Shown: positions 1-64,000 of the stretch, piece after piece
Numbering within the stretch: the first letter of the stretch is position 1
How the letters are laid out: every line of letters begins with the position of its first letter
Assembly (NCBI GenBank): GCA_015075375.1
Contig: JABTUM010000002.1
Span: 341,393 to 405,392, forward strand
Origin: Planctomycetota bacterium
GTDB taxonomy: Bacteria; Planctomycetota; SZUA-567; H5-PLA8
Length of the DNA stretch: 64,000 nt
Direction: 5' to 3'
The notes under the pieces: generated by a model
Told to the model about the DNA's origin: nothing
Databases searched by the model: none
Seen by the model: only the letters and a program-made list of their open reading frames with translations
Program-made: the position numbers and the translations under genes

Positions 1-212
1 TGATCGTCCCGTCCGGTTGCACCACCACCGAACGGAAACACAGATGCGTGATCGCCGACCAGTCCAGCGCCTGCGTGCTCCAATCCTTCATGTTCTTCGG
101 GAACCAGCCGTACGCGAATCGCTTCGGCGCTTCGGGCGCCTCCGAGCCGTACACGCCCAGCGCCAGGCTTCCCGCCAACACCGCCACCCACACCGCATAT
201 CCGGTCGACATC
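1..212 (-). CDS. possible 5' portion of a gene running off the left edge (N-terminus MSTGYAVWVAVLAGSLALGVYG..., hydrophobic, TM-like)
   Basis: Hand translation of the minus strand from the ATG at 212..210 stays open to the window edge. It lies directly downstream of the GntR/LacI regulator on the same strand. No recognisable motif. Confidence 0.2.
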
Positions 213-284
213 TTCGATCCTCCCATACACGCGGGCGTGACGCCGCCCGTGCCATGCTTCGCATGCCTGATGAACGAGAACGAC

Positions 285-1427
285 TTACCGGGAACCCGTC
301 GTGCCCGGCGGCGCAAGGCTGCCGCCCGCCACCGGCCGCGCCGGCACCACCGCTTTGCGGGGCAGTTCGTCCGAACCCGCGATCCGTTCGGCCAAGAGTT
401 TCACAGCGCGAGTGCCCAATTCCTGCGGATCGAATGCCAGATGCTCCAGCGGGATGCCGCCGGGAAGCATCCACAGCCCCGAAGCCGCGGTCGCGACGAT
501 CGAAATATCCCGCGGCACGCGCAGCCCGCGTTTGGCGGCCACTTCCGCGATACCCTGAGCCAGCCCGCCGTTGAAGGCCACCACGGCCGTCAGGCCGCGG
601 TCCAGCAGCGCGTCGGCCGCCGCTTGCCCCGACTCCCCCAAGTCCACGTCCGCGCGTGCGATCCAGTCCGGCGATACCGGCAGCCCCGCCGCGCCCATCG
701 CGTGCCGGTAGCCCGCCTCACGCTCTTTGCTGCTCTGCCCGCGCGGGATGCCCAGGAAGCCGATTTTGCGGTGCCCCAGCCCGATCAGCCGGTAGGTCAA
801 GTCCCGCCCCGCGCCCGCGTTGTCCAGCACCACGCAGTCCACCGGAGCGTGCTCGAAATGCGCGTCCACCAGCACCGCGGGGAAATGCAGCGCGTGCAGC
901 CGCGTCAGGAAGTCCTCGGCCGCCTGCCCCAGCAGCGCCAGGCCGTCCATGCGCCGCCGGTCGGCCAGCCGTTCGGCCGACCCCGGGTTGCGCAGGTCGC
1001 CCGCCCGGGCCAGCACCAGCGTGTCCAGGTGCTCGGCGAACGCCGCCTCCTGCATCCCGCGCATGACGCGCCAGAAAAAGGTCTCGTCCGAGAGGTCCAC
1101 GGGGAGGGGCGGGGGCAGGATGCCTATAACACCCGTCTTGGCCAAGTCCTCGCCCGTTTCCGTCCCGCTGCGCGCGACGAACGTCCCCTTGCCGCGCCGG
1201 ATCTCAAGCACCCCTGCGCGTTCCAGGTCCGCATACGCCTGCCGCACCGTCTTGTCCGCGACGCCCAAGGTCTTCGAAAGCCACGGGTACGACGGCAGCA
1301 AATCGCCCGGCTTGGCGCGCCCGGCCTCCAAGTGACGCAGAATCAATTCGCGGATCTGCTGATACAGCGGCTGATCCGATTGTGCCGGAAGCTTCCAGTA
1401 ACGGCCATGCGAAAGGGGGTCGGCCAT
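285..1427 (-). CDS. transcriptional regulator with a GntR-type winged-HTH N-terminus and a LacI/periplasmic-binding-protein-like C-terminal domain
   Basis: 380-aa ORF. The N-terminal segment (QQIRELILRHLEAGRAKPGDLLPSYPWLSKTLGVADKTVRQAYADLERAGVL) is typical of a GntR HTH. The C-terminal region has LacI-type sugar-binding features (VLDNAGAG...IGFLG...VVAFNGGLAQGI). It is a paralog of the ORF at 13971..15266. Confidence 0.8.
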   Translation of the reverse strand: MADPLSHGRYWKLPAQSDQPLYQQIRELILRHLEAGRAKPGDLLPSYPWLSKTLGVADKTVRQAYADLERAGVLEIRRGKGTFVARSGTETGEDLAKTGVIGILPPPLPVDLSDETFFWRVMRGMQEAAFAEHLDTLVLARAGDLRNPGSAERLADRRRMDGLALLGQAAEDFLTRLHALHFPAVLVDAHFEHAPVDCVVLDNAGAGRDLTYRLIGLGHRKIGFLGIPRGQSSKEREAGYRHAMGAAGLPVSPDWIARADVDLGESGQAAADALLDRGLTAVVAFNGGLAQGIAEVAAKRGLRVPRDISIVATAASGLWMLPGGIPLEHLAFDPQELGTRAVKLLAERIAGSDELPRKAVVPARPVAGGSLAPPGTTGSR

Positions 1428-1695
1428 GCCTATTCCTATCTTATGTACCTAAGTCTATATACTCCGTATTTCCTGAATCCGCCAGGGTTTTTGGGGTATT
1501 TATCGAGCTTCCGATTCCGCTCGCTTGAAGTGCTTGCGCGGCCGCTCTTTGGCGCTGAGGCGCGTGCGCGCCGGATGCGTTCAATCCGGGATTGAATGAA
1601 TTCATTTGCCGGGCGCGGTAGAGTCAGCGCGAGGCGCGCGTCCCGGGTCGGATCGAATTCCTCCGGCCGCGCCGCGCTGCACCGGAGGTTCGGAC

Positions 1696-2076
1696 ATGCC
1701 GCTTGACCTGCCCCCGAAGCGTATCCGCCGCCTTGCCGAAGAGGCTCTCGCCACGCTCCCGGAAGAGTTCCGCGCTGCCGTCGCCGAATGCGTTTTGAGC
1801 CTTCAACCCCGCGCCAGCGCCGCCCAGCGCCGCGAACTGGAACTTCAACCGGACGAGGAAGTCTACGGGCTCTATGAGGGACACGCGCTGACCGAGCGCC
1901 ACGTCGACGACCCGCCCGGCCTGCCGCCGCGCATCTCGATCTTTTACGAACCGCTGCTCGAAGACTGCGACACGGAGGAAGAACTCAAGCGCGAGATTCA
2001 GACCACGGTGCTCCACGAGATCGGGCACCATTTCGGCCTCGACGAGGACCGTCTGGACGAACTCGGGTACGCCTGA
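1696..2076 (+). CDS. small zincin-like metallopeptidase-family protein (HExxH motif: VLHEIGHHFGLDEDRLDELG)
   Basis: Likely start is the ATG at 1696 (MPLDLPPK) inside ORF 1606..2076. The C-terminal HEIGHHFG motif and a length of about 126 aa match the small putative zinc metallopeptidase family. Confidence 0.65.
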   Translation: MPLDLPPKRIRRLAEEALATLPEEFRAAVAECVLSLQPRASAAQRRELELQPDEEVYGLYEGHALTERHVDDPPGLPPRISIFYEPLLEDCDTEEELKREIQTTVLHEIGHHFGLDEDRLDELGYA

Positions 2077-2085
2077 AGTGACGAA

Positions 2086-2478
2086 TTACCCGTTTAAAAC
2101 CGCATAAAGGATGAAGATCCAGGGGCAGCACGCGATCACGCAGTGCGGCAGGATAATATAGAGACGGAACTTGGGTGGTGTATGCTCCCGGCCGGCGAGA
2201 AGGTGAAGCGCACGGGCCCAGGCAGCCAATACGCTTAGCATGAAGAAGGACATGAAGAGCGCGATGACCCAGTCTTCCTTCCCGGCGAAGATGAACGAAC
2301 GGTAAATCATGGCGCTGGCCATAGCCGTAAATAGGCCCGTTATCCCCACCGCAAGAAGCAACTCGGATAGGAAAAAGGAGGTCTGCTTTAGCAGCGCTCT
2401 GGCTGTCCGATAAAGCGCGAATACGAACGACGCCACCAGCACGGAGCCGACAAGTAGCAGCAGGACAAATGGAGTCAT
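2086..2478 (-). CDS. hypothetical small integral membrane protein (3-4 predicted TM helices)
   Basis: 130-aa ORF with several hydrophobic stretches (MTPFVLLLLVGSVLVASFVFALY...). No recognised motif. Confidence 0.5.
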   Translation of the reverse strand: MTPFVLLLLVGSVLVASFVFALYRTARALLKQTSFFLSELLLAVGITGLFTAMASAMIYRSFIFAGKEDWVIALFMSFFMLSVLAAWARALHLLAGREHTPPKFRLYIILPHCVIACCPWIFILYAVLNG

Positions 2479-2534
2479 GGTCGAATAATAACCACTGCGG
2501 GCCTTCTCTTTCGGCGCTTACGGCAGGTTATAGT

Positions 2535-4688
<2,154 letters not shown>

Positions 4689-4770
4689 TCAGGTATGGCG
4701 GGCGTCCCGTCCGCCAGTGAAGTAAGAAACAAAGGGGATTCGAAAACAGAAACGCCACGCCTGAATAATA

Positions 4771-4817
4771 CGCACGCCGTTCCCTTCTCCCTCTGGGAGA
4801 AGGGCAGGGATGAGGGA
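4771..4817. repeat. repeat copy A (core cgccgttcccttctccc-tct-gggagaagggcagggatgaggg, containing a 10-bp stem / 3-nt loop hairpin)
   Basis: Exact duplicate of 4854..4899, located 83 bp away. The same core recurs three times at 11262..11592. Confidence 0.85.
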
Positions 4818-4853
4818 GGTATACTCAGCACTCGTCCGCGGATTTACAGCCCC

Positions 4854-4899
4854 GCACGCCGTTCCCTTCTCCCTCTGGGAGAAGGGCAGGGATGAGGGA
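4854..4899. repeat. repeat copy B of the same hairpin-containing element
   Basis: Identical 46-nt sequence to 4771..4817. It is followed by the short degenerate repeats aatccaaaatccaaaatcgtaaatccaaaatc at 4929..4960. Confidence 0.85.
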
Positions 4900-4962
4900 A
4901 GCACGCCCCCGCATCCCCGCCGCGCCTCAATCCAAAATCCAAAATCGTAAATCCAAAATCTG

Positions 4963-6552
4963 CTAGTTCCGGCTCAACTCATCCGCGCTGCGAGCCAGTT
5001 CTCCATACGCCGCCGACAACGCGGCGAGCTTCTTGCCCTTCTCGCTCGCCTCCTTGTTCCCCACCCGGAAAACGCCGAAGTCGAACCCGCCGGCTTCCCG
5101 AGCTTCGCGCGCCTGAGCGTCGTAATGGTTCCGCGCCGCCGCCGACCATTCTCCCAGCTCTCGAGCGCTCGCGCGCACCGCCGCCGGTTGGCCCTTCAAT
5201 TCTGCGAAGCGCTTGGCCAGCAGCAGGTCGCGCGCCGAGCGCACCGAGGCGCCCAGGCGCTGGTCGAGCGCCTCCAGTTGCGGCAGCAGCTTCGCCGCGT
5301 ACGCATCGCGCGCATCGATCGCCAGCGCCTGTTGGTGCAACTCCAGCGCCTGCCCCCGCGCCGCGCCCACCAGCACCGCCCGCTCGCGCGTCGCCAGCAG
5401 ATCGGCCAGTCCGTCCTCAAGCTGCAGCAGCCCCTCGTGCTCGGGGTGCAGCACCGTCGCCGCGTCGGCGATCTTCGCCGCTTCGTCGAACTGGTCGCGC
5501 TTGATCAGGTCCAGGATTCGGGCTTCCTGGGCCGCGACCTGAGCTTCGCCCGGAGCGACGCCAGGCCGGCCTTGGCCTTGCCCCGAGCGCGATCTGTTCA
5601 TCCGCGACATCCGCGCGCCGTACACCTCCCGCAGCGGCGGATACGCCACGCCCGCGCGGTGATATTCTTCTTTCGCCGTCTTCCAGTCACGCCGTTCACG
5701 CGCCGCGTCGCCGCGCAGCACCGCCAGCCAGCCCGCTGCCGCGGAAGCCCGCGTCCGCGCTTCGGCGTCTTCCGGATCGTGATGCAGCGCCGCTTCGTAG
5801 TGCGCGTGAGCCGCTTCCCATTCGCCCTTCAAGAACGCCCGGTCCGCGAACTCGCGGTGCTGCCGGTACGCCTCGTCGCCGCGTGCTTCTTCCCACAGCG
5901 CCAGCAGCGGCTCAGGGTAATTTTCCGGCGGCCGCAACGCGTCGGCCGGCACCGGAGGATGCACAGGCCGCACGGCCGGCTGAGCCACGGGCGGCGCCAC
6001 CGGGCCTTGCGCCTGAGCTGCGCGCGCTTCGGCCTCGCGCCGCGCCGCTTCTTCGCGCGCCAGCCGCTCCGCTTCCTCCTTCGCCTTCCGTTCCGCTTCG
6101 GCCTTCGCGGCCCGCTCCGCTGTCTCGCGTGCCTGCTGCTCCTGGTACGCCCGCTCGTATCCCGCCCGGCTCTGCCAGTCCGCCCGCCCCGTCTTCGGAG
6201 GCAGATCGTTCATCAAATGCGCGTCGCGCGAAGGCGCATCCTTATCGGTCGCCGCCAAACTCAGCGTGTCGGCCGCCACCGTATAACGGAAATGCCGCCG
6301 CGCCTTCACCGCGTCGGGATACGTCAGAGCCAAATCCGTGCTCGTAGCGGCATAAAGTCCCTGAACCTTCTGGCCGCCCGGAGAGGTGATCGCATACTGC
6401 CGGTCCGCCGTCAGCGTAAGCTGCCAGAACTTCCCGCCTTCGACGAAGAGCCACGTATTGACCAGCTCGCCTTCGCCCGCGTGAAGCCCCAGCCCGGCCA
6501 AGCTCGCCAGAACCCATACCGCCATACGCATCGCATTGCTGGGCATGCTCAA
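4963..6552 (-). CDS. secreted coiled-coil / TPR-like protein of unknown function
   Basis: 529 aa with an N-terminal signal peptide (MRMAVWVLASLAGLGLHA). It has a long charged E/A/R-rich coiled-coil segment (AERAAKAEAERKAKEEAERLAREEAARREAEARAAQ) and TPR-like helical repeats in the C-terminal half. Confidence 0.6.
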   Translation of the reverse strand: MSMPSNAMRMAVWVLASLAGLGLHAGEGELVNTWLFVEGGKFWQLTLTADRQYAITSPGGQKVQGLYAATSTDLALTYPDAVKARRHFRYTVAADTLSLAATDKDAPSRDAHLMNDLPPKTGRADWQSRAGYERAYQEQQARETAERAAKAEAERKAKEEAERLAREEAARREAEARAAQAQGPVAPPVAQPAVRPVHPPVPADALRPPENYPEPLLALWEEARGDEAYRQHREFADRAFLKGEWEAAHAHYEAALHHDPEDAEARTRASAAAGWLAVLRGDAARERRDWKTAKEEYHRAGVAYPPLREVYGARMSRMNRSRSGQGQGRPGVAPGEAQVAAQEARILDLIKRDQFDEAAKIADAATVLHPEHEGLLQLEDGLADLLATRERAVLVGAARGQALELHQQALAIDARDAYAAKLLPQLEALDQRLGASVRSARDLLLAKRFAELKGQPAAVRASARELGEWSAAARNHYDAQAREAREAGGFDFGVFRVGNKEASEKGKKLAALSAAYGELARSADELSRN

Positions 6553-6774
6553 CCCTCCTTGATTAGCCGTGATTGCGGACGCGGCTCCCTTGTAGGGGCA
6601 AGGACGGCCTAAACCAACCGAAATTCAGGGATTTGGATTGGGCAACCTATACGCATGAATGGCCATGCGGAATTCAGTAACCCGCACCGCCAAGGACAAC
6701 CACCGGTAGAATACGGTCCTCATTTTTGTCGTTATACAGTGCGGCGCCCTTACCGGTAATCGTTCGCTCGCCGT

Positions 6775-8178
6775 TCAGAACTCCCCTTCTTCCTGGCCCT
6801 GCTCTTTCTTCGGCGGGCACCGCACGTCCTTCACGCCCACCAGCTCCCGCGCACCGCCGGGGCGCTGCCATTCCAGCTTCGCCACCGCGCCGCCGCCGCC
6901 CTGAAAAAATTCGTACTTCAGCGCGTGCATCCCCGGCTGCAGTTCTACCTGCACCTGCCGCTCTTCCGTCCCGTGCAGATTCCAGTCGTCCAGCACCAGC
7001 TTCTCGCCCAAGTACAGCCGCGAGCCGTCGTCCGTCGTCGAGTAGAACGTGTACGTCCCCGCCGCATCGACCTTCAGGAATCCCGTCCAGCGCGCGCTGA
7101 ATTCCTCCTGCCGCCCGTCCGGGAACGGAAAATTGTTCTCCATGTGGTTCACCGATTCGCAGAGCTTCTCGTGGAGCTGCTTCTCGAAATTCCGCCCCTC
7201 GAAGAACTGGCCCCACAGCCCCGGCTGATAAATCCCCACGTCGCCCAAATGCGCCTCAGCCCACGCCACGATATCGGGCAGCCCCGATGCGTACGCGCGT
7301 TCGACGTACGCCTTCAGCCGCTGCCCCGCCTCCGCGTCGCCGGCCATCCGCCCGAAGCGCTCGGCGTCCCCGCCCGCCGTCGTCGCCCAAGCCGTCGCCA
7401 GCACGCCCACCAAATCCCGGCGCTCGAACTTCGCATCGTCGCCTTTCGTCTGCTCGTACAGCTTGGGAATCTGATCGGCCGGGATCGCGCGCCCGAAACT
7501 CGCAAGCGCCGTCAGCAGCGCGCCGCGCAACTCTGGCGGAGGTTCGCCGTTCAAGCGCTGCAGCAGCGCCTCCACCGCCCGCGGATCGCGCCGCTTGCCC
7601 AGCAACTCCGCCGCCTGAGCCGCCAACCCGATGTCCGTATCCTTCAACGCCTGAGCCAGCAGAATGTGCGCGACTTCGCCCATCGAGAGCAACTGCACGC
7701 GAGCGTGCTTGCGAGCGTCGCCCGTCGCCTTCAACGACTGAATCGCCGCCAGCGCACGCCCCGCGCTCGCGCGGTAATCGCGAAGCTGCTCGCTCAAATC
7801 CCTGAGCTGATTCTGTTGTTCGGGTTCGTAGAACGTGCGCAGCATCTCCGAGCACAACCGGTGCGCGGGGCCGAACTCGCCCGACGCGATCTGCGCCTTC
7901 AGCTTCTCGATCAGTTCCGGATAGCTGCCCGTCACCGCCGGCGCCGGCGTCTCGACCTTCGTCACCGTCGGCCCCTGCACCACCGTCGCCGGCTCCGGCG
8001 CAGGCGACGCGGGCTCGATCGCCTTCATGGGCGCGAGCTCGGCCGATTTCACCGCCTCCGCCGCCGGCTGAGCAGGGGCCGCCGCCGCGTCCTTCGGCGC
8101 GCCCGATCCACACCCCAGCGGAGCCGCCAGCAGCGCCGCCAGCCCCAACCGGCCCCAAGCCCTGAGCGTACGCGGCAT
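6775..8178 (-). CDS. lipoprotein with HEAT-like repeats and a C-terminal PA14-like beta-sandwich domain
   Basis: Start is at MPRTLRAW, followed by a lipobox-like LGCGSG. HEAT-like repeats are present (DPRAVEALLQRLNGEPPPELRGALLTAL). The C-terminal motif FSARWTGFLKVDAAGTYTFYSTTDDGSRLYLG is characteristic of PA14/GLEYA-type domains. Confidence 0.7.
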   Translation of the reverse strand: MPRTLRAWGRLGLAALLAAPLGCGSGAPKDAAAAPAQPAAEAVKSAELAPMKAIEPASPAPEPATVVQGPTVTKVETPAPAVTGSYPELIEKLKAQIASGEFGPAHRLCSEMLRTFYEPEQQNQLRDLSEQLRDYRASAGRALAAIQSLKATGDARKHARVQLLSMGEVAHILLAQALKDTDIGLAAQAAELLGKRRDPRAVEALLQRLNGEPPPELRGALLTALASFGRAIPADQIPKLYEQTKGDDAKFERRDLVGVLATAWATTAGGDAERFGRMAGDAEAGQRLKAYVERAYASGLPDIVAWAEAHLGDVGIYQPGLWGQFFEGRNFEKQLHEKLCESVNHMENNFPFPDGRQEEFSARWTGFLKVDAAGTYTFYSTTDDGSRLYLGEKLVLDDWNLHGTEERQVQVELQPGMHALKYEFFQGGGGAVAKLEWQRPGGARELVGVKDVRCPPKKEQGQEEGEF

Positions 8179-8440
8179 CGTCGGCTCCTTATAAGGATGC
8201 AGAACGGCTACATCGGTACAACCCCGCCCGCGCACACCTGTTGAATAAAAATGCTATCGTTTTACCGGCGCCTAAAGCAAAGCGTATCCCAAGCGCCTTA
8301 ACCGCTGCGTGCGTTGAAGTTCACCAGTGCAATCGAGCCAGCCGCCTCAAATGAAAACGGAACCGCGGACGCTTCGCGCGCCGGGTTCCGCTTGCGACGG
8401 CTTCCTGTTCTGCCGAGCCTGCGTTCATCCCTTCAGTTTA

Positions 8441-9058
8441 TCATGGCTTCGCCGCTGCCGAGGCCGCTTTCACCACATCCTCCGGCGCCAGCCGAGCCTT
8501 GTAGTCCGGGTTCGCATGCGCGAACAAAATCTTCCCGTCGCGCCCCACCACGTACACCGCCGGCACCGGCAGCGTCCAGTCCTGCGCGTCCAGGTCGATC
8601 TTGTACCCGCGATACTTCTCGATCGTCGCCGCGTCCAGCTTGAACGCGAGCTTGAACGCCTTCGCCGCCGCGTTCTGCGGATCGCTCAGCAGCGTAAACG
8701 ACACGCCGTGCTTCTCGGCCGTCGGCGCGAGCTTCGCCACGTCGTCCGGCGTGATCGCGACCAGCTTCAAGCCCTGTTCGGCCAGTTGAGGTTCGACCTT
8801 CTGCAACGCCGCCAAATGCCGCGTGCAGAACGGGCACCAGCCCCCGCGGTAGAAGATCACCACCGCCGGCTTCTCCTTCAGCAGCGCCGCCAGTTCCACC
8901 GCCTCGCCCTTGGCATTCTTCAACGTCGCCGCCGGGACCGCATCGCCCACCGCCAAGCCCTTCGCGTCTTCGGGCTTCTCCGCGACGCCCTCCGCCGCCG
9001 CCAGCGCCGCGCTCATCCCCAGCAACCCGGCCAGCATCGCAAATCGAACTCGAATCAT
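8441..9058 (-). CDS. secreted thioredoxin-fold redoxin (AhpC/TSA-family thiol-disulfide oxidoreductase)
   Basis: 205 aa with a signal peptide and a thioredoxin-fold motif (VVIFYRGGWCPFCTRHLAAL). Confidence 0.8.
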   Translation of the reverse strand: MIRVRFAMLAGLLGMSAALAAAEGVAEKPEDAKGLAVGDAVPAATLKNAKGEAVELAALLKEKPAVVIFYRGGWCPFCTRHLAALQKVEPQLAEQGLKLVAITPDDVAKLAPTAEKHGVSFTLLSDPQNAAAKAFKLAFKLDAATIEKYRGYKIDLDAQDWTLPVPAVYVVGRDGKILFAHANPDYKARLAPEDVVKAASAAAKP

Positions 9059-9267
9059 TTCGAACGTCGCTCCTCATCAGGGCGTGCACGCCCCCGCCAT
9101 TCGCGCGCCGCGCGAAACCAAGCGAGAACCGTTTGAGCTACCGATGCCAGAGCGGGGGCCGCTTATTCCGAGCGTACCGATTTTCTCGGACCCAGTTCAC
9201 GAGCCGTTCGAGCTTTGCCGTTTGTTTGGTTTTTACCGCTTGAAGGGTTCCTTTAACCATCCGCGCT

Positions 9268-11238
9268 CTACTTCCCATTCACCAAATAGTAGACCTGCTG
9301 CGCCCCGCACTTCGGACACTTCAACCGGCTCCCCTTAAAGTTCGCCGGCACCTCGCGCGTGTAACCGCACGCGCAGGAGAACGCATCCGGAATCAGCGCC
9401 CGCCGCGCTTCGTCGCTCCCCGGATCGTCCGGAGGCTGCCCGCCCTTCGCCGCGGCCGGCGGCGGAGGCGGCACGCCGTCCGATCCGCGCCGCGCACCCG
9501 GTGCGGGCGGGGGAGGCACCGGCGGACGCGCGCTCGGATCCAGGTCCGATCCGCGCAGCACTTTCCCGCCTCGCGAATTATCGACCTCCAGTTCTTTGAA
9601 CATCTCCCAGCGCGCCGCGCCGCTTTGCCGCTCTTCGAATTTCACGCTGTCCAGCTTCCCATCCCCATCCGCATCGCGCACGCCGTAGCTCGCGCCGGCC
9701 GCCACCGGCTTCGGCGGCGGCGGAACCGGAACGCCGCCCGAGCCGACAGGTGCGGGAACCGGCCGTAGTTTTCCTCCTGCTCCAGGAAGAGTACTGGATG
9801 CGAGCGGCGCCGCTGCGCCCGCCGCCTGCGGCGCGGCCTGCGCTTGCTGCTTCGCGCGAGCGATCTGCTCCAGCGTCTCCGCCGCCACCGGCGTCTGAGC
9901 GCCGCATTTCGCGCAGACCACCAGCTTCGGCCGGTCCGGAAGCGCCAGCCGCTCGCCGCACGCGCACGACATCATCAGCGCACCGGCCATACCCAGTCCG
10001 CCCGGAGCGAACAGCGCCGCCAGCACCGCCTCGGGCGGGAGTTGCCCCTGCGCCACCGCGCCCGCCGTCAGCACCCGCGCCAGCGGCTCCAGACGCTGCT
10101 GCATCGCCTCCGGCGTCCGCGCCCCTCCGCCTTTTAAGTGCTCCAGACCGAACGGAGCTTGGCCCGGCTGCAACGCCGCCTCGGCCTGCCCCTTCGGAAC
10201 CGGACGCGTCCCGCGCTCCGACGAGGCCTGCTGCAAATCCTTCGCAGAATACAGCCCGCGCTTCCCATCCTTCGCCATCAAGCGGAACTGCCGCTCGTAA
10301 TCGTTCAGCGTCGCGCCCGTCCCCAGGCTGCGCAGAATTCCCACGCGCTCCTTCAACGGAGGATGCGTGCTGAACAGTTCCTTCGCGCGCTCCTCGTGAG
10401 CTTTGATCGGATTGACGATGAAGAGCGGCGCCGTCGCGCGGTTGGCGACCTCCAGTACCTCCTGGTCGGCCGAGATTTTCTCCAGCGCGCTCGCCAGGCC
10501 TTCCGGGTTGCGCGTGAACTCCACGGCGCTCGCGTCGGCCAGGTATTCGCGCCGCCGGCTGATGCACAGATACAGCATCCGGGCGATGATCGGCGCCAGG
10601 ATCGCCAGCAGCAGCGCCAGGACCAGCAGCACGAGCTGCGCGCCGCCGCCTCCGCCGCCCTTGCTCCCGCCAGAACGCTTGCCGCCGCCGAACCTGAACA
10701 GCCGCGCGTAGCGCAGGAAGAAATCGCACAACAGCGCGATCGTGCCCACCATCACCGCCGCGCGGATCAGATAGTTCGTGTCGCGGTTGCGGATGTGCGC
10801 CAGTTCGTGCGCCATCACGCCGGCCAGTTCGTCGCGCGTCAGCTTCTGCAGCAAGCCCGACGTGATCGCCACCGCCGCCGTCTGCGGCGTGCGCCCTACC
10901 GCGAAGGCGTTGGGCGCCGTGTCCTCGATCACGTAGATCCGCGGGCGCGGCAAGCCCGAGGCGATGCAGAGTTCCTCGACGACGTTCCAGAGCTGCGGAA
11001 ATTCCTTGTGCGAAACCTCGCGCGCCCCGGACATGCTCAGCACCGCCGAGTCCGCCGCGAAGTATGTGATGATCGTGAGGACCAGCCAAGTGCTCAGCGC
11101 CAGGAACGCGCCCGTCACCAAGCCCTGCTCGGGATCGGCCGCCGCGCCCAAGATCGCGCCGACCAGCACCGTGAACGCGCCGAGCCCCATCATCAAGAGG
11201 AGCGACTTGCGCTCGTTGGATCGGATCAGATCCCACAT
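9268..11238 (-). CDS. HtpX-like M48 zinc metalloprotease with a roughly 350-aa C-terminal extension carrying two zinc-ribbon modules
   Basis: The N-terminal 300 aa have 4 TM segments and the HEXXH motif (VMAHELAHIRNRD), a Gly-rich loop and the STHPPLKERV region typical of HtpX. The tail contains Pro-rich linkers, an EF-hand-like DADGDGKLD loop and duplicated CxCG...CxKCGAQ motifs (SCACGERLALPDRPKLVVCAKCGAQ and SCACGYTREVPANFKGSRLKCPKCGAQ). Confidence 0.8.
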   Translation of the reverse strand: MWDLIRSNERKSLLLMMGLGAFTVLVGAILGAAADPEQGLVTGAFLALSTWLVLTIITYFAADSAVLSMSGAREVSHKEFPQLWNVVEELCIASGLPRPRIYVIEDTAPNAFAVGRTPQTAAVAITSGLLQKLTRDELAGVMAHELAHIRNRDTNYLIRAAVMVGTIALLCDFFLRYARLFRFGGGKRSGGSKGGGGGGAQLVLLVLALLLAILAPIIARMLYLCISRRREYLADASAVEFTRNPEGLASALEKISADQEVLEVANRATAPLFIVNPIKAHEERAKELFSTHPPLKERVGILRSLGTGATLNDYERQFRLMAKDGKRGLYSAKDLQQASSERGTRPVPKGQAEAALQPGQAPFGLEHLKGGGARTPEAMQQRLEPLARVLTAGAVAQGQLPPEAVLAALFAPGGLGMAGALMMSCACGERLALPDRPKLVVCAKCGAQTPVAAETLEQIARAKQQAQAAPQAAGAAAPLASSTLPGAGGKLRPVPAPVGSGGVPVPPPPKPVAAGASYGVRDADGDGKLDSVKFEERQSGAARWEMFKELEVDNSRGGKVLRGSDLDPSARPPVPPPPAPGARRGSDGVPPPPPAAAKGGQPPDDPGSDEARRALIPDAFSCACGYTREVPANFKGSRLKCPKCGAQQVYYLVNGK

Positions 11239-11261
11239 GGCTGCGTTGCGTCCGTCTCCGG

Positions 11262-11592
11262 ATTCAAGTTCTCCCCCTGAGCAAGGGGGAGCCAGAGGGG
11301 GTGCCGTCGCCGTTCCCTTCTCCCACTGGGAGAAGGGCCAGGGATGAGGGCGGTCATGCCCTTCACCCGTCCCTAGCTCCTATTCTCCCCCTTAGCAAGG
11401 GGGAGTTAGAGGGGGTGCCGTCGCCGTTCCCTTCTCCCTCTGGGAGAAGGGCCAGGGATGAGGGCGGTCAAGCTCTTCACCCGGCCCTAGCTCCTATTCT
11501 CCCCCTTAACAAGGGGGAGTTAGAGGGGGTGCCGTCGCCGTTTCCCTCTCCCTCTGGGAGAAGGGCGGTCAAGCCCTTCACCCGCGCCCTAG
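11262..11592. repeat. tandem array of three units of about 114 bp, each with two hairpins (ctccccc-ttagcaa-gggggag and cccttctccc-tct-gggagaaggg); shares its core with the repeats at 4771-4899
   Basis: Units are at 11262-11376, 11377-11490 and 11491-11592. The last unit lacks a 12-bp ccagggatgagg segment. The units are directly adjacent with no unique spacers. The ORF 11301..11597 (PSPFPSP repeats) is a translation artefact of this array. Confidence 0.85.
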
Positions 11593-11936
11593 AATAACAA
11601 ACCCGCGCCCGAAGGTTTCGATAAAACCTCGCCACATCAACGACTTGCATGCGCATGTGCAGGTGGTGCACGATCGCGCAGGCTTTACCGTTGTGCTCGA
11701 GAGAACCTGAGTGGCCGAAGTTTGATGAGGTGAGGCGTCTTAGGGTTCCAATACGCACGACTGAGGTTGTGAAGAGTGGGAATCGGAGCCTGCGCTCAAG
11801 ATACGAATACACTCACGGCCGTTCGGGCCAAGCTAGATCTGAAGGGGGTTCGTGAGTCTACGGCGCAAGTCCCCGCAAGCAGATGCCGAAGAAGCGATTG
11901 GAGACAAAGCCTAAGGTCTGAGCACCTTTCCAGAGA

Positions 11937-13859
11937 TTATTCTACGGGCTCTGTTTCGATCCACTTCAAGGCCGGTTCCTTGCCCGTGGCGATCTTCCAG
12001 GAACGGTCCATCTGCGCGCCGGCCGGATACACATGCGACTCGGTCTTTTCCTGGCCGTCTTCCGTCCAGCAATAGGTGACTTTAGTTCGAGCGGTGTTGG
12101 GGGCTGCGTAAACCGCGGAGAATTGGCCCATCTGGTAGTACTTGCCCATGTTGTTGCTGATGCGAATCAGCACCTCGTTCAGTTGGTCGCCGGAGATATC
12201 CTTGGTGCCGAAGAAGAAGGTCTGCGACCAGGTATCCGGAGGGTTGTAGGGCTCCGGCGGATTGATGCGCCAATCGTCCTTCAAAAGGCTCCAATTCTTT
12301 CCATCCTTCGAGTATTCGGCCTTGAAGGCCAATTCAGGCTTGGGTGGGCACCCCGTGGGAGAACGAGTAGCCCAGCAGACGGTTTGGATTTTCTCTCCGC
12401 GCGGCGTCTTGAGTTTGACGGTGAACGAAGGCCCGCCCAGCGAACCTTCGACGATATGCCGGGACAGCGCTTCGGCTTGCGGGCCGACGGTTTCCACGGC
12501 CAAGCCCGAAGAATTAAACGTGATCTGCGTGCCGTCGGACTTCAGGTGAGGCATGACGTAGCCGCTGGCCATGCAACGGGTGGTGATCACGATCCCTTGG
12601 TCGGCCAGATTTTTAGGTGCGGTCATGAACTGCAGCCAGTAACGGTAGTGCCCCTTCACCAGGTCGGACAGATCCAGACCGTCTTTGAAATCCACCGGTT
12701 CGGAAAAGGTCTTCATGCCGTCGGTGGACACGCGGACTTGGCAGGCTGCTCGGCCTTGGAGCACCAGCCCCAGCGTAGCACCGGGGTCGGTGCAATTTTT
12801 GGTGGAAGGTTTGACGCCGATGACGAACGGCGACTGGTGCTGGAAAGTCACCGATTGGTCGTCCTCCGCGGCCACGGCGGCCTTGTAGGAACCATCCTGA
12901 AAGGAGGGCTTGTAGGTGAATACGGCATTTCCGAAGCGAGCGCGGCGGTTGGGGTCTCGCTCCAATTGGGGACGTGCCGTGGCATTGAAACTTCGGTCTG
13001 GGTCGGTCAGGTAAGTAATGTGGCGGTTCGGGCCATCCAGACCGTCCACGCAGATGCCCCAGAAAACCAGCGTACCTTGCTCCCCCTGGCCCAAGCCGGG
13101 ACGGGGAAACCGGCGCAACGTCTCGCCCGGGCGCAAGTGGACCATCGGAGGGGCTCCGGCGTATCCGGACAGGGGCGCATAGGCCAGCGTCTTCCGATAC
13201 CCTTCACCGTCGCCAGGATAAAGCTCGGGAAGCCAGCCGCGATTATCCTTGGCAGGCCGGTTGGTCAGGTACGCGGCGCGATCGCTGGCGGCCAGTTCCT
13301 CGATATTCATCAACATCTTCTGCTCCTTATCGAAGCAGACGGTGGTGATGTCGCTGTCCAGCAAGACCCACTTTCCGGTGCTGTAGGCGCCGCCCGTAAT
13401 AAAGGCTTCGAAGGACGTATGGCCTTGGACCATCATGCTGCGAGCGCGGGCATGGCCCAGAAGGTATTCCATCTCCGCGGTATATTGAGCGTGATTTTCC
13501 TGGCACATGCCGTGCCCGAAAGAAAACAAGCTGTTCCAATACTCCCGTTCGAATTCGGGCCCGCCCTTTTTGAGTACGTCCGGCAAAGGCAGCGATGTGC
13601 AGTGAAAATAGTGGGTATTCCGCCAGTACCAGCTCGCCAGCGCCTTGTCTTCTTCCTGGTCCGTCTTGCGGCCGGTGACTCGCGTATACAGTTCCGCCTG
13701 GCTCTTGAACAGCCGGTCGAAGGTCGAGCACGAAAGCTCGCCTTGCCAGTAGGGATGGTCGCTCATCAATTGTGGATCGCCCACGCTGCCCGCGGCCCAA
13801 ACGCCGCACGGCGCGCCGAGCAGCACGAAGATCAAGAGCGCCAGGGTCTTGGGTATCAT
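11937..13859 (-). CDS. large secreted hypothetical protein (about 640 aa), Cys/Trp/Tyr-rich, with lower GC than surrounding genes
   Basis: Signal peptide MIPKTLALLIFVLLGAPCGVWAAGS after the internal ATG at 13859. The opposite-strand ORF 12033..13931 is R/G/A-rich shadow. No family recognised. Confidence 0.6.
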   Translation of the reverse strand: MIPKTLALLIFVLLGAPCGVWAAGSVGDPQLMSDHPYWQGELSCSTFDRLFKSQAELYTRVTGRKTDQEEDKALASWYWRNTHYFHCTSLPLPDVLKKGGPEFEREYWNSLFSFGHGMCQENHAQYTAEMEYLLGHARARSMMVQGHTSFEAFITGGAYSTGKWVLLDSDITTVCFDKEQKMLMNIEELAASDRAAYLTNRPAKDNRGWLPELYPGDGEGYRKTLAYAPLSGYAGAPPMVHLRPGETLRRFPRPGLGQGEQGTLVFWGICVDGLDGPNRHITYLTDPDRSFNATARPQLERDPNRRARFGNAVFTYKPSFQDGSYKAAVAAEDDQSVTFQHQSPFVIGVKPSTKNCTDPGATLGLVLQGRAACQVRVSTDGMKTFSEPVDFKDGLDLSDLVKGHYRYWLQFMTAPKNLADQGIVITTRCMASGYVMPHLKSDGTQITFNSSGLAVETVGPQAEALSRHIVEGSLGGPSFTVKLKTPRGEKIQTVCWATRSPTGCPPKPELAFKAEYSKDGKNWSLLKDDWRINPPEPYNPPDTWSQTFFFGTKDISGDQLNEVLIRISNNMGKYYQMGQFSAVYAAPNTARTKVTYCWTEDGQEKTESHVYPAGAQMDRSWKIATGKEPALKWIETEPVE

Positions 13860-13970
13860 GTTCGGATCCTCATGGAAAAAACCGCTGCTCAAACGGCCTC
13901 GACGCTTTCCGGCACGAGGCGCTGGACATAGTACACCGCAATCGCGGCGGAAAAATGGCCGCGGCCTCGA

Positions 13971-15266
13971 ATGGACACAAGTTGGACGGTAAGCGCTTGG
14001 GGCGGAGTCCGGCGCGATTTGTGCCCCGGGTTACGTGCGCCACACCCGCTTGGATACGTGGCGCAAGAGTGGCCGAAAATTCCACTTTCAAAGAGGCCTG
14101 CCCATTTAACAATCGAGTCCGTGGCGACAAAGGATCAAGTGTTCAAGGAACTGTTGCGCCAACTGCACAGACAGGTGCAGGAAGCCTTTGCGCCCGGCGA
14201 ACGATTACCCTCCACTCGCGAACTGGCGGCCGCGCACGGGGTCGCCCGCATGACCATCCAGAACGCGCTGCGCGAACTGAGCAGACAGGGGATGGTTCGT
14301 GCCGTATCCGGCGTGGGCTGGTTTCGGGCGGGGCAGGGAGCGGTGCCCGAAAGCCCGGCGAAGTTGCGGATCGGAATGCTAAGCAAATTGTCGCGGGCCG
14401 ACTGGAACTCGACTGCGCTTATTCAAGAGTTGCTCCAGGAAGGGAGGCGCCGGGGCATGACTCTGGTGGAGTGCCCCAATCCGCACAGCCGATTGACCAC
14501 CCCCGGCCGGCACCGCATTCGGCTCGCTGAAATTCCTTGGAATACTTTCGATATCGGTTTTCTTGTGGAAGCCGCCGAGACCATTGCTGCCGATGCCGAG
14601 AAGCTGCTCGCACATCGCCTGCTGGTCGTCGACCAGGATGCGACGGCGGCGGGCCTCGACAGCGTGGTCTTCGACGACTTCGAAGTCGGCGCGATTGCAG
14701 CGCGGCACCTGTACGAATGGGGACATCGCCGATTTGCGGTGCTCGAAGAGTTCAACCTTCCCGGTAATGCCTGCGATCCCAATTGGGCCGACAGGCGGTT
14801 TGGATTTGAACGAACGGTGGGACAATTGGGCGGGACGATACGGACGCCATGGCGGCTCCCGTATCCGCGCATGCAAGGCTCGACACGGCGCCTGTTCGCC
14901 GATTTCCTGGTGCCGGCCGTCGCCCAATGGGCCGCGTCGCCCCTAGAGCAAAGACCCACCGCCTTTTTTGCCACCTATGAAGCCGTCATCGCTCCCCTCA
15001 TGGAGCAACTGGCGCGGCACGGATTGCGCGTGCCCCGGGACATGTCCATCGTGACGGCGTGGTGGGGAAACGAAAAGCTGGTCGTGAACGGGATCCCCAT
15101 GGCCAGCGTGAATCTGCGGCTTGAGAACCTCGTGAAGCGAAGCTTCGATCTGGCCGAAGAACTCCATTCCGAAAGGTTCAGTCCTGCCATGCGTCAACCG
15201 CGCAGGGTCTGCGCCCCCATCCTGTTTATTCCCGGCGAATCGACCCGTCCGCCCGCTGCGCGCTAA
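13971..15266 (+). CDS. second GntR-HTH / LacI-type binding-domain hybrid transcriptional regulator (paralog of 285..1427)
   Basis: HTH segment KDQVFKELLRQLHRQVQEAFAPGERLPSTRELAAAHGVARMTIQNALRELSRQGMV followed by a LacI/PBP-like domain. The true start may be the GTG near 14120 rather than the ATG at 13971. Confidence 0.75.
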   Translation: MDTSWTVSAWGGVRRDLCPGLRAPHPLGYVAQEWPKIPLSKRPAHLTIESVATKDQVFKELLRQLHRQVQEAFAPGERLPSTRELAAAHGVARMTIQNALRELSRQGMVRAVSGVGWFRAGQGAVPESPAKLRIGMLSKLSRADWNSTALIQELLQEGRRRGMTLVECPNPHSRLTTPGRHRIRLAEIPWNTFDIGFLVEAAETIAADAEKLLAHRLLVVDQDATAAGLDSVVFDDFEVGAIAARHLYEWGHRRFAVLEEFNLPGNACDPNWADRRFGFERTVGQLGGTIRTPWRLPYPRMQGSTRRLFADFLVPAVAQWAASPLEQRPTAFFATYEAVIAPLMEQLARHGLRVPRDMSIVTAWWGNEKLVVNGIPMASVNLRLENLVKRSFDLAEELHSERFSPAMRQPRRVCAPILFIPGESTRPPAAR

Positions 15267-15322
15267 GCGGTCGCGCCGAAAGACCATGAGCGTCTCGGTA
15301 GGGTTAGTCGAGGTTCGGAAAG

Positions 15323-15793
15323 CTATGCAGTTTCATGTTCAATCCTAAAATCTTCATAGACAATATAGCGGCAAGCCCGCTCCGAAAAATATTCGCGCAT
15401 CAAGGGCTTAACTTCGAGATCCCAAGAGAGCTTACCTAGTCCGGCTCCGATTTTCGGCAACCCAATCGATTCGATCTGCTCCTTCTCAGCCCATTTTGCA
15501 AGCTTTCGAAAAGCCTTCCGGACGAGGCTCGCCGTCGCATGGTACATATCCGGTTGAGTTGCAAGATAGATAACGCCAGGGCGCTCATCCGTAGGAGGGC
15601 AAATCCAGATCGTCCCGCCTTTGAAGGAACCAGACCTCGCGAACTTCTTGAAAGAGGCCTGAACATCTGGCCAGCGCTTAGAAATCTTCAGAGCCAACCC
15701 CGTGCCTAATCCCTCTTGATTCCCTTCCGCGACCCCCTGTGCAATGTATTGCGCATTGGATTGCAGAAGATCGCCCGCTACGAACTCAATCAA
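15323..15793 (-). CDS. macro-domain protein of the TARG1/DarG (ADP-ribose-binding / ADP-ribosyl-hydrolase) type
   Basis: 156 aa. The pattern GDLLQ...AQGVAEGNQEGLGTGLALKISKRWPD...GGTIWICPPTDERPGVIYLATQP...IGLPKIGAGLGKLSWDLV...YIVYEDF aligns by eye with TARG1/DarG macrodomain landmarks (GDLF, GIA, FKKK, YIYYL, PRIGCGLDRL). Markedly lower GC than the genome. Confidence 0.75.
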   Translation of the reverse strand: MIEFVAGDLLQSNAQYIAQGVAEGNQEGLGTGLALKISKRWPDVQASFKKFARSGSFKGGTIWICPPTDERPGVIYLATQPDMYHATASLVRKAFRKLAKWAEKEQIESIGLPKIGAGLGKLSWDLEVKPLMREYFSERACRYIVYEDFRIEHETA

Positions 15794-15856
15794 ATATGAG
15801 CCTTTCTATTTCCGTCGACTGCCTGTCATCGGTGTGTGCAGGGGAGAGACATGCCT

Positions 15857-16201
15857 CTAAACTACTCGGCTACCGCCACTTTTTGCACCATAATTCTTGC
15901 CGAATACCTTTTCGGAAACAAAGCCGACCAACAACACTACGCCTACGAAGGCGACTAGATCGATGATCAAGAATACGGGCGTCCACACGGGTTGTTCAAA
16001 CTTACCGTCATATTCAATATAAAAAGGGGTAGGCCAACCCTTAGTGCGGAATGGAATGCCTAGGCGATTACGGTGCTCCGTTCCGATGACATTAAGCCCA
16101 ACCACGACGGCGCCAGCCAGCATCATCAAGATGGCGCTCGGTAGGCTGAAGCGGAGGCGATTAAGCATTGAATGCCATTGCGGGCTTACCGTTCCACGCA
16201 C
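15857..16201 (-). CDS. small hypothetical membrane protein (2 TM), upstream of and co-directional with the macro-domain gene
   Basis: 114-aa ORF with two hydrophobic helices (SAILMMLAGAVVVGLNVIG and VFLIIDLVAFVGVVLLVGFV). Low GC. No motif recognised. Confidence 0.45.
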   Translation of the reverse strand: MRGTVSPQWHSMLNRLRFSLPSAILMMLAGAVVVGLNVIGTEHRNRLGIPFRTKGWPTPFYIEYDGKFEQPVWTPVFLIIDLVAFVGVVLLVGFVSEKVFGKNYGAKSGGSRVV

Positions 16202-16279
16202 CGTCGCCTCTTATTCTTTACAACCTTCCGTCCAAGCCCCCGCCTCAAGTCTACCCTTCACCCTTCACCCTTCACCGGC

Positions 16280-16885
16280 CTACCGCAGGCTCACCTTCGG
16301 CACCGCCTTCTCGGCCTCTTCCGTCTTCCACATCTGGAACTCCTGCCGGAACCCGCACATCCCCGCCACGATGTTCGTCGGAATCTGCTCACGCATCGTG
16401 TCGAAGCGCATCACCGTATCGTTGTAGAACTGCCGCGCGTACGCGATCCGGTTCTCGGTGCTGGTCAGCTCTTCCTGCAGCTCCGAGACGTTCTTGTTCG
16501 CCTTCAGTTCCGGGTAGTTCTCCATCACCACATACAGCCCCCCGAGTGCACGAGTGAGCTGGGTTTCGGCGGCGGCCTGTTGAGCTTGCCCCTGGCCCGA
16601 GGCGGCCATCGCCAAATTGCGCGCCTTCGTCACGTTCTCCAGCGTTTCCTGTTCGAACCCCATGTAGTCCTTCACCACATTCACCAGGTTCGGGATCAGA
16701 TCGTGGCGGCGCTTGAGCTGCACGTCGATCTGGCTCCACTGGTTGCGCACTTCGTTCCGGATCCGCACCAGCCCGTTGTACGAGCCGACGAACCAAGCGA
16801 TGACGACGAGCGTCACCACGGCCAGGACGCCCAGGACGATCCAGACCGGTTCGATTCCCAAGGTCAGCATCGAGACGAAGTTCAT
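16280..16885 (-). CDS. lemA: LemA-family membrane protein
   Basis: Start taken at MNFVSML. An N-terminal TM helix is followed by YNGLVRIRNEVRNQWSQIDVQLKRRHDLIPNLVNVVKDY, the conserved LemA core. The ORF extends upstream to 17059, but that 58-aa extension is unlike LemA N-termini. Confidence 0.8.
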   Translation of the reverse strand: MNFVSMLTLGIEPVWIVLGVLAVVTLVVIAWFVGSYNGLVRIRNEVRNQWSQIDVQLKRRHDLIPNLVNVVKDYMGFEQETLENVTKARNLAMAASGQGQAQQAAAETQLTRALGGLYVVMENYPELKANKNVSELQEELTSTENRIAYARQFYNDTVMRFDTMREQIPTNIVAGMCGFRQEFQMWKTEEAEKAVPKVSLR

Positions 16886-17063
16886 TGCCGCTATCCTCCA
16901 AGGTCCGCCGAACGCCGCCCCGGCCGGTTTCCGGCCAGGTCCTCGATTTTCGGAGCCCACTCGGCCGCAGCCCATCGCCCGGCCGTTCGCCACCCGGACC
17001 TCCGGGTGCAGCCATCTTAACAAGGTGCGTTCGGAGTGCTTTTGGAAAATCGAGGGCATAAAA

Positions 17064-17097
17064 AAAGCCCGACCGGGTTGCGGTCGGGCTTTTTTAA
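17064..17097. terminator. strong bidirectional rho-independent terminator (aaaaaaagcccgaccgggttgcggtcgggcttttttaa)
   Basis: A GC-rich perfect hairpin gcccgacc-gggttgc-ggtcgggc, flanked by an A-run on one side and a T-run on the other. Confidence 0.85.
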
Positions 17098-17753
17098 GAA
17101 GGTCCGTGCGGCACGGGGCGGGGTCAGACCAAAGCCGATTGAACTGCGGATTTGGGGTGAGCCATTAATCGTGGGAAAGTAGACCTTCGTTAAGTACTAC
17201 GGAGGGTCAACTTTGGTCTCTTCCCCGCCCGCGTGTCGCTACTTCGGAACCTCCTTCTGCTTAGGTCAGATCTCATCTGCCCGGCGCCCGCGCGCCGAGC
17301 CCCATCTCTTTTGCTCAGCCTCCCGGATGCCGCCCTTCGGGACGGATGTGGAGGAGGGGTTTCCAAGGACTCCGTCCCTCAGAGCGCCATCCGGGAGAAC
17401 TCATTCTGCTTGTTCAACCATCCTTACTGTTCGGGTCCTGCCTTCCGGACTTAAGGTGCTTTCTTCCTAGTTCTTCAGCAACCCCTGCGCCAGTCTTCGG
17501 TTCTCACCTTATTCAGCGCGTCAATCTCTTCTTTTCAGTGCTTCTACTCCCTAGACAGCCGTACCAGTCGGTTTCTTCAAGCTTTTGAGTTGAACCGCAT
17601 TCTTTCCTGAACTATTTTGCTCCGAAGGTCTTACTAACTTAATCCTAAGTTTTAATCCCTTATGAACAGGTGCTTTGCGTCCGATCTAGGTCTATTCTCG
17701 GTAGTTGCACCCTAACTAAATCACATGGTGAAGACTGTGTCAATATGATTAAC

Positions 17754-17769
17754 AACCAACCGGTTGGTT
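17754..17769. promoter_or_regulatory. perfect 16-bp palindrome AACCAACCGGTTGGTT; candidate operator, possibly for the adjacent TetR-family regulator
   Basis: Seen directly in the sequence. It lies about 90 bp downstream of the tetR-family gene stop and about 10 bp upstream of a minus-strand TTGACA (17743..17738). Confidence 0.4.
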
Positions 17770-17856
17770 TTATTCCGTGTTCTATTTCGAGACAGAGTTG
17801 CGCGTGTGCAATAACTGGGAAATCTAGCGGTTTTTGATTGGCCCGGCAGACTTGCA

Positions 17857-18468
17857 CTAGGTGAGCAATAGTTTCCGAAGCGTTTCCATTGCCCCGTGGA
17901 TCGTCGATTCGTCTTCGGATTTATCCATCAGATAGACGCCGCAGATCGCGCTGGTCACGACGAAGCTTAGGTCGCGCGGGGCGATGTCTTTACGCAGGTC
18001 GCCTTGCTCCTGAGCTTGATGCAGAAGCAATTCCCAGAAGGCCAGCCAGCGGGTCCGGATCTCGTGTACCGTGCGGCCCAGTTCGTCCTGGTCGGGTGAA
18101 AGTTCGCTGCTCCAGGTCGCGAGGAGCTTGCAGTAGGACCAGTCTTTGTTGCGGTGGAGTTCCTCGATCTTGCGCAGCGTCGTCTCGATCTTCTCGCGCG
18201 CTTTCATCTCCTGTTCCAACACGGGGTAGTAGTGCTGGGTGTAGCTGTTACGGATCTCGTCCAGGATGGTGAGCGCCAAGTCTTCTTTGGTGCGCCAGTG
18301 GTGATAGAACGCGCCTTTGGTGATGCGCGCGTCTTCGAAGAGGTCATAAATGCTGGTGTTGTGGTAACCCTTCTGCGTGAAGAGCCTTTTGGCGGTCTGC
18401 AGGATCTGGTCGCGGGTCTGTTCGCCTTTGAGATAGCGGCGCGTGGAAGATCCCGAAGGACTGCTCAT
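17857..18468 (-). CDS. TetR/AcrR-family transcriptional regulator
   Basis: 203 aa. The N-terminal HTH (ILQTAKRLFTQKGYHNTSIYDLFEDARITKGAFYHHWRTKEDL) is characteristic of the TetR family. Confidence 0.85.
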   Translation of the reverse strand: MSSPSGSSTRRYLKGEQTRDQILQTAKRLFTQKGYHNTSIYDLFEDARITKGAFYHHWRTKEDLALTILDEIRNSYTQHYYPVLEQEMKAREKIETTLRKIEELHRNKDWSYCKLLATWSSELSPDQDELGRTVHEIRTRWLAFWELLLHQAQEQGDLRKDIAPRDLSFVVTSAICGVYLMDKSEDESTIHGAMETLRKLLLT

Positions 18469-18590
18469 AGCATCGTTCCGCCGGCTGACTCAGTTGAAAC
18501 AACAGCTTTCCCCTTCTACGGGGAAGATGCCCGAATACAAGCATTTTGACGGCCGCGGACGGGCGCTCGTGAGACCGAACTTGTCCAATT

Positions 18591-18978
18591 TCAGCCCGAG
18601 ACTTCGGGCGCCGCGAGGCTGAACGGCGCGATGCGCGCTTCGAATTCGGCTCCGTCGTCGCGCTGCATGAGGTACGTGCCTTGCATCTGGCCCAAGGGCG
18701 TGCGCAACGGACATGCGCTGGTGTATTCGAACTGCTCGCCGGGCTCCAGATGCGGCTGTTTGCCGACGACGCCGGGCCCGCGGACGTCGTCCCGGGCCCC
18801 GTGGCTGTCGCGGATGACCCAGTGCCGCGAGATGAGCTGCGCGGGGAGCGTGCCCTCGTTGCTGATGCGGACCGTGTACGCGAAGAAGTAATGCTCGCGC
18901 TTGGGATCCGACTCCGAAGCCAGATAGCGGCTCTGCACGCGGATGCGGATGCCTTCGGTCACGGCTTCGGAGGCGTTC
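18591..18978 (-). CDS. apaG: ApaG-domain protein
   Basis: Start at MNASEAV. The sequence IRIRVQSRYLASESDPKREHYFFAYTVRISNEGTLPAQLISRHWVIRDSHG...EPGEQFEYTS matches the ApaG (DUF525) family. The upstream extension of the ORF (to 19115) is unlikely to be translated. Confidence 0.75.
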
Positions 18979-19165
18979 ATCGCCTGAAACTCCCGGTAAG
19001 GATGGCAGGAGTCTAACACGCCGGTCCGCCACGCCAACCCCGTGCGATTCCATTCGGAGCACGACTTGCGCCTCCACGCGCGGCGACTACCTTGGTGAGC
19101 TTGCGTCCCGCGCAAGGCCGGGCCGAGACTCGGCGGCGGCGCGGGGCTCCGTGCGAGTTCGATTC

Positions 19166-20704
<1,539 letters not shown>

Positions 20705-20905
20705 CCGCCAGGACTCCAAGGCCGCCCCAATGGTCGACAGCTCAAGCAAAGTAGTAGGGCCGGTTGTTCATGTTGCAAGCCGATGAGCCTGCCCGCCGAG
20801 GCGGTGGACGTGGCACGATGTGACGTGCGGCTTGTCGGAAGTCAACGAGTGCGCCATGCTGCTGCGCGCTTGAATTTGCGATACTGACGCGGTGAATGGG
20901 CTCAG

Positions 20906-21799
20906 GTGAACGGTCTCATGCGCTTTCCCGACTACTTTCGCAACGCGGCCAAGCCGGTGATCAGCTTCGAGGTCTTTCCGCCGAAAACGGACAAGGCATT
21001 CGAGAGCCTGAAGACGATCCTGCCGGAGCTGCTCGCACTGCATCCGTCCTTCATGACCGTCACATACGGCGCGATGGGCACGACGCAGGCGAGGACGCTG
21101 GAGATCGCGGCGCTGATCAAGCGCGAGTACAAGCTGGAAACGGCCAGCCACTTGACTTGCGTGGGCGCGTCACGCACGCAGCTTGACGAGATCCTCGCGA
21201 ACCTGGCGCGGCACGAGATCCACAACATCGTGGCCCTGCGCGGCGATCCGCCGGCGGGGCAGGACGAATTCAAACCGCCGCCAGACGGGCTGGCGCATGC
21301 GAACGAGCTGGTGGCGCATATCCGCGGCTGGTGCGAGCGGACCGGGCATCCGCGCTTCGGGATCGCGGTGGCCGGGTATCCCGAAAAGCACGTGCAGGCG
21401 CCGGACCTCGCGGCCGATCTGCGCAACCTGAAGCGTAAAGTGGATACCGGCGCGGACGTGGTGGTCACGCAGTTATTCTTCGACAACGCGGACTTCTTCC
21501 GATTCGTGGACGATGCGCGGAAGCTGGGCATCACGCAGCCGATCGTGCCGGGGCTGCTCCCGATCCAGTCGGGGAAGCAGATCCAGCGCATCGCGTCGCT
21601 GTGCGGTTCGAAGCTCCCGGAGCCCCTTTTGAAGGAACTGCAGGCGGCGGGCGAGGACGACGAACGCTGCACGCAGATCGGGATCGAGTGGTGCGCGATT
21701 CAGGTGAAGGAGTTGCTTGCGAAGGGTGCGCCGGGCGTCCACTTCTACGTACTGAACAAAGCTCGCCACATGCGCGAGATCATGGCGCGAATCGCGTAG
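20906..21799 (+). CDS. metF: 5,10-methylenetetrahydrofolate reductase
   Basis: 297 aa with ISFEVFPPKT, FMTVTYGAMGTTQ, LTCVGASR and NIVALRGDPP, all classic MetF motifs. Confidence 0.9.
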   Translation: MNGLMRFPDYFRNAAKPVISFEVFPPKTDKAFESLKTILPELLALHPSFMTVTYGAMGTTQARTLEIAALIKREYKLETASHLTCVGASRTQLDEILANLARHEIHNIVALRGDPPAGQDEFKPPPDGLAHANELVAHIRGWCERTGHPRFGIAVAGYPEKHVQAPDLAADLRNLKRKVDTGADVVVTQLFFDNADFFRFVDDARKLGITQPIVPGLLPIQSGKQIQRIASLCGSKLPEPLLKELQAAGEDDERCTQIGIEWCAIQVKELLAKGAPGVHFYVLNKARHMREIMARIA

Positions 21800-21918
21800 G
21801 TTCTTGTACCACAGAGGCCCGGACCAGGGCGTGTTGCTGGTGCTTCGAAGGACACGCGCTACAGGCTCCGTAGCCCATTCGCAGGCAGCTCCGGCTTCAA
21901 TGCTTCGCGGTGAGCGCG

Positions 21919-22992
21919 TCAGCTTTTGACGGACGCGGCCGCCGGCGTGCTCGGCGGGGTCGGCTCCGGCTTGGCCTTCGCTCCCCAGCGGTACAAGACC
22001 AGGGCCAGCAGCGGCAGACCTAAGCCCAGCGCCCAGCCCACGACCATGTTCGGGTAGACCCAGCCGTCAATGGTGCGGACGGCCTGCTTGCGCAGCGACT
22101 GCAACGCCTCGGCGAAGGTGGCCATCCACGGGCTGGCTTCGGGGTGTTCCTTCAGGTATGCCTCCACGTTTGGCGTTTTCATCAGGAAGCTGAAGGCCGC
22201 ACGAGGGTCGGCGCCGGCCACGGCTTGTCCGAGCTGATCGCCCACCAGCGCCGAGAGTGCGCGCAATGCCCAGCTCATCAGGAGCCCGTCGGGTTCGACG
22301 CCCGCGAGCGTCGCGACGCCATCGTCGAAGTCTTCGCGAGCGATGTGCTGAAGCTCCTTGGAGTCGGCCAGGATCTTGTCGAATTGTTCCAGGGACTCTT
22401 CGCCGGTCGGCGTGTAGTGAGCTTGATCGAGCACGATGGCGCAATAAAGCCGCGCGACGGCCTGATCGAGGACGCGGCGTTCGTCGACGTAATGCTTGAG
22501 GCAGCGCCCGCCGCCGTACCACATGCCGCTGTAAGCGCCCCCCGCGCCCGGAAGCACGGTAAGCGCCACGCACCAGACGGCCACGAGCCATCCGATGCGC
22601 TTGCCTTTCCAGTTCAGCGCTTCGCGCCGGCGCAGTTCGCGCCATAGCAGGAACCCGGCCAGCGCCGCCAGCAAGCCCAACCCGATGCCCCAGGAGACCG
22701 ATGCGGAAGTCAGGTCGTAGGCCAAGCCGCCGACTCCGGAGAGCGCGTCGCCGCTGAGCGACAGGAAAATCTGCGCGAGCGAGGCGGCCGGAGCGGGGAC
22801 GGCGGCCGGCGCGGCGGCTTCGGTGGCTTCGACTTCGACGGCGGCTTCGGGCGATTCCTGGGCAAGCCCGAGGCTGGGCGCCCAAGCCAGTCCGGCAACC
22901 AGGGCCCAAGTGCAGAGGCGAGCCCTTCCGCGGAAAGCTGCGTTTCTTTTTGCGTATGGGGTATCGAGCATCGGCCGTTTGGAGCAGCTCAC
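21919..22992 (-). CDS. hypothetical membrane protein (about 350 aa, several TM helices)
   Basis: An N-terminal signal/TM is followed by multiple hydrophobic segments (WGIGLGLLAALAGFLLW and IGWLVAVWCVALTVLPGAG). No motif recognised. Confidence 0.5.
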   Translation of the reverse strand: MSCSKRPMLDTPYAKRNAAFRGRARLCTWALVAGLAWAPSLGLAQESPEAAVEVEATEAAAPAAVPAPAASLAQIFLSLSGDALSGVGGLAYDLTSASVSWGIGLGLLAALAGFLLWRELRRREALNWKGKRIGWLVAVWCVALTVLPGAGGAYSGMWYGGGRCLKHYVDERRVLDQAVARLYCAIVLDQAHYTPTGEESLEQFDKILADSKELQHIAREDFDDGVATLAGVEPDGLLMSWALRALSALVGDQLGQAVAGADPRAAFSFLMKTPNVEAYLKEHPEASPWMATFAEALQSLRKQAVRTIDGWVYPNMVVGWALGLGLPLLALVLYRWGAKAKPEPTPPSTPAAASVKS

Positions 22993-23057
22993 GGATCGGA
23001 CCTCCGGAGACGTCCCACGCTTGAATTAATCCGCGCTCGGCGGCGATTCTTTCGGCA

Positions 23058-23747
23058 CTACCAGCGTTCCCAGACGCGCGCGGCGTAGGCTTCGCGGAGC
23101 GTGGGAAAATGCGCATGCGCAAGCGGGGCGATCTCTTCGTGCTTGAGATAAAGGTTCGGGATCGCGACGACCTTGCAGCCCGCGGCCCGGGCGCTGGTCA
23201 CGCCGGCGGGGGAATCTTCGAAGACCATGCACTGCTCGGGGCTAAGACCCAGCCCGGCGGCGGCTTTCGCGTACGGCTCGGGGTTGGGCTTCAGATTCTT
23301 TACCCGGTCTCCGGTGACGACGGTGCGGAAGTGCGATTCGAGGACGGGCTCGCGCTCGAGATGTTCGAGCACCACGGCCATGGTTTTCACCACTTGGTGG
23401 TAAAAGGTGCTGCTGACCAGTCCGCGCGCCAGTCCGAGCGTGTCGCAGCCGTCGAACATTTCGCGCACGCCGGGGAGCGGGGTGGGGCGTTCCTGGCGCA
23501 GAATGTTCAAGAAGGCTTCTTGTTCGCGGCGCAGCAGTTCGGCCGGTTCGATTTTCGTTTCGATGCGTTCGACCATCCATTCGGCCAATTCCATCGCGCT
23601 GTGCCCGATCCAGCACGAATATTCGCGCGGTTCGCACGCGTAGCCCAGTTCGGCGCCGGTGGCGGCGAAGGCTCGCATGTGAAGGTCTTCGCTGTCGATC
23701 AACAGACCGTCCATGTCGAAGAGTACGGCGCGCAGCGTGGTGCTCAT
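23058..23747 (-). CDS. HAD-superfamily hydrolase (beta-phosphoglucomutase/phosphatase-like)
   Basis: Start at MSTTLRAVLFDMDGLLIDSE (HAD motif I, DxDG). Motif III/IV region: VVTGDRVKNLKPNPEPY...VFEDSPAGVTSARAAGCKVVAI. Confidence 0.8.
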   Translation of the reverse strand: MSTTLRAVLFDMDGLLIDSEDLHMRAFAATGAELGYACEPREYSCWIGHSAMELAEWMVERIETKIEPAELLRREQEAFLNILRQERPTPLPGVREMFDGCDTLGLARGLVSSTFYHQVVKTMAVVLEHLEREPVLESHFRTVVTGDRVKNLKPNPEPYAKAAAGLGLSPEQCMVFEDSPAGVTSARAAGCKVVAIPNLYLKHEEIAPLAHAHFPTLREAYAARVWERW

Positions 23748-23821
23748 GTTGCGGAAACTCCGGTGAACGCGGGGGTCTTTCTTACCACAGAGGAGCGCGG
23801 GCGCACGCGGAAGAACGGTGC

Positions 23822-24682
23822 TCAGGTTTTGATGTCGCGCTCTTCGAACAGGAGCACGGCGGCCGAGAGGAAGACGACGAGGTAGCACGCCAGATGGACC
23901 AACGAGACGAGAATCTGGCCCATGGGCAGGTGGCTGTAGAAGCACTGCTGCCAGCGCAGCATATGGGTGACGAAGAGATACGGATAAAGCCAGTCGAGCA
24001 GCGGAAGCGACCGGAGCGTAAGCACGGCGAAGTACAAGCTGAGGGTGAGGACGTAGGCCATGGCGGCGGTATCGACCAGCGCGGAGATCAAAAGCGCCAA
24101 AGCGGCGAGGACGGTCATCCCGAAGGTGGCTATCAGGCCCGCCAGGAACATGCGTCCCGGGACTTCCGCGGCCGGAATCATGCTCGCGCCTTCCTGCCCG
24201 TTCTGGAACAGGATGTTGAGCGTGTACAAAGGACCGTGGCCGAAGCTGAGGATGCCGCCGCCGACGAGCAGGGCGAGGACGAAGAAGCAGAGCGCCAAGG
24301 CGTAGACGCTCAGGAGCGCGAACTTGCCGAGGATCAGCGCGCGGCGTGTGACCGGCCGGATCAGGCAGGCGCGGAGCGTGCCCTGTTCGGTTTCGCCGGC
24401 GACCATCAAACCCGAGGCGACGGCGATGAAGATCGGGAGCAGTGCGTTGAAAATCGGATTCATCGCGTGCGCGGTCATGTAGTAGCCGTTCATGAAATCC
24501 TGCTTGCCGGTGAGCTGGAAGCTGGCGCGGAGGAGGTGGAGCATGTGCTGGAATTCGAGGCGGTGAAAGACGGCGACGATAACGGCGACGACGGCGCCGA
24601 GGACGGCGAAGGGCACCCAGGTGATGCGCCGCCCGCGCAGCTTGGTCCATTCGAAGCGCAACAGCGCGAAGAGTCCGCTCAC
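23822..24682 (-). CDS. ABC-2-type transporter permease
   Basis: Six hydrophobic helices from a GTG start (VSGLFALLRFEWTKLRGRR...). It has a 4-bp overlap (GTGA) with the upstream ATPase gene. Confidence 0.7.
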   Translation of the reverse strand: MSGLFALLRFEWTKLRGRRITWVPFAVLGAVVAVIVAVFHRLEFQHMLHLLRASFQLTGKQDFMNGYYMTAHAMNPIFNALLPIFIAVASGLMVAGETEQGTLRACLIRPVTRRALILGKFALLSVYALALCFFVLALLVGGGILSFGHGPLYTLNILFQNGQEGASMIPAAEVPGRMFLAGLIATFGMTVLAALALLISALVDTAAMAYVLTLSLYFAVLTLRSLPLLDWLYPYLFVTHMLRWQQCFYSHLPMGQILVSLVHLACYLVVFLSAAVLLFEERDIKT

Positions 24683-25656
24683 GGCCGCGCCCCCGCGGGC
24701 GCGGCTTCGCGCGTGGTGGTGCGTTCGAGAAAGAGGCGGTCGAGCCAATGCGGTTCGGGTTCCAGTGCGGCGACCCGGAACCCGGCCTCGAGCAGGGCGC
24801 GGTTGAGCACCGCCGGATCGGCGGATCCTGGGCGGATGCGCACGCCTTCGCGCGGCGGCGGATGCGCTTCGGCCTGCACGCCGCAGCGTTCGCGCAGGAG
24901 CGCCGCGGCTTCTGCCGGCCGGTCGACGCTTAGAGACAGCCCGCGATGCTCGCGTTCCAGTTCGGACAGTTCGCCTTGCAGGATAAGTTCGCCCTGTTCG
25001 AGGATGGCGATGCGGTTGCAGAGGTGTTCGACTTCGCTGAGCAGATGGCTGGAGAGAAAGACGGTGAGCCCGTCGTCTCGGACGAGGCTGACGAGCAGTT
25101 CTCGGACGTCTCGGATGCCGTGGGGATCGAGCCCGTCGGTGGGTTCGTCGAGAATCAGAAGGCCCGGCTTCGGGAGCAGGCACGCGGCGATGCCCAGGCG
25201 CTGGCGCATGCCGTGGCTGTAGACCGAAACGGGATCGAGTTCGCGCCCGCGCAGGCCGACGCGTTCGAGCACGGCGTCGATCTCGGCGGCCGCGACGCCG
25301 CCGGACAAGCCGGCAAAAATCTCGAGGTTCTTCCGGCCGCTCAGGTATCCATAGAAAGAAGGCGCTTCGACGAAGGCCCCCACCTGGCGCAGCGCAGCGA
25401 GTCGCTCGGCGGCGAGGTCGTGTCCCGCGATAAGCACGCGGCCGGCGGTGGGATGAATGAGGCCCAAGGCCATGCGCAGGGTCGTCGATTTGCCGGCTCC
25501 GTTGGGGCCGAGAAAGCCAAAGAGATCGCCGCGATAGACGGTCAGCGAAAGATCGCGGACGGCGGTGAGTTCACGCCCGCGCCCTAGCCAGCGGCGCGTG
25601 AAGACTTTGCTCAAGCCTTCGAGAACGAGGAGCGGTTCGCGCGAGGAGGCGGTCAT
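24679..25656 (-). CDS. ABC transporter ATP-binding protein
   Basis: Start at MTASSREP. Walker A GPNGAGKST, signature YSHGMRQRLGIA, Walker B LLILDEPTDGLD and an H-loop SSHLL. Confidence 0.85.
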   Translation of the reverse strand: MTASSREPLLVLEGLSKVFTRRWLGRGRELTAVRDLSLTVYRGDLFGFLGPNGAGKSTTLRMALGLIHPTAGRVLIAGHDLAAERLAALRQVGAFVEAPSFYGYLSGRKNLEIFAGLSGGVAAAEIDAVLERVGLRGRELDPVSVYSHGMRQRLGIAACLLPKPGLLILDEPTDGLDPHGIRDVRELLVSLVRDDGLTVFLSSHLLSEVEHLCNRIAILEQGELILQGELSELEREHRGLSLSVDRPAEAAALLRERCGVQAEAHPPPREGVRIRPGSADPAVLNRALLEAGFRVAALEPEPHWLDRLFLERTTTREAAPAGARP

Positions 25657-25673
25657 GCGTCGCGCGTGCGCGT

Positions 25674-26468
25674 TCAGGTACCGGGCTGCGCGGGAGCCGT
25701 GGGCGCGACGGCGGTCTCGGGCTTCGGCGCTTCGCCGATCGCGTAGCGCTTGAGGTGGTTGTCCCACTTCATTTGGCCCGCATGCTCCTCGAACCATGCC
25801 GCGCACGCGCCGGGGGCCGACCAGCGCACGATCTGGAACTTCTGGCCGAAGAATTCGGAATCGAACGTCTTGGCCTGCCACTTCTCCTTCGGATTATCGG
25901 ATTTGGCTTTCAGCGCCTCCAACTGCTTGCCCTTCACGGGATCGGCCACGGCAAGCACCCAGGAAAGCGCGTCCTGCGCGGCGCGGCGCAGGGAGGCCTC
26001 TTCCTTGGCGTCGAGTTGCCGGACGATGGCTTTGACGTCCGCTTCTTCGAGCAAGTTCGCATGGGCCAGGTGTGGCGCCATGCGGCAAGCGAGGATGCGG
26101 CCCTGCGTAGTCCCGTTGCCGATCACGGTGCGGAAGATATCTTGCGCCAACGCCGGGCGCTTCGAGATGGCACCGAGCACTTTGAGGAACTCTTTCTGGT
26201 TCGTCTCGAGGTTGGTTTCGCCAAAACCGCGTTCCAGGCCGTTGGCTTCGTCGTCCACCTTGACGCGCGCATCGTTCATGGCCTTGATGAGGCCGTCGCG
26301 CTCGGATCGATCTTTGCGCGCGAATGCGAACGAGCCTGCGGCCAGCATGATCGCGCCGGCGATCAGCGCCCACTTGGGCACGGTCCAGGAACCGCTGCCG
26401 GGAAGCTGAGGTTCGGGAGCCGCCGGTGCGGCGGAAGCGGTATCTTCGGGAGCTTTCTTCTTGGACAT
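25674..26468 (-). CDS. hypothetical membrane-anchored protein
   Basis: 264 aa with an N-terminal TM (WALIAGAIMLAAGSFAFA) and Ala/Pro-rich termini. No motif recognised. Confidence 0.5.
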   Translation of the reverse strand: MSKKKAPEDTASAAPAAPEPQLPGSGSWTVPKWALIAGAIMLAAGSFAFARKDRSERDGLIKAMNDARVKVDDEANGLERGFGETNLETNQKEFLKVLGAISKRPALAQDIFRTVIGNGTTQGRILACRMAPHLAHANLLEEADVKAIVRQLDAKEEASLRRAAQDALSWVLAVADPVKGKQLEALKAKSDNPKEKWQAKTFDSEFFGQKFQIVRWSAPGACAAWFEEHAGQMKWDNHLKRYAIGEAPKPETAVAPTAPAQPGT

Positions 26469-26480
26469 GCGGTCACTCTT

Positions 26481-26975
26481 TCAATGCGCCACGGAACCGT
26501 CGCAGAAAACCACGTTCTTGCCGCCCCAGCTTCCGGTTCCCGGATCGGGATGGAAGTTCTCGTAATCGTAGAGCATCGGGGCTTTGGACGAGCCCACGAC
26601 CTGCTCCAGGAATCCGGCGGGCGGCTGTCCGTTCAGTATAACGTTCCATTCGTAGCTTGCCCCTTCCGATTCGAAAAGCCCGCGGTCGTCGGCGGGGCAG
26701 CGGAAGAGGCGCGGATCGGGGACGTACGCTTGCAAGGCGTCGCAAAGGCGCGCGCCGTCGTTCATCGTCGGGCGGAGGGCCAGGGTGGGGTAGCGCTGCC
26801 CGTGCTCGTCGGCGTACAGGTTGACGGCTTTGGCGATTTGGCCGAGTTGGCTTTTGCACTGAGTGCGCCGTGCTTCGGCTTTGGCGCGGGCGAGGACGGG
26901 CAGCAAGAGCCCCGCCAGCAGCGCGACGATGGCCAAAACGACCAGGAGTTCGGTGAGCGTGAAGCCGCGTTTCAT
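26481..26975 (-). CDS. prepilin-type N-terminal cleavage/methylation-domain protein (pseudopilin-like) with a C-terminal H-X9-DG-type motif
   Basis: MKRGFTLTELLVVLAIVALLAGLLLPVL is a class III signal/pilin N-terminus. The C-terminus NVVFCDGSVAH resembles the DUF1559 H-X9-DG tail common in Planctomycetes/Verrucomicrobia. Confidence 0.8.
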   Translation of the reverse strand: MKRGFTLTELLVVLAIVALLAGLLLPVLARAKAEARRTQCKSQLGQIAKAVNLYADEHGQRYPTLALRPTMNDGARLCDALQAYVPDPRLFRCPADDRGLFESEGASYEWNVILNGQPPAGFLEQVVGSSKAPMLYDYENFHPDPGTGSWGGKNVVFCDGSVAH

Positions 26976-27613
26976 CGGGGCAAGGTCCGCGCACGCTGTA
27001 GGTTCTGGAGCGCGCCCTCGTACAGCGGGGCCAGTTCCGCGCGCTCTTCGCTGGTCGTCACTCGCAAAAACTGCTGCGTGGCACGCTCGACCATCTCCTC
27101 CATGTTGCCGTTGCGGACCATCTCGCGTACGCGCGCGCGTTCTTCGGGCGGAAGGTTTTCAAGGTCTTCGCGGGCCTGCTCCTGGCGCTTCTTGGCTTCT
27201 TCGATGAAGGCTTTGCGCTCTTCGGGTTGCATCTTGCGGTAATGCTCGATCTGTTCCTGCAGGCCGCGGTCAAGGGTCTCCTTGACGAAGCGCACGCGGG
27301 CATCGGGCTTTAGGCGCTCGAAATATCGCTGCGCCTCGCGGCTCTGCATCACCTCCCGGCGCGCGCGGACGTCCAGGCGATTGACTTGGCGGATGGCTTC
27401 TTCGACTTCGAAGGTGTCTTCGTCGGCCATGCGCTGGCGCAACTCGGCGCCGTTCAGGTCGCGGACTTGTTCGGCAAGGTGCTGACCGGTCCACCAGCAG
27501 GCCATCAGGATGAGCGCGACCAGCCCCAAGGCCTTCGCCCAGCGCCGGCCGGCGCGATCGCGCGGGCGGACATTGCCGCTGAACGGCGTGGTGGGCGGGG
27601 CGGAGGAACTCAT
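26972..27613 (-). CDS. hypothetical membrane-anchored, highly charged helical protein
   Basis: 213 aa with one N-terminal TM (ALGLVALILMACWW) followed by an E/R-rich helical region. It has a 4-bp overlap with the downstream pseudopilin-like gene. Confidence 0.5.
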   Translation of the reverse strand: MSSSAPPTTPFSGNVRPRDRAGRRWAKALGLVALILMACWWTGQHLAEQVRDLNGAELRQRMADEDTFEVEEAIRQVNRLDVRARREVMQSREAQRYFERLKPDARVRFVKETLDRGLQEQIEHYRKMQPEERKAFIEEAKKRQEQAREDLENLPPEERARVREMVRNGNMEEMVERATQQFLRVTTSEERAELAPLYEGALQNLQRARTLPR

Positions 27614-27774
27614 ATAAGGATTATACCCAAAAGAGGTTGGCTCTTTGCATACGGGTCAAAAATGGTTTAACCCGTGCCTTGGACGGAAGTAAGACGTACG
27701 AATGGCGCAGCCCTGCACTTGTCCTGGTTCGTAAACATAACTATCCTTCGTATCTAGCTTTCAGGAGCCCATAC

Positions 27775-29577
27775 ATGGCCGAGCGCGAAGTGCTTGAGGT
27801 GGACGTACTGATCGTGGGAGGCGGGGTGGGCGGATTGGCCTGCGCCATTCGTCTGGCCGACCGGGTCAAACGCCACAACCGCGAGCATCCCGGCTCGCCG
27901 CTCGAAAACCTCCAGATCCTGGTGCTGGAGAAAGGCCCCAGCGTCGGCGCTCACGTTTTGTCGGGCTGCGTGCTGGATCCGAAGGGCCTGAACGAGATTC
28001 TGCCCGAGTGGCGTTACACCTCGCCGATCAAGCAAGCGGTCGTCGAGGAAGAGATCGCGTTCCTGACCGAGACGAAGAAGCTCCCGCTGCCCGAGGCGGT
28101 AATTCCGCCCTATCTGCACAACGAGGGTTATTACGTCGTCAGCCTGGGTGAAGTGGCGGCGTGGATGGCCAGCGAAGCGCGCGAGCGTGGCGTCGAGATT
28201 CTGGAAGGCGTAGCGGGCGCGGAACTGCTGATGCACGGCGACCACGTGACCGGCGTGCGCTGCGGTGACGAAGGCGTCGGCAAAGACGGCAAACCCGGCC
28301 CGAACTACGCGCCCGGGGCCGAGATTCGCGCGAAGGTCACGGTCCTTGCGGAAGGCCCGCGCGGGAACCTGACCAAGGTGCTGACGCGCCAAGCGAATCT
28401 GCAAGGCAATCGCAACCCGCAGACGTATGCCATCGGGGTGAAAGAATTGTGGGAAGTGCCGGCCGGTACGTTCCCGGCGGGCAAGGTGCTGCATACGCTG
28501 GGCTACCCGCTGCAGACGGCCGGGCGCGAAGCATTCGGCGGAAGCTTCGTCTACGGGCTGGACGAAACGCACGTTGCCTACGGGCTGGTGGTGGGGCTCG
28601 ATTACGCCGATCCGGCGCTCGATCCGCACTACGAGTCGCAGCGGCTGAAGCTGCACCCGGCGCTGAAGCCCATCTTTGCTTCGGGCAAGCTGGTGAGTTA
28701 CGGCGCGAAGGCGATCCCAGAGGGCGGTTACTACAGCATCCCGCGCACGTACGGCGACGGTTTCCTGATCATCGGCGATGCGGCGAGCTTCCTGAACGCC
28801 GCGCGGTTGAAGGGCGCGCATTTGGCCATGAAGACCGGCGCGCTGGCTGCCGACGCGATTCTGGATGCGCTGCATAAACAGGATTTCAGCGAAAAGAGCC
28901 TGGGGCGCTTCGACGATCTGTTCCAGCAGTCCTGGGCATTCGAAGAGCTGCACGCGATGCGCAACTGGCGCCAGGCCTACGCCGAGGGGCTGCTCAAGGG
29001 CGGCATGCTGGAGATGCTCCAGCGCGCCACCGGCGGGAGGGGCCTCTCCGACCCGATGACGGTAAAGGCCGACCACGAAAATACCGGCTACCTGCGCCAG
29101 CACCACAGCGACGGCGTCAAACCGCTCCCGGAATTCACACCCGACAACAAGCTCACCTTCGACAAGGTGACCAGCGTGTATCATTCGGGGACCAAGCACG
29201 GCGAGCAGCAGCCCTGCCATCTGGTCGTGCCCGACCAGGACCTGTGCGTGAACCGCTGCACGCACGAGTTCGGAAACCCGTGCCAGCATTTCTGTCCGGC
29301 ATCCGTTTACGAATGGGTGGTGCCCGAATCGAAAGAAGCGCCCAGCTTCCGCTTTCCGCGGCGCGGCGAATGGGCCGGCCCGCGCATGGGCAACAACGTC
29401 GAGTACGTGGACGTGACGAAGGATAGCGTGAAGGCCGCCGATCCGAAGCAAGGGCACTTGCAGCTCAACTTCGGGAATTGCGTGCACTGCAAGACTTGCG
29501 ACATCAAGGACCCGTACGGCAACATCACGTGGGTTACGCCGCCCGGCGGCGACGGCCCGCGCTATCAGAAGCTATAG
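27775..29577 (+). CDS. electron-transfer flavoprotein:ubiquinone oxidoreductase (ETF-QO)
   Basis: Start at MAEREVLEVDVLIVGGGVGGLACA (FAD-binding GxGxxG) with an AGGAG RBS upstream. The C-terminal 4Fe-4S motif region is CVHCKTCDIKDPYGNITWVTPPGGDGPRY. Confidence 0.9.
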   Translation: MAEREVLEVDVLIVGGGVGGLACAIRLADRVKRHNREHPGSPLENLQILVLEKGPSVGAHVLSGCVLDPKGLNEILPEWRYTSPIKQAVVEEEIAFLTETKKLPLPEAVIPPYLHNEGYYVVSLGEVAAWMASEARERGVEILEGVAGAELLMHGDHVTGVRCGDEGVGKDGKPGPNYAPGAEIRAKVTVLAEGPRGNLTKVLTRQANLQGNRNPQTYAIGVKELWEVPAGTFPAGKVLHTLGYPLQTAGREAFGGSFVYGLDETHVAYGLVVGLDYADPALDPHYESQRLKLHPALKPIFASGKLVSYGAKAIPEGGYYSIPRTYGDGFLIIGDAASFLNAARLKGAHLAMKTGALAADAILDALHKQDFSEKSLGRFDDLFQQSWAFEELHAMRNWRQAYAEGLLKGGMLEMLQRATGGRGLSDPMTVKADHENTGYLRQHHSDGVKPLPEFTPDNKLTFDKVTSVYHSGTKHGEQQPCHLVVPDQDLCVNRCTHEFGNPCQHFCPASVYEWVVPESKEAPSFRFPRRGEWAGPRMGNNVEYVDVTKDSVKAADPKQGHLQLNFGNCVHCKTCDIKDPYGNITWVTPPGGDGPRYQKL

Positions 29578-29622
29578 ACGCTCACGCCGCGCCGCGGGCT
29601 TCGGTCCCACTTCGCGCGGCGC

Positions 29623-30564
29623 TTACAGCTTGGGATTGAGCAGCTCGGGGTGCTCGGCCACGGTGGGTTCCGCGGCCGGGTTGGCGGCGTCGCCGGTAAG
29701 CTCCTGGGTGAGCGAGCTGTACAGGTCCGGGCGGCGCTGGCGCTGCTGATAGGTGCATCCGCGGACCCATTCCGGCGTGCCCCACGCGCGGCGCTGCAGC
29801 GGCACGTCGTCGAGATCCAGCGAGCCGGCGACCACGCCTTCGGCGAACGATCCGCCGGCCACCTGCAACCCCCAAGCGTTATACACGGCGCTTGTCATCG
29901 GGCGGCGCGTCTCGCGCTGATTAGGCGTGACGTACGTCGCCACCGCCAACGGCAGCTTATGCGTGTAGGCGACGGCCGGAAGGACCGCACCGTACAGGAT
30001 GTCCTCGGTCTCGCATTGGCGCATGGTGGTCCAGAGCAGCAGATCGGCGCCCTGGAGTTCGTAGCAGCGCGGAATCTCGGGGAAATTCACGTCGTAGCAG
30101 ATAAAGATCCCCAACTTGCCGAATGGGGTGGTGATGGGCTTCAAACTGCCGCCGCGTGCGACGCAATGTTCTTCTTCGGGCGCGAGGTGAGTTTTGTCGT
30201 AGTGACCCAGCAAGGTGCCTTCCGGCCCGATGACCACCGCTCGGTTGTAGGGCTTGCTCTCGCCGGTCCAGAGCACGTTGGGGATGACGGCCATGCCGTA
30301 CTGCTGCGCGCGCTTGCGCAGGGCCTCGATGAACGGACTGTCCCACTTCAAACCCACTACGCGACGGAGTTCGTCGATCGACTTCTGCCGCGCCTGTCCC
30401 GCCTCATGCGTAACGTGGTGATCCGCGAACTCGGGCAGCAGAACGATCTGGCAGCCGAGTTTACCGGCCGCGTCCACTTCTTGCAGGAGCCGCGCCCGCC
30501 GCTCTTCGAGAGGCTGATTCTTAAGCAGCACATTAATCATGCCAAGCGTGACGGGGCGGGACAT
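29623..30564 (-). CDS. carbon-nitrogen hydrolase (nitrilase-superfamily amidohydrolase)
   Basis: Start at MSRPVTLGMINV. Contains the catalytic E (LLPEF), K and C region (GIFICYDVNFPE), typical of the CN-hydrolase fold. Confidence 0.8.
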   Translation of the reverse strand: MSRPVTLGMINVLLKNQPLEERRARLLQEVDAAGKLGCQIVLLPEFADHHVTHEAGQARQKSIDELRRVVGLKWDSPFIEALRKRAQQYGMAVIPNVLWTGESKPYNRAVVIGPEGTLLGHYDKTHLAPEEEHCVARGGSLKPITTPFGKLGIFICYDVNFPEIPRCYELQGADLLLWTTMRQCETEDILYGAVLPAVAYTHKLPLAVATYVTPNQRETRRPMTSAVYNAWGLQVAGGSFAEGVVAGSLDLDDVPLQRRAWGTPEWVRGCTYQQRQRRPDLYSSLTQELTGDAANPAAEPTVAEHPELLNPKL

Positions 30565-30687
30565 GCAGGGAACCTCCGGGCCGCTGAGTAAGAGCCAACC
30601 AGGCGCGGCGAACCTTCGCAGTATTCTACCTTGCCGGAACAAAGAATGTGAGCGGGCACCGCGTGCAATGTGCAGGTTCGGCGTGGT

Positions 30688-31554
30688 TTAGCTCGGAGAC
30701 TGGGCTGCTAATAATTCGTACGCGGCGCGCACCGAGCCGCCGGTTTCATGCAACGTGCGTGCGGCGGTTTCGGGTGAACAGCCGGTTGCGTCGACCAGGA
30801 TGTTCCGAGCGCGCTCATGAAGCTTCTCGCATTTGAGTTGTACGTCCAGCATGGCGTTGCCGCGCACGCGCCCCAACTTCACCATCACGGCCGTCGAAAG
30901 CATGTTGAGGATCAGCTTCTGTGCCGTCCCGGCCTTCATGCGCGTGCTCCCGGTCACGACTTCGGGCCCGGTTTCGGCAACGAGCGATTCGGCGGCGCAG
31001 GCGATCAGCGGCGAATTGCGGTTGCAGGTGATGCAGGCGGTAAACGCGGCGCGTTCGCGCGCGTAGATCAGGGCGGCGCGGACGTAGCGCGCGCGTCCGC
31101 TGGCGGAGAGCCCCACGACCGTATCGGTGGCGCCGATGTGCCGCGCCGCCAGATCGGCCACGCCCGCGGCCGCGTCGTCTTCCGCGCCTTCGATGCTGCG
31201 CAGGAGCGCTTCGGGCCCGCCGGCGATGATGCCTTGCACCCATTCCGGCGGGACGCCGTAAGTCGGCGGCATTTCGCTGGCGTCGACGCAACCCAGCCGA
31301 CCGCTGGTTCCCGCGCCGATGTAGATCAAACGCCCGCCGCGCGCCATGCGCGATGCGGCAGCCTCGACCACTCGGGCGAGCGCGGGCAGCACCGCGTGCA
31401 CCGCGTCGGGTACGCTGCGGTCTTCGGCGTTAATTCGTTCGAGCAGGTCGAGCGTGCCGAGGCGGTCCAGGTCGCGCGTGCGCGGATTGGAGGCTTCGGT
31501 AGCCAGCGTGCGCAGGTCCACGCTGGATTCGGTGTACGATTCGTGCTGGGCCAT
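30688..31554 (-). CDS. murQ: N-acetylmuramic acid 6-phosphate etherase
   Basis: SIS-domain protein with GGRLIYIGAGTSGRLGCVDASEMPPTYG, matching the MurQ signature region. Confidence 0.8.
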   Translation of the reverse strand: MAQHESYTESSVDLRTLATEASNPRTRDLDRLGTLDLLERINAEDRSVPDAVHAVLPALARVVEAAASRMARGGRLIYIGAGTSGRLGCVDASEMPPTYGVPPEWVQGIIAGGPEALLRSIEGAEDDAAAGVADLAARHIGATDTVVGLSASGRARYVRAALIYARERAAFTACITCNRNSPLIACAAESLVAETGPEVVTGSTRMKAGTAQKLILNMLSTAVMVKLGRVRGNAMLDVQLKCEKLHERARNILVDATGCSPETAARTLHETGGSVRAAYELLAAQSPS

Positions 31555-31620
31555 GACGGACTCCGGAACAGGACACACCCTTATAGGCGTATCGTCCCGT
31601 TTCCGGTCCGGATGCAGCGA

Positions 31621-33762
31621 TTAGGCGCTCTGGCGCTTGCGCCCGTTTCGAGCTTTGGCGGCCTTGAGGCGCTGCGGACGAGCCGACATCATCTGCTCGT
31701 CCCAATGGCTGGCGATGCGCAGCCGTGCGCCAAGTGCGCGATACACGTCGGGGAGGTCGAACTGCTTGAGCACCCCGCGCGGCATGCACGAGGCCGGCCA
31801 AGCCACCACCGGCGCCGTCGCCCAGCTCAGGTAGGAAGTCGGCGCGCCGTGGAGGGTGGTTTTGCGAACCAGATCCGGGCAGAGCAGGGCCGCGTACGCC
31901 GCGATCAGCGCTCCTTGGCCGCGTCCGATCAATTCGACTTCCCGGACACCCTGAGCGCTGAGGAGATCCAGCGTGCGCAGCACGTCGAAGACGCGCCGGC
32001 CGAGGTAGCTGCGGCCGAAAAGCAGGCCGTACCCGTGATGCATGTAGTCGTAGCCGTACGGATGAAAGAAGTCTTCGTCGGGGGGCATCGAGTATCCGGC
32101 GCCTCGCACATCGAGCGCCAGGAGCGCCGACTTGCCGATCAGGGCGCCGGCCAGGTCCGGAGCGTTCAGTTCGGCTTCGGCGCTGACGTGCGGCAGCCAG
32201 AGCGTGACGCGTTCGGATAGGTCCAGCGAATGGCCGAACATCTCGCACGGTTGATGCAGGAACGCGCAAATGCGCGCACCTGGCGCGTCGTGACTGTCGG
32301 TGAACTCGGTCTCGACGGCGAAACACGTCCCGCGGTACGTGCCGTAATGCGCGGGCGGATGGTTGCGGTAATGCGGAGGATCCTGGCGGCCATTCCGGTT
32401 CCCGGCTTCCGGCTCGATGGCAAGCACTTTGCGTACGGCGTTCATGAGCCCTTCGCGCGCGGGCGCGCCCTTGCGCTTGCGGGCCGCGTTCTGTTCAAGC
32501 CCGCGCGCGGCGATCAGCGCATAGATCGGCGTGGCGCCGTGCGCGACGGTGTTGCCCTTGGGCAGCACTTTCAGCGACGGCTTGATGGTATCGGGCAGTT
32601 CTTCGTCGGTAAGCTGAATCGGCTTGCCTTTGAAGCCGGCGTGGCGATGGAAGAACTCGATCATGCGCTGCTGATTGTGCCACGAATAGCCGTGTCCCTG
32701 CGGCCCGATGAAAAGGTCATGGCTGGCAGACGGTGCGCCCAGGATCGCCTGTATGCGCTTCAACTCGAGGTGCGAATCACGCAACCCGCGGCGGTCGAAG
32801 TAATCGAAATGCTGGCCCAAGAGCAGCAGCGGTTTGGGCGCGCGCGCGATCAGAAAATCGACGTGTTCGAGTCCCGCTCCCACCACCCCCGGCGGATACT
32901 GTTCGTTGTCGGCGGGCAGTTCGTTCTCGAGATTGCGCAGAAAGCCGGTGATGAAGCAACTCGGTGCGGCCATCGTGAAGCGCGGTTCGGTGGCCCAGAG
33001 CCAGGTAGTGAGCGTTCCGCCGCCGCTATTGCCCGTGACGCCCAGGCAGGCCGGATCGATCTCGGGCCGCGTGAGCAGAAAATCCAGCGCGCGGATGCCG
33101 TCCCAGGCGCGCCAGGCGCCGAAGAATTCGCCGCAGAGTTCGAGCTGCTTGCCCATCATATTGTGCGCGAAGCAGCAATTGGCGCGGGTCCGCTCGGCCA
33201 GATTTCCGCTGAGGCCGTAGTACTGGTCGCGTTCCCCCTGATTGTATGGATCGTAGATGATGGCTGCGAAGCCGGCGCGCGCGAGCCGCTGGCCGATTCG
33301 GAAATAGCTCAGTTTGCCGTCGCCGCTGTGCCCGCAAGGGACCACCACGCCGGGCACGCGGCGCGCGGCGCCGGCATGTGCGGGCAGCCAGAGGTTGGCG
33401 GTGACGAGTACGCCGGGCCGGCTCTCGTACGTCAGCTTCTCCACGCGCACGCCGGGAAACTCCACGGTTCCATACACGCGCGGCTTTAGCGGCGTCTTGG
33501 GCGGTCGTGGCGCGAAGGCGCGGTCGATCGCTTCGAGCGCGCACTCCTGATATTTGCGCACATCCTTGGGGGTCTTGAGTTCGGCCAGCCTCGCCCGGCG
33601 TTCGCGGCGCATCGCGCGCAGATCGGCGATGTACGCGTCGGTGACCATGAGCGGATGGCGGACCGTGATTCCGCGGGGCGTCTCGTGAGTTCCGGTGACG
33701 GGTCGAGGCGAAGCCGATGCGGGCATGGCGGCACTCCTTGGGCGTTTAGTGGACGCCGCCAT
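31621..33762 (-). CDS. tandem alpha/beta-hydrolase-fold protein (acetyl-xylan-esterase / dienelactone-hydrolase-like domains)
   Basis: 713 aa with a nucleophile elbow GNSGGG (GxSxG variant) in the first domain and a second alpha/beta hydrolase-like domain C-terminally. An alternative start is MPASASP at 33726. Confidence 0.65.
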   Translation of the reverse strand: MAASTKRPRSAAMPASASPRPVTGTHETPRGITVRHPLMVTDAYIADLRAMRRERRARLAELKTPKDVRKYQECALEAIDRAFAPRPPKTPLKPRVYGTVEFPGVRVEKLTYESRPGVLVTANLWLPAHAGAARRVPGVVVPCGHSGDGKLSYFRIGQRLARAGFAAIIYDPYNQGERDQYYGLSGNLAERTRANCCFAHNMMGKQLELCGEFFGAWRAWDGIRALDFLLTRPEIDPACLGVTGNSGGGTLTTWLWATEPRFTMAAPSCFITGFLRNLENELPADNEQYPPGVVGAGLEHVDFLIARAPKPLLLLGQHFDYFDRRGLRDSHLELKRIQAILGAPSASHDLFIGPQGHGYSWHNQQRMIEFFHRHAGFKGKPIQLTDEELPDTIKPSLKVLPKGNTVAHGATPIYALIAARGLEQNAARKRKGAPAREGLMNAVRKVLAIEPEAGNRNGRQDPPHYRNHPPAHYGTYRGTCFAVETEFTDSHDAPGARICAFLHQPCEMFGHSLDLSERVTLWLPHVSAEAELNAPDLAGALIGKSALLALDVRGAGYSMPPDEDFFHPYGYDYMHHGYGLLFGRSYLGRRVFDVLRTLDLLSAQGVREVELIGRGQGALIAAYAALLCPDLVRKTTLHGAPTSYLSWATAPVVAWPASCMPRGVLKQFDLPDVYRALGARLRIASHWDEQMMSARPQRLKAAKARNGRKRQSA

Positions 33763-33833
33763 AGTACCATAGGACGGCTTCGCCGGCGCGGCAGATAGAT
33801 GCAGGTCGGCGGGGCACGTTGTATAAGGAAGGC

Positions 33834-34850
33834 ATGCCCGCCATCGATAGGATCGTCCGTCTCCGCCTGTGCCTGCTGCTGGCGATGGCTTGCGCCGGCC
33901 TTTTCGCGGAGCAGCCCGGCGTGCCCGAACCGCGTCCGCTGGCGCCGCCCGCGGGTCCGCGCGGATTCGTAGGCGCCGGCGCTCAGCCCAAGGTGGCGAA
34001 CGAACTCGTCATCGACAAGCCCGGTATTTACGAAAACTATCTGATCGACGGAGGCTTCAAGACCGGGCACCTGGTCCGCATCAAAAGCGACGGCGTGACG
34101 CTGCGGCATTGCACGATCCGCAACGGGACGGTGAACGGTATTTCCGTGTACGCCAAGAACGTCGTGATCGAACAATGCCTGATTCACCATATGCTGGCCG
34201 GAAGTTTCAAGGATCAGAAGGATGCGCACGGTATCTCCGGCTGCCCCGGCACGTTGACAATCCGCGATTGCGAAATTCACCACGTCTCCGGCGACGGCAT
34301 CCAGTTCGATCCTTCGCGCGAGCACTGGGGACCGGTGCGCGTTGAACAGTGCCGGATCTGGACCGGACCGCTGGAGGCCGATATGGGCGGCTTCAAGCGC
34401 GGCGAGCGGCCCGGCGAGAACGCCATCGATACGAAGCACCCGAAGAAGGATTCGCGCGCCGAGTTGGTCATACGCAATTGCGTGGCCTTCGGTTGGCGCG
34501 GCGGTTCGATCTCGAACATGGCCGCCTTTAACTTGAAAGAGCACCTGGATGCGCGCGTGGAAGGCTGCGTGTTGTACGACAACGAAATCGGCCTGCGCCT
34601 GCGCGGACCGGGGAAGAACGGCGGAGCCAAAGTGAGCGTCCTGGGCTGTGCGCTGTACGATTCGGACATGGCCGTGCGCGTCGAAGATAAGGCCGAGGAA
34701 CTCAAGCTGCGCGGGCTGGCGCTGGGGCCGGGCCTCAAGGTGGGGGTGGTCCTCGACGGAGGTTCGGCCGGACCGGGCTTCGAGAACTCGGGATCGGGCG
34801 CAGCGCCGCCGTTGCAGCAGGCGCTGCGAACGTGGGGTGTGCGCGAGTAG
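33834..34850 (+). CDS. secreted right-handed parallel beta-helix (pectate-lyase-fold) protein
   Basis: Signal peptide followed by repeated N/G/C/V-rich coils (CTIRNGTVNGISVYAKNVVIEQCLIHH...IRDCEIHHVSGDGIQF...IRNCVAFGWRGGS), typical of the PbH1 beta-helix. Confidence 0.7.
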   Translation: MPAIDRIVRLRLCLLLAMACAGLFAEQPGVPEPRPLAPPAGPRGFVGAGAQPKVANELVIDKPGIYENYLIDGGFKTGHLVRIKSDGVTLRHCTIRNGTVNGISVYAKNVVIEQCLIHHMLAGSFKDQKDAHGISGCPGTLTIRDCEIHHVSGDGIQFDPSREHWGPVRVEQCRIWTGPLEADMGGFKRGERPGENAIDTKHPKKDSRAELVIRNCVAFGWRGGSISNMAAFNLKEHLDARVEGCVLYDNEIGLRLRGPGKNGGAKVSVLGCALYDSDMAVRVEDKAEELKLRGLALGPGLKVGVVLDGGSAGPGFENSGSGAAPPLQQALRTWGVRE

Positions 34851-34855
34851 CCGGA

Positions 34856-35722
34856 CTATCCCGGTTTCGATTGCGGCAGTTCGACCGCCGGGCGCAAGCG
34901 TGCGGTGGAAGGACGAGCGGCGGTAGGCGCCGCGCGCGGCACGGGCGCTTCCAACCGCGCCGGCCGTCCGATCCAGACATCCTGCACGCCCGGCGAATAA
35001 TTCGCCCCGGCATAGCGCAGTTCGCGCGCCCACGCGCCTAGCCCTTGCAGCAAGTCGAGCGAATCGAATTTCACAGCCACATGCACCTGCGGCCAAGGCT
35101 TATGCCAGATCCGAAAGCGCCCGCGCCAGCTTTTCCGCGCGCAGAACGCGGAATAGCGTTCCATCAGGAAGTGCGAGCGCGATCCCGGCGGCGGCGGGTC
35201 GAACTCCCAGCTCGGATCGATGCGCGCGGCGTAGCGCAGTCCGCCGGGCACATCGGCGGGCCGGACTTCTCCCGCCAGCGTGCCGGATTCGTGCGCATGC
35301 CGATAGGCCACCGAACCCAGGCGATAAGGCAGTCCAAACAGCCGCGGCCCCAACCATTGCGCGAGGCGGTTGGGAATCCATTCGCCGAGGAAAAAGATGC
35401 CGCGCTCGCCACCGTGCTTCACGTAGGTGCGCAGATTCAGGAAGCCGTGCGTGGCGACAGGCCGGCTGAGCCACTCGGTGAAGCGCCCGCCGCGCCGCGG
35501 GCGGAGGCGTTCCTGCGTGAAGGCGACCAGCGAAACGTAGGCGACGCCGTGGTGGCGGTCGAGTTCGAAGGGCACCGCGCGCTGGAGTGCATCGGCATCG
35601 GCCTCGAAATGGAGCATCAGCGTGCGCGACCAATTGGCAAGCAGGAGCGGCGCGCCTTCGGTTTCCACCAGCCGCGCGTGAGCGGCTTGGCTCAATACGT
35701 TGGGAGGCGGTTGAAAGCTCAT
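34856..35722 (-). CDS. DUF2071-like (YqjF-like) protein
   Basis: Start at MSFQPPPN. The motifs NLRTYVKHGGERGIFFLGEWIP and LFGLPYRLG resemble the DUF2071 family. Moderate confidence, from memory of the family pattern. Confidence 0.55.
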   Translation of the reverse strand: MSFQPPPNVLSQAAHARLVETEGAPLLLANWSRTLMLHFEADADALQRAVPFELDRHHGVAYVSLVAFTQERLRPRRGGRFTEWLSRPVATHGFLNLRTYVKHGGERGIFFLGEWIPNRLAQWLGPRLFGLPYRLGSVAYRHAHESGTLAGEVRPADVPGGLRYAARIDPSWEFDPPPPGSRSHFLMERYSAFCARKSWRGRFRIWHKPWPQVHVAVKFDSLDLLQGLGAWARELRYAGANYSPGVQDVWIGRPARLEAPVPRAAPTAARPSTARLRPAVELPQSKPG

Positions 35723-36558
35723 GGGTGCTCCTTCGCGAGCGTGAACGCGCCAGGTCGGGTAGCGCCGGGTAGCCGATGTTCGAAGCGGAGGTGAATCTCG
35801 TATCCCGCCCATCCGCCCAAGGCCGCCAATGGCGAGGCGAGCAAGAGCAGACCCAGCGTCCAAGTCAGCGCCTCGAGGCCGGCCAGGAAGGGGAGCACGC
35901 TGACGAAGCAAAACGAAAGGACGGCCAAAGCCAAGCAGGCTGTTTTCGCTCGCCGTTGATGATAGCCGTAGCAAAGCACCGCGAAGAATCCGAGCCAGAA
36001 CGGGGTGGCGGCAAAGAGCGCGATACCGCCGTGGATCTTGGTGTAGAGCCCGCAGGCATGGAGGGTTTCGAGGAGGGTCAGCGTTAGAAGCGCGGCCACC
36101 GCTACGCACGCGGCAGGATGCTCGGGGACCGCGAAGTCCGCCAGCAGCCGCCAAGGAGCCCTGCGCGTGTTGCCGGCGGTGCCCCGCGCTTGAGTCGGCG
36201 CCAGTATAAGGGCGGCAAACAGGATGGCGTTCAGGAGTGGCACAAAAAAGAACAGTACCAACCATGAAGGCCATGCCGCGCTGCGCAAGCGCCGCAAGGT
36301 CAACGCCAGCCCTGCCGCAACAAAGGGAAGCGCGGCCAAGAGCACCAGCGAATTCAGATGGCGTCCGGCCAGGTCGCAATCCGATTCGGGCTCGGGAAGC
36401 AGAAATGCCGTTAGCGGCCACGAACGTCCGAAGCAGAACCAAGCCAGTAGGTTATTGAATATGGCTTGCAGCAGCGATAGCCCCAAGCCCCAAGCCGCAT
36501 AGGGCCCGCGGTCGAGCGTGCCTTGCCAAGTCCAGAGGTCGGATATGCGCAGCGACAT
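35719..36558 (-). CDS. hypothetical polytopic membrane protein
   Basis: 279 aa with about 7 hydrophobic helices. It has a 4-bp overlap with the downstream DUF2071-like gene. Confidence 0.55.
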   Translation of the reverse strand: MSLRISDLWTWQGTLDRGPYAAWGLGLSLLQAIFNNLLAWFCFGRSWPLTAFLLPEPESDCDLAGRHLNSLVLLAALPFVAAGLALTLRRLRSAAWPSWLVLFFFVPLLNAILFAALILAPTQARGTAGNTRRAPWRLLADFAVPEHPAACVAVAALLTLTLLETLHACGLYTKIHGGIALFAATPFWLGFFAVLCYGYHQRRAKTACLALAVLSFCFVSVLPFLAGLEALTWTLGLLLLASPLAALGGWAGYEIHLRFEHRLPGATRPGAFTLAKEHP

Positions 36559-36574
36559 TGGACGCTCCTTCCAC

Positions 36575-37120
36575 TCAGCTCATTAGCCCCAGCGTCTTCA
36601 GGATCTTGCCCAACGTCTTCATGAACTTGGCCAGGGACTCGGTCGGCATTCGGCGCACCTGTTCGAACCCGGCGTCCATCGTTTCGAGAAACTCGAGCAT
36701 GTTGCCGATGCGCTGCCGGGTGAGCGCCTCCTCCTTGCCGGACTTCTCGGACTGGGCGAGACATTCGCGCAGCACTTGGAGCGTCGGATCGATCTCGCGG
36801 CGCTTGCGTTCTTCGAAGACCACGCGGAACATTTCCCAGACGTCGGTCATCGACTCGAAATGGTCGCGGCGGTCGCCGAGGACATGGACGATTTTGACGA
36901 TGCCCCAGCCTTGCAGTTCGCGCAGGCTGGTGCTCACGTTGCTGCGCGCGACGGAAAGAGTCTTGGCGATCTCTTCGGCGTGCAGCGCTTGGGGGCTGAC
37001 GTAGAGCAGGGCGTGGATCTGCGCGACGGTACGGTTGATCCCCCAGCGCGTTCCCATCTCGCCCCAGTGGAGGATGAACTTTTCCTGGATGGGCGATAGC
37101 TTCATGGATTCTTCTCCCAT
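36575..37120 (-). CDS. GbsR/MarR-type winged-helix transcriptional regulator
   Basis: The segment LSPIQEKFILHWGEMGTRWGINRTVAQIHALLYVSPQALHAEEIAKTLSVARSNVSTSLRELQGWGIV is typical of the GbsR-like MarR subfamily. The likely start is MKLSP at 37105. Confidence 0.7.
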   Translation of the reverse strand: MGEESMKLSPIQEKFILHWGEMGTRWGINRTVAQIHALLYVSPQALHAEEIAKTLSVARSNVSTSLRELQGWGIVKIVHVLGDRRDHFESMTDVWEMFRVVFEERKRREIDPTLQVLRECLAQSEKSGKEEALTRQRIGNMLEFLETMDAGFEQVRRMPTESLAKFMKTLGKILKTLGLMS

Positions 37121-37206
37121 TTCTGTTTGAACAGAAATTAATGCATGATATGACTTAAGTCAACGAAGAAAGATCGGCGCGGCGAATGCCCCGCGCGGGT
37201 GGGAGG

Positions 37207-37938
37207 ATGAAAGGGATGGAGGCCGAAGCGCCGATCTTGATCCGACTGCGCGGCGCCGAACGTGTCTTCGGTTCGGGCGGCGCACGCACGGTTGCGCTCG
37301 CGGGCCTGGATTTGGATATTCCCGCCGGCCAGGTGCTGGCGGTGGTGGGGCCCAGCGGGAGCGGAAAAAGCACGCTGCTGCATCTGGTCGGCGCGATGGA
37401 CACGCCTACCGCCGGACGGGTCGAGGTGGCCGGGCGCAATCTGGCGGAACTCGACGATGCCGCCGCCGCCCGCTATCGCCGCGAGACGCTGGGTTTTGTC
37501 TTCCAATTCTTCAATCTGATTCCCACGCTCCCGGTACTCGAGAACGTTGCATTGCCCGCGCGGTTGGCGGGCCTAGCTGCGAGCGATGCGCAGGCGCGCG
37601 CGGCCGAACTGCTCGCGCGCGTCGGCTTGGCATCCAAGCTCGCGGCTTACCCCGATGCGCTCAGCGGCGGCCAGCAGCAGCGCGTCGCCATCGCCCGCGC
37701 GCTGGTGAACCGCCCGCGCATCGTCCTCGCCGACGAACCCACGGGAGCGCTCGATCAGGCCACCGGCGAGGAGGTCTTGCGCCTGCTGCGCGAAGTCGTC
37801 CGCGAAGCCGGCGTCACCTTGTTGATGGCCACGCACGGGGAGAACGTCGTCGCGGTCTGCGACCGCATGATTCGCATCGTGGACGGCAAGCTGGCGGCGG
37901 ACGAACTCGTGCCGGCGGCGCCCCCAGGTGACGCGTGA
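37207..37938 (+). CDS. ABC transporter ATP-binding protein (LolD/MacB-type)
   Basis: GGGAGG RBS precedes the start. Walker [10 protein letters not shown], signature [15 protein letters not shown] and Walker [13 protein letters not shown]. Confidence 0.85.
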
Positions 37939-40502
37939 ACGCGACCCGCACGCTGCTGGGGGTGCTGCTTGGCGACTTGCGCCGGCGGCCGGGGTCGGTG
38001 GCGACCACCGTGGCGGCGATGGCCGCGGGCGTGGGCGTCTTCGTCGCTATTCATCTCGCCGGAAGCGCGGCGCGCGGCAGTTTCGTCAGCGCCGTGGAAG
38101 CCGTGGCGGGCCGGGCCACGCATCAGGTGGTGCGCGAGGGCGGGGTGGACGAAGCGCGGCTGTCGGCGTTCCGCGCACTTCCCGGCGTGGAATGCGTGCA
38201 ACCGGTCGTCGAGGGGCGCGTCTCGATCCGGTCGTTGCGGAGGGACGGCGCCGAAGTTCGCGAAAACCTGCCCCCGCTGCGTATCCTGGGCCTCGATCCG
38301 CTCTTTGCCGCGCCTTTTTTGAACGAACGCCCGCATGAACCGCTGGTGAAGGGCGCGGACTTCGTTGCATTTCTTACCGAGCCGGGGACTGCGGTGTTGC
38401 CCGGCCCCTGGGCCGAGGCTGCTGGAGCGAAGCCAGGCGATACGCTGGTGGCCGAAGTGAGCGGGCGCGCGGTGGAGCTTCAAGTTTTGTCTTCCTTCGA
38501 ACTGGACGCGTTGGGCGAAGCCGCTCGCGATACGGCGCTTGTCGATGTGGCGTCGGCTCAAGAAATTTTTGCGCGTATCGGCGTGCTTTCGCGGTTCGAT
38601 CTGCGCGTCGCCGCCGGCGCGGAAGCGATGGTCGAAGCCGCGCTGGCGCCGGGCGAACGGCTGGTCCTGCCCGCCGAACGCGGCGAGCGCGTGGGAAAAA
38701 TGGTCGAAGCGTTTCAGCTGAATCTGCTCGCCTTAGGCGCCCTGGCCCTCGTGGTCGGCGCGCTTTTGGTCTACAACGCCGCGCAGTTCAATGTGGTCCG
38801 GCGCTTGGGGCTCCTCGGCCAGTTGCGCTGCCTGGGTGCGGCGCACCGCCAACTCTTGGCGGCGGTTTTGCTCGAGACCGTCCTGCTAGGGCTTATGGGA
38901 GGCACACTCGGCGTGGCGCTAGGTACGGTGCTCGCACAAAGTCTGGTCGGTTCGGTGGCCGAGACGATCACGAACCTGTACGGCTTCGTGCGCGTGGAGG
39001 TCGCGCCGCTGGACGCACGGACGGCCGTCGGCGCGGTGTTGGGTGCGGGCGTGCTCGCGGCGGCGGCTGGGTATCTCCCGGCGCTGGATGCCGCGCGCAC
39101 GCCGCCGCGCATGGTGGGCCTGCGCAGCCACGGCGAACTTACATTTAGAGCGCAGGCGCCGCGGCTCCTGATGCTCTCGTTCGCTGAAGCAGCGGTGGGC
39201 GCGGCGGCGCTGGCGTTTCCGACAAAAGCCTGGTGGCCGGCGTTGCTCGCGGCTTTTGCGTTCGTGGGCGCCGGCGCATCGCTGCTCCCGCTGGTCATGG
39301 CGGTGGGGCTGCCGCTGGTTCAGAAAGCCGCCGAGCGTATGGGCGCGCTCACCTGGCCCTTGGCTTCGGGTGCGGTCTTGCGCTCGCTTTCGCGCACCGG
39401 CGGTGCGGCGGCGGCTTTGGGTGTGGCGCTGGCGATGACCGTCGGCGTGATCGTGATGGTCGGAAGCTTCGAGCAGGAAGTCCGGCAGTGGATCGGCGCC
39501 GCGATCCGCGCTGACCTGTACCTCGGCGATCCGCACGAGAAGATCGATCCCGAGCATGCGCGAGTGCCGAACGAAGCGATCGAGCTTGCGCGCGCGACGC
39601 CCGGCGTGCGAGCGGTGGATACGCTGCGCGTCAAAGAGGTGCCTTACGCGGATACGTCATTCTTGTTCTTGGGCGCCGACCTACCGATTCCCGAAAGCAG
39701 GTTGCGCTTCGAGATTCTCGACGGGCCCGACTTGGATTCGGCGGCCGATCTCGCGCTGGCGGGCGGAGTGCTGATCAGCGAGCCGCTGGCCCATCACCAT
39801 GGCCTGAAGGTGGGCGATACGCTGCGCGTGAACGGGCGGAGCGGCGAGGAAGCATTTCGAATCGCGGCGATCGTGCGCGATTACTCCTGGGACCGCGGGT
39901 ACGCGCTGACCGGCGCCGCACGCTTTCTGGATGCGCTGGGTGAGTCGGGTGTGCGCAACGCCGCGCTGTATCTGGATCGCGGAGCCGACCCAGCCGCAGT
40001 CGCCGATGCGCTGCGCGCGAGCTTCGCCGGCCGCCATTTGGTCCAAGTGCGCAGCAACGCCGATTTGCGCGACCGGATACTCGATGTCTTCGACCGGACT
40101 TTCGCGGTGACGTATCTGCTGCAAGCCATCGCCACCGTGATGGCGCTGGCCGGCATTGCGGTGACGCTTGTAGGGTTGTTCTTAGAGCGCGCACGCGAAC
40201 TCGCTACGCTGCGTGCGGTAGGTGCGCCGATCACGCAAATAGGGCGCTTGTTCGCGGCCGAGTCGCTGCTGATGGCCTTTTTCCCGGTGCTCCTGGCGCT
40301 GCCGCTCGGCGCGCTGCTCGCCTGGATTCTGATCGATGTGGTGAACCTGCGCAGCTTCGGCTGGACCATCGGCTACCGGTGGCCATGGCCTCCCGTCCTG
40401 ACGACGATGGGCTGCGCGCTGTTGGCCGGATTGCTTGCAACGGTGGTTCCGCTGGCGCTTTCGAAGCGACAGTCGATCGCAGCGGCGTTGAGGGAGGAGT
40501 AG
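37935..40502 (+). CDS. ABC transporter permease with duplicated FtsX-like domains (MacB/LolE-like)
   Basis: 855 aa with a GTG start overlapping the ATPase stop. Two repeats of the pattern 4 TM plus a large periplasmic loop, characteristic of FtsX-family permeases. Confidence 0.85.
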   Translation: MNATRTLLGVLLGDLRRRPGSVATTVAAMAAGVGVFVAIHLAGSAARGSFVSAVEAVAGRATHQVVREGGVDEARLSAFRALPGVECVQPVVEGRVSIRSLRRDGAEVRENLPPLRILGLDPLFAAPFLNERPHEPLVKGADFVAFLTEPGTAVLPGPWAEAAGAKPGDTLVAEVSGRAVELQVLSSFELDALGEAARDTALVDVASAQEIFARIGVLSRFDLRVAAGAEAMVEAALAPGERLVLPAERGERVGKMVEAFQLNLLALGALALVVGALLVYNAAQFNVVRRLGLLGQLRCLGAAHRQLLAAVLLETVLLGLMGGTLGVALGTVLAQSLVGSVAETITNLYGFVRVEVAPLDARTAVGAVLGAGVLAAAAGYLPALDAARTPPRMVGLRSHGELTFRAQAPRLLMLSFAEAAVGAAALAFPTKAWWPALLAAFAFVGAGASLLPLVMAVGLPLVQKAAERMGALTWPLASGAVLRSLSRTGGAAAALGVALAMTVGVIVMVGSFEQEVRQWIGAAIRADLYLGDPHEKIDPEHARVPNEAIELARATPGVRAVDTLRVKEVPYADTSFLFLGADLPIPESRLRFEILDGPDLDSAADLALAGGVLISEPLAHHHGLKVGDTLRVNGRSGEEAFRIAAIVRDYSWDRGYALTGAARFLDALGESGVRNAALYLDRGADPAAVADALRASFAGRHLVQVRSNADLRDRILDVFDRTFAVTYLLQAIATVMALAGIAVTLVGLFLERARELATLRAVGAPITQIGRLFAAESLLMAFFPVLLALPLGALLAWILIDVVNLRSFGWTIGYRWPWPPVLTTMGCALLAGLLATVVPLALSKRQSIAAALREE

Positions 40503-40558
40503 GTGGGGCAGGTGAACAGTAAACAGTGAACAGTAAACGGTAACGGATGGGCTAGGGC

Positions 40559-41728
40559 ATGAATGCAAAGTTTCAGAATGGACTCAGGCGCGTCGGATGC
40601 GAGTCAGGTATTTGCGCGCTTCTTTGGCGGATCTGTGCGCTATTCGCTTGCGTGCTGTCGGTTGAGCTTGGCGCGGCGGAAGCTACGGAATTCCTTCGTG
40701 CCGTCGAGCCCCGGGCGTTCGAGTTTCCACGTGATTACGGCAGTCATCCGGAGTACCAGACCGAATGGTGGTACCTGACCGGTTCCTTGGAAGACGAGCG
40801 CGGAGCGGTCTTCGGCTTTCAAGCGACGTGGTTCCGCCGCGGCCTGAGCCGAACCGCGCCGCCGCGCACGAGCACGCTGGCGGCACGCGATGCGATTCTA
40901 TTCCACGGCGCGTTGACCGACGTGAACGGCAAGCGCTTTGCCCATGAGCACGCGACATCCCGCGCCGCCAGCACCTGGGCCGGGTCCAATACCGATGGCC
41001 TGAACGTCTGGCTATTCGAGCACGTTTTACGCAGCGAAGGGGACGGAACGTGGTCGCTGACCTTCACCGTGCAAGGCCGGCGTGTGGCCTTGAAGCTCCA
41101 ACCGCGCCGCCCGCCTCTGCTGCACGGTTCGACGCCGGGCTTGAGCATCAAAGGCTCCGAACCCGGTCAGGCGTCCTACTACGTATCGCACACGCGCATG
41201 GAAGCGAGCGGCACGCTCCAAGCCTCGCCCGGTGAAACGCCACGAGCGGTGCGCGGCACGGTTTGGTACGACCAGGAGTTCGGCAGCAATCAACTCTCCG
41301 CCGATCAGATCGGCTGGGACTGGTTCAGCGTGCCGCTCGACGAAGGCACAGACCTGATGCTCTACCGGCTGCGCCGCTCGGACGGCTCGGCGGACCCGGC
41401 CAGCAGCGGGACGTTGCGCTTCGCCGATGGCCGGCGCGTGCATCTATCCCGCGAGGCCGCGACGGTCGAGGTCCGTAAGCACTGGACCAGTCCGCACACC
41501 GGCGCGAAGTATCCCGCCGGTTGGACCTTAACGATTCCCCAGGAGCGGCTGGAGCTTTCCGTGGCGCCGCTGCTCGACGATCAGGAACTGCGCACCGAAG
41601 GTTCCACCAACGTGAATTATTGGGAAGGGCTGTGCGGTTTCGAGGGCCGCGTTCAGGACCAACCCGCCAAGGGCCGCGGCTACGTCGAACTAGTGGGCTA
41701 TGCTGGGGCCTTTAAGGGCCGCTTGTAG
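40559..41728 (+). CDS. AttH-like / CrtC-family (lipocalin-like, hydroxyneurosporene-synthase-fold) secreted protein
   Basis: After the signal peptide, FEFPRDYGSHPEYQTEWWYLTGSL is the hallmark N-terminal motif of the AttH/CrtC family. It follows the ABC ATPase and FtsX permease genes, as in the Agrobacterium attFGH arrangement. Confidence 0.75.
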   Translation: MNAKFQNGLRRVGCESGICALLWRICALFACVLSVELGAAEATEFLRAVEPRAFEFPRDYGSHPEYQTEWWYLTGSLEDERGAVFGFQATWFRRGLSRTAPPRTSTLAARDAILFHGALTDVNGKRFAHEHATSRAASTWAGSNTDGLNVWLFEHVLRSEGDGTWSLTFTVQGRRVALKLQPRRPPLLHGSTPGLSIKGSEPGQASYYVSHTRMEASGTLQASPGETPRAVRGTVWYDQEFGSNQLSADQIGWDWFSVPLDEGTDLMLYRLRRSDGSADPASSGTLRFADGRRVHLSREAATVEVRKHWTSPHTGAKYPAGWTLTIPQERLELSVAPLLDDQELRTEGSTNVNYWEGLCGFEGRVQDQPAKGRGYVELVGYAGAFKGRL

Positions 41729-41735
41729 CGGTTTC

Positions 41736-41975
41736 TTATGCGAGGCCTTCCGGTTCGTGGATCTCGCCGGCGAGGTCGTCGAGCTTGTCGAACATGAATT
41801 TGCGCGCGTCCTGAACGCCTTGGTTGTAAACCGGCGGTCCAAGGTGCTTCAAGAAAAACTCCAGCAAGCGTTCCGCGCGGTAGGTGCTCAATTCTTCTTC
41901 GAAGGTGCTCTGAAATTCGCGCTGCAGGTTCACGATCAGTCCGGCGCGGCGCTCGGGCGACAGTCGCATGGGCAT
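41736..41975 (-). CDS. small conserved hypothetical protein (DUF2164-like)
   Basis: 79 aa with the sequence MPMRLSPERRAGLIVNLQREFQSTFEEELSTYRAERLLEFFLKHLGPPVYNQG. Family assignment is from memory and is low confidence. Confidence 0.45.
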   Translation of the reverse strand: MPMRLSPERRAGLIVNLQREFQSTFEEELSTYRAERLLEFFLKHLGPPVYNQGVQDARKFMFDKLDDLAGEIHEPEGLA

Positions 41976-42190
41976 GGCTTCAGCTCCAACGAGTCCAGGA
42001 TTCCGGTATTCTAGCCTTAGTTTTCAATGCTTGAACCATACATGTAACCCATTGATTTGAAGCAGGTTAAATCTATTTACGAAGCCGTTACACCGTAACG
42101 GAAGCGCGCCCCCTTATATAAGCGCCCACGGGAATACTTGGGGAGCTTCGAGGAGGCGCTATAATGCCAGTCACGATCGGGAGTGCGACG

Positions 42191-42877
42191 ATGCGGATTT
42201 TGGTGGTGGAGGACGAACCGGTTTTGCGCGACGGCATCGTCGATTTGCTCCGCGCGTCGGGATACGAAGTCGAGGCCGTTGGAGATGGCGCGGCCGCGGC
42301 GAAGCTGGGCGTGGACGAACCGTTCGATATGGTTTTGCTGGACTTGATGCTTCCGAAGCTCGACGGGCTGGAAGTCTGCCGGCGGCTCAAAACCGCGCGC
42401 CCGGCGCTTCCGGTAATCATGCTGACGGCGCGTGGCGCGGAAGAAGATAAAGTCCGCGGGCTCCGTTCGGGCGCGGACGACTACGTCACCAAGCCTTTTG
42501 GCGTCAAGGAACTACTCGCGCGGGTGCAGGCGCTGGCGCGGCGTTGCCAGATCGGCCAGGCCGAGCCCGAACGCGTGGAGGTGGACGGCTGCATACTGGA
42601 CTTGGGCCGCTGCGAAGTGTTGCGCGACGGGAAAGCGACGGTTCTTACGGCTCGGGAAGTGGGCATCCTGCGCTGGTTGCACCGGCACCGCGCGCGTGCC
42701 GTCAGCCGCGCCGAATTGCTGGAACACGTCTGGTGCGTGCCGGGCACGCTCGAGACGCGCACGGTGGATATGGCCGTCGCCAATCTGCGCCAGAAGATTG
42801 AGCGCGATCTGGCGCAACCGCGCATCGTCGTGAGCGTGAAGGGCATCGGCTACGCTTGGGGCGTAAAGGACGCATGA
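42191..42877 (+). CDS. OmpR-family two-component response regulator
   Basis: The receiver domain has MRILVVEDE, a phospho-acceptor D in VLLDLMLPKLDG, and a conserved K in YVTKPF. A C-terminal winged-helix DNA-binding domain is present. Confidence 0.9.
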   Translation: MRILVVEDEPVLRDGIVDLLRASGYEVEAVGDGAAAAKLGVDEPFDMVLLDLMLPKLDGLEVCRRLKTARPALPVIMLTARGAEEDKVRGLRSGADDYVTKPFGVKELLARVQALARRCQIGQAEPERVEVDGCILDLGRCEVLRDGKATVLTAREVGILRWLHRHRARAVSRAELLEHVWCVPGTLETRTVDMAVANLRQKIERDLAQPRIVVSVKGIGYAWGVKDA

Positions 42878-44865
42878 CGATCATGGCCTGGCAGCCCAGC
42901 CGGACGCTGGTCGCTTCATTGCTGACCGCCGCGGCCTTGGGGCTGCCGATCGCGGCGTGGTACATTACCGGCCGGCACGACCTGATCGAGCGGACTCAGC
43001 GCCTGACGCAGGAACAGCCGCGCCGGCTCGCGCGCCAAAAGGCGGTGGTGCTGGCCGAGCGCATCGCCACGCGGCTGCAGGCTTTGATCGAGAACGAGGT
43101 CAAGCGTCCCTTTTACTATTACAATAATCTGTACCACGATCCTAAAGGGGCGAGTGAAGGGCCTTCGGTGCAGCTTTCGCCGCTGGCGCAGGGCCCCAGC
43201 GAGCCGCTGATCGAAGCGTATTTCCAGATCGATCCGCAGAACCGCGTTTCGCTGCCCACCTTGAATCCGGTCGTGCCCGAAGGCAACGTCGCCATGGATC
43301 TGCCGCGCCAGAGGGAACTCTTGAGCGTGCTGGAGCCGGCCGCGGCTTCGTGCGTGGTCGCCTTGAACGGCAATCCGGCGGGATCCCCGTGGACGAGCGC
43401 GCCTTACCAGACCGCCGAACAGAGCGTTGCCGAGCCGCAACAGACCGCGAGCCAGCAGGAGGCGCAAGGACCGGAGCAGGTCAAGCAGGTTCAGGTCGAG
43501 AGCGCGGCTCCGCAACAGCCGGCGAGTTCGACTTCGTCTGCGCCGCAGCCGTCTCAAGAGCAGCAGCAGGCGATGCCGCAGCAGAACGCCTGGAACGGCA
43601 ATCGCTACGAGCAGAAGATCGACAACGACGCATGGGTCCAAATCCTGAATTCCAATTCGACCTACATCGATATTCAGTCGCGCAAGAACAAGCGCATCGG
43701 CGGCAAAGGCGATCCAGGGGATGCGCATACGGAGCCTCAAACCGCGATGCAGGGCGGGGAAGAGGTGGTGATTTACGAGAGCGATTTCGTGTGGCGGACG
43801 GTCCCGATCGAGTCCCGCGCGCGGCTGGTCGCGCTGCGGCAAGTGACCACGCCGCTGGGCGCGCTGACGCAGGGCATCTTGCTCTCCGAGGCCGAGGTGG
43901 ACCGGCTGCTGAAGCTGCCCGATCTGGCTTCGCGGGGTTCGGCGGTCATGGCGGCGTCGCTGCAAGCGGGACTCAGCCGGCTGCCGCATCACGCACCTTT
44001 GCCGATCGACGGCGCGCACTGGCACGTCGCGGTCGATCCGGCGCCCGCACTGGCCGCCGGCGAACAATACGCCTCGGAACTGGAATCCGAGTTCCTGTGG
44101 ACTTTCTGGTCGGGCGCGCTGATCGCGGTGCTTGCGGGCTGCTGCGTGGTGCTGCTGGTCAGCCAGTCCGAGCAACTGGCTCGTCAGCGCGCGCAATTCG
44201 CGGCCAGCGCCGCGCACGAATTGCGCACGCCGCTGGCCGGCATGCGCATGTACGGCGAGATGCTGGCCGAAGGCCTGGGCGATCCGGCCAAGACGCGCGA
44301 CTACGCGCGCCGCGTCGCGGACGAAGCGGAGCGCCTGGGGCGGGTGGTCGGCAACGTGCTGAATTTTTCGCGGCTTGAGCGCGGCGTGCTGGAAGTCGCG
44401 GCCGAACCCGGCGACTTAGTAGCCGCCGTGCAGGCCAGCGTCGAACGGATGCGCCCGGCGCTCGAACACTTGGGCGCCACGGTGGAGGTGCAGTCCAACG
44501 CCGCCACGCGAATCGCGCGCTTCGATCCCGAGGCGCTGCACCAGATTCTTCAAAACCTGATCGATAACGCCGAGAAGTACAGCCGGACCTCGAGCGACCG
44601 TTCGATCGGCATCAAGATCACGCCGGATGCGCACGGCGGCTTGGAGTTGGCGGTGGCCGATCGCGGTCCGGGCATCGATAAGGCGCTGCGCAAACGGCTC
44701 TTCCAGCCCTTCTCGCGCGGCTGCGGTGCCGACGCGCCCGCCGGTCTGGGCCTGGGACTGGCGCTGACCCAAGCGCTGGTGCACGCGCAAGGCGCCGGCA
44801 TTTCCTACCGCGAAGCGCCCGGCGGCGGCGCCTGCTTCGCCGTACGGTTCCCGGCGGTGAAGTAG
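42874..44865 (+). CDS. sensor histidine kinase (HisKA + HATPase_c) with a Q/P/S-rich periplasmic region
   Basis: Its ATG overlaps the response-regulator stop (ATGA). There are two TM segments. H-box SAAHELRTPLAGM, N-box QNLIDNAEKYS, G-boxes DRGPGI and GLGLGLAL. Confidence 0.85.
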   Translation: MTIMAWQPSRTLVASLLTAAALGLPIAAWYITGRHDLIERTQRLTQEQPRRLARQKAVVLAERIATRLQALIENEVKRPFYYYNNLYHDPKGASEGPSVQLSPLAQGPSEPLIEAYFQIDPQNRVSLPTLNPVVPEGNVAMDLPRQRELLSVLEPAAASCVVALNGNPAGSPWTSAPYQTAEQSVAEPQQTASQQEAQGPEQVKQVQVESAAPQQPASSTSSAPQPSQEQQQAMPQQNAWNGNRYEQKIDNDAWVQILNSNSTYIDIQSRKNKRIGGKGDPGDAHTEPQTAMQGGEEVVIYESDFVWRTVPIESRARLVALRQVTTPLGALTQGILLSEAEVDRLLKLPDLASRGSAVMAASLQAGLSRLPHHAPLPIDGAHWHVAVDPAPALAAGEQYASELESEFLWTFWSGALIAVLAGCCVVLLVSQSEQLARQRAQFAASAAHELRTPLAGMRMYGEMLAEGLGDPAKTRDYARRVADEAERLGRVVGNVLNFSRLERGVLEVAAEPGDLVAAVQASVERMRPALEHLGATVEVQSNAATRIARFDPEALHQILQNLIDNAEKYSRTSSDRSIGIKITPDAHGGLELAVADRGPGIDKALRKRLFQPFSRGCGADAPAGLGLGLALTQALVHAQGAGISYREAPGGGACFAVRFPAVK

Positions 44866-44904
44866 GAGCTCTGTTTCTCGTTGTAACACATGCAATGACC
44901 CGTA

Positions 44905-44932
44905 TTGACATTCATTTGAATGGATATACATT
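44905..44932 (+). promoter_or_regulatory. putative sigma70-like promoter (TTGACA ... TATACA) overlapping an inverted repeat cattca-tt-tgaatg; likely autoregulatory operator of the toxin-antitoxin cassette
   Basis: TTGACA is at 44905-44910. The palindrome is at 44908-44921 and a -10-like TATACA sits about 15 bp downstream. It is immediately upstream of the antitoxin start. Confidence 0.45.
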
Positions 44933-44957
44933 GGATCCACGGATGAGGATATTCGCC

Positions 44958-45185
44958 ATGGTTAAGACACTTACCAAGCACGGCAACAGTTACGCCTTGA
45001 TCATCGATCGCGCCATTTTGGATCTGCTCAAGATCACGTCCGAGACGCCGTTGGAGATTTCCACGGACGGGCAGTGTTTGACGATCGCGCCCGTTCGAGA
45101 CGACGCGCACCGCGCCAAGTTCAAGAAGGCCATGGGCGACGTGAATCGAAAGTACGCCCGGGCGCTCAAGAAGCTGGCCGAGTGA
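44958..45185 (+). CDS. AbrB/MazE (SpoVT-AbrB)-type antitoxin
   Basis: 75 aa. MVKTLTKHGNSYALIIDRAILDLLKI is the swapped-hairpin AbrB/MazE fold signature. Low GC. It lies directly upstream of a Doc/Fic toxin gene. Confidence 0.7.
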   Translation: MVKTLTKHGNSYALIIDRAILDLLKITSETPLEISTDGQCLTIAPVRDDAHRAKFKKAMGDVNRKYARALKKLAE

Positions 45186-45188
45186 GCC

Positions 45189-45584
45189 ATGCCTCCCGTT
45201 TTTCTCAAGCTCGAAGAGGTCCTGGAAATCCATCAGGATCAGACCGAACGGTACGGCGGAGACGCCGGTATCCGTGATTTGGGCTTGTTGCAATCGGCGG
45301 TAGCCATGCCGCAGGCTACTTTCGGTGGGCAGTTTTTGCACGAAGACCTGTACGCCATGGCTTCCGCATACCTGTATCACATCGTCCAGAATCATCCATT
45401 CTTGGATGGTAATAAGCGAACGGGAACGGTTGCAGCGCTGGTTTTTTTGGAAATGAACGACGTGCCCGTGGATATTCCGGAGCCTGAGTTAGTGGATTTC
45501 GTGCTCTTGGTCGCCACTGGAAATACGGACAAGCCGCAAATCGCCCGGTTCTTACGGGAACACGCGGCCCCGTCTATCTCATAG
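45189..45584 (+). CDS. doc: Doc (death-on-curing) / Fic-family toxin
   Basis: 131 aa. The Fic motif is HPFLDGNKRTG (HxFx[D/N]GNKR), and the sequence ERYGGDAGIRDLGLLQSAVAMPQATFGGQFLHEDLY fits Doc. It starts 3 nt after the antitoxin stop. Confidence 0.8.
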   Translation: MPPVFLKLEEVLEIHQDQTERYGGDAGIRDLGLLQSAVAMPQATFGGQFLHEDLYAMASAYLYHIVQNHPFLDGNKRTGTVAALVFLEMNDVPVDIPEPELVDFVLLVATGNTDKPQIARFLREHAAPSIS

Positions 45585-45592
45585 AAGTACGC

Positions 45593-45667
45593 ATGGCTCC
45601 CCGGGAAGGATTCGAACCTTCAACCCTGCGGTTAACAGCCGCATGCTCTACCATTGAGCTACCGGGG
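45593..45667 (-). tRNA. tRNA-Asn (anticodon GTT), CCA encoded
   Basis: The reverse complement folds as a cloverleaf. The acceptor is TCCCCGG/CCGGGGA. The D arm is GCTC-AATGGTA-GAGC. The anticodon stem is TGCGG/CCGCA with loop CTGTTAA. The T arm is GAAGG-TTCGAAT-CCTTC, with discriminator G and CCA. Confidence 0.85.
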
Positions 45668-45816
45668 AACCGGCACGGACGGCCAGGACGGCCGCCGCTC
45701 ATGGCGTGAAGCGTCCTATTTAGGACATGAGCCGACGATGTCAAGCGCAAGGGAACGAGTTCGCGCCCACTCAGGGTGCGAACTCGTCTTGAGGTTAGCG
45801 TTTTCGAAGTCGGCGC

Positions 45817-46653
45817 TTACTTGGCCGGAGCTTGGGCCTGCTTGGCCTTTTCCTGGAACTGCTTGGCGCGCTCCTGGCGCGGCGCGGCTTTGACTTCGTT
45901 CCAGGGAAAGCGACGCGGCGTCTCGCGCTTCTTGGCATCGAGCCCGAAGCCCAGGATCAGCGCGCGGCGCGGCTGGTTCGTGCGGTTGGGGCCGGCGTAA
46001 TGCAGCGTGCCGTTGAGGTGGAACGTGGCGCCGCCGGCGGGAATCGGGCAGGCCACCGCGTTACGCGTATGCCGTTCCGCGTCGACCAACTCCAGCCCGT
46101 GAATGCGCGTGTCCCCGCCGATGCAGCGGTGGGGCAGAACCTCCAGCTTGTGGCTGCCCGGCACGAACCAGAGGCACCCGTTCTCCACGGTCGCGTCCTG
46201 CAAGGGAATCCAGACGCTCAGCGAGCGGTAGACCAGGTCCGGACCCCAGTACGCTTCGTCCTGGTGCCAAGGCGTGGGCACTCCGTGCCCGGCGGGCTTC
46301 AGGATGGCGTGGCTGCCGCGATCCATGCAGCCTTCGCCCAATAGCTGTTGCGCCACCGCGCGCGCATTCACCCGCGCCAGCATGTCGGCCAGTTCCGGCG
46401 CGTACTTCATCGGGTTCAGAATCTGCGGGAGTCCTTCCTGCTTGCCGTCCTCGTCGCTTCCGCCCAGATCGAACTGATTGCCTTCCTCGCGCCCGGCCTT
46501 CTGCGCGAAGATGCGGTCGTAGGTCGATTGGAGCCGTTCGACGTCCGCCCGCGTCGTGATCGCATCCAGCGCCAGGAATCCGTTGGTGTGGAAGAAGTCG
46601 ATCTGCGCCTGAGTGACCGTCACGGTGGGCTTGACCTCGAGCACGGCGTTCAT
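45817..46653 (-). CDS. phytanoyl-CoA dioxygenase (PhyH)-family Fe(II)/2-oxoglutarate oxygenase
   Basis: Start at MNAVLEV. Contains the HxD...H facial triad context (PWHQDEAYWG ... TLHYAGPN) typical of the PhyH family. Confidence 0.75.
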   Translation of the reverse strand: MNAVLEVKPTVTVTQAQIDFFHTNGFLALDAITTRADVERLQSTYDRIFAQKAGREEGNQFDLGGSDEDGKQEGLPQILNPMKYAPELADMLARVNARAVAQQLLGEGCMDRGSHAILKPAGHGVPTPWHQDEAYWGPDLVYRSLSVWIPLQDATVENGCLWFVPGSHKLEVLPHRCIGGDTRIHGLELVDAERHTRNAVACPIPAGGATFHLNGTLHYAGPNRTNQPRRALILGFGLDAKKRETPRRFPWNEVKAAPRQERAKQFQEKAKQAQAPAK

Positions 46654-46948
46654 CGGGTTCTCCTCGCGGGTACCGGCGGCCAGCCTGTACACACGATCAA
46701 GATACAACCGGCCGGCCCGCGCGGCGTGCACGGCCCGCCATCATAGGATCGTGTACATCGGGTTCGGAGCGCTGTGTACGACGAACGGGGCCGCCCCGGC
46801 GCCTGGTACGCCAAGCATGGCTACGCGGGATCGGGTGAACGGCGCCAGGCGGATGGTGGCTTCGGGTGCGAAGACGTTGAGCGATTGCGGCATCGAGTCT
46901 TGGAAGTTGACCTTCCTGGCGCGCTAGGCGTCCGGGCGGTCAATCCCG

Positions 46949-49900
46949 TTACTCGAAGACCGTGATGGTCACCGTCACGAAGCCCAGGTTGTCTTTGTGA
47001 GCCGTGTCGTTGGCTTGTACGAAGAGCTTCCCGCCTTCTTCGATGGCGCCGTTCCACTTCTTGCCCACCAGGGTGATGCCGCCATCGCCGCCCCCCCGCT
47101 TGACCAGCAGCGACATGGCCGGCCATTCGCCCAGCGGTTCCTTGGCGCCTTCGGGGCCGACGGGCGGGTTGCGCGGCCCTTGGCTCCACTGGCCTTCGGC
47201 CACGATCTCGACCTGTTGGCCCGCGTTTACGACCACCTTGGTGTCCTGCCAGCGCAGGTTGCCGTGGGCGTAGAGCTGCACGCGCTGCTTGATCTTCCGT
47301 TCGGCCGGCGGTGGAGCGGGCGCCGGCGCGGCCACCGGGGTATCCGGAGCGGGCGGCGGAGGATTGGGCCCCGGCGGCGGCGCCGCGACGGCCATTTGCG
47401 CCGGAACCGTGCGGACGCTGGCCGGATCCTTCAGCGCCTGCGCCACCCACTCGGCCTGCAGCTTGCCCGAAATCGTGACCTTGCCGTACGACGCGTCCAG
47501 CGTGCACATCAGGCCCCAGCGGTTGTGCGTATCCGCGCCGGGCGGCTGCTGGTCGGGGTAGCGGATCAATTCCTGCCCTTGGCAGACCAACAGCGTGTCC
47601 TTGCCGTCGAAGCCGATCTCCACCTGAACCGGTTCGCGGTTGGGCGGAAGCACGAACGGCTTGCGATAGACTTCCGTGCCCAGGCGGAAGATCCGGGCCA
47701 GCTCCTTGGAGCCGACATCGATGTACAGGCCCTGCTTCCAACACTCCTTCGGATCCACGGTCTGGACCTGGTTATTCAGCATCGCGCCGACGCGCTGAAT
47801 CGACCGGCCCGTGAAGGCGAGCTTGATGGGCGGCTGCCAGCAGGCCATGTGGTACACGGCGCCCAGGTTCTCTTCGCGGCCGGTGAAGAATTGCAGCTCG
47901 TTGGCCAGCACGCGCACGCCGCCAAAGCGGTACGGGAAATCCTCAAGCTGCGCGGCGTCGGTCCAGTCGTACTCCAGTTGTACGCGTCCGTCGCCCAGTT
48001 CGGTGAACTTGCCTTTGAAGAGCTTGGCCAACCCGGTAAGCGCCGGTGCGGCCGCGGCGGGCAGCTTTTGCTTCAACGCGGCGATCTGGGCGGCCTGTTT
48101 GGCCACTACGGGGTGGTTCTTCAAGCCGGGGTCTTCGAGCGCCGCGAGCGACTTGGCCGCTTCGTCCCAGCGTTCGTTGGCGACCGCTTCCTGAAGCTTC
48201 TTGATCGCTTCGGCGGCAAGCTGCGCCTGCGGATCGCGGCTCAACTGCACCAGCACGGGCGTCCAGAGCGCCGCGCGGCGCTTGAGGTGCTCGTTGCCCT
48301 GGTCCTGCATGCGCTGAAGCAGGAGCAGCGCTTGATCGGGCTCGCCCAGTAAGGCCAGCAACCCGGCCAGTGCTTCGGCCTTCTCGAGCGGCACCGCGCG
48401 CAGGCCGGCGACCGCGCCGTCGCCCTGCAAACCGGCCAAATAGAAGAGATCCGGCCACGGCGCGCGCTCGACCGCCATGTTGGAGACCTGGGGGAATTCG
48501 GGGTACGGGCGGTAGTGCAGGCGCCCGTTCTCGAGCTTGTAGTAGACCGATTTGCCGCCGGGCGGCGTCATGCCCTTCTCGCCCGCAGCGCTCAAGCGCT
48601 TGCCCGCCAACCCCACCACCACCTCCACGCCTTCCAGCGCCGCGGGCAGTGCTTCCACCGCGTCCCGCCGGGCCGCGAGGTTCGAATCCGCCAGCGCGCG
48701 CCGCATTTCCGTCTGCGCGGCGTCGAACTCGCGCTTCTCCAGCGCTTCGCCCAGCTTGGCCAGCAGTTCCCCGAATTTTTCTTGAGCCAGCTTTTCCGCG
48801 GCGGCCAGGCGCTCGGCCACCTTCGCCTTGGCTTCGCCCTGTTTGGCCCGCGCTTCCTGTACCGTCGGCTGGTATTTGAACGCCGCCGCCCGTTCGTAGG
48901 CCGCGACCGCTTCGTCCCATTTGCCCGCCGCCGCCAGTTCGCCCGCCGCCGCCAGTTCCTTCTGCCCGGCCTGTACAGCCTGCGCGACGATCTCCTGCCG
49001 CGCGCGCTCCAGGATCGCTTGCGCGGGTTCGAGCTGCAGTTTGGAGTCGAGCGTGCCCAAGTGAGCCAGCGCGGCGTCGAAATCGGATCCCGCCGCACGC
49101 GCGCGCGCTTCGGCGGCGATGCTTTCGGCTTGCTGTACCGCGAAGGCCCCGCGCTGCTCGCCCAGCGCCTTGAGCTTCTGTTCGGCCATCTGCCCCAGCG
49201 CGTGATCCCCGCCGGCGGCGATTTTCAGATCCAGCCAGGCCCGTTCGCGCGCGGTGAAATCTTGAGCCGCACCCTGGTCGAGTTTCAGCGCGGCTTCCTT
49301 CTGCGCGTCCAGCCGCGCCAGCCGCTCCACTTCGGCCTGTTTGGTTTCTTCCTGCGCCTTCAGCCGGGCGATCTCTTCGGGAGACGGACCCTTCTCGCCG
49401 GGCGGATTCGCCGCGTCCGGCGACTTGTTCGCTTCGGGATTCGTCTGCTTGGCGGTCGTCGAGTTCGCCGGAGCCCCCGATCCGCCCGAAAACAAAGCGA
49501 CCAGGCCGCCCAGGAGCACCACGCCGGCAATCGCCATCGGGATCATGGGCAAGCGCTTCGGCGCAGTCTTGCCGTCTTCGGACTCGCGCCGCGCGCCGAT
49601 CGCCCCGGCCGGCTTGGTCGTGACCTTGCCGCGCGGGCCGGTCGTGCCCAGCTTGGACGTGATCGGCCCCACCGGCCCGGTGCTCTTGCCGCGCGCGCCT
49701 TTCAGCTTGATCAGCTTTGGATTGTTCCCCGCCAGCACGGCGCTCAAGTCGTCGGCCAGCGCTTCCCCGTTCGGGTAGCGCTCTTCGGGCTTCTTCGCCA
49801 TCAGCTTCTTGACGATCTCGCTCACTTCGTAAGGCAGATCCGGCGCCAGCGCCTGCGGATCGGGCACCGGCTGCGTCAGGTGCTTGCTCATGATCACCGC

Positions 49901-50812
49901 CGAGCTTTCGCCCTCGTACGGCGGCTTGCCGGTCAGCAGGTGATAAAGCGTTCCGCCCAGGCAGTAGAGGTCGCACGCGCCGGTGAGGTTTTGTTCGCCG
50001 CGCGCCTGTTCGGGCGAAAGGTAGTACGGCGTGCCCAGCGCGGAACCGACCTCGGTGCGGTGGCCTTCCTCGTCTTCCAGCGCCCGCGCCAGCCCCAGGT
50101 CCATCACCTTGACGGTGAGCCCTTGGCGGGCGCTCGCGGGCTTGACCAGCATCAGGTTCGCCGGCTTGATGTCGCGGTGGATCACGTTGCGGTGATGCGC
50201 ATGCGCCAAGGCCAGCGAAGTCTGCCGGCCGATCTCCAGCACATCCTGCAGCGGCAGCTTGCCTTCGCGCTTAAGCCGGTCCTGGACCGTCTCGCCGTCG
50301 ATGAACTCCATGGCGAAGTAGTTGATGCCTTGATCTTCGCCGACGTCGATGCCCTGGACGATGTTGGGATGATTCAGCGCCGCGCTGGCCCGCGCCTCAC
50401 GCACGAAGCGTTCGACGAACTGCTTGTTCTTGGCCAGCTTGGGCGGCAGGATCTTCAAGGCCACGATGCGGTCGAGCGACTTCTGGCGCACCTTGAAGAC
50501 CGCGCCCATCGCGCCCTGTCCGACCTTCTCGATGATCTCGAACCCGGCCAGTTCCTTGAGCTTCGGCTTCGCGCCTTCGGCCGCCGGAGCCTCGGTGTTG
50601 CTGCGTTTTTTGGCTTCTTCGCGCACCTGCTTCACCTGTTCCGCGGTCAGCGAGCCCTTCTGGACGCAGATCTCCAGATAATCCTTCTCCAAGCCCGTGG
50701 TGGCCGCCACATGCTCCTGCAAGCGCGCCATCTGTTCCGCTTTCGCCTTGGAAAGCAGACCCAGCTGCACGCACAAGGTCTTGTAGGGTTCGGGGCTAAC
50801 CGTGGACGCCAT
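46949..50812 (-). CDS. Ser/Thr protein kinase (Hanks-type) with a long coiled-coil/TPR-like region and C-terminal beta-sandwich (LamG/lectin-like) domains
   Basis: Start at MASTVSPEP. Kinase motifs are GAMGAVFKV, VALKIL, HRDIKPANLML, DLGLA and GTPYYLSPEQ. There is a TM segment around residue 450, then about 500 aa of helical repeats, then beta-rich C-terminal domains. Confidence 0.85.
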   Translation of the reverse strand: MASTVSPEPYKTLCVQLGLLSKAKAEQMARLQEHVAATTGLEKDYLEICVQKGSLTAEQVKQVREEAKKRSNTEAPAAEGAKPKLKELAGFEIIEKVGQGAMGAVFKVRQKSLDRIVALKILPPKLAKNKQFVERFVREARASAALNHPNIVQGIDVGEDQGINYFAMEFIDGETVQDRLKREGKLPLQDVLEIGRQTSLALAHAHHRNVIHRDIKPANLMLVKPASARQGLTVKVMDLGLARALEDEEGHRTEVGSALGTPYYLSPEQARGEQNLTGACDLYCLGGTLYHLLTGKPPYEGESSAVIMSKHLTQPVPDPQALAPDLPYEVSEIVKKLMAKKPEERYPNGEALADDLSAVLAGNNPKLIKLKGARGKSTGPVGPITSKLGTTGPRGKVTTKPAGAIGARRESEDGKTAPKRLPMIPMAIAGVVLLGGLVALFSGGSGAPANSTTAKQTNPEANKSPDAANPPGEKGPSPEEIARLKAQEETKQAEVERLARLDAQKEAALKLDQGAAQDFTARERAWLDLKIAAGGDHALGQMAEQKLKALGEQRGAFAVQQAESIAAEARARAAGSDFDAALAHLGTLDSKLQLEPAQAILERARQEIVAQAVQAGQKELAAAGELAAAGKWDEAVAAYERAAAFKYQPTVQEARAKQGEAKAKVAERLAAAEKLAQEKFGELLAKLGEALEKREFDAAQTEMRRALADSNLAARRDAVEALPAALEGVEVVVGLAGKRLSAAGEKGMTPPGGKSVYYKLENGRLHYRPYPEFPQVSNMAVERAPWPDLFYLAGLQGDGAVAGLRAVPLEKAEALAGLLALLGEPDQALLLLQRMQDQGNEHLKRRAALWTPVLVQLSRDPQAQLAAEAIKKLQEAVANERWDEAAKSLAALEDPGLKNHPVVAKQAAQIAALKQKLPAAAAPALTGLAKLFKGKFTELGDGRVQLEYDWTDAAQLEDFPYRFGGVRVLANELQFFTGREENLGAVYHMACWQPPIKLAFTGRSIQRVGAMLNNQVQTVDPKECWKQGLYIDVGSKELARIFRLGTEVYRKPFVLPPNREPVQVEIGFDGKDTLLVCQGQELIRYPDQQPPGADTHNRWGLMCTLDASYGKVTISGKLQAEWVAQALKDPASVRTVPAQMAVAAPPPGPNPPPPAPDTPVAAPAPAPPPAERKIKQRVQLYAHGNLRWQDTKVVVNAGQQVEIVAEGQWSQGPRNPPVGPEGAKEPLGEWPAMSLLVKRGGGDGGITLVGKKWNGAIEEGGKLFVQANDTAHKDNLGFVTVTITVFE

Positions 50813-51071
50813 GGCGAAGAGGTTGGCTCCTTGCGGGTTACGCACCCTGTTTCCACGCCCTGCGGGCAGGCATGGGAGGTGTCCGTTAGACGGACGACGC
50901 ACCTCGTGGACTGCAATATCTGCACGCTGTGTTCCGGCTGGCTAATCTATAGACGCAGCAGGTACCCGGCAAGCGCCAGGAAAGCGCGAATAAATCTGCC
51001 CGACTCCAGATCGGGTAATTCCCTGTAAGTGCTAACCCATTGAGGGTTAACACGTTTAGACGGACGGCCCG

Positions 51072-52115
51072 CTAGGTGCCCACGCGCACCGCTTTGCCGG
51101 TCTGCGCCGAACGCTCCACCGCCGCGCTAAAATCCATGTACTTCACACCTTCCTCGAACGAAGGCGTCACCGGGGTACCCTCGCGCACGGCACGCACGAA
51201 ATCGGCTTCCACGGTCCAATGCCGGGCTTCGGCATCGCCGTAGGCCACCTCTTGCGGCGCCTGTCCGGAACGCCCCGCGTAGATCCGGTTGCTGTCCAAG
51301 TCGTAGCGGATCATGCCTGCGGTCCCGAAGGCTTCGACGACGTTCATGCCGCTGTGCAGGGCCAAGCCGCTGAACATGTACGTCGCCTGCATCCCGTTTT
51401 TCATTTCGGCCAGGATACTGATCAGGTCCGGCCGCTCGACCTTTTGAAGTTTCGAGCTTCCGGCCGCTGCCGGGCGCTTGGGCGTCAGGATCTTCGTCTG
51501 CGCCATGACGCGGACGGTCGAGCCGAACCAGCGTTCGACGGGCTCGTTGAGCATCCCCAGCGTCAGCGCGTTGATGCCTTGGAACTTCCGAATCTGCCGC
51601 CAGTAGATCGGCTTGGAACCGTCCAGCAGCCCGCCGTTCATGTGCCGCACGTAAAGCTGAGTCGGCTTGCCGAGCACGCCTTCTTTGATCAGGCGCTGCA
51701 TGACGTAATCGCCCCGGAAGCCCGTGGGCGGCGGGCAGAGCATCGTGACACGCTTCTTGCGCTTGGCGGCTTTGGCCGCGGCGAGCATCGCGTGCGCGTG
51801 CTTCTCGTCCCACGCCATGCGGCTTTCGCAGAGCACGTGCTTGCCGGCCTTCAACGCCGCGACCGTCACGTCGCGGTGCATGTCCGGCCAGGTGCCGATC
51901 ACGATGACATTCAGGTCGGCGCGCGCGACGAGCTTCTTCCAGTCGGTCTCTACTTCGGGAATGCCGAACTCGGCCGCGACCTTGGCGCCCGATTCCCGGG
52001 AGCGGTTGCAGACGGCCACGAACTCGCAACCCGGAAGCTGTTTGAAGTTCGGGATATGCTTGCTGCGGCAGATGCCGCCGGCGCCGACGATGCCAATGCG
52101 CAGAGTGGTGGACAT
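51072..52115 (-). CDS. Gfo/Idh/MocA-family NAD(P)-dependent oxidoreductase
   Basis: N-terminal Rossmann motif IGIVGAGGICRSKHIPNF plus the conserved VLCESRMA region. Confidence 0.85.
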   Translation of the reverse strand: MSTTLRIGIVGAGGICRSKHIPNFKQLPGCEFVAVCNRSRESGAKVAAEFGIPEVETDWKKLVARADLNVIVIGTWPDMHRDVTVAALKAGKHVLCESRMAWDEKHAHAMLAAAKAAKRKKRVTMLCPPPTGFRGDYVMQRLIKEGVLGKPTQLYVRHMNGGLLDGSKPIYWRQIRKFQGINALTLGMLNEPVERWFGSTVRVMAQTKILTPKRPAAAGSSKLQKVERPDLISILAEMKNGMQATYMFSGLALHSGMNVVEAFGTAGMIRYDLDSNRIYAGRSGQAPQEVAYGDAEARHWTVEADFVRAVREGTPVTPSFEEGVKYMDFSAAVERSAQTGKAVRVGT

Positions 52116-52277
52116 GGAACCTCCTTTGGCATGAGTTTCCCGTTTCCGGTTTCGGGTTTCCAGTTAAAGGCGAAAAAATCAAAGCAGCGGACATTTGGAT
52201 GCCGCGGGCCGGTTGGCCGTTCTCCGGAAACCGGAAACCCATCTTTACGTTTTTTCCCCGTCCCGTAACCTCCCCCC

Positions 52278-53585
52278 ATGTCCCGCACACTTTTTTTCCT
52301 CGCCGGCGAAGCCTCGGGCGATCTTCACGGCGGCAAACTCGTCGCGGCGCTTAAGGCGCTCGATCCATCCGTGCGCTGCGTCGGCATGGGCGGTCCGCAG
52401 ATGGCGGCGGCGGGGCTGGAGGTCTTCAAGGACCTCGACGGGATGCAGGTCGTCGGCTTCTGGGAAGTCGCCAAACGCTACGGCTTCTTCAAGCAGGTCT
52501 TTTACCAACTGCTCGACCGCGTGAAGCAGGAAAAGCCCGATGCGCTGATCTGCATCGACTACCCCGGCTTCAACCTGCGCTTCGCGAAAGAAGTGAAGAA
52601 GCTCGGCATACCCTGTCTGTACTACATCGTCCCGCAGGTCTGGGCCTGGAAGCCCAAGCGCGCGGCGAAGATGGCGGAGTTCATCGACCGCGCGTACTGC
52701 GTCTTCGAATTCGAGCCGCCGTTCTTCGATAAATTCAAGTCGCCGCAGCGGGCGATGAAGACGGAGTTCGTGGGGCATCCGATATTGGATTGCCGATTTA
52801 AAATTTCGGATTTCGGATTAGCCGATTTGGATGGATTAAAGTTGGTGTCGTTTCTTCCTGGGTCAAGGTTGGCCGAGTATGTACAGCATTTTTATCCACT
52901 ATTAGGGGCATATAAGAGTGTTAGCGCGAAGTTGTCTATAGGTGGCTGCTTCTTTTCCATACCCAACGGGATAAGCGAAATATCCCCTGAGTTGGTTTCC
53001 ATTAATGCAATGGGCTATGAAGCACATTTGGGAGGGTATTATGGGATAACGAAAGGTGAGTACGAATATGAAATGAGTGTTCGAAAAACTCCCAAGCCCC
53101 ATTTTGTAATCGGTGATAAGGGGTGCATAGCTGGAGGTCCGGAGGAGTTTTTGTCTAAAAGAATGGATAAATTAAAGGTGCTGGCGGATACGCACATAGC
53201 TCACTCTAGTCTGCTTCCGGCCCTCTCCGACTTCTCCGTCGTCAAATCCGGCACCTCCACGCTCGAAGCAGGGCTGCAGGGCAACCCCATGTGCGTCGTC
53301 TACCGCGGCGGGTGGGTCAGTTACTCCATCGCACGAATGCTCGTGGATATCCCTGTCTTCTCGCTCGTGAATATCGTACTCGGCAAGTACGCCGTCCCGG
53401 AACTGCTTCAAAGCGAAGTCAATCCTCAGCGCATCGCCGCCGAGATCGAACGCGGGCTGACCGATCAGAAGTACATCGAGCAGCAGCGCGCGGCGCTGGC
53501 CGAACTGCCGAAGAAACTCGGCGGCCCCGGCGCCTCCAAGCGCGCCGCCGAACGCATGCTCGCGTTCCTCGATGGGCGCGATTAG
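52278..53585 (+). CDS. lpxB: lipid-A-disaccharide synthase, with an atypical AT-rich in-frame central segment
   Basis: The N-terminus FFLAGEASGDLHGG...GMGGPQM is canonical LpxB. The central LPGSR and C-terminal SGTSTLEAGL...CVVYR landmarks are conserved. The protein is about 50 aa longer than E. coli LpxB because of extra sequence in the low-GC region at 52787-53205. Confidence 0.85.
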   Translation: MSRTLFFLAGEASGDLHGGKLVAALKALDPSVRCVGMGGPQMAAAGLEVFKDLDGMQVVGFWEVAKRYGFFKQVFYQLLDRVKQEKPDALICIDYPGFNLRFAKEVKKLGIPCLYYIVPQVWAWKPKRAAKMAEFIDRAYCVFEFEPPFFDKFKSPQRAMKTEFVGHPILDCRFKISDFGLADLDGLKLVSFLPGSRLAEYVQHFYPLLGAYKSVSAKLSIGGCFFSIPNGISEISPELVSINAMGYEAHLGGYYGITKGEYEYEMSVRKTPKPHFVIGDKGCIAGGPEEFLSKRMDKLKVLADTHIAHSSLLPALSDFSVVKSGTSTLEAGLQGNPMCVVYRGGWVSYSIARMLVDIPVFSLVNIVLGKYAVPELLQSEVNPQRIAAEIERGLTDQKYIEQQRAALAELPKKLGGPGASKRAAERMLAFLDGRD

Positions 53586-54217
53586 CAGCCGTCATTAATG
53601 CGATAAAGCAAGTAATCCTCGTTGCACCATTCGTGCGATTCGATGCGGGAATCCGAGAAGTAGCTGTTTGTTTCGTTGTACGCCGGCGTGAGCGTTTCCT
53701 CCTGAACCTGCCCGGTCAAGGTCAGCATGCGGGCGTACACATTTGCGGCGGGTTGCAGGGAGGCGTAGGGAAACGACTGTTCGAGCTTCGCAGACCAGAT
53801 CCCATACGTGGGTTGCGGCGACCACGGCAGCGCCACGTACCGCCCGTTTAATACGTACGGCGAGCGCGAGGCGATGGCGAAGCGAAACATGGGCAGCCGC
53901 CGGATTGCCCGAGCATCCGCGTCCCAGCGCGCGAGGACGTTGGAAAGGCGCAATCGAGCTTCGGCGTCCAGCTCCGCGTGGAGTTGTTCCAAAAGCCTGG
54001 GCCGTGCGACGGGGCCGAGGTAATAGAGGTCTTCCGATGCGCGTTCTCGAACGCTGAAATCGTCCGCGCTCAATTGCTCGGTCAACCGTTCGAACTCGCT
54101 TGAACTGCCCGCCGAATGAAATCCGCAAGCCCGGTATTCTTCGGCAAACCCGCAAAGGGGCAGGCTCAGAAGCGCCGCCACGATTCCGATCCGGGAGGTC
54201 CAGTGGTCTTTAGGCAT
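53582..54217 (-). CDS. secreted hypothetical protein, tandem paralog A
   Basis: Start at MPKDHWTS, with a signal peptide. It shares the pattern EDLYYLGPVARP...EARLRLSNVLARW...RLPMFRF...GRYVALPWSP with the adjacent ORF 54244..54876. Confidence 0.55.
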   Translation of the reverse strand: MPKDHWTSRIGIVAALLSLPLCGFAEEYRACGFHSAGSSSEFERLTEQLSADDFSVRERASEDLYYLGPVARPRLLEQLHAELDAEARLRLSNVLARWDADARAIRRLPMFRFAIASRSPYVLNGRYVALPWSPQPTYGIWSAKLEQSFPYASLQPAANVYARMLTLTGQVQEETLTPAYNETNSYFSDSRIESHEWCNEDYLLYRINDGC

Positions 54218-54243
54218 GGTCGCATACTCCTGTGATCCGCGAA

Positions 54244-54876
54244 CTATTCCGATGCCGCCCAATCTCTCAATAAAACCTGTTCCACTTGCGAGTCCATATC
54301 GCCCCAATCGTTTTGGACGGGATTCATGTCCAAGCGTTGCTGCTGCGGCAGAGCCAGCATGACGGGGCTGGTATCGGACGTCAGTTCGATCAAGCGTGCG
54401 TAGGGATTCGAGCGTTGCAGCCTCACCGCGCTGGATTGGGGCACACCGCCCCACACGTTTCGCGCGGCGTGCTCCGTCGCCGGCGACCACGGCAGTACGG
54501 GGTAGCGCCCGCGGACCACCGGAGGAGCGCTCAACGCGCGGCAAAAGCAGAACAAGGGCAACCGCTGCACCGCCATTCGTTCGAGATTCCAACGCGAAAT
54601 CAGATTGGCTAAGCGCAAACGCGCCTCCGGATCGCCGTTCGATGCGCATTGCCGCTCCAAGATCGGACGAATGACCGGGCCGAGGGATTGCAGCTTCCGG
54701 TTCGCTTCCTCCCGGATTTCGTAGTCCTCGGATGCCAAATCCGGAATAAGCCGCTCCGCCGCCGCGCGCTGGGCCGAAGTGGGCGCGTAGTAGCCGTCGC
54801 CGTCGGCTTCGACGCTTGAAGCGTTCCAGGCACACGCCAACGCCGAAACGGCGCACATCCATACGAGTTTACGCAT
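54244..54876 (-). CDS. secreted hypothetical protein, tandem paralog B
   Basis: Start at MRKLVWMCAVSALA. It shares the pattern EANRKLQSLGPVIRP...EARLRLANLISRW...RLPLFCF...GRYPVLPWSP with paralog A. Confidence 0.55.
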   Translation of the reverse strand: MRKLVWMCAVSALACAWNASSVEADGDGYYAPTSAQRAAAERLIPDLASEDYEIREEANRKLQSLGPVIRPILERQCASNGDPEARLRLANLISRWNLERMAVQRLPLFCFCRALSAPPVVRGRYPVLPWSPATEHAARNVWGGVPQSSAVRLQRSNPYARLIELTSDTSPVMLALPQQQRLDMNPVQNDWGDMDSQVEQVLLRDWAASE

Positions 54877-54959
54877 AACCGCCTCTCCTGGGGTTCGGGT
54901 TCGTCTCCAGGGATAGTAGTCCGTGTTCGGAAACTCGGAAGTAAGGCGTGTGTAAAACC

Positions 54960-55235
54960 TCATGCACGCATGCGAAACGCTTCCCACTCCTCCGGGCTCA
55001 TATTTTTGAAGAAATGGGCGTTGCGCTCGATATAGGCCGCCTCCGCTTCTGGAACGTCCTCGTCACGGAAGATGGCCTGGACCGGACACTCAAACGCGCA
55101 CAGTCCGCAGTCGTTGCACGCATTCGGGTCGATCACAACCTGTTCGCCGGCGTCGTAGAAGCAATCGATGGGGCATACTTTGATGCACGCCAGATCTTTC
55201 ACGCCGATGCAAGCCGAAGTGACGACGTAGGCCAT
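54960..55235 (-). CDS. fdxA: 7Fe (3Fe-4S + 4Fe-4S) ferredoxin, Azotobacter FdxA-type
   Basis: 91 aa with MAYVVTSACIGVKDLACIKVCPIDCFY...CNDCGLCAFECPVQAI, the two-cluster cysteine pattern of 7Fe ferredoxins. Confidence 0.85.
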   Translation of the reverse strand: MAYVVTSACIGVKDLACIKVCPIDCFYDAGEQVVIDPNACNDCGLCAFECPVQAIFRDEDVPEAEAAYIERNAHFFKNMSPEEWEAFRMRA

Positions 55236-55414
55236 GACCGGATCCTTTCGCTAAGCGCCGCGATCTTCTAAGACCGCCTTACCTAACGACAAAGCGAACG
55301 ACAGGCCGGATCGTGCGGGCGTGGAGCGCTCTGCAAGCGGTACCTATGCTTTGAAGGAAGGGGACGGCGGCAGGCATGCAACCGCAGTCATGGGCGTAGG
55401 ATTTGTTGGGGAGT

Positions 55415-55440
55415 AGCGGTTATTTAATTTAAGTAATAAC
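55415..55440. promoter_or_regulatory. AT-rich inverted repeat ggttatt-N10-aataacc, about 180 bp upstream of the ferredoxin start; candidate regulator binding site
   Basis: Seen in the sequence as cggttatttaatttaagtaataacc. It is an isolated AT-rich palindrome in otherwise GC-rich intergenic DNA. Confidence 0.3.
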
Positions 55441-55540
55441 CTGGAATTCGATCCGGTCGCGCGCGTATCGGCCGGAGCCGAAACACGATCGTTGCATCCA
55501 AACGCTCCGATGTCGATCCATTCGAGTCTGGGATGGAGGC

Positions 55541-58345
55541 CTATTTCCCGTCGGGTCCGGCCAGCGAAAGCGTGCAGCGCGCGAGGCTGATCTTATTCTT
55601 TTGCGTCCAGACGCCTAATTGACCGCGCGTCAGCGGGTCCGGATCGTCGATTTCCAGCACGAGTCTGCGGTCGAAATAGAAGCGCAGTTTACGGCCCGAG
55701 CAGTGCGCGGCGACGCTGAACCATGAGTGATGCAGCGCGTGACCTGCGGGCAGTCCGATCCCGCGCGCTTCGCCCAGCGTTTTTCCGTTTTTGGTGACGC
55801 GGCAGCCGTCGCTCTCGCTCAGCACCGTAAATTGATAGCCTTGGCTTAAATCCTTTCCATTCCCGAACAGGACCAAGTCGAGATCGCGTCCTATTTCTTC
55901 GCCGTAGCGCGCGTCGGCGCGCGGGGCCATCAGCGCTTCCACCGCCACCGGCCCGCTGACTTCGTGCTTGTACCAAAGCACCGCATCCTGCCGCGATTCG
56001 CCGCCGTACCAGAGATAATCGGGCGAGCAGCTCCAGCGATTGACCTGGCCCCAGCGCCCGCTTCCCGCGTACCAGTCGGTGACGCGCCCCGCGAACTGAA
56101 AATCCTTCCAGCCCGCCGTGTGCAGCGCCAGATCGCGTGCGGGCGCATGGCCTTGCGGCCACTTCAGCCCGGGCAGGTCCGGACCGGCGGGAAGCGCTAC
56201 GCGCTCCCCATCGGCTTCCAGCGTTCCGCCCGCATACAGCGGCAAGGGAATGTTCAGGCGCGACGGATCGCCCGGATCGGGCGTGAGGAACCACTGCGGC
56301 GCGTAGACGCTCAGCTTCTCGAAGCAGCGCTGGTAGTAGCGGTCCATGCAGCGTTCGGACGATTCCTCGTCCGGGGCCACGTCGCGGCCGGGCGTCAGGA
56401 GGGCCGTATCGACGATGCGCACGTCATCGAAGCACGCATCGCCGGTGATCGCGCAGAGCCCCGTTCGCCCGCGGGCATCGGGCGCGTCGGCGACCTCCAG
56501 GACGCGCGCACCGTCCACGAAGCCTTGGGTTTTTCCGTCACGGCGGAAGAGCGCGAGCCTGCGCCAACCTGCGTAAACAGGAACCTGCGCCGAACCCAGC
56601 GTGCGAACCTTATCCGGATAATGCAGGGCGAGCACTGCTTCGGCGCCGCCTTCGCGCAGCGTGAGGCTCAATTGGCCGCCGTCGGGGGTGCTTTGCCAGA
56701 TGCCGGCCTCACCTGAGAGGAGTTTCACCGCCGCCATGGTGCGGTAATCGCGCCAGGTCTCTTGTCCGGCCGCCGACCATGCCGGTCCCGTAGCGCGGAC
56801 GGCGAAGGCTTCTTCGCCGCCGCCGGCTTCACCAGTGAGCGTGAAGCGGCCGGAAAGCACCTTCCATCCGCCTTTTTCGCCTGGCGTGCGCATGAAGTCG
56901 TCGCTGAGCCGCACCGCCGCGCGGTCGGCGGGCGCATACGCGAAGCGCTCGTACGCGAAGGGATACCGGTCCTGAAGCGCGTCGCGCAGGATGTTCACGA
57001 CGAACGGATCGACTTGCCGTTCGCGCCACATCGCCGCGAAGGCCGCGGGCAGGCCCATGTAGTAGAGCTTGCCGGCGCCGACTTCACGAACCAGCAGCGC
57101 ACCTCCTCTCACGTTGCCGGCGTTGTGCGACGCCTGCCGGCCAAAGATTTGGGCTCCGGGGGCGCGCGTGGCAAGCGGCAGGCCGTTGCAGCGGACGTCC
57201 TCGTGGTAGCTCCGTTCCTTCGGCACGCCGGTGAAGAAACGGGAGTCGTCGGCGAGGAGGAAGCCGCGCTTCCAGTACCCTTGGCGGTTCTCAAGCTGCA
57301 GAAACAGATCCTCGGGATCGTCGCGCTTCTGCGGGGCGCGTTCGTTCGGCAGAATCTCCATCACTACCGTTTTGCCGCTTTTGAGGAAGGCGTACAGCGT
57401 CTGGAAAAGCTTGGTGCTGTTGGCGCGCGGGTCGCTGAGCACCAGAAGGTCGATGTCCTTCAGCTTCTCTGGGTCTTCCAGTTCGTGCTGGTACAGGCGG
57501 ACGTAGGGGATGCCAAGCGATACCAAATGCCCTTCGAATCCGTCGCGGTAGCAGCCCGCGATGCCCGCGACGAACGGCTTGGCGCGCGGCTTTTCCGGCG
57601 GAGGGGCGGGCTCGGGCGGTTGGACCGGCGCCGCTTCCGCCGGAGCTTCGCGCGGCTCCGCAACGGCCGGAGCTTCCGCCTCCGTTCGCGGTTCGGCGGA
57701 CTTCGACTGGACCGGGATCGTTTCGGAAGGCGGCGGCTCGAGTTGGGCCACGGCCGTATCCGGAGCCTGAGTCGGCAAGAGTCCGACGGGAACATAGGCC
57801 GAATCCACGGGCACGAGCGCGAACTGGTCGAGTTTGATCCCGTCCTCGCGGTGGTAAAGCTTGAGCCGCTGCGCACCGGCTTTGAGTTGTACGTCCGGGC
57901 CTTCGACCCAATGCCACGCGTGGTAGGTCCCGTCGTTCCCCAGCACGTGCTGCTCGCCGTCGTCCACGGAGGCGGCCACCGAGTTCGCGCAGCCGTCCGT
58001 CCACCACGCGCGGACCCACAGCGCATAGGTGCCGGAAACGGGAACGTCGAGCATGTACTCCGCGCCGGCCGGCGGCGCGTGTTCGGCCTTGCCCGCTCCC
58101 AGTGGAATGGCCAGTACCGCGCCGTGCGCGGCCTCGCGGTCCGGCTCGAAGACCAGGGGATGGGCGAGCGCTCGCGCGGATTCGGCTTCCCAAACGAGCA
58201 TCGCGGCCGGTGGAACGGGCGGTGCCCCCGCACGGCCGTTGAAGCCCATGACGACCACGGCGGCGGCTAACACCAGGAACGCGACGATCAGGAGTAAACC
58301 GATCCGGCCTATGCCTTTAGGTAGCTTGGACCACGATGCGCGCAT
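55541..58345 (-). CDS. large membrane-anchored protein (about 930 aa) with an N-terminal carbohydrate-binding-like beta-sandwich, a Pro/Ala-rich linker, a ThuA/GATase1-like alpha/beta domain and two LamG/concanavalin-like C-terminal domains
   Basis: Start at MRASWSKLPKGIGRIGLLLIVAFLVLAAAVVVM (TM anchor). Domain calls are by composition and pattern only. No catalytic motif was identified. Confidence 0.6.
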   Translation of the reverse strand: MRASWSKLPKGIGRIGLLLIVAFLVLAAAVVVMGFNGRAGAPPVPPAAMLVWEAESARALAHPLVFEPDREAAHGAVLAIPLGAGKAEHAPPAGAEYMLDVPVSGTYALWVRAWWTDGCANSVAASVDDGEQHVLGNDGTYHAWHWVEGPDVQLKAGAQRLKLYHREDGIKLDQFALVPVDSAYVPVGLLPTQAPDTAVAQLEPPPSETIPVQSKSAEPRTEAEAPAVAEPREAPAEAAPVQPPEPAPPPEKPRAKPFVAGIAGCYRDGFEGHLVSLGIPYVRLYQHELEDPEKLKDIDLLVLSDPRANSTKLFQTLYAFLKSGKTVVMEILPNERAPQKRDDPEDLFLQLENRQGYWKRGFLLADDSRFFTGVPKERSYHEDVRCNGLPLATRAPGAQIFGRQASHNAGNVRGGALLVREVGAGKLYYMGLPAAFAAMWRERQVDPFVVNILRDALQDRYPFAYERFAYAPADRAAVRLSDDFMRTPGEKGGWKVLSGRFTLTGEAGGGEEAFAVRATGPAWSAAGQETWRDYRTMAAVKLLSGEAGIWQSTPDGGQLSLTLREGGAEAVLALHYPDKVRTLGSAQVPVYAGWRRLALFRRDGKTQGFVDGARVLEVADAPDARGRTGLCAITGDACFDDVRIVDTALLTPGRDVAPDEESSERCMDRYYQRCFEKLSVYAPQWFLTPDPGDPSRLNIPLPLYAGGTLEADGERVALPAGPDLPGLKWPQGHAPARDLALHTAGWKDFQFAGRVTDWYAGSGRWGQVNRWSCSPDYLWYGGESRQDAVLWYKHEVSGPVAVEALMAPRADARYGEEIGRDLDLVLFGNGKDLSQGYQFTVLSESDGCRVTKNGKTLGEARGIGLPAGHALHHSWFSVAAHCSGRKLRFYFDRRLVLEIDDPDPLTRGQLGVWTQKNKISLARCTLSLAGPDGK

Positions 58346-58547
58346 TTGCGGGGGATCATCCGGGTGGAAGTCGAAGCAGCTCTTATCCTTTAATGTAACC
58401 CTTGGGACGCTTTTGGGTCGCTTTTCGTTTCCAGATTGGCCGGCCAGCCGGAAAGTCCAGATACTTCGACGCCTTCCTTCATTCCCAAGTGCACCTCGGC
58501 GTGGTTTAGTGAGTCCACTTGATCCGGGAACCGGGAGAGCTCCGCGC

Positions 58548-59474
58548 ATGACCGACGCACTTAAGTTCAATCAGGACTTGGACCTTCTGGATCGTGGCGA
58601 GGCCGCGGTGCTAGGTGGAGGGCTGGCCGGGTTGACGGCGGCGCTGACCCTGGCCGAAGCCGGCATCGAGACTTTGCTCGTCGAAGAGCGCGGGGCCTTG
58701 GGCTGGGAAGTACCTCACGGGCTGGAATTGTACCTCGCCAGCGGGCAGCCGGTGCCGGGCGCGTTGCAGCGCATCGTCGATGCTTTGACCGAACGTAACG
58801 CCTTTCGCGACGGCACGTTGGATCCGGTCGCCTGGGAACTGCTGATGGACGAACTGGTCCAGGCGGCCAAGATTCGGGTGCACTTCCGCGCGCTGGCCGG
58901 CGCGTGCGATGCGGATCGCGGACTGGTGCGACTGACCACGAAATCCGGCCCGCTGGCGGTTCAAGCCAACGTGCTGGTGGATGCCACCGAGAACGCGCGG
59001 CTCGCGCGCAGCGCCGGTGCGAAATTCCAAGGTACGGCCGGGAAAGCCGTTTCGCGGGCCTTCATGGTCTGCGCCGTCGAACCGCCCGCCGCTCCCGAGA
59101 GCTTCGAGATCGAAGGCCTGCGCGAAGTCCTCGTGCGCCCGACGCTCTGGAAGAGCGAGGCGCAAGTCTCGTTCGTCGTCGATTCCGCATCGGCCGATCG
59201 CGCCGAAAGCGAGCAGCGTTTTGCGATCGCCAAGGCCGTCGAAGCTTTGCGCGCCCGCAAGCCTGGGTTCGATAAAGCGAACTTGGCGCTCACCGCCCAC
59301 GAAGCTTTCGCGCTTCAGGTTCCGCGCCTGGAAGCCGCGTCGTTGCACGAAAACCTGCGCGTGGCCGGTCCGAGCGTGCTGGGCCGGAAGCCGAGTCTGC
59401 AGGAACGCGCCCGCTTGGGCGTGGAGGCGGGAACGGCGGCGCTGGAGCGGCTGAAGGCCGCCGTCGCCAAGTAA
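58548..59474 (+). CDS. FAD-dependent oxidoreductase-like protein (short form)
   Basis: Start at MTDALKF. Dinucleotide-binding motif VLGGGLAGLTAALTLAEAG. Confidence 0.6.
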   Translation: MTDALKFNQDLDLLDRGEAAVLGGGLAGLTAALTLAEAGIETLLVEERGALGWEVPHGLELYLASGQPVPGALQRIVDALTERNAFRDGTLDPVAWELLMDELVQAAKIRVHFRALAGACDADRGLVRLTTKSGPLAVQANVLVDATENARLARSAGAKFQGTAGKAVSRAFMVCAVEPPAAPESFEIEGLREVLVRPTLWKSEAQVSFVVDSASADRAESEQRFAIAKAVEALRARKPGFDKANLALTAHEAFALQVPRLEAASLHENLRVAGPSVLGRKPSLQERARLGVEAGTAALERLKAAVAK

Positions 59475-59528
59475 CGTCATTCGTACCAAGGCCACCTACG
59501 AACCGAACTCAACGAGGGAGTCCCGTCC

Positions 59529-61454
59529 ATGAGCCTGTCGCTGCGCACGAATCGCCTGCCGGATCAGGAAGTTCAGGGCCGCGCCAAAGCGCTGGCCGCG
59601 GACTTGCCGAAGCTGGGCTCGTTCGACGTAGTGGTGGTGGGCGGCGGCACCGCGGGAGCGGTGGCGGCCATCGTGGCGGGGCAGGAAGGCCTGCGCACGG
59701 CGGTGGTGGAACCCCAAGCGTTCCTGGGCGGGATCGGAACGGGCGGCGGGATCCACATGTACTACCACGGCCTGCAGACGGGCGTGCAGGTCCAGATTGA
59801 CGAACGCACGGATTCGTGGAACAAGCGCTTGGGCGGTAAGGCCAGCGGCTTCCATCCCGAAGCGAAGAAACTGGCGCTGCAGGAATTGGCCGACGAAGCC
59901 CAGGTGCGCTGCTTCTACAACCACTTCTTCGTCGGCGCGGTGCTGGAAGGCAAGGCCCTGCGCGGCGTGGCGGTCGAAGGCCCCCAGGGTCCGGGCTGGA
60001 TCGAAGCGAAGACGGTGATCGACAGCACCGGCGATGCCGATGTGGCGGCCGCGGCGGGCGCGCCGTTCCGGTTCGGGCGCAGCGGCGACCATGCTCCGCA
60101 GCCCTACAGCCTCGCGCCGGGCTTCGTGAAGAATCTCGAATCCGTCGGCTTCCATAATTTCGACGCCGGGTATATCGACGCCACCAACGCCCGCGACCAG
60201 AGCCGCGCGCAGTTCGAGGGGCGCACGCATCTGCGCAAGACGAACTACGAAGAAGCCAACCGCATGCTGTACGTTTCGCCGATCCTGGGGCTGCGCGAGA
60301 GCCGCTTCATTGACGCCGAGTATGTGGTGACGCTCGAAGATCAGGTCCAGCAGCGCCGCTTTGCCGACTGCATCGCGCGCGCGAAGGCGCACTACGACAA
60401 CCACGCGCTCGACTACGAGAACGAATCGCTCGAAGCCGCGCTGTGGGTTACTTCGTCCGGCAATTGGCGCACGCTGATGTGCCACGATGTGCCGTATCGC
60501 TGCATGGTTCCGCTGCAGGTCGAGAACCTCCTGGTCGCCTGCCGCGCCGTGGGCATGACCCACGACGCACACCAGCTTTTCCGGATGCAGCGCGACATGC
60601 AGGCGCTGGGCGAGGCCGCGGCCGTGGCGGCCGGCGTGGCGCAGCGCAACGGAACCAGCGTGCGCAAGGTGGACGTGAAGACGCTGCAGAAGCGCCTGGT
60701 GGAACGCGGCGCGCTCGCGCCCGAGGCCTTGGAAGGGAAAGGCCTGGGTACCACCTTGCCGGCGGACGAGGAGTTGCCCAAGTCGGACGTGGCCAAGCTC
60801 TTGTCGCACTTCGGAACCGACCGCGAAGGGCCGGCGCAGACGGAGTTGATGCGCCGTGGAGCCGGCGCTCACGCCGCGTTGCGCGAAGCGCTTAATGGCC
60901 AGGACGAGAACGCAAAGCTGATGGCGGCGCTGAACCTGGGGCTGCAGGGCATGACCGACGGCGTGAAGGTGTTGCAAGCGACGGTCCGTGCGCGGCGGCA
61001 GGACCAAGCCAAAGCGCGCAGCGCGGGCGCGCGCTGGTCGGGCGCGCTTTTTGTGCTCGAGAAGCTCGGCGCACGCGCGCATGGCGCGATTCCGCTGGCA
61101 TTGGAGATCCTCCAGGACCAGGAATTGAGTCTCACCAAGGCCGTCCAGTCGGTGCGCCTGCTGGGCCGGCATGCGACGGCGGCCGAGGCGCTCGAGGCCG
61201 TGCGCACGGTCCTGAAGCGCCCCGATGTCCAGGGCAAGTTGACGCTCCAGGTCAGCTCGTCGGGCGCCAAAGGCTCGATGCAGGACCGCCATTTCGAGCT
61301 GCACTTGTCGGCGGCTGAAGCTTTCGCGCACTGGGGCGCCGTGGCCGAAGCGCGCGAGATCGCCGAGCGCTACACGGCCGACCACCGCGCGCTGGTGCGC
61401 GGCTACGCGCGTAAGGTGTTGCAGAGCATCGCCGAGCCCGTCGCCGCGCAATAA
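59529..61454 (+). CDS. FAD-dependent oxidoreductase (FAD_oxidored-type) with a C-terminal HEAT-like helical domain
   Basis: VVVVGGGTAGAVAAIVAGQEG is a GxGxxG FAD-binding motif. A second conserved region follows (TVIDSTGDADVAAAAG). The opposite-strand 651-aa ORF is shadow. Confidence 0.8.
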   Translation: MSLSLRTNRLPDQEVQGRAKALAADLPKLGSFDVVVVGGGTAGAVAAIVAGQEGLRTAVVEPQAFLGGIGTGGGIHMYYHGLQTGVQVQIDERTDSWNKRLGGKASGFHPEAKKLALQELADEAQVRCFYNHFFVGAVLEGKALRGVAVEGPQGPGWIEAKTVIDSTGDADVAAAAGAPFRFGRSGDHAPQPYSLAPGFVKNLESVGFHNFDAGYIDATNARDQSRAQFEGRTHLRKTNYEEANRMLYVSPILGLRESRFIDAEYVVTLEDQVQQRRFADCIARAKAHYDNHALDYENESLEAALWVTSSGNWRTLMCHDVPYRCMVPLQVENLLVACRAVGMTHDAHQLFRMQRDMQALGEAAAVAAGVAQRNGTSVRKVDVKTLQKRLVERGALAPEALEGKGLGTTLPADEELPKSDVAKLLSHFGTDREGPAQTELMRRGAGAHAALREALNGQDENAKLMAALNLGLQGMTDGVKVLQATVRARRQDQAKARSAGARWSGALFVLEKLGARAHGAIPLALEILQDQELSLTKAVQSVRLLGRHATAAEALEAVRTVLKRPDVQGKLTLQVSSSGAKGSMQDRHFELHLSAAEAFAHWGAVAEAREIAERYTADHRALVRGYARKVLQSIAEPVAAQ

Positions 61455-61501
61455 CGCTTCGCGCTGCTTTCGGATCGGAATCCACCCGGCGGGCTTTGCG
61501 C

Positions 61502-64000
61502 TCAGACCGGGTGGATCTCCGCGTACAGTCCGCCGCGGCGGCGGTGCGGCTTAACCGAGCACTCCGGGCAGATCTTTTCCAGTTGCTTCCGGCGGGTCGC
61601 CCATACGTCGTAGGCCTTGACCAGCATGCAGTCGGCCTGCCCCACCTTGCCGTGCCGCTGCAATCCCGCGGCGTCCAGGTCGGAGTCCAGCTTGCGCGGA
61701 CTGACCGGACAGCCGCCGGCGCGCCAGGCCAGACCGCCCGCTTCCTGCGCTTCGCCCGATTCCGTCACGATCCAGTCACGGCTTCCGAACATGTCCAGGC
61801 AGCCGCAACCCAGCGAGATTTCGCCGATGTGGTACGCCGTGCTGCTCGTGTTGTCCACGCCCAGCCCCAGGATGTAGCCGCCGTGGTGGACGAGCCGGCC
61901 GATGGGGCTTTTGGCGGCCCAGATCCCGTGTTCCAGGTGTCCGGCGCAATACCATTCGGCTTTCGGTCCCAAGGCCGCCACCGCGTGAGTGCCCTGGAGG
62001 CTGCGGACCGCCGCGGGGCGCCGCCAAAATGCATCCGGCAGCGCGCCGTTGGTGGTGGGCGTGGTCAGCGGATTGTAGACGCGCGCGGCGAAGTGGTTGA
62101 AGGAGGGCATCAGAAGCGTTCCGCGGGATCCGACCGCTTCGAGCAGCGCGTCGATCACGGTTTCCACGCCGCCGGCCACGGGTCCGACTTTCGAGAGCGA
62201 ACTGTGAACCATCAGGTCCATCCCGGGCTTGACGCCCAGGCGCTTGAGGTCGCGCACCAATTGCGCGCGCGTGGCCTGCCCGCGCGGTTGGGACAGGCGC
62301 ACGTAGCCCAATTGTTCCAGCGCGCGGAAGTAGTCGGTGACCGCCTGAGCTTCCAGGGCTTGCTTGCGTCCGGCTCCGATGAGCTGGCGAATATCTTCCA
62401 GCGTGCGGTTTCCGTCGGCCCAATAGAGCGCCCATTTAGGCAGGCCGCTTTGCGCGATGCGCTGCCAGAGATCGGGCGGCGTATTCTCGGCGGCAGGCGC
62501 CAGCGGCGCGGTTCGGCGCACCACGGGGCTGGACTTTGCGGTAGACGGCTCCGCGCGCGGTCCGGCCGCGGCCACGCGCGCGGCAGCGGCGGCGAAGCGC
62601 GCTTCCAACTCGGATTTCCGGCCGCCCCACCACCAGCGCCGCAAGCGATTCAGATTGGTGCGATGGGCCTCGCGGCGCAGATGGGCCACGGCGGGCGAGA
62701 GGCCCGGCTCGGCCAGCGCCGCCAGCGTACGGGACGTGACGGACTCCGCCATGTCGAGCGCTTCGGGCGTCGCGGCATCGGCCAAATAGTACAGATACCC
62801 GGCCATGGCGGCGGCGCTGAGGGCCAGGCCCGGCGCATGCAGCAGCTTGGGCGTGTCGGCGTCGCTGTGGTACCCGCGAAACGGATGATTGGTCAGCCAC
62901 GGGCAGGGAAACCCGAATTGCGGATCGCCCAGCAGCGTGTCTTCGGTCGAGACAAAGGGCCGGCGTTCGAGCACATACCCGGCGGCATCAATAGTGGCCG
63001 CGGCGTCCAGGCAGCGCGCACCCAGTTCGTCCACGAAATCGGCCGAACCGGGCACCGTTGCGTGCCAGCGCAGATGCCGTTCGCAGAGTTCGGGCTTCGC
63101 GCCGACGGTATCGATGCAGACGCCCGCCAGCGGCGGCTGCAAGCGCCGTGCGTGCTCCAGATAGTGGAAGAATCCGTAACATTCGTAGCCGCTCAAAAAA
63201 CGGATCGAGCGTTTGGGGCGGGGGAGCGCACCCTTGGCGATCAGCGCCTCCAGGACGCGCGCGATCTCGACGCAGACCGCGACGCCGCTGGCGTTGTCCA
63301 GCGCTCCGGGTTCTGAACTGTGCGCGACCGCCCAGACTTCGTCCTGCGGATCGGCCGCGCCACGCACCACGCCGCTGACGACGTCGTGCGTTCCGGCATA
63401 GCGCCGCACATTGGCCTTCACCCGCAAGCGGACGGACTTATGCTTCGCGAGTTCCGTACGCAGGCGCTCTCCCGCGCGTTGCGAAAGGGCCATGCCCACC
63501 AGACGAGCCGATGCTTCGCCGTAGGGTAAGGAGCCCCAGCCAAATTTGAGCCACCCCGTCGCGCCGGGCAGATCTTTGACTGGGCAGTCGTACACCACTC
63601 CCAACACGCCTTTATCGAAAAGCAACGTTCGCGTGACGCGCGGTTCCAACCGCGTCAGCACAAACCGTCCGCGCAAGCGTTCCGCCGGCCGGCGTTTCAG
63701 TTCTTCAAGATCGTCTTCCACCACCAAGGTACCGGTGAGTCCTTCGGCTGCAGTGCCCGCCGTCCATTGGACCGCGTGCCAGGGATTCTCTTGAGCGTCG
63801 AGCAGCGTGCGGCGAAAGGGCGCCACGATCTCGGCGCGAAGCGTGTGCACGTCCGAGGCTTCGGCGACGATCCAGCGCCCCGAGCCCAACGCGCCGCCGG
63901 TCGCCGCGCGATACACCTCCGCATGGGCGCCCGCATCGCGATACGCTCGGACCAACGTGCGGGTCGTGCTTTGCCAGCGGTCGAAGCGGTTCCAGCGTTC
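61502..64000 (-). CDS. multidomain protein, 5' end outside the window: M28-type zinc aminopeptidase-like domain fused to a C-terminal AAC(3)-family (aminoglycoside N3-acetyltransferase-like) domain
   Basis: M28 signature HSSEPGALDNASGVAVCVEIARVL. The C-terminal motifs LMVHSSLSKVGPVAGG...GTLLMPSFNHF match the AAC(3)/Antibiotic_NAT family. The ORF is open at the window edge. Confidence 0.7.
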   Translation of the reverse strand, partial: ERWNRFDRWQSTTRTLVRAYRDAGAHAEVYRAATGGALGSGRWIVAEASDVHTLRAEIVAPFRRTLLDAQENPWHAVQWTAGTAAEGLTGTLVVEDDLEELKRRPAERLRGRFVLTRLEPRVTRTLLFDKGVLGVVYDCPVKDLPGATGWLKFGWGSLPYGEASARLVGMALSQRAGERLRTELAKHKSVRLRVKANVRRYAGTHDVVSGVVRGAADPQDEVWAVAHSSEPGALDNASGVAVCVEIARVLEALIAKGALPRPKRSIRFLSGYECYGFFHYLEHARRLQPPLAGVCIDTVGAKPELCERHLRWHATVPGSADFVDELGARCLDAAATIDAAGYVLERRPFVSTEDTLLGDPQFGFPCPWLTNHPFRGYHSDADTPKLLHAPGLALSAAAMAGYLYYLADAATPEALDMAESVTSRTLAALAEPGLSPAVAHLRREAHRTNLNRLRRWWWGGRKSELEARFAAAAARVAAAGPRAEPSTAKSSPVVRRTAPLAPAAENTPPDLWQRIAQSGLPKWALYWADGNRTLEDIRQLIGAGRKQALEAQAVTDYFRALEQLGYVRLSQPRGQATRAQLVRDLKRLGVKPGMDLMVHSSLSKVGPVAGGVETVIDALLEAVGSRGTLLMPSFNHFAARVYNPLTTPTTNGALPDAFWRRPAAVRSLQGTHAVAALGPKAEWYCAGHLEHGIWAAKSPIGRLVHHGGYILGLGVDNTSSTAYHIGEISLGCGCLDMFGSRDWIVTESGEAQEAGGLAWRAGGCPVSPRKLDSDLDAAGLQRHGKVGQADCMLVKAYDVWATRRKQLEKICPECSVKPHRRRGGLYAEIHPV

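Follow-up and report, generated by a model that had tools for sequence, protein, structure and literature searches.

What kind of element are the hairpin-bearing repeats that lie at two loci in the genome of an uncultured Planctomycetota bacterium? We analyzed a 64-kb stretch of its DNA (the window; all coordinates are window positions) in which the original prediction had recognized a hairpin-containing repeat family and had taken it for REP/MITE-like elements or for a structured regulatory or transcribed repeat.

Two repeat loci upstream of ligA and an M48 peptidase gene

Both loci are intergenic, as had been stated, and lie upstream of the minus-strand ligA and M48/HtpX-like peptidase genes. 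At the first locus, an exact repeat does occur twice; it is, however, 47 nt rather than 46 nt long, and the start-to-start distance is 82 nt, not 83 bp, with 35 nt between the copies. No such pair is expected by chance. The features of this locus are as follows:

2535–4598, − strand: ligA (NAD-dependent DNA ligase); the 47-nt copies lie 173–301 nt upstream of its start
4771–4817, + strand: 47-nt element, copy A (exact-repeat match), consisting of an 11-nt 5′ flank, CGCACGCCGTT, and then the predicted triplex motif at 4782–4816
4782–4791, + strand: pyrimidine arm of copy A, CCCTTCTCCC
4792–4794, + strand: loop of copy A
4795–4804, + strand: purine arm of copy A, GGGAGAAGGG, followed by the linker CA
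4807–4816, + strand: mirror tail of copy A, GGGATGAGGG
4853–4899, + strand: 47-nt element, copy B, 100% identical to copy A; predicted triplex motif at 4864–4898
4908–4921, + strand: C-rich block CCCGCATCCCCGCC, 86% complementary to the copy B tail

In the minimum-energy single-stranded DNA fold of copy A (Watson-Crick folding only), the arms pair into a hairpin whose tail remains single-stranded. The C-rich block would offer an alternative pairing partner for the copy B tail; the same block follows the single copy found in a related lineage. The core hairpin, CCCTTCTCCC-NNN-GGGAGAAGGG, occurs five times in 64 kb and is confined to the two loci (0 in 100 shuffles), so that the core of the first locus indeed recurs in the array at the second.

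The second locus consists, as predicted, of three tandem units of ~114 bp. TRF returned a period of 114 at 11269–11566 (2.6 copies, 94% matches). In each unit two motif families are joined, one of CTCCCCCTT / AAGGGGGAG / GAGGGGGT (first type below) and the 10-triad family (second type):

9268–11238, − strand: M48/HtpX-like peptidase; the array lies ~30 nt upstream of its ATG
11269–11610, + strand: tandem array of the 114-nt composite unit, with unit starts at 11269, 11383, and 11497
11271–11303, + strand: first-type predicted triplex motif, unit 1, CTCCCCCTG-AGC-AAGGGGGAG-CCA-GAGGGGGTG; 9 triads, 1 mismatch
11385–11417, + strand: first-type motif, unit 2, CTCCCCCTT-AGC-AAGGGGGAG-TTA-GAGGGGGTG (triplex scan)
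11499–11531, + strand: first-type motif, unit 3 (triplex scan)
11315–11350, + strand: second-type 10-triad motif, unit 1, CCCTTCTCCC-ACT-GGGAGAAGGG-CCA-GGGATGAGGG
11429–11464, + strand: second-type motif, unit 2 (triplex scan)
11543–11565, + strand: decayed second-type hairpin, unit 3
11358–11368, + strand: extra pyrimidine block GCCCTTCACCC, 91% complementary to the purine arm; found again at 11472–11482 (one change) and 11573–11583

The additional hairpin reported for the array is present in all three units, although its stem had been misdrawn: it has 9 bp with a 3-nt loop in units 2 and 3. Unit 3 is shortened by a deletion, of 13 nt instead of 12 bp, and diverges after ~11597. The deletion takes out CCAGGGATGAGGG, is bounded by AGGGC microhomologies, and has removed the second-type mirror tail of this unit, whose pyrimidine arm is mutated as well (2 mismatches). 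In the single-stranded DNA fold of unit 3, the purine arm switches to pairing with the downstream C block. The 114-mers directly abut one another head to tail and have no unique spacers between them, in agreement with the earlier verdict that this is not a CRISPR array. An open reading frame at 11301–11597 was rejected as protein-coding; it lies entirely inside the array, and the 13-nt deletion breaks the period.

Mirror-image tails place the repeats among class II intrastrand triplex motifs

The original prediction overlooked a G-rich tail on each hairpin. From 5′ to 3′, the modules are a pyrimidine arm, a 3-nt loop, a purine arm, a 2- to 3-nt linker, and a purine-rich tail, and the G-rich 3′ tail of every intact hairpin is the mirror image of its purine arm. 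Purine arm, linker, and tail together make up a 22- to 23-nt purine-rich mirror repeat, and all triplets are of the types G·G-C, A·A-T, or T·A-T, except for at most one mismatched triad per motif; copy A comprises 10 triads with 0 mismatches in the triplex scan. Because of these mirroring tails, the elements can be assigned to the G/C-rich class II intrastrand triplex motifs (BoxC/PIT/TMECO).

ITxF motifs have been defined by stems of 6–15 nt, loops of 1–6 nt, and no more than one mismatched triad (Holder 2015); in class II, the pyrimidine arm, the purine arm, and the reverse-Hoogsteen arm follow one another on one strand. An ITxF-like scan of the window (stem length ≥8, no more than one mismatched triad, each of the four strand/class arrangements) yielded seven motifs, all of them class II, on the + strand, and at the two loci, with stems of 9–11 nt, a first loop of 3 nt, and a second loop of 1–3 nt. 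The expectation from 40 dinucleotide-preserving shuffles was 0.025 motifs per window (maximum 1). Block order, mirror-image antiparallel third block, and over-representation are thus all those of ITxF class II.

The DNA G-strand is favored by the sequence as the relevant folding strand, over the C-strand or RNA. The dominant tail places T opposite A, and T·A-T is permitted in the purine motif, whereas in a pyrimidine-motif triplex on the C strand or in RNA this T becomes a mismatching A. A class I arrangement with the downstream C block was also rejected, as it needs 3 mismatches. Purine-motif triplexes do not form in RNA (PMC4666352).

The mirror rule extends to other genomes

The mirror rule was tested hairpin-first, with the tail excluded from the search pattern. 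We examined 149 CCCTTCTCCC-N3-7-GGGAGAAGGG hairpins from viral contigs and contigs of GTDB genomes. On 102 of them a mirror-compatible tail lies on one side at a distance of 1–6 nt, and none of the 149 has a direct-repeat-type tail. The mirror tails were GGGATGAGGG (95), GGGAAGAGGG (5), and GGGTTGAGGG (3). The other family behaves alike: in viral contigs, 18 of 22 CTCCCCCTT-NNN-AAGGGGGAG hairpins carry the mirror tail GAGGGGG and 0 of 22 the direct form. A mirror-symmetric tail has meaning in a triplex, but neither in Watson-Crick pairing nor where a protein recognizes duplex repeats. Part of the tail's conservation could stem from shared ancestry and not from selection for triads.

The core is present in hundreds of copies in more than 10 phyla and in viral contigs. 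Its orientation relative to flanking genes, classified with a crude gene caller at 58 loci elsewhere, was antisense at 23, sense at 17, convergent at 13, and divergent at 5. Since there is no strong orientation bias, this distribution fits a DNA-level or neutral element. GC skew in the window tracks the gene strand and gives no replication direction.

Scanning of JGI metagenomes gave 0 matches both for the lineage-specific form (CGCCGTT followed by the hairpin) and for the two-motif composite; the composite unit appears to be lineage-restricted, at least by exact pattern. A blastn search of the array against phage genomes found no match, and extension of the contig by 9.7 kb to the left and 7.5 kb to the right revealed no further motifs in ~81 kb. 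Many cyanobacterial matches pair the 10-triad motif with a second CCCTCTCCC...GGGAGAGGG hairpin. The small dispersed repeats of cyanobacteria, reportedly described by Elhai and colleagues in 2008, are said to contain very short repeats nested in larger ones. The window repeats share this nesting; identity with those families is a lead only.

Copy number differs between close relatives

A related lineage, with a gene nucleotide identity to the window of 92.6–95.7%, has one unit upstream of the M48 gene, at the same position as the three units of the window, and a single decayed copy upstream of ligA, where the window carries two copies that are intact and identical. What flanks copies A and B in the window matches the sequence to the left and to the right of the relative's one copy; local duplication is therefore a better fit than insertion. 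The repeats share with TMECO/BoxC/PIT loci a variability between close relatives, here in copy number, as seen at two loci in metagenome assemblies. The comparison points to recent multiplication at two spots in this Planctomycetota lineage. Near the M48 and LigA genes of the distant relative GCA_027493525.1 (66 and 81% identity, respectively), there were no motifs and no synteny.

The 10-triad motif as a sister variant of TMECO

Class II purine-motif intrastrand triplex motifs are known in E. coli and other Proteobacteria as BoxC, PIT, or TMECO (Holder et al. 2015, PMC4666352, where the studies of this class by Hoyne and Maher from 2000 and 2002 are also summarized). TMECO forms a stable triplex by CD and NMR, its 18 imino signals being interpreted by the authors as triplex and not G-quadruplex, and PIT elements block DNA polymerase in vitro. 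In duplex DNA and by in vivo DMS footprinting, no TMECO triplex was detected, and assays of replication, promoter, terminator, and conjugation function in vivo showed no effect of PIT elements. TMECO loci vary more than control intergenic sites, and no mobilizing enzyme is reported for BoxC/TMECO (PMC4666352). Of 5426 complete E. coli genomes, 5409 contain the TMECO_2 35-mer, with a median of 17 sites, and the motif carries no feature annotation there.

Like these elements, the window motifs have a C-rich arm, a short loop, a G-rich arm, a 2- to 3-nt linker, and a mirror tail with T·A-T; they are intergenic and multi-copy, with conserved stems, variable loops, and local sequence instability. 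Their location is also TMECO-like, both loci being intergenic and the orientation elsewhere mixed. The stems differ, with 10 triads in the window and 9 in TMECO: one T-A·A triad has been added in all three strands, and in an alignment with TMECO 1, 2, and 17 (Table 1 of PMC4666352) each block has an extra base and the triad register is kept. Because of this extra base per block and the 2-nt linker at the first locus, the window motif does not match TMECO sensu stricto, CCCTCNCCC-N3-6-GGGNGAGGG-N3-GGGNGAGGG. By its sequence, the 10-triad motif is best regarded as a sister variant of TMECO, not as TMECO itself. Further differences are that the window cores also occur in viral contigs, whereas TMECO was reported to be unassociated with phages or plasmids (PMC4666352); that the linker is 2–3 nt; that the copies are direct or tandem, compared to inverted A+B pairs in E. 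coli; that the motif is joined to a second family in a 114-nt tandem unit; and that the host is an uncultured planctomycete.

[quoted passage not shown] The window motifs resemble it in their purine-rich mirror repeat and use the same reverse-Hoogsteen triads. H-DNA, however, needs no complementary pyrimidine arm on the same strand, while its conservation in the window motifs suggests that a single isolated strand folds.

G-quadruplex, RNA-level, mobile-element, and assembly explanations

At the same time, the 10-triad motif has the canonical form of a G-quadruplex sequence (G3N4G3N2-3G3N4G3); GGGAGAAGGG-C(C)A-GGGATGAGGG fits G3N1-7G3N1-7G3N1-7G3. The four G3 tracts of its purine arm and tail could fold in K+ and compete with the hairpin as a regulatory G-quadruplex/hairpin/duplex switch. 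Such a switch was proposed for HPG1/HPG2, names that denote the E. coli sequences also called TMECO types A and B; in these, too, a complementary C-rich arm precedes four G3 tracts, and CD shows an ion-dependent change (Kaplan et al. 2016, PMC5100583). We consider this explanation unlikely for the window, since the first-type motif, GGGGGAG-TTA-GAGGGGG, lacks four G tracts, having two G runs only, and obeys the same mirror rule, which a G-quadruplex does not predict. A G-quadruplex also leaves unexplained why the pyrimidine arm is conserved and why the "loop" bases of the tail are confined to triad-compatible A/T and G. The NMR interpretation for TMECO argues in the same direction.

Alternatively, the hairpins could act in the leaders or intercistronic regions of ligA and M48 transcripts and modulate mRNA stability, processing, or translation, as enterobacterial REP sequences do. 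The position of the array, ~30 nt from the M48 start codon, makes its transcription very probable, and transcription through the repeats is likely at each locus because the flanking genes are co-directional. For both strands, the folding energies are much lower than those of shuffled controls (array, z = −4.8 to −5.0; first locus, z = −2.9 to −3.3), and the relative retains one unit at the same place. Against this, the single match above the gathering threshold of Rfam 15 in the whole window was a tRNA, and nothing was found near the repeats (4550–12100) at E up to 10. A scan for intrinsic terminators in both intergenic regions gave none beyond chance, and a sigma-70 scan of the same regions gave one weak promoter-like site (4740–4769, + strand); these results speak against the structured regulatory or transcribed repeat suggested originally. 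Moreover, an RNA hairpin has no use for the conserved mirror tail, RNA does not form purine-motif triplexes, and PIT elements are without terminator or promoter activity (PMC4666352). Gene orientation is roughly even in other genomes (23 versus 17), and close relatives differ in copy number. An RNA-level role is therefore improbable.

A transposase-mobilized MITE or a REP/REPIN-like element, moved by a transposase or RAYT encoded elsewhere, would account for two 100% identical 47-nt copies with unrelated sequence between them and for identical cores in unrelated flanks in many genomes and viral contigs. Also in its favor, the same core lies in Accumulibacter within a ~95-nt unit bearing 9-nt terminal inverted repeats. 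With REP/BIME/REPIN sequences, the window repeats share being short, GC-rich, intergenic, palindromic, often clustered, and prone to break short-read assemblies. REPs, however, are imperfect palindromes tied to RAYT, usually form inverted pairs, and have no mirror tail, whereas the window copies are direct or tandem and not inverted doublets. Neither terminal inverted repeats nor target-site duplications surround the 47-nt and 114-nt units: inverted repeats are confined to the internal hairpins and C blocks, and the copies have unrelated flanks. A head-to-tail array is what slippage or unequal exchange typically produces, and the sequences flanking copies A and B favor local duplication. In an unsystematic view of the window open reading frames no associated transposase was identified, no link of the motifs to a RAYT is known or was found, and BoxC/TMECO has no reported mobilizing enzyme. 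Mobilization of this kind is quite unlikely here, and of the earlier reading the hairpin-containing repeat family stands, while REP/MITE is only a loose analogy.

Although there are only two loci, 6.4 kb apart, in ~81 kb of contig, short-read assemblers break at these repeats (Logan contigs end exactly within hairpins, at 4804, 4870, and 11323), and the array copy number rests on short-read assembly, an assembly artefact or a trivial local duplication with no family behind it is very improbable, because the independent assembly ERZ27309505 (L016) is identical over 1845–9814, both 47-nt copies included; the 3-unit array is present in contig k141_85999, with two further contigs listed as similar; point changes and a deletion distinguish the array units, as would not be expected if a graph path had been collapsed or duplicated; three independent assemblies of the relative show homologous single units at both loci; and the cores are found again in more than 10 phyla.

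Discussion

The window repeats are probably class II intrastrand triplex motifs, that is, structure-prone and unstable DNA repeats. When the G-rich (+) strand becomes single-stranded, the two arms would form a hairpin, whose major groove could then take up the tail in antiparallel orientation, held by reverse-Hoogsteen triplets (G·G-C, A·A-T, and T·A-T). For the window motifs this triplex is predicted from sequence; the triplex observed in vitro is that of the 9-triad E. coli relative. Unwound repeats would perturb replication or repair, so that slippage, duplication, deletion, and perhaps gene conversion would concentrate at these loci. Such hot spots would explain the 1-to-2 and 1-to-3 copy changes relative to the close relative as well as the perfect match between the two 47-nt copies and the loss of one tail by a deletion between microhomologies. 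We infer with moderate confidence that the repeats act in this way and are not dedicated regulatory signals.

A bolder reading, which we regard as rather unlikely, is that the three-strand register is under selection across more than 10 phyla and phage-like contigs and that single-stranded purine-motif DNA triplexes form in vivo with a conserved role. It is suggested by the coordinated one-triad insertion relative to TMECO, by variation at A triads limited to A/T, and by the lack of direct-order tails. If it is true, the conserved role could be replication or recombination punctuation, or an active part in a copy mechanism that is now amplifying intact copies in this Planctomycetota lineage.

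To our knowledge, intrastrand triplex motifs are among the most widespread bacterial short repeats, and we know of no function or spreading mechanism for them; genome annotation ignores them. Recognizing them explains contig breaks and spurious open reading frames, such as 11301–11597, in GC-rich metagenome assemblies. The class found here is a known one, of which the 10-triad form appears to be a newly described sister variant. The coordinated insertion in all three strands would be comparative evidence that the triple register matters, and the array indicates that two motif families can combine into a composite unit amplifying in tandem. Two lineages that are ~93–96% identical and carry 1 versus 2 and 1 versus 3 copies form a natural before-and-after pair, in which the instability or propagation of such repeats could be studied.

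Hairpin repeats at two intergenic loci

At locus 1, upstream of ligA, an exact 47-nt repeat was found at 4771–4817 (copy A) and 4853–4899 (copy B), where none is expected by chance. The original prediction of two identical copies here is therefore correct, except that the element is 47 rather than 46 nt long and the copies start 82 rather than 83 nt apart. Five occurrences of the core hairpin, CCCTTCTCCC-NNN-GGGAGAAGGG, were counted in the 64 kb, all confined to this locus and to a tandem array upstream of an M48/HtpX-like peptidase gene (locus 2); none appeared in 100 shuffles. Tandem Repeats Finder assigned the array a period of 114 nt (11269–11566, 2.6 copies, 94% matches), with units beginning at 11269, 11383, and 11497, as expected from the three units of about 114 nt noticed earlier. 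The second hairpin reported for each unit (GGGGGAG type) is present in all three. Unit 3 does carry a deletion, but alignment of the units gives a length of 13 nt, not 12; CCAGGGATGAGGG was lost between two AGGGC microhomologies. The pyrimidine arm of this unit is mutated as well. Gene calls agreed with the placement of both loci in intergenic regions upstream of minus-strand genes.

Genes flanking the two loci
2535–4598, minus strand: ligA; locus 1 lies between its start and the stop of the 4963–6552 ORF
4963–6552, minus strand: 529-aa ORF, the other neighbor of locus 1
9268–11238, minus strand: M48/HtpX-like peptidase gene; the array starts about 30 nt from its ATG
11937–13892, minus strand: 640/651-aa ORF, the other neighbor of locus 2

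Order of elements in the 114-nt unit
Part 1: first-type motif (GGGGGAG type)
Part 2: 11-nt spacer CCGTCGCCGTT, resembling CGCACGCCGTT located 5′ of the locus 1 copies
Part 3: second-type motif (the main motif, also found at locus 1)
Part 4: CGGTCA(A/T)G
Part 5: extra pyrimidine block GCCCTTCACCC, for which 91% pairing with the purine arm is possible
Part 6: spacer of about 14 nt

Locus 1 has a C block (4908–4921) that is comparable to the pyrimidine block of the unit and whose sequence complements the copy B tail.

Three other features were observed near the repeats. A 98-aa ORF (11301–11597, plus strand) lies wholly inside the array and is almost certainly spurious, being of the sort that G/C-rich repeats produce. 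A 7-nt tandem repeat (AATCCAA × 4.6, 4929–4960) directly follows the stop of the 4963–6552 ORF; its counterpart in the related lineage described below could not be aligned. An exact 17-nt motif, GAACAGTAAACGGTAAC, possibly with a regulatory or leader function, occurs at two intergenic positions (chance expectation, 0.03): at 4657–4673, where it precedes the ligA start by about 59 nt and is kept in the related lineage, and at 40528–40544, 15 nt upstream of an ATG at 40559, with an adjoining copy (40514–40530) that has three mismatches.

The window is contained in ENA contig ERZ27309503 k141_85999 (523 kb), and an independent assembly, ERZ27309505, is identical across 1845–9814, including both 47-nt copies. 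Logan contig ends fall at 4804, 4870, and 11323, all within hairpins; repeats interrupt de Bruijn assemblers in this way.

Each hairpin is followed by a mirror-image tail

In every case, a G-rich tail begins 2 to 3 nt after the hairpin and mirrors the purine arm. The main motif combines the purine arm GGGAGAAGGG with the tail GGGATGAGGG; each position, when read antiparallel, is G·G, A·A, or T·A. In the GGGGGAG-type motif, the arm (AA)GGGGGAG is matched by the tail GAGGGGG(T). Judged by sequence, the arm and tail triads match exactly those of a purine-motif (reverse-Hoogsteen) triple helix. The original prediction described a real and nonrandom feature correctly but under-interpreted it, having missed the tail.

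To count such motifs, we used a scanner of our own written after the published ITxF rules, which requires pyrimidine, purine, and Hoogsteen arms with stems of 8 or more and no more than one bad triad, and which considers either class on either strand. Seven triplex motifs were detected in the window, all of class II and on the plus strand (locus 1 has two and locus 2 the other five), compared to a mean of 0.025 in 40 dinucleotide-preserving shuffles. The same scan, covering about 81 kb of source contig, revealed no motif beyond the two loci. When folded as single-stranded DNA, the arms pair to form the hairpin and the tail stays free.

The mirror rule extends to other genomes

Public collections were searched with the hairpin alone. 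Because this query left the tail free to vary, the mirror rule is not a product of the search. The 10-bp hairpin is carried by at least 120 genome contigs as well as by 11 viral ones; the genome matches listed include Alpha-, Beta-, and Gammaproteobacteria, Cyanobacteriota, Chloroflexota, Bacteroidota, Ignavibacteria, Acidobacteriota, Armatimonadota, Myxococcota, Planctomycetota, Verrucomicrobiota, and Vulcanimicrobiota. Among the matches listed, 102 of 149 hairpins have a mirror-compatible tail 1 to 6 nt away on exactly one side, and none has a tail in direct-repeat order; the tails are GGGATGAGGG (95), GGGAAGAGGG (5), and GGGTTGAGGG (3). For the GGGGGAG-type hairpin, whose purine arm is strongly asymmetric, a mirror tail accompanies 18 of 22 viral-contig copies and a direct-order tail accompanies none. 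Loop and flank sequences are unrelated from genome to genome. The mirror rule is general.

Several matched sequences have arrangements of their own. In a Pedosphaera sp. MAG (L043, 6040–6090), the hairpin has tails on both sides (CCCTCATCCC at 5′ and GGGGTTGAGGG at 3′), so either strand could form the motif. In Candidatus Accumulibacter contigs (L024, L059, L099, and L135), the 10-bp hairpin lies within a unit of about 95 nt with a MITE-like look, edged by 9-nt inverted repeats (GTGAAAGTC...GACTTTCAC); some copies have the perfect-mirror tail GGGAAGAGGG, and the right flank CGGTCATGACTTTCAC matches CGGTCATGCCCTTCAC (window 11351–11366) at 14 of 16 positions. Motif-bearing tandem arrays are present in a Roseiflexus sp. 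MAG (L041, 5135–5692; 108 nt × 2.5 adjoining 110 nt × 3) and a Chloroflexota MAG (L064, 380–600; 53 nt × about 4). JGI metagenomes yielded no exact match to the composite of the two motifs.

Relation to TMECO

Intrastrand triplex motifs were described by Holder et al. (2015, PMC4666352), chiefly TMECO, which is identical to BoxC and to the PIT elements of Hoyne and Maher. TMECO follows the pattern CCCTCNCCC-N3-6-GGGNGAGGG-N3-GGGNGAGGG, and 262 proteobacterial genomes hold 3610 copies, always intergenic and with no bias in orientation or gene class (PMC4666352). Our check of 5426 complete E. coli genomes located one TMECO 35-mer in 5409 of them; the median number of places was 17, and no feature is annotated there. 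Alignment revealed that the main motif of the window differs from TMECO by one added base per block (CCCT[T]CTCCC, GGGAG[A]AGGG, and GGG[A]TGAGGG), which together add one T-A·A triad in register. As a consequence, it does not match the strict TMECO pattern while having all sequence features of the broader class. On this comparison, we classify the window repeats as a new form, 10-triad composite and tandemly amplified, of the intrastrand triplex motifs already known from bacteria. Both motif families are also present in IMG/VR contigs classed as viral (L001–L011 and L142–L162), representing phage DNA proper or host flank, whereas TMECO was reported to be without phage or plasmid association (PMC4666352).

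Copy number differs between lineages

Named homologs, together with the cluster mates GMV81546/7 and MBE7464674.1, point to an uncultured Planctomycetota bacterium as the source of the window. A related lineage is represented by three independent assemblies (GCA_045863855.1, SRR24144931, and DRR491768), with nucleotide identity to the window of 95.7% for ligA and 92.6 to 93.0% for the M48, 640-aa, and PA14 genes. Its M48 upstream region is 555 nt long and contains a single unit, where the window has three units in 698 nt. In the single unit of the related lineage, the first-type motif is intact, the second-type motif is down to eight triads with one mismatch, and the right junction corresponds to that in window unit 3. 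Upstream of ligA, a single decayed copy (arm AGGAAAAGGG, tail GGGATGCGGG) takes the place of the two window copies; its left flank corresponds to that of copy A, and its right flank to that of copy B. Therefore, copy number shifted at both loci within roughly species-level divergence, and the intact, identical copies are those of the window lineage. In a distant relative (LigA 81% identity), no motifs were found beside ligA or M48. The M48 gene of GCA_045863855.1 (L164, 8001–9973) was called as two ORFs (132 and 516 aa), which indicates a frameshift or assembly error; in another sample of this lineage, it is intact (657 aa).

Discussion

The best-supported reading is that the repeats are DNA-level, structure-prone elements. 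The Rfam search proposed earlier matched no family, and no promoter or terminator signals were found at the repeat loci; TMECO likewise lacks promoter and terminator activity (PMC4666352). We classified 58 motif loci in other genomes with a crude gene caller, which had recovered about 90% of the genes called in the window's first 15 kb. In co-directional settings, 23 of the loci are antisense and 17 are sense; 13 are convergent, and 5 are divergent. Neither strand is clearly preferred, in agreement with what has been reported for E. coli.

A G-quadruplex reading, in which four G3 tracts fold together (Kaplan et al. 2016, PMC5100583), fits in part: the 10-triad motif has the tracts, but the GGGGGAG-type motif, the conserved pyrimidine arm, and the restricted tail bases do not fit. 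An RNA-level effect on M48 is possible, since the array is necessarily in or beside the M48 leader. The dominant T·A-T triad is permitted on the G strand, whereas on the C strand its complement would disrupt a triplex of the pyrimidine motif. This constraint therefore indicates the G-rich DNA strand, not the complementary strand or RNA. According to work cited by Holder et al. (PMC4666352), RNA does not form purine-motif triplexes.

As structure-prone DNA, the unwound G-rich strand could fold into a hairpin-plus-third-strand knot, which would impede polymerases and favor slippage, duplication, deletion, or conversion. For the sister motif, others have shown by CD and NMR that the isolated TMECO strand is a stable triplex, that polymerase is blocked in vitro, and that TMECO is statistically associated with local sequence variability; neither duplex DNA nor in vivo DMS footprinting gave any sign of the triplex (PMC4666352). 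For the window repeats, the present analysis establishes the sequence architecture, its enrichment, the mirror rule, the broad distribution, and the copy-number changes; that the triplex forms in vivo and causes these changes is our inference. The window repeats provide comparative evidence for a conserved three-strand register, and the window and the related lineage make a natural pair for studying the multiplication of triplex repeats.

Follow-up and report, generated by a model that had tools for sequence, protein, structure and literature searches.

Composite toxin-antitoxin (TA) operons joining a MazE-like antitoxin to a Doc-like toxin were described as the mazE-doc family 'TasAB' by Fico & Mahillon in 2006 (PMC1626090). 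In the TasA-TasB pair of Bacillus thuringiensis plasmid pGI1, a MazE-like antitoxin with a GNS motif is encoded directly upstream of the Doc-like toxin, and members of the family are chromosomal and widespread, with one planctomycete included in the original survey (PMC1626090). TasB is characterised by the pattern H(x)5NKR(x)8F(x)3N, and TasA by GNS in its N-terminal part and by conservation of its C-terminus; the same survey counted 55 TasA(MazE-like)-Doc loci and 5 Phd-Doc loci (PMC1626090). In Phd-Doc of bacteriophage P1 (PDB 3k33, 3dd7, 3kh2) the antitoxin likewise comes first, and P1 Doc phosphorylates EF-Tu; Doc members with the motif HxFx(D/N)(A/G)NKR are all expected to act as kinases (reviewed in PMC4177925). 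Also relevant are E. coli MazE (1ub4, 1mvf, 2mrn/2mru), the acidic-tailed, DNA-binding autorepressor whose partner is the MazF RNase, and PDB 9vzc, in which a 'Death-on-curing family protein' is found with an 'Addiction module antidote'.

The locus considered here lies in a window of 64,000 nt (the whole stretch of DNA analysed) from an uncultured planctomycete, and is like TasA-TasB in that a MazE-like small ORF lies directly upstream of a Doc homologue on the same strand, the likeness being one of motifs and gene order as described in PMC1626090. The toxin fits the TasB motif (H-PFLDG-NKR-TGTVAALV-F-LEM-N), and the antitoxin carries the GNS motif and, like TasA, has a conserved C-terminal region. 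The locus differs from TasA-TasB in that its genes are 3 nt apart rather than overlapping, and in being chromosomal, in an uncultured planctomycete host. With P1 Phd-Doc it shares a toxin homologous over nearly its full length, the same catalytic motif and, presumably, EF-Tu phosphorylation (PMC4177925), but its antitoxin is unrelated to Phd and has an AbrB/MazE-type DNA-binding domain instead. The N-terminal 45–50 residues of the antitoxin align with E. coli MazE (RWGNSPAVRIP in MazE, KHGNSYALIID here; profile E 0.07–0.09, Foldseek probability 0.92), and the role of DNA-binding autorepressor may be common to the two; however, the partner in the cassette is Doc and not MazF, and the C-terminal, putatively toxin-binding part is predicted to form one long helix that does not resemble the acidic tail of MazE. 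Both partners in 9vzc match the cassette, the toxin at E 1e-6 (residues 20–119) and the antitoxin through its profile, which aligns from end to end (3–73 to 6–76), although distantly (E 0.33); the antidote and the cassette antitoxin have in common the xKxGNS start and, towards the C-terminus, a long helical region. We read the locus as a routine chromosomal type II TA operon of the composite MazE(AbrB)-Doc (TasAB) type, and put the probability of this reading at roughly 0.88.

The two genes and their products

The cassette comprises 728 bp with two plus-strand ORFs, the antitoxin gene first and then the toxin gene, arranged as follows:

44945 to 44949, plus strand: Shine-Dalgarno-like GAGGA, read from the sequence, 8 nt ahead of the antitoxin ATG
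44958 to 45185, plus strand: antitoxin gene, 75 aa, product beginning MVKTLTKHGNSYALIID
45189 to 45584, plus strand: toxin gene, 131 aa, with HPFLDGNKRTG as residues 69–79
45594 to 45668, minus strand: tRNA-Asn(GTT), called by ARAGORN and Rfam (RF00005, 73.4 bits), CCA encoded, convergent with the toxin gene

Both ORFs are where the first-pass annotation had placed them, the stop of the antitoxin gene lying 3 nt (gcc) before the ATG of the toxin gene, and the two-component genes that it had reported as neighbours were found as a flanking response regulator and HisKA/HATPase_c histidine kinase. The tRNA-Asn 3′ end does lie just past the toxin stop, although the distance to the mature end is 9 nt and not the 8 originally given; an Rfam scan of 44000 to 46500 found no structured RNA beyond the tRNA. 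A longer antitoxin ORF of 96 aa (start 44895) was rejected, because homologues of the antitoxin are 75 aa long with the same start Met as the shorter form, the promoter lies downstream of the 44895 ATG, and GAGGA precedes 44958. At the corresponding position in homologous loci, GGAGG/GAGGA was enriched. Both proteins are already correctly named in NCBI/GenBank annotation, the identical antitoxin protein as 'AbrB/MazE/SpoVT family DNA-binding domain-containing protein' and the identical toxin protein as 'type II toxin-antitoxin system death-on-curing family toxin'.

As judged by profile and sequence comparison, the toxin, a small single-domain protein, is a clear member of the Doc family. It matched Pfam Fic PF02661 at 2.2e-19 (70.5 bits, cut-off 24), TIGR01550 DOC_P1 at 1e-17 (64.5 bits, cut-off 38.65), the P1 Doc structure 3k33_A at E 1.2e-13 (residues 8–124 on 6–120 of 126) and PHROG 577 'Doc-like toxin' at 1.1e-34; with both curated cut-offs exceeded, these matches uphold the original call of a Doc/Fic toxin in a type II TA cassette. 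The kinase-type motif is intact (H69-P-F-L-D73-G-N75-K76-R77) and fits the Doc consensus HxFx(D/N)(A/G)NKR, in which Lys replaces Gly at position 8. This active-site motif was invariant across 31 homologues, and all 31 of the columns invariant in the alignment of those homologues are retained in the toxin. By analogy with P1 Doc, the toxin would be a kinase with EF-Tu as its target.

The antitoxin appears to be built from an N-terminal half of AbrB/MazE/SpoVT DNA-binding type (residues ~1–46) and a C-terminal helix (~49–74). Its assignment to the AbrB/MazE-type fold class, proposed at the outset as a swapped-hairpin antitoxin, is supported by family Pfam matches, the predicted fold and weak MazE structure matches. 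The window antitoxin itself had no Pfam match at E≤1, but 38/40 of its homologues (67–76% identical) matched the SpoVT_AbrB profile PF04014 (best E 1.1e-6), and a profile of the antitoxin family matched MazE and AbrB-type chains in the PDB at E 0.035–0.09. TIGR02609 doc_partner aligned with the antitoxin end to end (residues 4–74 against profile 2–73 of 74; E 3e-6), but the score of 27.5 bits did not reach the curated cut-off of 55.9, and the antitoxin is therefore taken to represent a sister subfamily of TIGR02609. An AlphaFold2 model (mean pLDDT 77; E2-8, E11-16, H18-23, E32-36, E39-43, H49-74) reproduced the beta-beta-alpha-beta-beta topology of the AbrB/MazE/SpoVT half-barrel, and its top Foldseek matches were E. 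coli MazE 2mrn, 2mru and 1mvf (probability 0.84–0.92), with C56/C68, VapB and AbrB also among the matches. These matches were weak (E at least 0.13, TM 0.35–0.5), as is expected where a monomer model replaces an obligate intertwined dimer.

Within the antitoxin, G9-N10-S11 is invariant in homologues, and the conserved residues of the C-terminal part are N63, R68, A69, L70, L73, A74 and E75. No PhdYeFM Pfam match was found in the protein, alignment with Phd by hhalign returned a probability of 1.2%, and a search of the PDB with the C-terminal 30-mer found nothing. The possibility that the C-terminal helix is a Phd-like Doc-binding C-terminus was rejected, since neither the hhalign comparison nor the PDB search with the 30-mer showed similarity.

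The pairing of the two genes is general among relatives. An antitoxin relative (47–75% identical) was encoded directly upstream of a toxin relative (57–70% identical) in 77/80 metagenomic loci, and the remaining three loci end within 150 nt of a contig end, such that all of the testable loci (77/77) were paired; in these, 5–36 nt separated the tblastn-aligned antitoxin and toxin segments. An AbrB-fold antitoxin with Doc had been thought a less common combination than Phd with Doc, a view contradicted both by this count and by the published survey described above.

Promoter, candidate operator and proposed action

Three elements were recognised ahead of the antitoxin gene:

44905 to 44932, plus strand: sigma-70-like TA operon promoter, with -35 TTGACA at 44905 to 44910, a 16-nt spacer and -10 TACATT at 44927 to 44932
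44923 to 44945, plus strand: candidate operator, tandem 11-nt repeats GATATACATTG / GATCCACGGATG (TAC-N8-CAC) spanning the -10 box and the probable start of transcription
44909 to 44922, no strand assigned: palindrome CATTCA-tt-TGAATG in the -35/-10 spacer, part of an imperfect inverted repeat with 13-nt arms at 44902 to 44929

The promoter gave 10/12 matches in a consensus scan. Its layout, TTGAC-N16/17-TAnTACAwT, was present upstream of the antitoxin gene in 26/46 non-redundant homologous loci, compared with 0.05 expected from shuffles, and the window promoter aligns in register with the family architecture TTGAC-N16/17-GGTAtTACAtTG-tAtaTAC; the promoter placed before the cassette by the first-pass annotation is judged real from this conservation across the family. 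The GGTAtTACAtTG-tAtaTAC portion is the family repeat consensus, and 5-mers such as TATAC were ~20-fold enriched within 60 nt upstream of the antitoxin genes of homologous loci. The second operator repeat of the window (GATCCAC) is degenerate. By analogy with MazE, the antitoxin would be expected to bind the tandem repeat.

An autoregulatory operator had originally been seen in the palindrome that overlaps the promoter. The palindrome is present, but when the 92-nt intergenic region was shuffled, 12% of the shuffles contained an equal or better perfect palindrome (P ~0.12), and the element alone is therefore not beyond chance. Moreover, the -35/-10 spacer that holds it is variable in homologous loci, the conserved element being instead the tandem repeat over the -10 box; a role for the palindrome as operator is thus not supported by comparison of the family sequences.

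On the model of P1 Doc and MazE, the operon would be transcribed from the single promoter at 44905 to 44932 as a bicistronic mRNA, in which the two genes, at 3 nt apart, are probably translationally coupled. The antitoxin would dimerise via its N-terminal swapped-hairpin AbrB/MazE domain and probably bind the tandem TAC-N8-YAC repeats over the -10 box, repressing its own operon; the toxin is probably bound and held inactive by the C-terminal helix of the antitoxin. On degradation of a presumed labile antitoxin, free Doc would use ATP bound in the inverted, Doc-typical orientation (Lys at Fic motif position 8) and phosphorylate EF-Tu, halting translation. The lability of the antitoxin, its binding to the operator and the neutralising part played by its C-terminal helix are all extrapolated here from the P1 Doc and MazE systems.

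Phage defence is an established role of many TA systems on chromosomes, and the pair might serve mainly in abortive infection or other anti-phage defence, instead of in stress or addiction. We consider this unlikely: PADLOC returned partial Fic-domain matches of the toxin to candidate defence proteins (PDC-S23, 7e-13), but these cover the Fic core only, in proteins of ~320 aa with a different architecture, and the antitoxin had no PADLOC match. Nor do other defence genes adjoin the cassette, the nearest candidate, a DarG-like macrodomain ORF, being 29 kb off.

Position beside tRNA-Asn and base composition

The first-pass annotation further suggested that the cassette is a minimal mobile TA islet, with the adjoining tRNA end as an integration hotspot. 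The cassette would then be a 728-bp mobile islet, or the last remnant of an island, inserted by site-specific integration at the tRNA-Asn 3′ end, and the tRNA end lies only the 9 nt given above from the toxin stop; Doc homologues are, moreover, common on plasmids (1850 records) and present in phages (72 records). We nevertheless regard this origin as improbable.

Base composition is the part of the proposal that fared best. GC content is 57.5% in the antitoxin gene, 54.0% in the toxin gene and 53.7% in the 728-bp cassette, compared with 67.1% in the histidine kinase gene and 64.6% in the window, which agrees with the earlier statement that both genes lie below the neighbouring two-component genes. 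The cassette value corresponds to z = -2.6, and only 2.6% of same-size segments reach down to it, and the gap of ~11 points compares with a usual deficit of 2.5 points relative to flanks in the family. At third codon positions, however, a deviation was seen in the toxin only (GC3 0.64, against 0.79–0.86 in neighbouring genes), and the antitoxin is host-like (0.82), which counts against the islet. Low GC, mainly toxin GC3, is the sole point that hints at foreign origin or recent acquisition, and the difference between toxin and antitoxin GC3 is left unexplained by a simple 'old resident' picture.

Signatures of integration were looked for in two ways. Probes of 15–45 nt from the tRNA 3′ end found no direct repeat in the whole window with a match better than shuffles; the best ungapped matches in 43994 to 45593 scored 10, 13 and 17 for 15-, 20- and 30-nt probes, values that 100%, 65% and 55% of the shuffles equalled or surpassed, so that the degenerate repeat anticipated there did not emerge beyond chance. 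No integrase, recombinase or transposase Pfam domain was present among called genes within 10 kb, and the element flanked by tRNA-Asn would hold the two TA genes only.

Conservation within the species and across the family points the same way. The cassette was present at this site in all ten contigs of the species, which come from different samples, and was 99.6–100% identical among them, so that no empty site was seen; however, because these contigs are near-identical across both cassette and flanks (flanks ≥99.4% identical), they are uninformative on gain or loss. In none of the 79 family loci that extend 100 nt or more downstream does a tRNA lie beside the toxin, and the single tRNA found in any family-locus flank is 1.8 kb from the cassette.

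Synteny with relatives stops exactly at the cassette, and four relatives that keep part of the gene block (L091, L092, L093 and L179, three of them with PhyH) are without it, which speaks for an insertion. These relatives are distant, with 40–60% identity in the neighbouring kinase. When homologues of the 1287-aa Ser/Thr kinase were used as anchors, the order LpxB-GFO/IDH-kinase-PhyH was kept only in L092, L093 and L179, in all of which synteny is lost immediately past PhyH; seven further loci with Ser/Thr kinase homologues (L175–L178 and L180–L182) showed no synteny with the locus. Relatives without the cassette are also missing the left-hand block in its entirety, and one has its tRNA-Asn in the opposite orientation, for which reasons they offer no true empty site. 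A search of the genome collection with the PhyH neighbour gave best matches of 52–65% identity from many phyla (Armatimonadota, Chloroflexota and others), with no tRNA-Asn in the 60 loci scanned of 80 returned; these loci were rejected for empty-site comparison because they are not syntenic.

The closeness of the cassette to the tRNA-Asn 3′ end (9 nt) is most plausibly a matter of incidental close packing or, at most, the trace of an old insertion that is now unrecognisable. That the cassette is the eroded end of an element once integrated at tRNA-Asn, or takes part in tRNA-linked reciprocal antisense transcription, seems very improbable. Coupling of the cassette and tRNA-Asn by convergent transcription, in which TA read-through would give RNA antisense to the tRNA and tRNA read-through RNA antisense to doc, with extra control of the toxin, is very unlikely: the gap is short and neither gene has a site resembling an intrinsic terminator in a consensus scan, but that scan is crude and was made with other bacteria than planctomycetes in mind, trailers are as a rule removed in tRNA 3′ processing, none of 79 family members shares the arrangement, and no conserved element supports it.

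Significance for the MazE-Doc family

As a routine chromosomal operon, the locus adds one more MazE-Doc pair to a family of thousands of members. What the first-pass annotation had observed (genes, spacing, promoter site, tRNA and composition) was confirmed as a whole, and its interpretation stood as regards TA type, Doc toxin, AbrB/MazE fold and promoter, but not as regards rarity of the pairing, a palindromic operator or a mobile islet. The useful results are negative: AbrB-Doc is the common partner arrangement and not a rare one, and adjacency to tRNA-Asn is here without a detectable integration signature.

The conserved promoter and tandem-repeat architecture offers, in addition, a small, testable lead on MazE-type autoregulation of Doc operons. 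A tandem 11-nt repeat operator over the -10 box, shared across a large environmental MazE-Doc subfamily, may be a feature not previously described; if so, it would predict a common mode of autoregulation in these operons, unlike the palindromic operators of Phd-Doc.

The antitoxin and toxin genes

A bicistronic MazE–Doc toxin–antitoxin operon working by the mechanism proposed below is the best explanation (probability about 0.88) of the cassette, a 728-bp region (44866..45593, + strand). The analysis shows its gene structure, the families of both proteins, the strict pairing of the genes and the conservation of the architecture upstream. The window holds a single copy of the cassette, laid out as follows.

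42883..44865, + strand: HisKA/HATPase_c histidine kinase gene, left neighbour; the cassette region starts after its stop
44905..44932, + strand: promoter TTGACA-16-TACATT, from a consensus scan
44923..44945: tandem 11-nt repeat over the −10 box and likely transcription start, a conserved element of the family
44958..45185, + strand: antitoxin ORF, 75 aa, MVKTLTKHGNSYALIID...
45189..45584, + strand: toxin ORF, 131 aa
45594..45668, − strand: tRNA-Asn(GTT), by ARAGORN (Rfam 73.4 bits; CCA end encoded)

As the first-pass annotation had stated, 3 nt separate the antitoxin stop from the toxin ATG; the toxin gene and tRNA-Asn are convergent, with 9 nt by ARAGORN, rather than the 8 bp first given, between the toxin TAG and the mature tRNA 3′ end. 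A 96-aa antitoxin reading from 44895 was rejected: homologues are all 75 aa with the same start Met, a GAGGA 8 nt ahead of 44958 favours the shorter ORF, and the promoter lies downstream of the longer reading's start.

The 131-aa protein is identified as a Doc toxin by profile and structure searches, all of which concur, and the original Doc/Fic assignment is upheld. It matched Pfam Fic/DOC (2.2e-19), NCBIfam TIGR01550 ‘death-on-curing family toxin’ (64.5 bits, cut-off 38.65) and PHROG 577 ‘Doc-like toxin’ (1.1e-34), while residues 8–124 matched P1 Doc crystal structures (1.2e-13). The active site, H69-P-F-L-D-G-N-K76-R77, agrees with the Doc consensus HxFx(D/N)(A/G)NKR; in P1 Doc, Lys at position 8 of the motif makes the protein an EF-Tu kinase, not an AMP-transferase (PMC4177925). 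There is no sign of toxin decay, since all 31 invariant columns of a 31-homologue alignment are retained. An identical GenBank protein is named ‘type II toxin-antitoxin system death-on-curing family toxin [Planctomycetes bacterium]’.

Taken by itself, the antitoxin fell below every curated threshold and had no relevant Pfam match: it aligned end to end with TIGR02609 ‘doc_partner’ (E 3e-6, 27.5 bits, cut-off 55.9), and the best hit of a single-sequence PDB search was an AbrB/MazE/SpoVT protein at just E 0.76. It is at family level, from homologue profiles and a predicted structure, that the AbrB/MazE-type assignment proposed at the outset is clear. The family comprises 1246 cluster representatives at E≤1e-3, most exactly 75 aa; Pfam PF04014 MazE_antitoxin was matched by 38/40 homologues of 67–76% identity (best E 1.1e-6), and the family profile matched 7d2n (AbrB/MazE/SpoVT), three E. 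coli MazE entries and 9vzc_B ‘Addiction module antidote’. The structure that AlphaFold2 predicted from the alignment (mean pLDDT 77) has a beta-beta-alpha-beta-beta topology followed by a 26-residue helix. Foldseek ranked E. coli MazE first (probability 0.92), with C56/C68, VapB and AbrB lower; its weak E-values (≥0.13) are expected because a monomer model replaces an intertwined dimer. An identical GenBank protein is called ‘AbrB/MazE/SpoVT family DNA-binding domain-containing protein’. Profile comparison indicates that the antitoxin is not Phd-like (hhalign probability 1.2%), and its C-terminal 30 residues had no match in the PDB.

Pairing, promoter and proposed mechanism

Among 80 metagenomic loci encoding a toxin of 57–70% identity, 77 carried an antitoxin of 47–75% identity directly upstream, with 5–36 nt between the tblastn-aligned segments; the other three lack room for an upstream gene because the toxin starts <150 nt from the contig end. 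A survey of this ‘composite mazE-doc’ family, TasA/TasB, recorded a TasA/MazE-like partner at 55 loci (one planctomycete) and a Phd-like partner at 5, and noted an antitoxin motif, GNS, and a toxin motif, H(x)5NKR(x)8F(x)3N (Fico & Mahillon 2006, PMC1626090). Both motifs are found in the window pair, and both proteins match 9vzc, a solved structure in which a Doc-family protein is complexed to an ‘addiction module antidote’. The survey counts, the 77/80 pairing and the 9vzc complex reverse the earlier claim that AbrB–Doc is a less common combination than Phd–Doc.

Comparison across homologous loci backs the predicted promoter much more strongly than the consensus scan does. Over the 60 nt that precede homologous antitoxin genes, TATAC, GTATA and TACAA were among 5-mers enriched 13- to 22-fold, and TTG[AC]C followed 20–30 nt on by YAC-N8-YAC occurred at 26/46 non-redundant loci, against 0.05 expected from shuffles. 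The family consensus anchored on that pattern reads TTGAC-N16/17-GGTAtTACAtTG-tAtaTAC, with which the window sequence TTGACATTCATTTGAATGGATATACATTGGATCCAC is in register; we infer that a MazE-type repressor has its best candidate operator in the tandem repeat. Autoregulation had first been ascribed to a palindrome overlapping the promoter (44909..44922). The promoter is conserved, but the palindrome sits in the spacer, which is freely variable among homologues, and a perfect palindrome of equal size arises in 12% of shuffles. It may contribute locally, since it extends to an imperfect repeat with 13-nt arms ending in GTAT/ATAC.

Enzymatic activity, target, mode of neutralisation, operator binding and antitoxin lability are modelled on P1 Doc, MazE and 9vzc. 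The two genes most likely form one bicistronic operon, probably translationally coupled. By this analogy, the antitoxin dimer would repress transcription by binding the tandem repeats across the −10 box, and its C-terminal helix would neutralise Doc; were the antitoxin lost, Doc would phosphorylate EF-Tu, arresting translation.

Composition and the tRNA-Asn junction

That the cassette is a mobile islet delivered by tRNA-directed integration, as initially suggested, is unlikely. GC content is 53.7%, compared with 64.6% for the window (z = −2.6), where the family's usual deficit against its flanks is only 2.5 points, and toxin GC3 is 0.64 as against 0.79–0.86 for neighbours; antitoxin GC3, however, is host-like, and in the intergenic part it is the promoter itself that is low in GC. 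The cassette is absent from relatives sharing the LpxB-GFO/IDH-kinase-PhyH block, but their distance (kinase identity 40–60%) is too great for an empty-site comparison, and 10/10 same-species contigs from different samples carry it at 99.6–100% identity. Plasmids often carry Doc genes and some phages have them, yet no integrase was found among called genes within 10 kb, no direct repeat of the tRNA 3′ end, sought as a trace of insertion, occurs anywhere in the window, and a tRNA adjoined the toxin at 0/79 family loci with downstream sequence. Low GC is what stands of the proposal.

Within the operon, the GC3 gap of 0.18 (toxin 0.64, antitoxin 0.82) is unusual, since the mean difference at homologous loci is only 0.03 (toxin lower in 51/77); partial toxin-gene replacement or selection for poor codons is possible. 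A second low-GC patch at 15200–16250 (0.50–0.54, window mean 0.646) holds two − strand ORFs.

15323..15793 and 15857..16201, both − strand: ORFs of the patch

One, a 155-aa Macro-domain ORF (PF01661, 4.3e-6), aligns with the DarG N-terminal macrodomain (NF048014, 6.3e-16, positions 1–147 of 338, far under cut-off) and follows, on the same strand, a 113-aa ORF that matched no family; the patch may represent a DarTG-like module, either truncated or variant. No stretch of lower GC was noticed in the window than 17450–17900 (44% GC, no ORF ≥90 aa), which sits immediately upstream of the gene for a TetR-family regulator (17857..18468, − strand).

The locus is a synteny breakpoint, and nothing links the cassette to tRNA-directed integration. 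Synteny with all these relatives stops exactly here: two (L092, L179) have a class-V aminotransferase after PhyH, and L093 (GCA_023150555.1, 15084–15948; window counterpart 45594–46653) has tRNA-Asn near PhyH in the opposite orientation, with a 247-aa ORF lacking a Pfam match between the tRNA 3′ end and PhyH. Because the right-hand block is conserved while everything past PhyH differs, this is a recurrent rearrangement breakpoint. L091 (GCA_027493525.1, 10001–13842), the closest of the relatives found, has its orthologue of the 1287-aa Ser/Thr kinase (60% identity) called as a pair of neighbouring genes (845 + 435 aa, 4-nt overlap), which suggests a frameshift, gene split or assembly error. 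A likely tRNA-Asn promoter lies on the − strand ~50 nt upstream of the tRNA 5′ end (45717–45744: TTGACA 45744..45739, 16-nt spacer, TAAATA 45722..45717), missed by the consensus scan owing to the final A of its −10 hexamer; L093 has TTGACA at ~16001..16010, similarly far upstream of its tRNA-Asn.

Place in the MazE–Doc family

Three further readings are, even pooled, very improbable: that the cassette is what remains of an integration at tRNA-Asn, that antisense transcription couples it to the tRNA, or that the family shares an operator design not described before. The toxin is covered by curated NCBIfam and Pfam models, its partner has the related but stricter TIGR02609, and the GenBank annotation of both proteins is already correct. 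The cassette is an uncharacterised yet wholly typical member of the family described in 2006.

Follow-up and report, generated by a model that had tools for sequence, protein, structure and literature searches.

A block of about 400 nt inside a Planctomycetota lpxB gene drops abruptly to AT-rich composition while its flanks keep the high GC content of the surrounding DNA, which raises the question of whether the gene is misassembled, was patched from a low-GC donor or carries the block by inheritance. The gene was analysed within a 64,000-nt stretch of contig JABTUM010000002.1 (the window), the numbering of which is used throughout.

An intact lpxB gene

The Pfam LpxB profile (PF02684) matched the 435-aa product in two stretches covering both halves (E=6.8e-75; cut-off 22.6 bits), and E. 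coli LpxB (5W8N) matched it by sequence at E=6.5e-41. The catalytic and UDP-binding residues of the E. coli enzyme are E15, S17, D98, P198-G199-S200-R201, T277 and E281 (PMC5785501). Equivalents of these are all kept in the window protein, leaving every catalytic residue intact: E11, S13, D94, G195, S196, R197, T326 and E330 were invariant in alignments A1 and A4, and P194 was at least 90% conserved in both. An AlphaFold model (pLDDT 89.3, pTM 0.89) had 5W8S as its top PDB match in a fold comparison (E=1.5e-20), other GT-B enzymes ranking next. By profile, conserved residues and predicted fold the protein is a member of LpxB (glycosyltransferase family 19), modelled as a GT-B fold of two Rossmann-like domains. 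Lipid-A-disaccharide synthase activity is predicted, with the omega of 0.02 in the flanks as indirect support. An LpxB profile search of genome contigs (alignment A1) had distant LpxBs of 29-37% identity among the matches listed. Annotation pipelines had named LpxB proteins of the clade described below 'hypothetical', and no account of a variable segment emerged from a literature search on LpxB and Planctomycetes. The features of the gene are as follows.

52278..53585, + strand: lpxB (lipid-A-disaccharide synthase, GT19, predicted), intact, 435 aa; open reading frame and Pfam LpxB
52278..52790, + strand: conserved N-terminal block, residues 1-171, ending GHPILD, normal composition (GC3 0.84, omega 0.02, 77% clade identity)
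52791..53198, + strand: hypervariable AT-rich rare-codon central block, residues 172-307 (GC 0.43, GC3 0.44, omega 0.26)
52791..52841, + strand: decayed, AT-shifted relic of the clade's (GCGGATT)x4 array plus LPPGPK linker, encoding CRFKISDFGLADLDGLK
52854..52868, + strand: LPGSR UDP/pyrophosphate-binding motif, codons 193-197 (G195, S196 and R197 invariant)
53010..53102, + strand: lineage-specific insertion, predicted disordered surface loop, residues ~245-275 (pLDDT ~48-50)
53199..53582, + strand: conserved C-terminal block, residues 308-435, from AHSSLLPALSDFSVVKSGTSTLE, normal composition (GC3 0.79, omega 0.024, 79% clade identity)

A sharply bounded AT-rich, rare-codon centre

GC content in 120-nt windows was 0.40-0.47 at about 52760-53180 and 0.57-0.70 on both sides, and a two-change-point likelihood fit delimited a segment at 52782-53176 (GC 0.418 inside vs 0.623 outside; log-likelihood gain 23.6). 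This maximum-likelihood segment, the earlier interval 52787-53205 and the intervals 52785-53204 and 52791-53198 used here are one feature. GC1/GC2/GC3 were 0.62/0.37/0.85 at 52278-52784, 0.47/0.39/0.44 at 52785-53204 and 0.68/0.44/0.79 at 53205-53582. With a GC of 0.4225, the block contains the lowest-GC 400-nt stretch of the window (mean 0.646, sd 0.048). A second low-GC stretch at ~17.06-17.86 kb was set aside as another phenomenon, being non-coding, not in-frame and devoid of any Rfam match. The open frame of the block is that of lpxB only, with 4-12 stops in each of the other five, and 17 of 200,000 shuffles of the block were stop-free (8.5e-5; analytic value 7.7e-5). The initial annotation, made from the sequence alone, had described a stop-free, in-frame AT-rich segment containing the conserved LPGSR motif, with high-GC sequence resuming at SDFSVVKSGTSTLEAGL. 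GC windows, change-point fit and frame scan all bore this out, the quoted strings were as described, and the motif lies within the block. Its view that some 140 open codons are improbable by chance agrees with the shuffling (probability of no stop ~8e-5), and its description of a compositionally mosaic gene agrees with the GC3 of 0.85/0.44/0.79 for the N-terminal, central and C-terminal parts.

The codon adaptation of the central block (0.325) was lower than that of all 606 of 606 equal-sized windows taken from 39 other genes. Even the LPGSR motif is written in rare codons (CTT CCT GGG TCA AGG); AGG accounts for 2% of the Arg codons of the window and TCA for 2% of its Ser codons. Relatives in the clade mostly use TTG CCG GGG TCG AGG, the unusual codons of the motif core being common to the clade. 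GC3 at variable residues was 0.82 and 0.71 in the two flanks and 0.43 in the centre, where conserved residues were also C3-poor. Four-fold sites numbered A14 G16 C10 T14 in the centre vs C43 G35 A2 T4, with GC4 near 0.5 in a region of ~400 nt vs near 0.93 in its neighbours, on one transcript. The AT-rich rare-codon state belongs to the region and not to single residues. The GC of the block (0.43) is well under that of the intergenic DNA of the genome (about 0.55-0.60), and fast-evolving neighbour genes (38-46% aa identity to relative L083) have a GC3 of 0.73-0.81; weak protein constraint alone is therefore insufficient to account for the composition. A search of the block for an internal sigma-70 promoter gave no match (0.8 expected). 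A dispersed repeat or mobile element was rejected, as no other copy of the block was present in the 64-kb window and no other copy of the heptamer array in the window or in 112 loci.

Linker, loop and predicted structure

Over its first 27 codons the block is colinear with the consensus of the clade and shows many changes from GC to AT. The heptamer relic among them is codon-for-codon colinear with DCGLRIADCGLKLPPGPK of relatives L098, L083 and L091, and across 112 loci the array is confined to this one spot of lpxB. Two exact units are left in the window. Relatives with perfect arrays have all four units, in frame, although protein-based retrieval would miss frameshifted variants. A phase-variable, simple-sequence contingency locus was rejected, since the array is degraded here and no copy-number variation was found in loci retrieved through their proteins, a retrieval biased in this respect. 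In the model the relic forms a coil in the predicted interdomain linker (pLDDT 71-77).

Alignment with E. coli LpxB covered window residues 4-200 and 316-424, leaving 115 window residues opposite 62 in E. coli (205-266). The in-frame, lineage-specific extension of about 50 residues proposed in the initial annotation is thus upheld at ~53. Within the block, the Rossmann beta-alpha-beta core is retained in the model (pLDDT >90), to which a predicted disordered loop of ~30 aa is added. This loop, at residues 245-275, has no secondary structure in the model and no E. coli counterpart, and it falls in the least alignable columns. In E. coli LpxB, the UDP contacts made by residues 205-266 are backbone or water-mediated (PMC5785501).

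The block is contiguous and was inherited with the gene

The suggestion of an assembly chimera, in which two organisms would have been joined at a conserved gene, was not sustained. An identical LpxB protein was present on nine contigs of up to 2.0 Mb, and two other assemblies (ENA and Logan) carried the DNA at 100% identity along 1451 nt. Relative L110, which comes from an independent sample and is 5-10% diverged, has the same layout and length with no indels, and its divergence is proportionate in all three blocks; a centre of comparable length is furthermore present in all ~88 relatives. Conserved flanks common to co-occurring strains do fragment assemblies, and contigs L111 and L112 start at window positions 52789-52790, which is the edge of the block. 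On these sequence comparisons the block is not an assembly chimera, an explanation to which almost no weight can be given.

Comparison with L110 gave dS values of 0.247/0.262/0.286 and omega values of 0.020/0.264/0.024 for the N-terminal, central and C-terminal blocks, with small synonymous change counts (20 vs 23-24). As dS in the centre equals that in the flanks, the centre travelled with the gene over the recent history of this organism and mutates at a normal rate. The recent patch from a low-GC donor that had been suggested for this gene was contradicted by these values and by the lack of any donor (see below). In a second lineage (the L109/L113 pair) omega was 0.115/0.404/0.097. Purifying selection is strong in the flanks and roughly tenfold weaker in the centre; the centre values of 0.26 and 0.40 are averages from two close pairs. 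The block is translated and kept open. Centre GC was 0.431 in the window vs 0.458 in L110, and L110 retains more ancestral states in the heptamer relic. Recent centre changes on the window branch numbered 19 strong-to-weak vs 9 weak-to-strong, a weakly significant excess in an unrooted three-taxon tree.

Conserved ends and a hypervariable, recombining centre across the clade

The same layout was found in ~88 Planctomycetota LpxBs, with conserved flanks on either side of a variable centre of 98-171 aa that is open in frame in 88 of 88 relatives. Mean aa identity across the clade was 77/27/79% for the N-terminal, central and C-terminal parts, and between species the centre was as unalignable as intergenic DNA. 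Every centre in the nearest subclade is GC3-poor (0.46-0.60 vs 0.68-0.94), with N-terminal/central/C-terminal values of 0.93/0.565/0.88 in L083, 0.94/0.455/0.89 in L084, 0.825/0.50/0.805 in L085 and 0.85/0.51/0.82 in L087. Because the AT-rich state occurs in every lineage of this subclade despite mutually unalignable centres, it is maintained and is not the relic of one import. In a more distant subclade the centre is equally variable at near-normal GC (0.73 in L095, 0.70 in L096), so variability and AT-richness can be uncoupled. Relatives carrying the segment at normal GC, which the initial annotation had named as evidence against a mosaic gene, therefore exist in the distant subclade, whereas in the nearest one the segment is also GC-poor.

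An exhaustive HMMER search of the block against 1.84 billion protein representatives found no homologue or donor. Its two hits were marginal (E ~4e-4) and spurious, being repetitive proteins with matches to numerous unrelated Pfam families, none of them over a significant stretch. Low-GC flanks, as a possible donor would have, were found in none of ~25 clade loci (flank GC3 0.61-0.94). A donor from an unsampled lineage could still exist. An origin of the divergence by frameshift or inversion was rejected, since stops abound on the minus strand and in the other frames and the DNA itself, not the protein alone, is at baseline identity between species. An argument from rates against divergence in place was dropped because the species compared cannot be aligned in their intergenic DNA either, and because synonymous sites in the flanks are under compositional constraint.

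Recombination between centre alleles was evident elsewhere in the clade. The L114/L115 pair gave dS values of 0.30/1.06/0.31, a jump at the patch edges that is absent from the comparison with L110, which also carries the block. At flank identities of 95-99%, centre identity was bimodal, either at least 81% or at most 60%, examples being 87% for P0003-P0125 vs 29% for P0003-P0004 (the latter at the protein level). Centre identity was 60% for P0041-P0048, the flanks of which are 99% identical. DNA identity between L084 and L087 fell from ~90% to the shuffled baseline within a few bases, just 3' of the LPGSR Arg codon, and flank and centre identities correlated at 0.23. The bimodal centre identity and the centre dS of 1.06 vs 0.30 imply that alleles have also been swapped by recombination. 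To judge from these alignments, lpxB is a mosaic of conserved ends and a hypervariable centre, the divergence of which is decoupled from that of the flanks and in which allele replacement is seen. The suggestion of a recombinational patch accordingly holds in part: centre exchange occurs in related lineages, although a recent patch from a low-GC donor is not what the window gene carries.

Explanations for the hypervariability and AT-richness

The block is genuine; on the best reading, the group as a whole has inherited it vertically, between two ultra-conserved blocks. It comprises the first half of the LpxB C-terminal (UDP-binding) Rossmann-like domain with a lineage-specific linker and loop, and is probably a hypervariable module that is inherited, recombines under weak constraint and is maintained, as a region, in an AT-rich rare-codon state. 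The protein would tolerate change here if, as in E. coli, most UDP contacts of the region are made by the backbone and the added residues sit in a surface loop. In other lineages of the clade, entire centre alleles have been replaced, with the conserved flanks anchoring the homologous recombination. The AT-richness would most likely reflect AT-biased mutation where a GC-maintaining force, in the form of recombination-associated biased gene conversion and/or codon selection, is weak. That force may be weak in the centre because divergent alleles cannot form a heteroduplex and the flanks can, which is the least secure step. A simple model with a neutral centre and selected flank synonymous sites expects a ~1.6-fold higher dS in the centre, which was not seen at these small counts.

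Several other explanations were weighed. The centre could conceivably be a polymorphic cassette, that is, a set of old allelic lineages under balancing or diversifying selection that are shuffled between species via the conserved flanks, although this appears doubtful. It would imply an antagonist binding this face of LpxB, for example an inhibitor encoded by a phage or competitor, and would make the AT-richness a long-term signature of suppressed recombination between alleles; the locus would then resemble antigenic and phage-receptor loci despite lying in a cytoplasmic, essential enzyme of lipid A synthesis. It is also unlikely, though conceivable, that selection keeps a rare-codon stretch of ~400 nt after the N-terminal domain, either slowing ribosomes during folding of the N-domain or assembly of the intertwined dimer, or providing an AU-rich, unstructured mRNA segment for post-transcriptional control, with the amino acid variability as a separate result of a tolerant scaffold. 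Rare-codon clusters conserved by position have been documented (PMC5438181), and the LpxB dimer is C-terminally swapped (PMC5785501). Such selection would fit a composition maintained in several lineages with saturated centre divergence, the rare codons even at invariant LPGSR residues, a regional effect with sharp edges and an onset right after the N-domain, and a centre dS not above that of the flanks, as if synonymous sites in the centre were also constrained. Against it, the other subclade (L095, L096, L102 and L105) manages with near-normal GC3 at this position, the four-fold sites of the block are uniform and not skewed to particular rare codons, and the known conserved rare-codon clusters are much shorter than 136 codons.

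Import of the centre of a relative of ~43% GC by recombination in the flanks would account for the sharp compositional edges, and the GC1/GC2/GC3 of the block would suit coding sequence of a 43-45% GC genome. Centre replacement does occur in this gene family, and the edge of the block is where contigs L111 and L112 break, as diverging alleles would lead one to expect. This origin is nevertheless quite unlikely: the equal dS to L110 inside and outside the block means that any import predates their split, neither a donor-like sequence nor a sampled clade member with low-GC flanks was found in the searches above, at least five lineages with their own unalignable GC-poor centres would require as many imports from unsampled donors, and the window lineage shifted further to AT in the heptamer relic after the split from L110. 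Pure neutral decay, by which constraint is nearly lost and amino acid and synonymous sites drift to an AT-rich mutational equilibrium (accurate-codon selection persisting at important residues only), draws support from the tenfold higher omega of the centre, the uniform four-fold sites and a centre as unalignable between species as intergenic DNA. It is very unlikely given a centre omega of 0.26 and not 1, the open frame in all 88 relatives, the retained Rossmann core and the higher GC of both intergenic DNA and fast-evolving neighbour genes; that variable flank residues have a GC3 of 0.71-0.82 while conserved centre residues are still C3-poor largely refutes it. Local hypermutation by a diversity-generating retroelement or targeted deamination would confine hypervariability to a sharply bounded segment and could deplete C on the coding strand, where C3 is 0.09-0.17 while G3 is 0.29-0.37. 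It is highly improbable, since dS in the centre equals that in the flanks, the sequence is identical across independent samples, no second (template) copy was found in the 64-kb window (word size 7, E<=10), and the differences comprise indels and all substitution types and are not adenine-specific.

A sharp compositional break within a gene is usually attributed to horizontal transfer or to misassembly, both of which are excluded here for the recent past. The recurrence of the same break across a clade offers a natural experiment on GC maintenance in GC-rich bacteria, and with population data from the locus the effects of codon selection, biased gene conversion and mutation bias could be told apart. 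Nearly any sequence is tolerated in half of the UDP-binding domain of this essential enzyme, an antibiotic target, which bears on inhibitor design and on annotation; a polymorphic cassette, if that is what the centre is, would suggest that lipid A synthesis has an as yet unrecognised antagonist.

Comparison with known systems

The flagellin gene fliC and the target-recognition domains of type I restriction HsdS proteins combine conserved ends with a hypervariable centre that is often of lower GC and is recombined; these centres are surface-exposed or specificity-determining and have an obvious selective agent for diversification. The lpxB genes of the clade resemble them in having flanks that act as recombination anchors and centre alleles that are divergent, incongruent with the flanks and compositionally deviant. 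Unlike them, LpxB is a cytoplasmic, membrane-associated housekeeping enzyme, and its average omega of 0.26 gives no overall signal of positive selection. The window protein is like E. coli LpxB (GT19, GT-B fold; 5W8N/5W8S/5W8X; PMC5785501) in sequence, predicted fold and catalytic and UDP-binding residues, but differs in a segment that is hypervariable across the clade, AT-rich and rich in rare codons in the nearest subclade, and extended by a predicted loop of ~30 aa. Conserved, position-specific rare-codon clusters were described by Chaney et al. 2017 (PMC5438181). As in those clusters, rare codons occur here at one position of a family in several lineages and start after a domain boundary; unlike them, the lpxB block spans 110-140 codons, has lost amino acid conservation and is absent from part of the family.

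Rickettsia palindromic elements are selfish repeats inserted in frame, and extra in-frame residues are likewise tolerated here on the surface of a conserved enzyme. In contrast to those elements, no second copy of the block or array was found (window and 112 loci, respectively), and the compositional shift covers ancestral LpxB sequence including LPGSR. The block also resembles the variable regions of diversity-generating retroelements in being a sharply bounded hypervariable coding segment, but differs from them in having no template repeat in the 64-kb window, no synonymous excess and indels. It moreover lies in the middle of an enzyme, whereas the retroelement variable regions lie in a C-terminal ligand-binding fold.

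An AT-rich, in-frame block within lpxB

The gene examined matched lipid-A-disaccharide synthase (LpxB, GT19) along the following reading frame.

52278..53585, plus strand: lpxB open reading frame, 435 aa (Pfam LpxB, E=6.8e-75; E. coli LpxB, E=6.5e-41)

From its sequence, the product is predicted to be a bona fide LpxB. In 120-nt windows, GC content was 0.40-0.47 at ~52760-53180 compared with 0.57-0.70 on either side, and likelihood segmentation set the limits of the block at 52782-53176. No other 400-nt stretch in the window had a GC content as low as that of the block (0.4225; window mean 0.646, sd 0.048), and GC1/GC2/GC3 values were 0.62/0.37/0.85 upstream, 0.47/0.39/0.44 within and 0.68/0.44/0.79 downstream. 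The lpxB frame was the sole open frame across it, each of the other five containing 4-12 stops, and the probability of an open frame at the block's composition was ~8e-5. Alignment with E. coli LpxB covered residues 4-200 and 316-424, between which lie 115 residues as against 62 in E. coli. On the GC profile, segmentation, open frame and E. coli alignment, the initial annotation's description of an AT-rich, in-frame lpxB segment was right throughout.

The window protein (52278-53585) and most members of its clade (~88 Planctomycetota LpxBs with conserved N and C flanks and a variable centre) carry the database label 'hypothetical protein' despite the strong LpxB match, probably because the variable centre drops these proteins under annotation thresholds.

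E. coli LpxB was the top PDB match of the AlphaFold model of the window protein (pLDDT 89.3, pTM 0.89), in which the block (residues 172-307) is predicted to comprise the following elements.

Residues 172-187: interdomain linker, encoded by the relic of a heptamer array
Residues 188-244: beta-alpha-beta-alpha start of the C-terminal Rossmann-like domain (pLDDT >90)
Residues 245-275: disordered loop (pLDDT ~48-50)
Residues 276-307: beta hairpin or strand, then two helices

In E. coli LpxB, residues L197-R201, T277 and E281 bind UDP, and the contacts made to it from segment 205-266 (P231, V233, G261) are mostly backbone or water-mediated (PMC5785501), which would explain weak side-chain constraint in the block. 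All equivalents of the E. coli catalytic residues were invariant in the alignments, and the flank omega of 0.02 indicates that the enzyme is likely to work.

Composition of the centre across the clade

Approximately 80 Planctomycetota proteins of 395-470 aa matched the entire query at 45-67% identity. In the clade protein alignment, mean identity was 77% in the N block and 79% in the C block but 27% in the centre, which contained many indels, ranged from 98 to 171 aa and retained only G195, S196, R197 and E200 as invariant residues. DNA was retrieved for ~25 members, and in the subclade nearest the window each centre was GC3-poor relative to its own flanks.

GC3 of lpxB in loci of the subclade nearest the window (N block / centre / C block)
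L083: 0.93 / 0.565 / 0.88
L084: 0.94 / 0.455 / 0.89
L085: 0.825 / 0.50 / 0.805
L087: 0.85 / 0.51 / 0.82
L088: 0.78 / 0.60 / 0.68

The other subclade showed a slight dip or none (L095, 0.81 / 0.73 / 0.74; L102 and L105, higher still). The dip was chiefly a fall in C3 from 0.45-0.57 to 0.09-0.17, G3 being unchanged. Centres of the nearest subclade were mutually unalignable, with DNA identities of 42-54% (shuffled sequences, 41.5 +/- 2.5), whereas their flanks were 78-91% identical. As these centres are saturated yet all GC-poor, we infer that the low GC of this region is being maintained, as opposed to marking a single past event whose signal is being lost.

Outside the lpxB flanks of L084 and L087, which are ~90% identical in DNA, the rest of these 4-9 kb loci was unalignable and the neighbouring genes differed, reflecting either a fluid gene order or transfer of the conserved lpxB parts between lineages.

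Contiguity and history of the block

The initial annotation had proposed a mosaic gene, formed by insertion or by a patch from a low-GC donor, or else a chimeric assembly. A chimera was not borne out: the identical protein was present on nine contigs (longest 2.0 Mb), one contig each from ENA and Logan matched the window DNA at 100% across 1451 nt, and L110, a Logan contig from a different sample (SRR33243636), encoded a 435-aa variant without indels relative to the window. L110 differs from the window at 26 (N), 41 (centre) and 25 (C) positions and is a diverged strain of the same architecture.

Among the three close pairs used for dN/dS, the window and L110 gave dS values of 0.247, 0.262 and 0.286 (N, centre, C) and omega values of 0.020, 0.264 and 0.024. 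Equal dS in the three blocks implies that block and flanks have had a common history and a common mutation rate ever since the L110 split. Block GC was 0.431 in the window and 0.458 in L110, and the block was already GC-poor in their common ancestor. With the 140-aa block as query, an exhaustive HMMER search of 1.84 billion representatives returned just two marginal matches, both judged spurious. With no donor found there and dS equal inside and outside the block, a recent low-GC patch likewise failed to find support. The equal dS, together with the absence of a template copy in the 64-kb window, also led to rejection of hypermutation and of a DGR target; a selfish-repeat insertion was rejected as well.

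The block's first 27 codons were colinear with the clade consensus (DCGLRIADCGLKLPPGPKTVAFLPGSR vs DCRFKISDFGLADLDGLKLVSFLPGSR), from which they differed mostly by G/C to A/T changes (e.g., CCG to TTG, CCG to TTA and TCG to TCA). Where L110 and the window differ in these codons the consensus state is that of L110, and the window lineage would thus have shifted further AT-ward in place, the polarity of changes being resolved in part.

Replacement of centre alleles

At 95-99% flank identity, centre identities of the clade proteins formed two groups, one at or above 81% (P0001-P0124, 87%; P0003-P0125, 87%; P0024-P0133, 99%) and one at or below 60% (P0041-P0048, 60% with flanks at 99%; P0009-P0012, 39%; P0004-P0125, 32%; P0003-P0004, 29%). 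Between L114:1501-2760 and L115:1501-2760, from another lineage of the clade, dS was 1.06 in the centre versus 0.30 and 0.31 in the flanks, with the same omega (~0.1) in centre and flanks and no GC dip; this is a clean case of a centre replaced by a homologous, older allele. In L084 and L087, DNA identity was ~90% as far as the Arg codon of the LPGSR motif (52854-52868 in the window), then dropped over just a few bases to baseline, where it stayed for ~290 nt, and returned to ~90% from VSDFSVVK. A mosaic gene was thus upheld for the family, in which recombination also acts: the anchors are conserved, the centre evolves fast and its alleles are replaced now and then. It resembles other mosaic genes with conserved ends and a hypervariable centre, from which it differs in being a cytoplasmic housekeeping enzyme with no evident positive selection.

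L110 and L111, both close relatives of the window, differed at 11 sites in the centre but at 22 in the C block. L111 (SRR22452305) starts at window position 52790 and L112 (DRR491769) at 52789, both at the 5' edge of the block in different Logan samples, which suggests assembly-graph forks from a shared conserved flank into alternative centre alleles within one community.

A heptamer array at the 5' edge

Several relatives carry a heptamer array precisely where the variable block begins on its 5' side.

L083:4515-4542, L091:1569-1589, L098:2636-2663: perfect or near-perfect (GCGGATT)x4, encoding CGLRIADCGL
Window 52791-52820: relic of the array, two exact units left

Imperfect arrays were present in L095, L100, L109 and L110-112, the array was split by an insertion in L094 and L099, and L084, L085, L087 and L088 encode QPKPPKLE in its place; it was not found elsewhere among 112 loci. 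Every unit contains a GGA motif. The array was conserved at the nucleotide level with the non-preferred codons GGA, TTG and ATT, though the flanks of these lineages are just 77-81% identical, a pattern suggestive of DNA- or RNA-level constraint or of concerted evolution. Phase variation was not supported, intact copies all having four units in a protein-based sampling biased against frameshifted copies.

Possible causes of the AT-richness

The descriptive conclusions on the block are well supported, and several candidate causes of its composition were considered. Relaxed protein constraint was insufficient as the sole cause, since GC stays higher in the window's intergenic spacers (~0.55-0.60), as does GC3 in fast-evolving neighbours (0.73-0.81 in hypothetical genes just 38-46% identical to their L083 orthologues). 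GC3 was 0.82 (N) and 0.71 (C) at clade-variable flank residues and 0.43 at centre residues, and conserved centre residues were likewise C3-poor; the AT-richness is regional, not residue-bound. Four-fold sites were C43 G35 A2 T4 for the N block and A14 G16 C10 T14 for the centre. Rare codons occur even in the invariant LPGSR (CTT CCT GGG TCA AGG), AGG making up 2% of the Arg codons and TCA 2% of the Ser codons in the window, and codon adaptation of the centre (0.325) lay under all 606 equal-sized windows from 39 other genes (minimum 0.414). No sigma-70-like promoter was matched in the block.

Two regional explanations are left. Selection may keep AT-rich or rare codons there, and the block is reminiscent of conserved rare-codon clusters, although it differs in length and in its lost amino-acid conservation; part of the family, however, manages without AT-richness. 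The favoured candidate is a locally weak GC-restoring force, which would arise because biased gene conversion fails where divergent alleles cannot pair. A weak GC-restoring force was ranked above codon selection because it would connect the AT-richness with the divergence and the pattern of recombination shown for the alleles, and because some family members lack AT-richness.

Other features of the window

Inverted heptamer repeats lie at 52131-52156 and 52224-52242, between lpxB and a divergent GFO/IDH/MocA oxidoreductase gene; they (GTTTCCGGTTTCGGG / CCGGAAACCGGAAAC) span 15 nt, are 93% complementary and 67 nt apart, and might serve as paired operators or as a structured 5' leader. The stretch with the second lowest GC in the window (~17060-17856; GC 0.44-0.47 across ~17340-17600 and further on) is a gap of 800 nt without an ORF of at least 100 aa. 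On one side of it is a LemA-like gene and on the other the gene of a TetR-like regulator (17857-18468, minus strand); within the gap Rfam gave only sub-threshold noise and nothing at gathering score. Immediately 3' of lpxB, and convergent with it, lie two tandem genes.

53582-54217, minus strand: hypothetical gene
54244-54876, minus strand: hypothetical gene, similar to the preceding one

No Pfam domain was found in either, and L083 has a comparable pair (5356-5886, 5897-6496) with 38-46% identity to that of the window over partial lengths.
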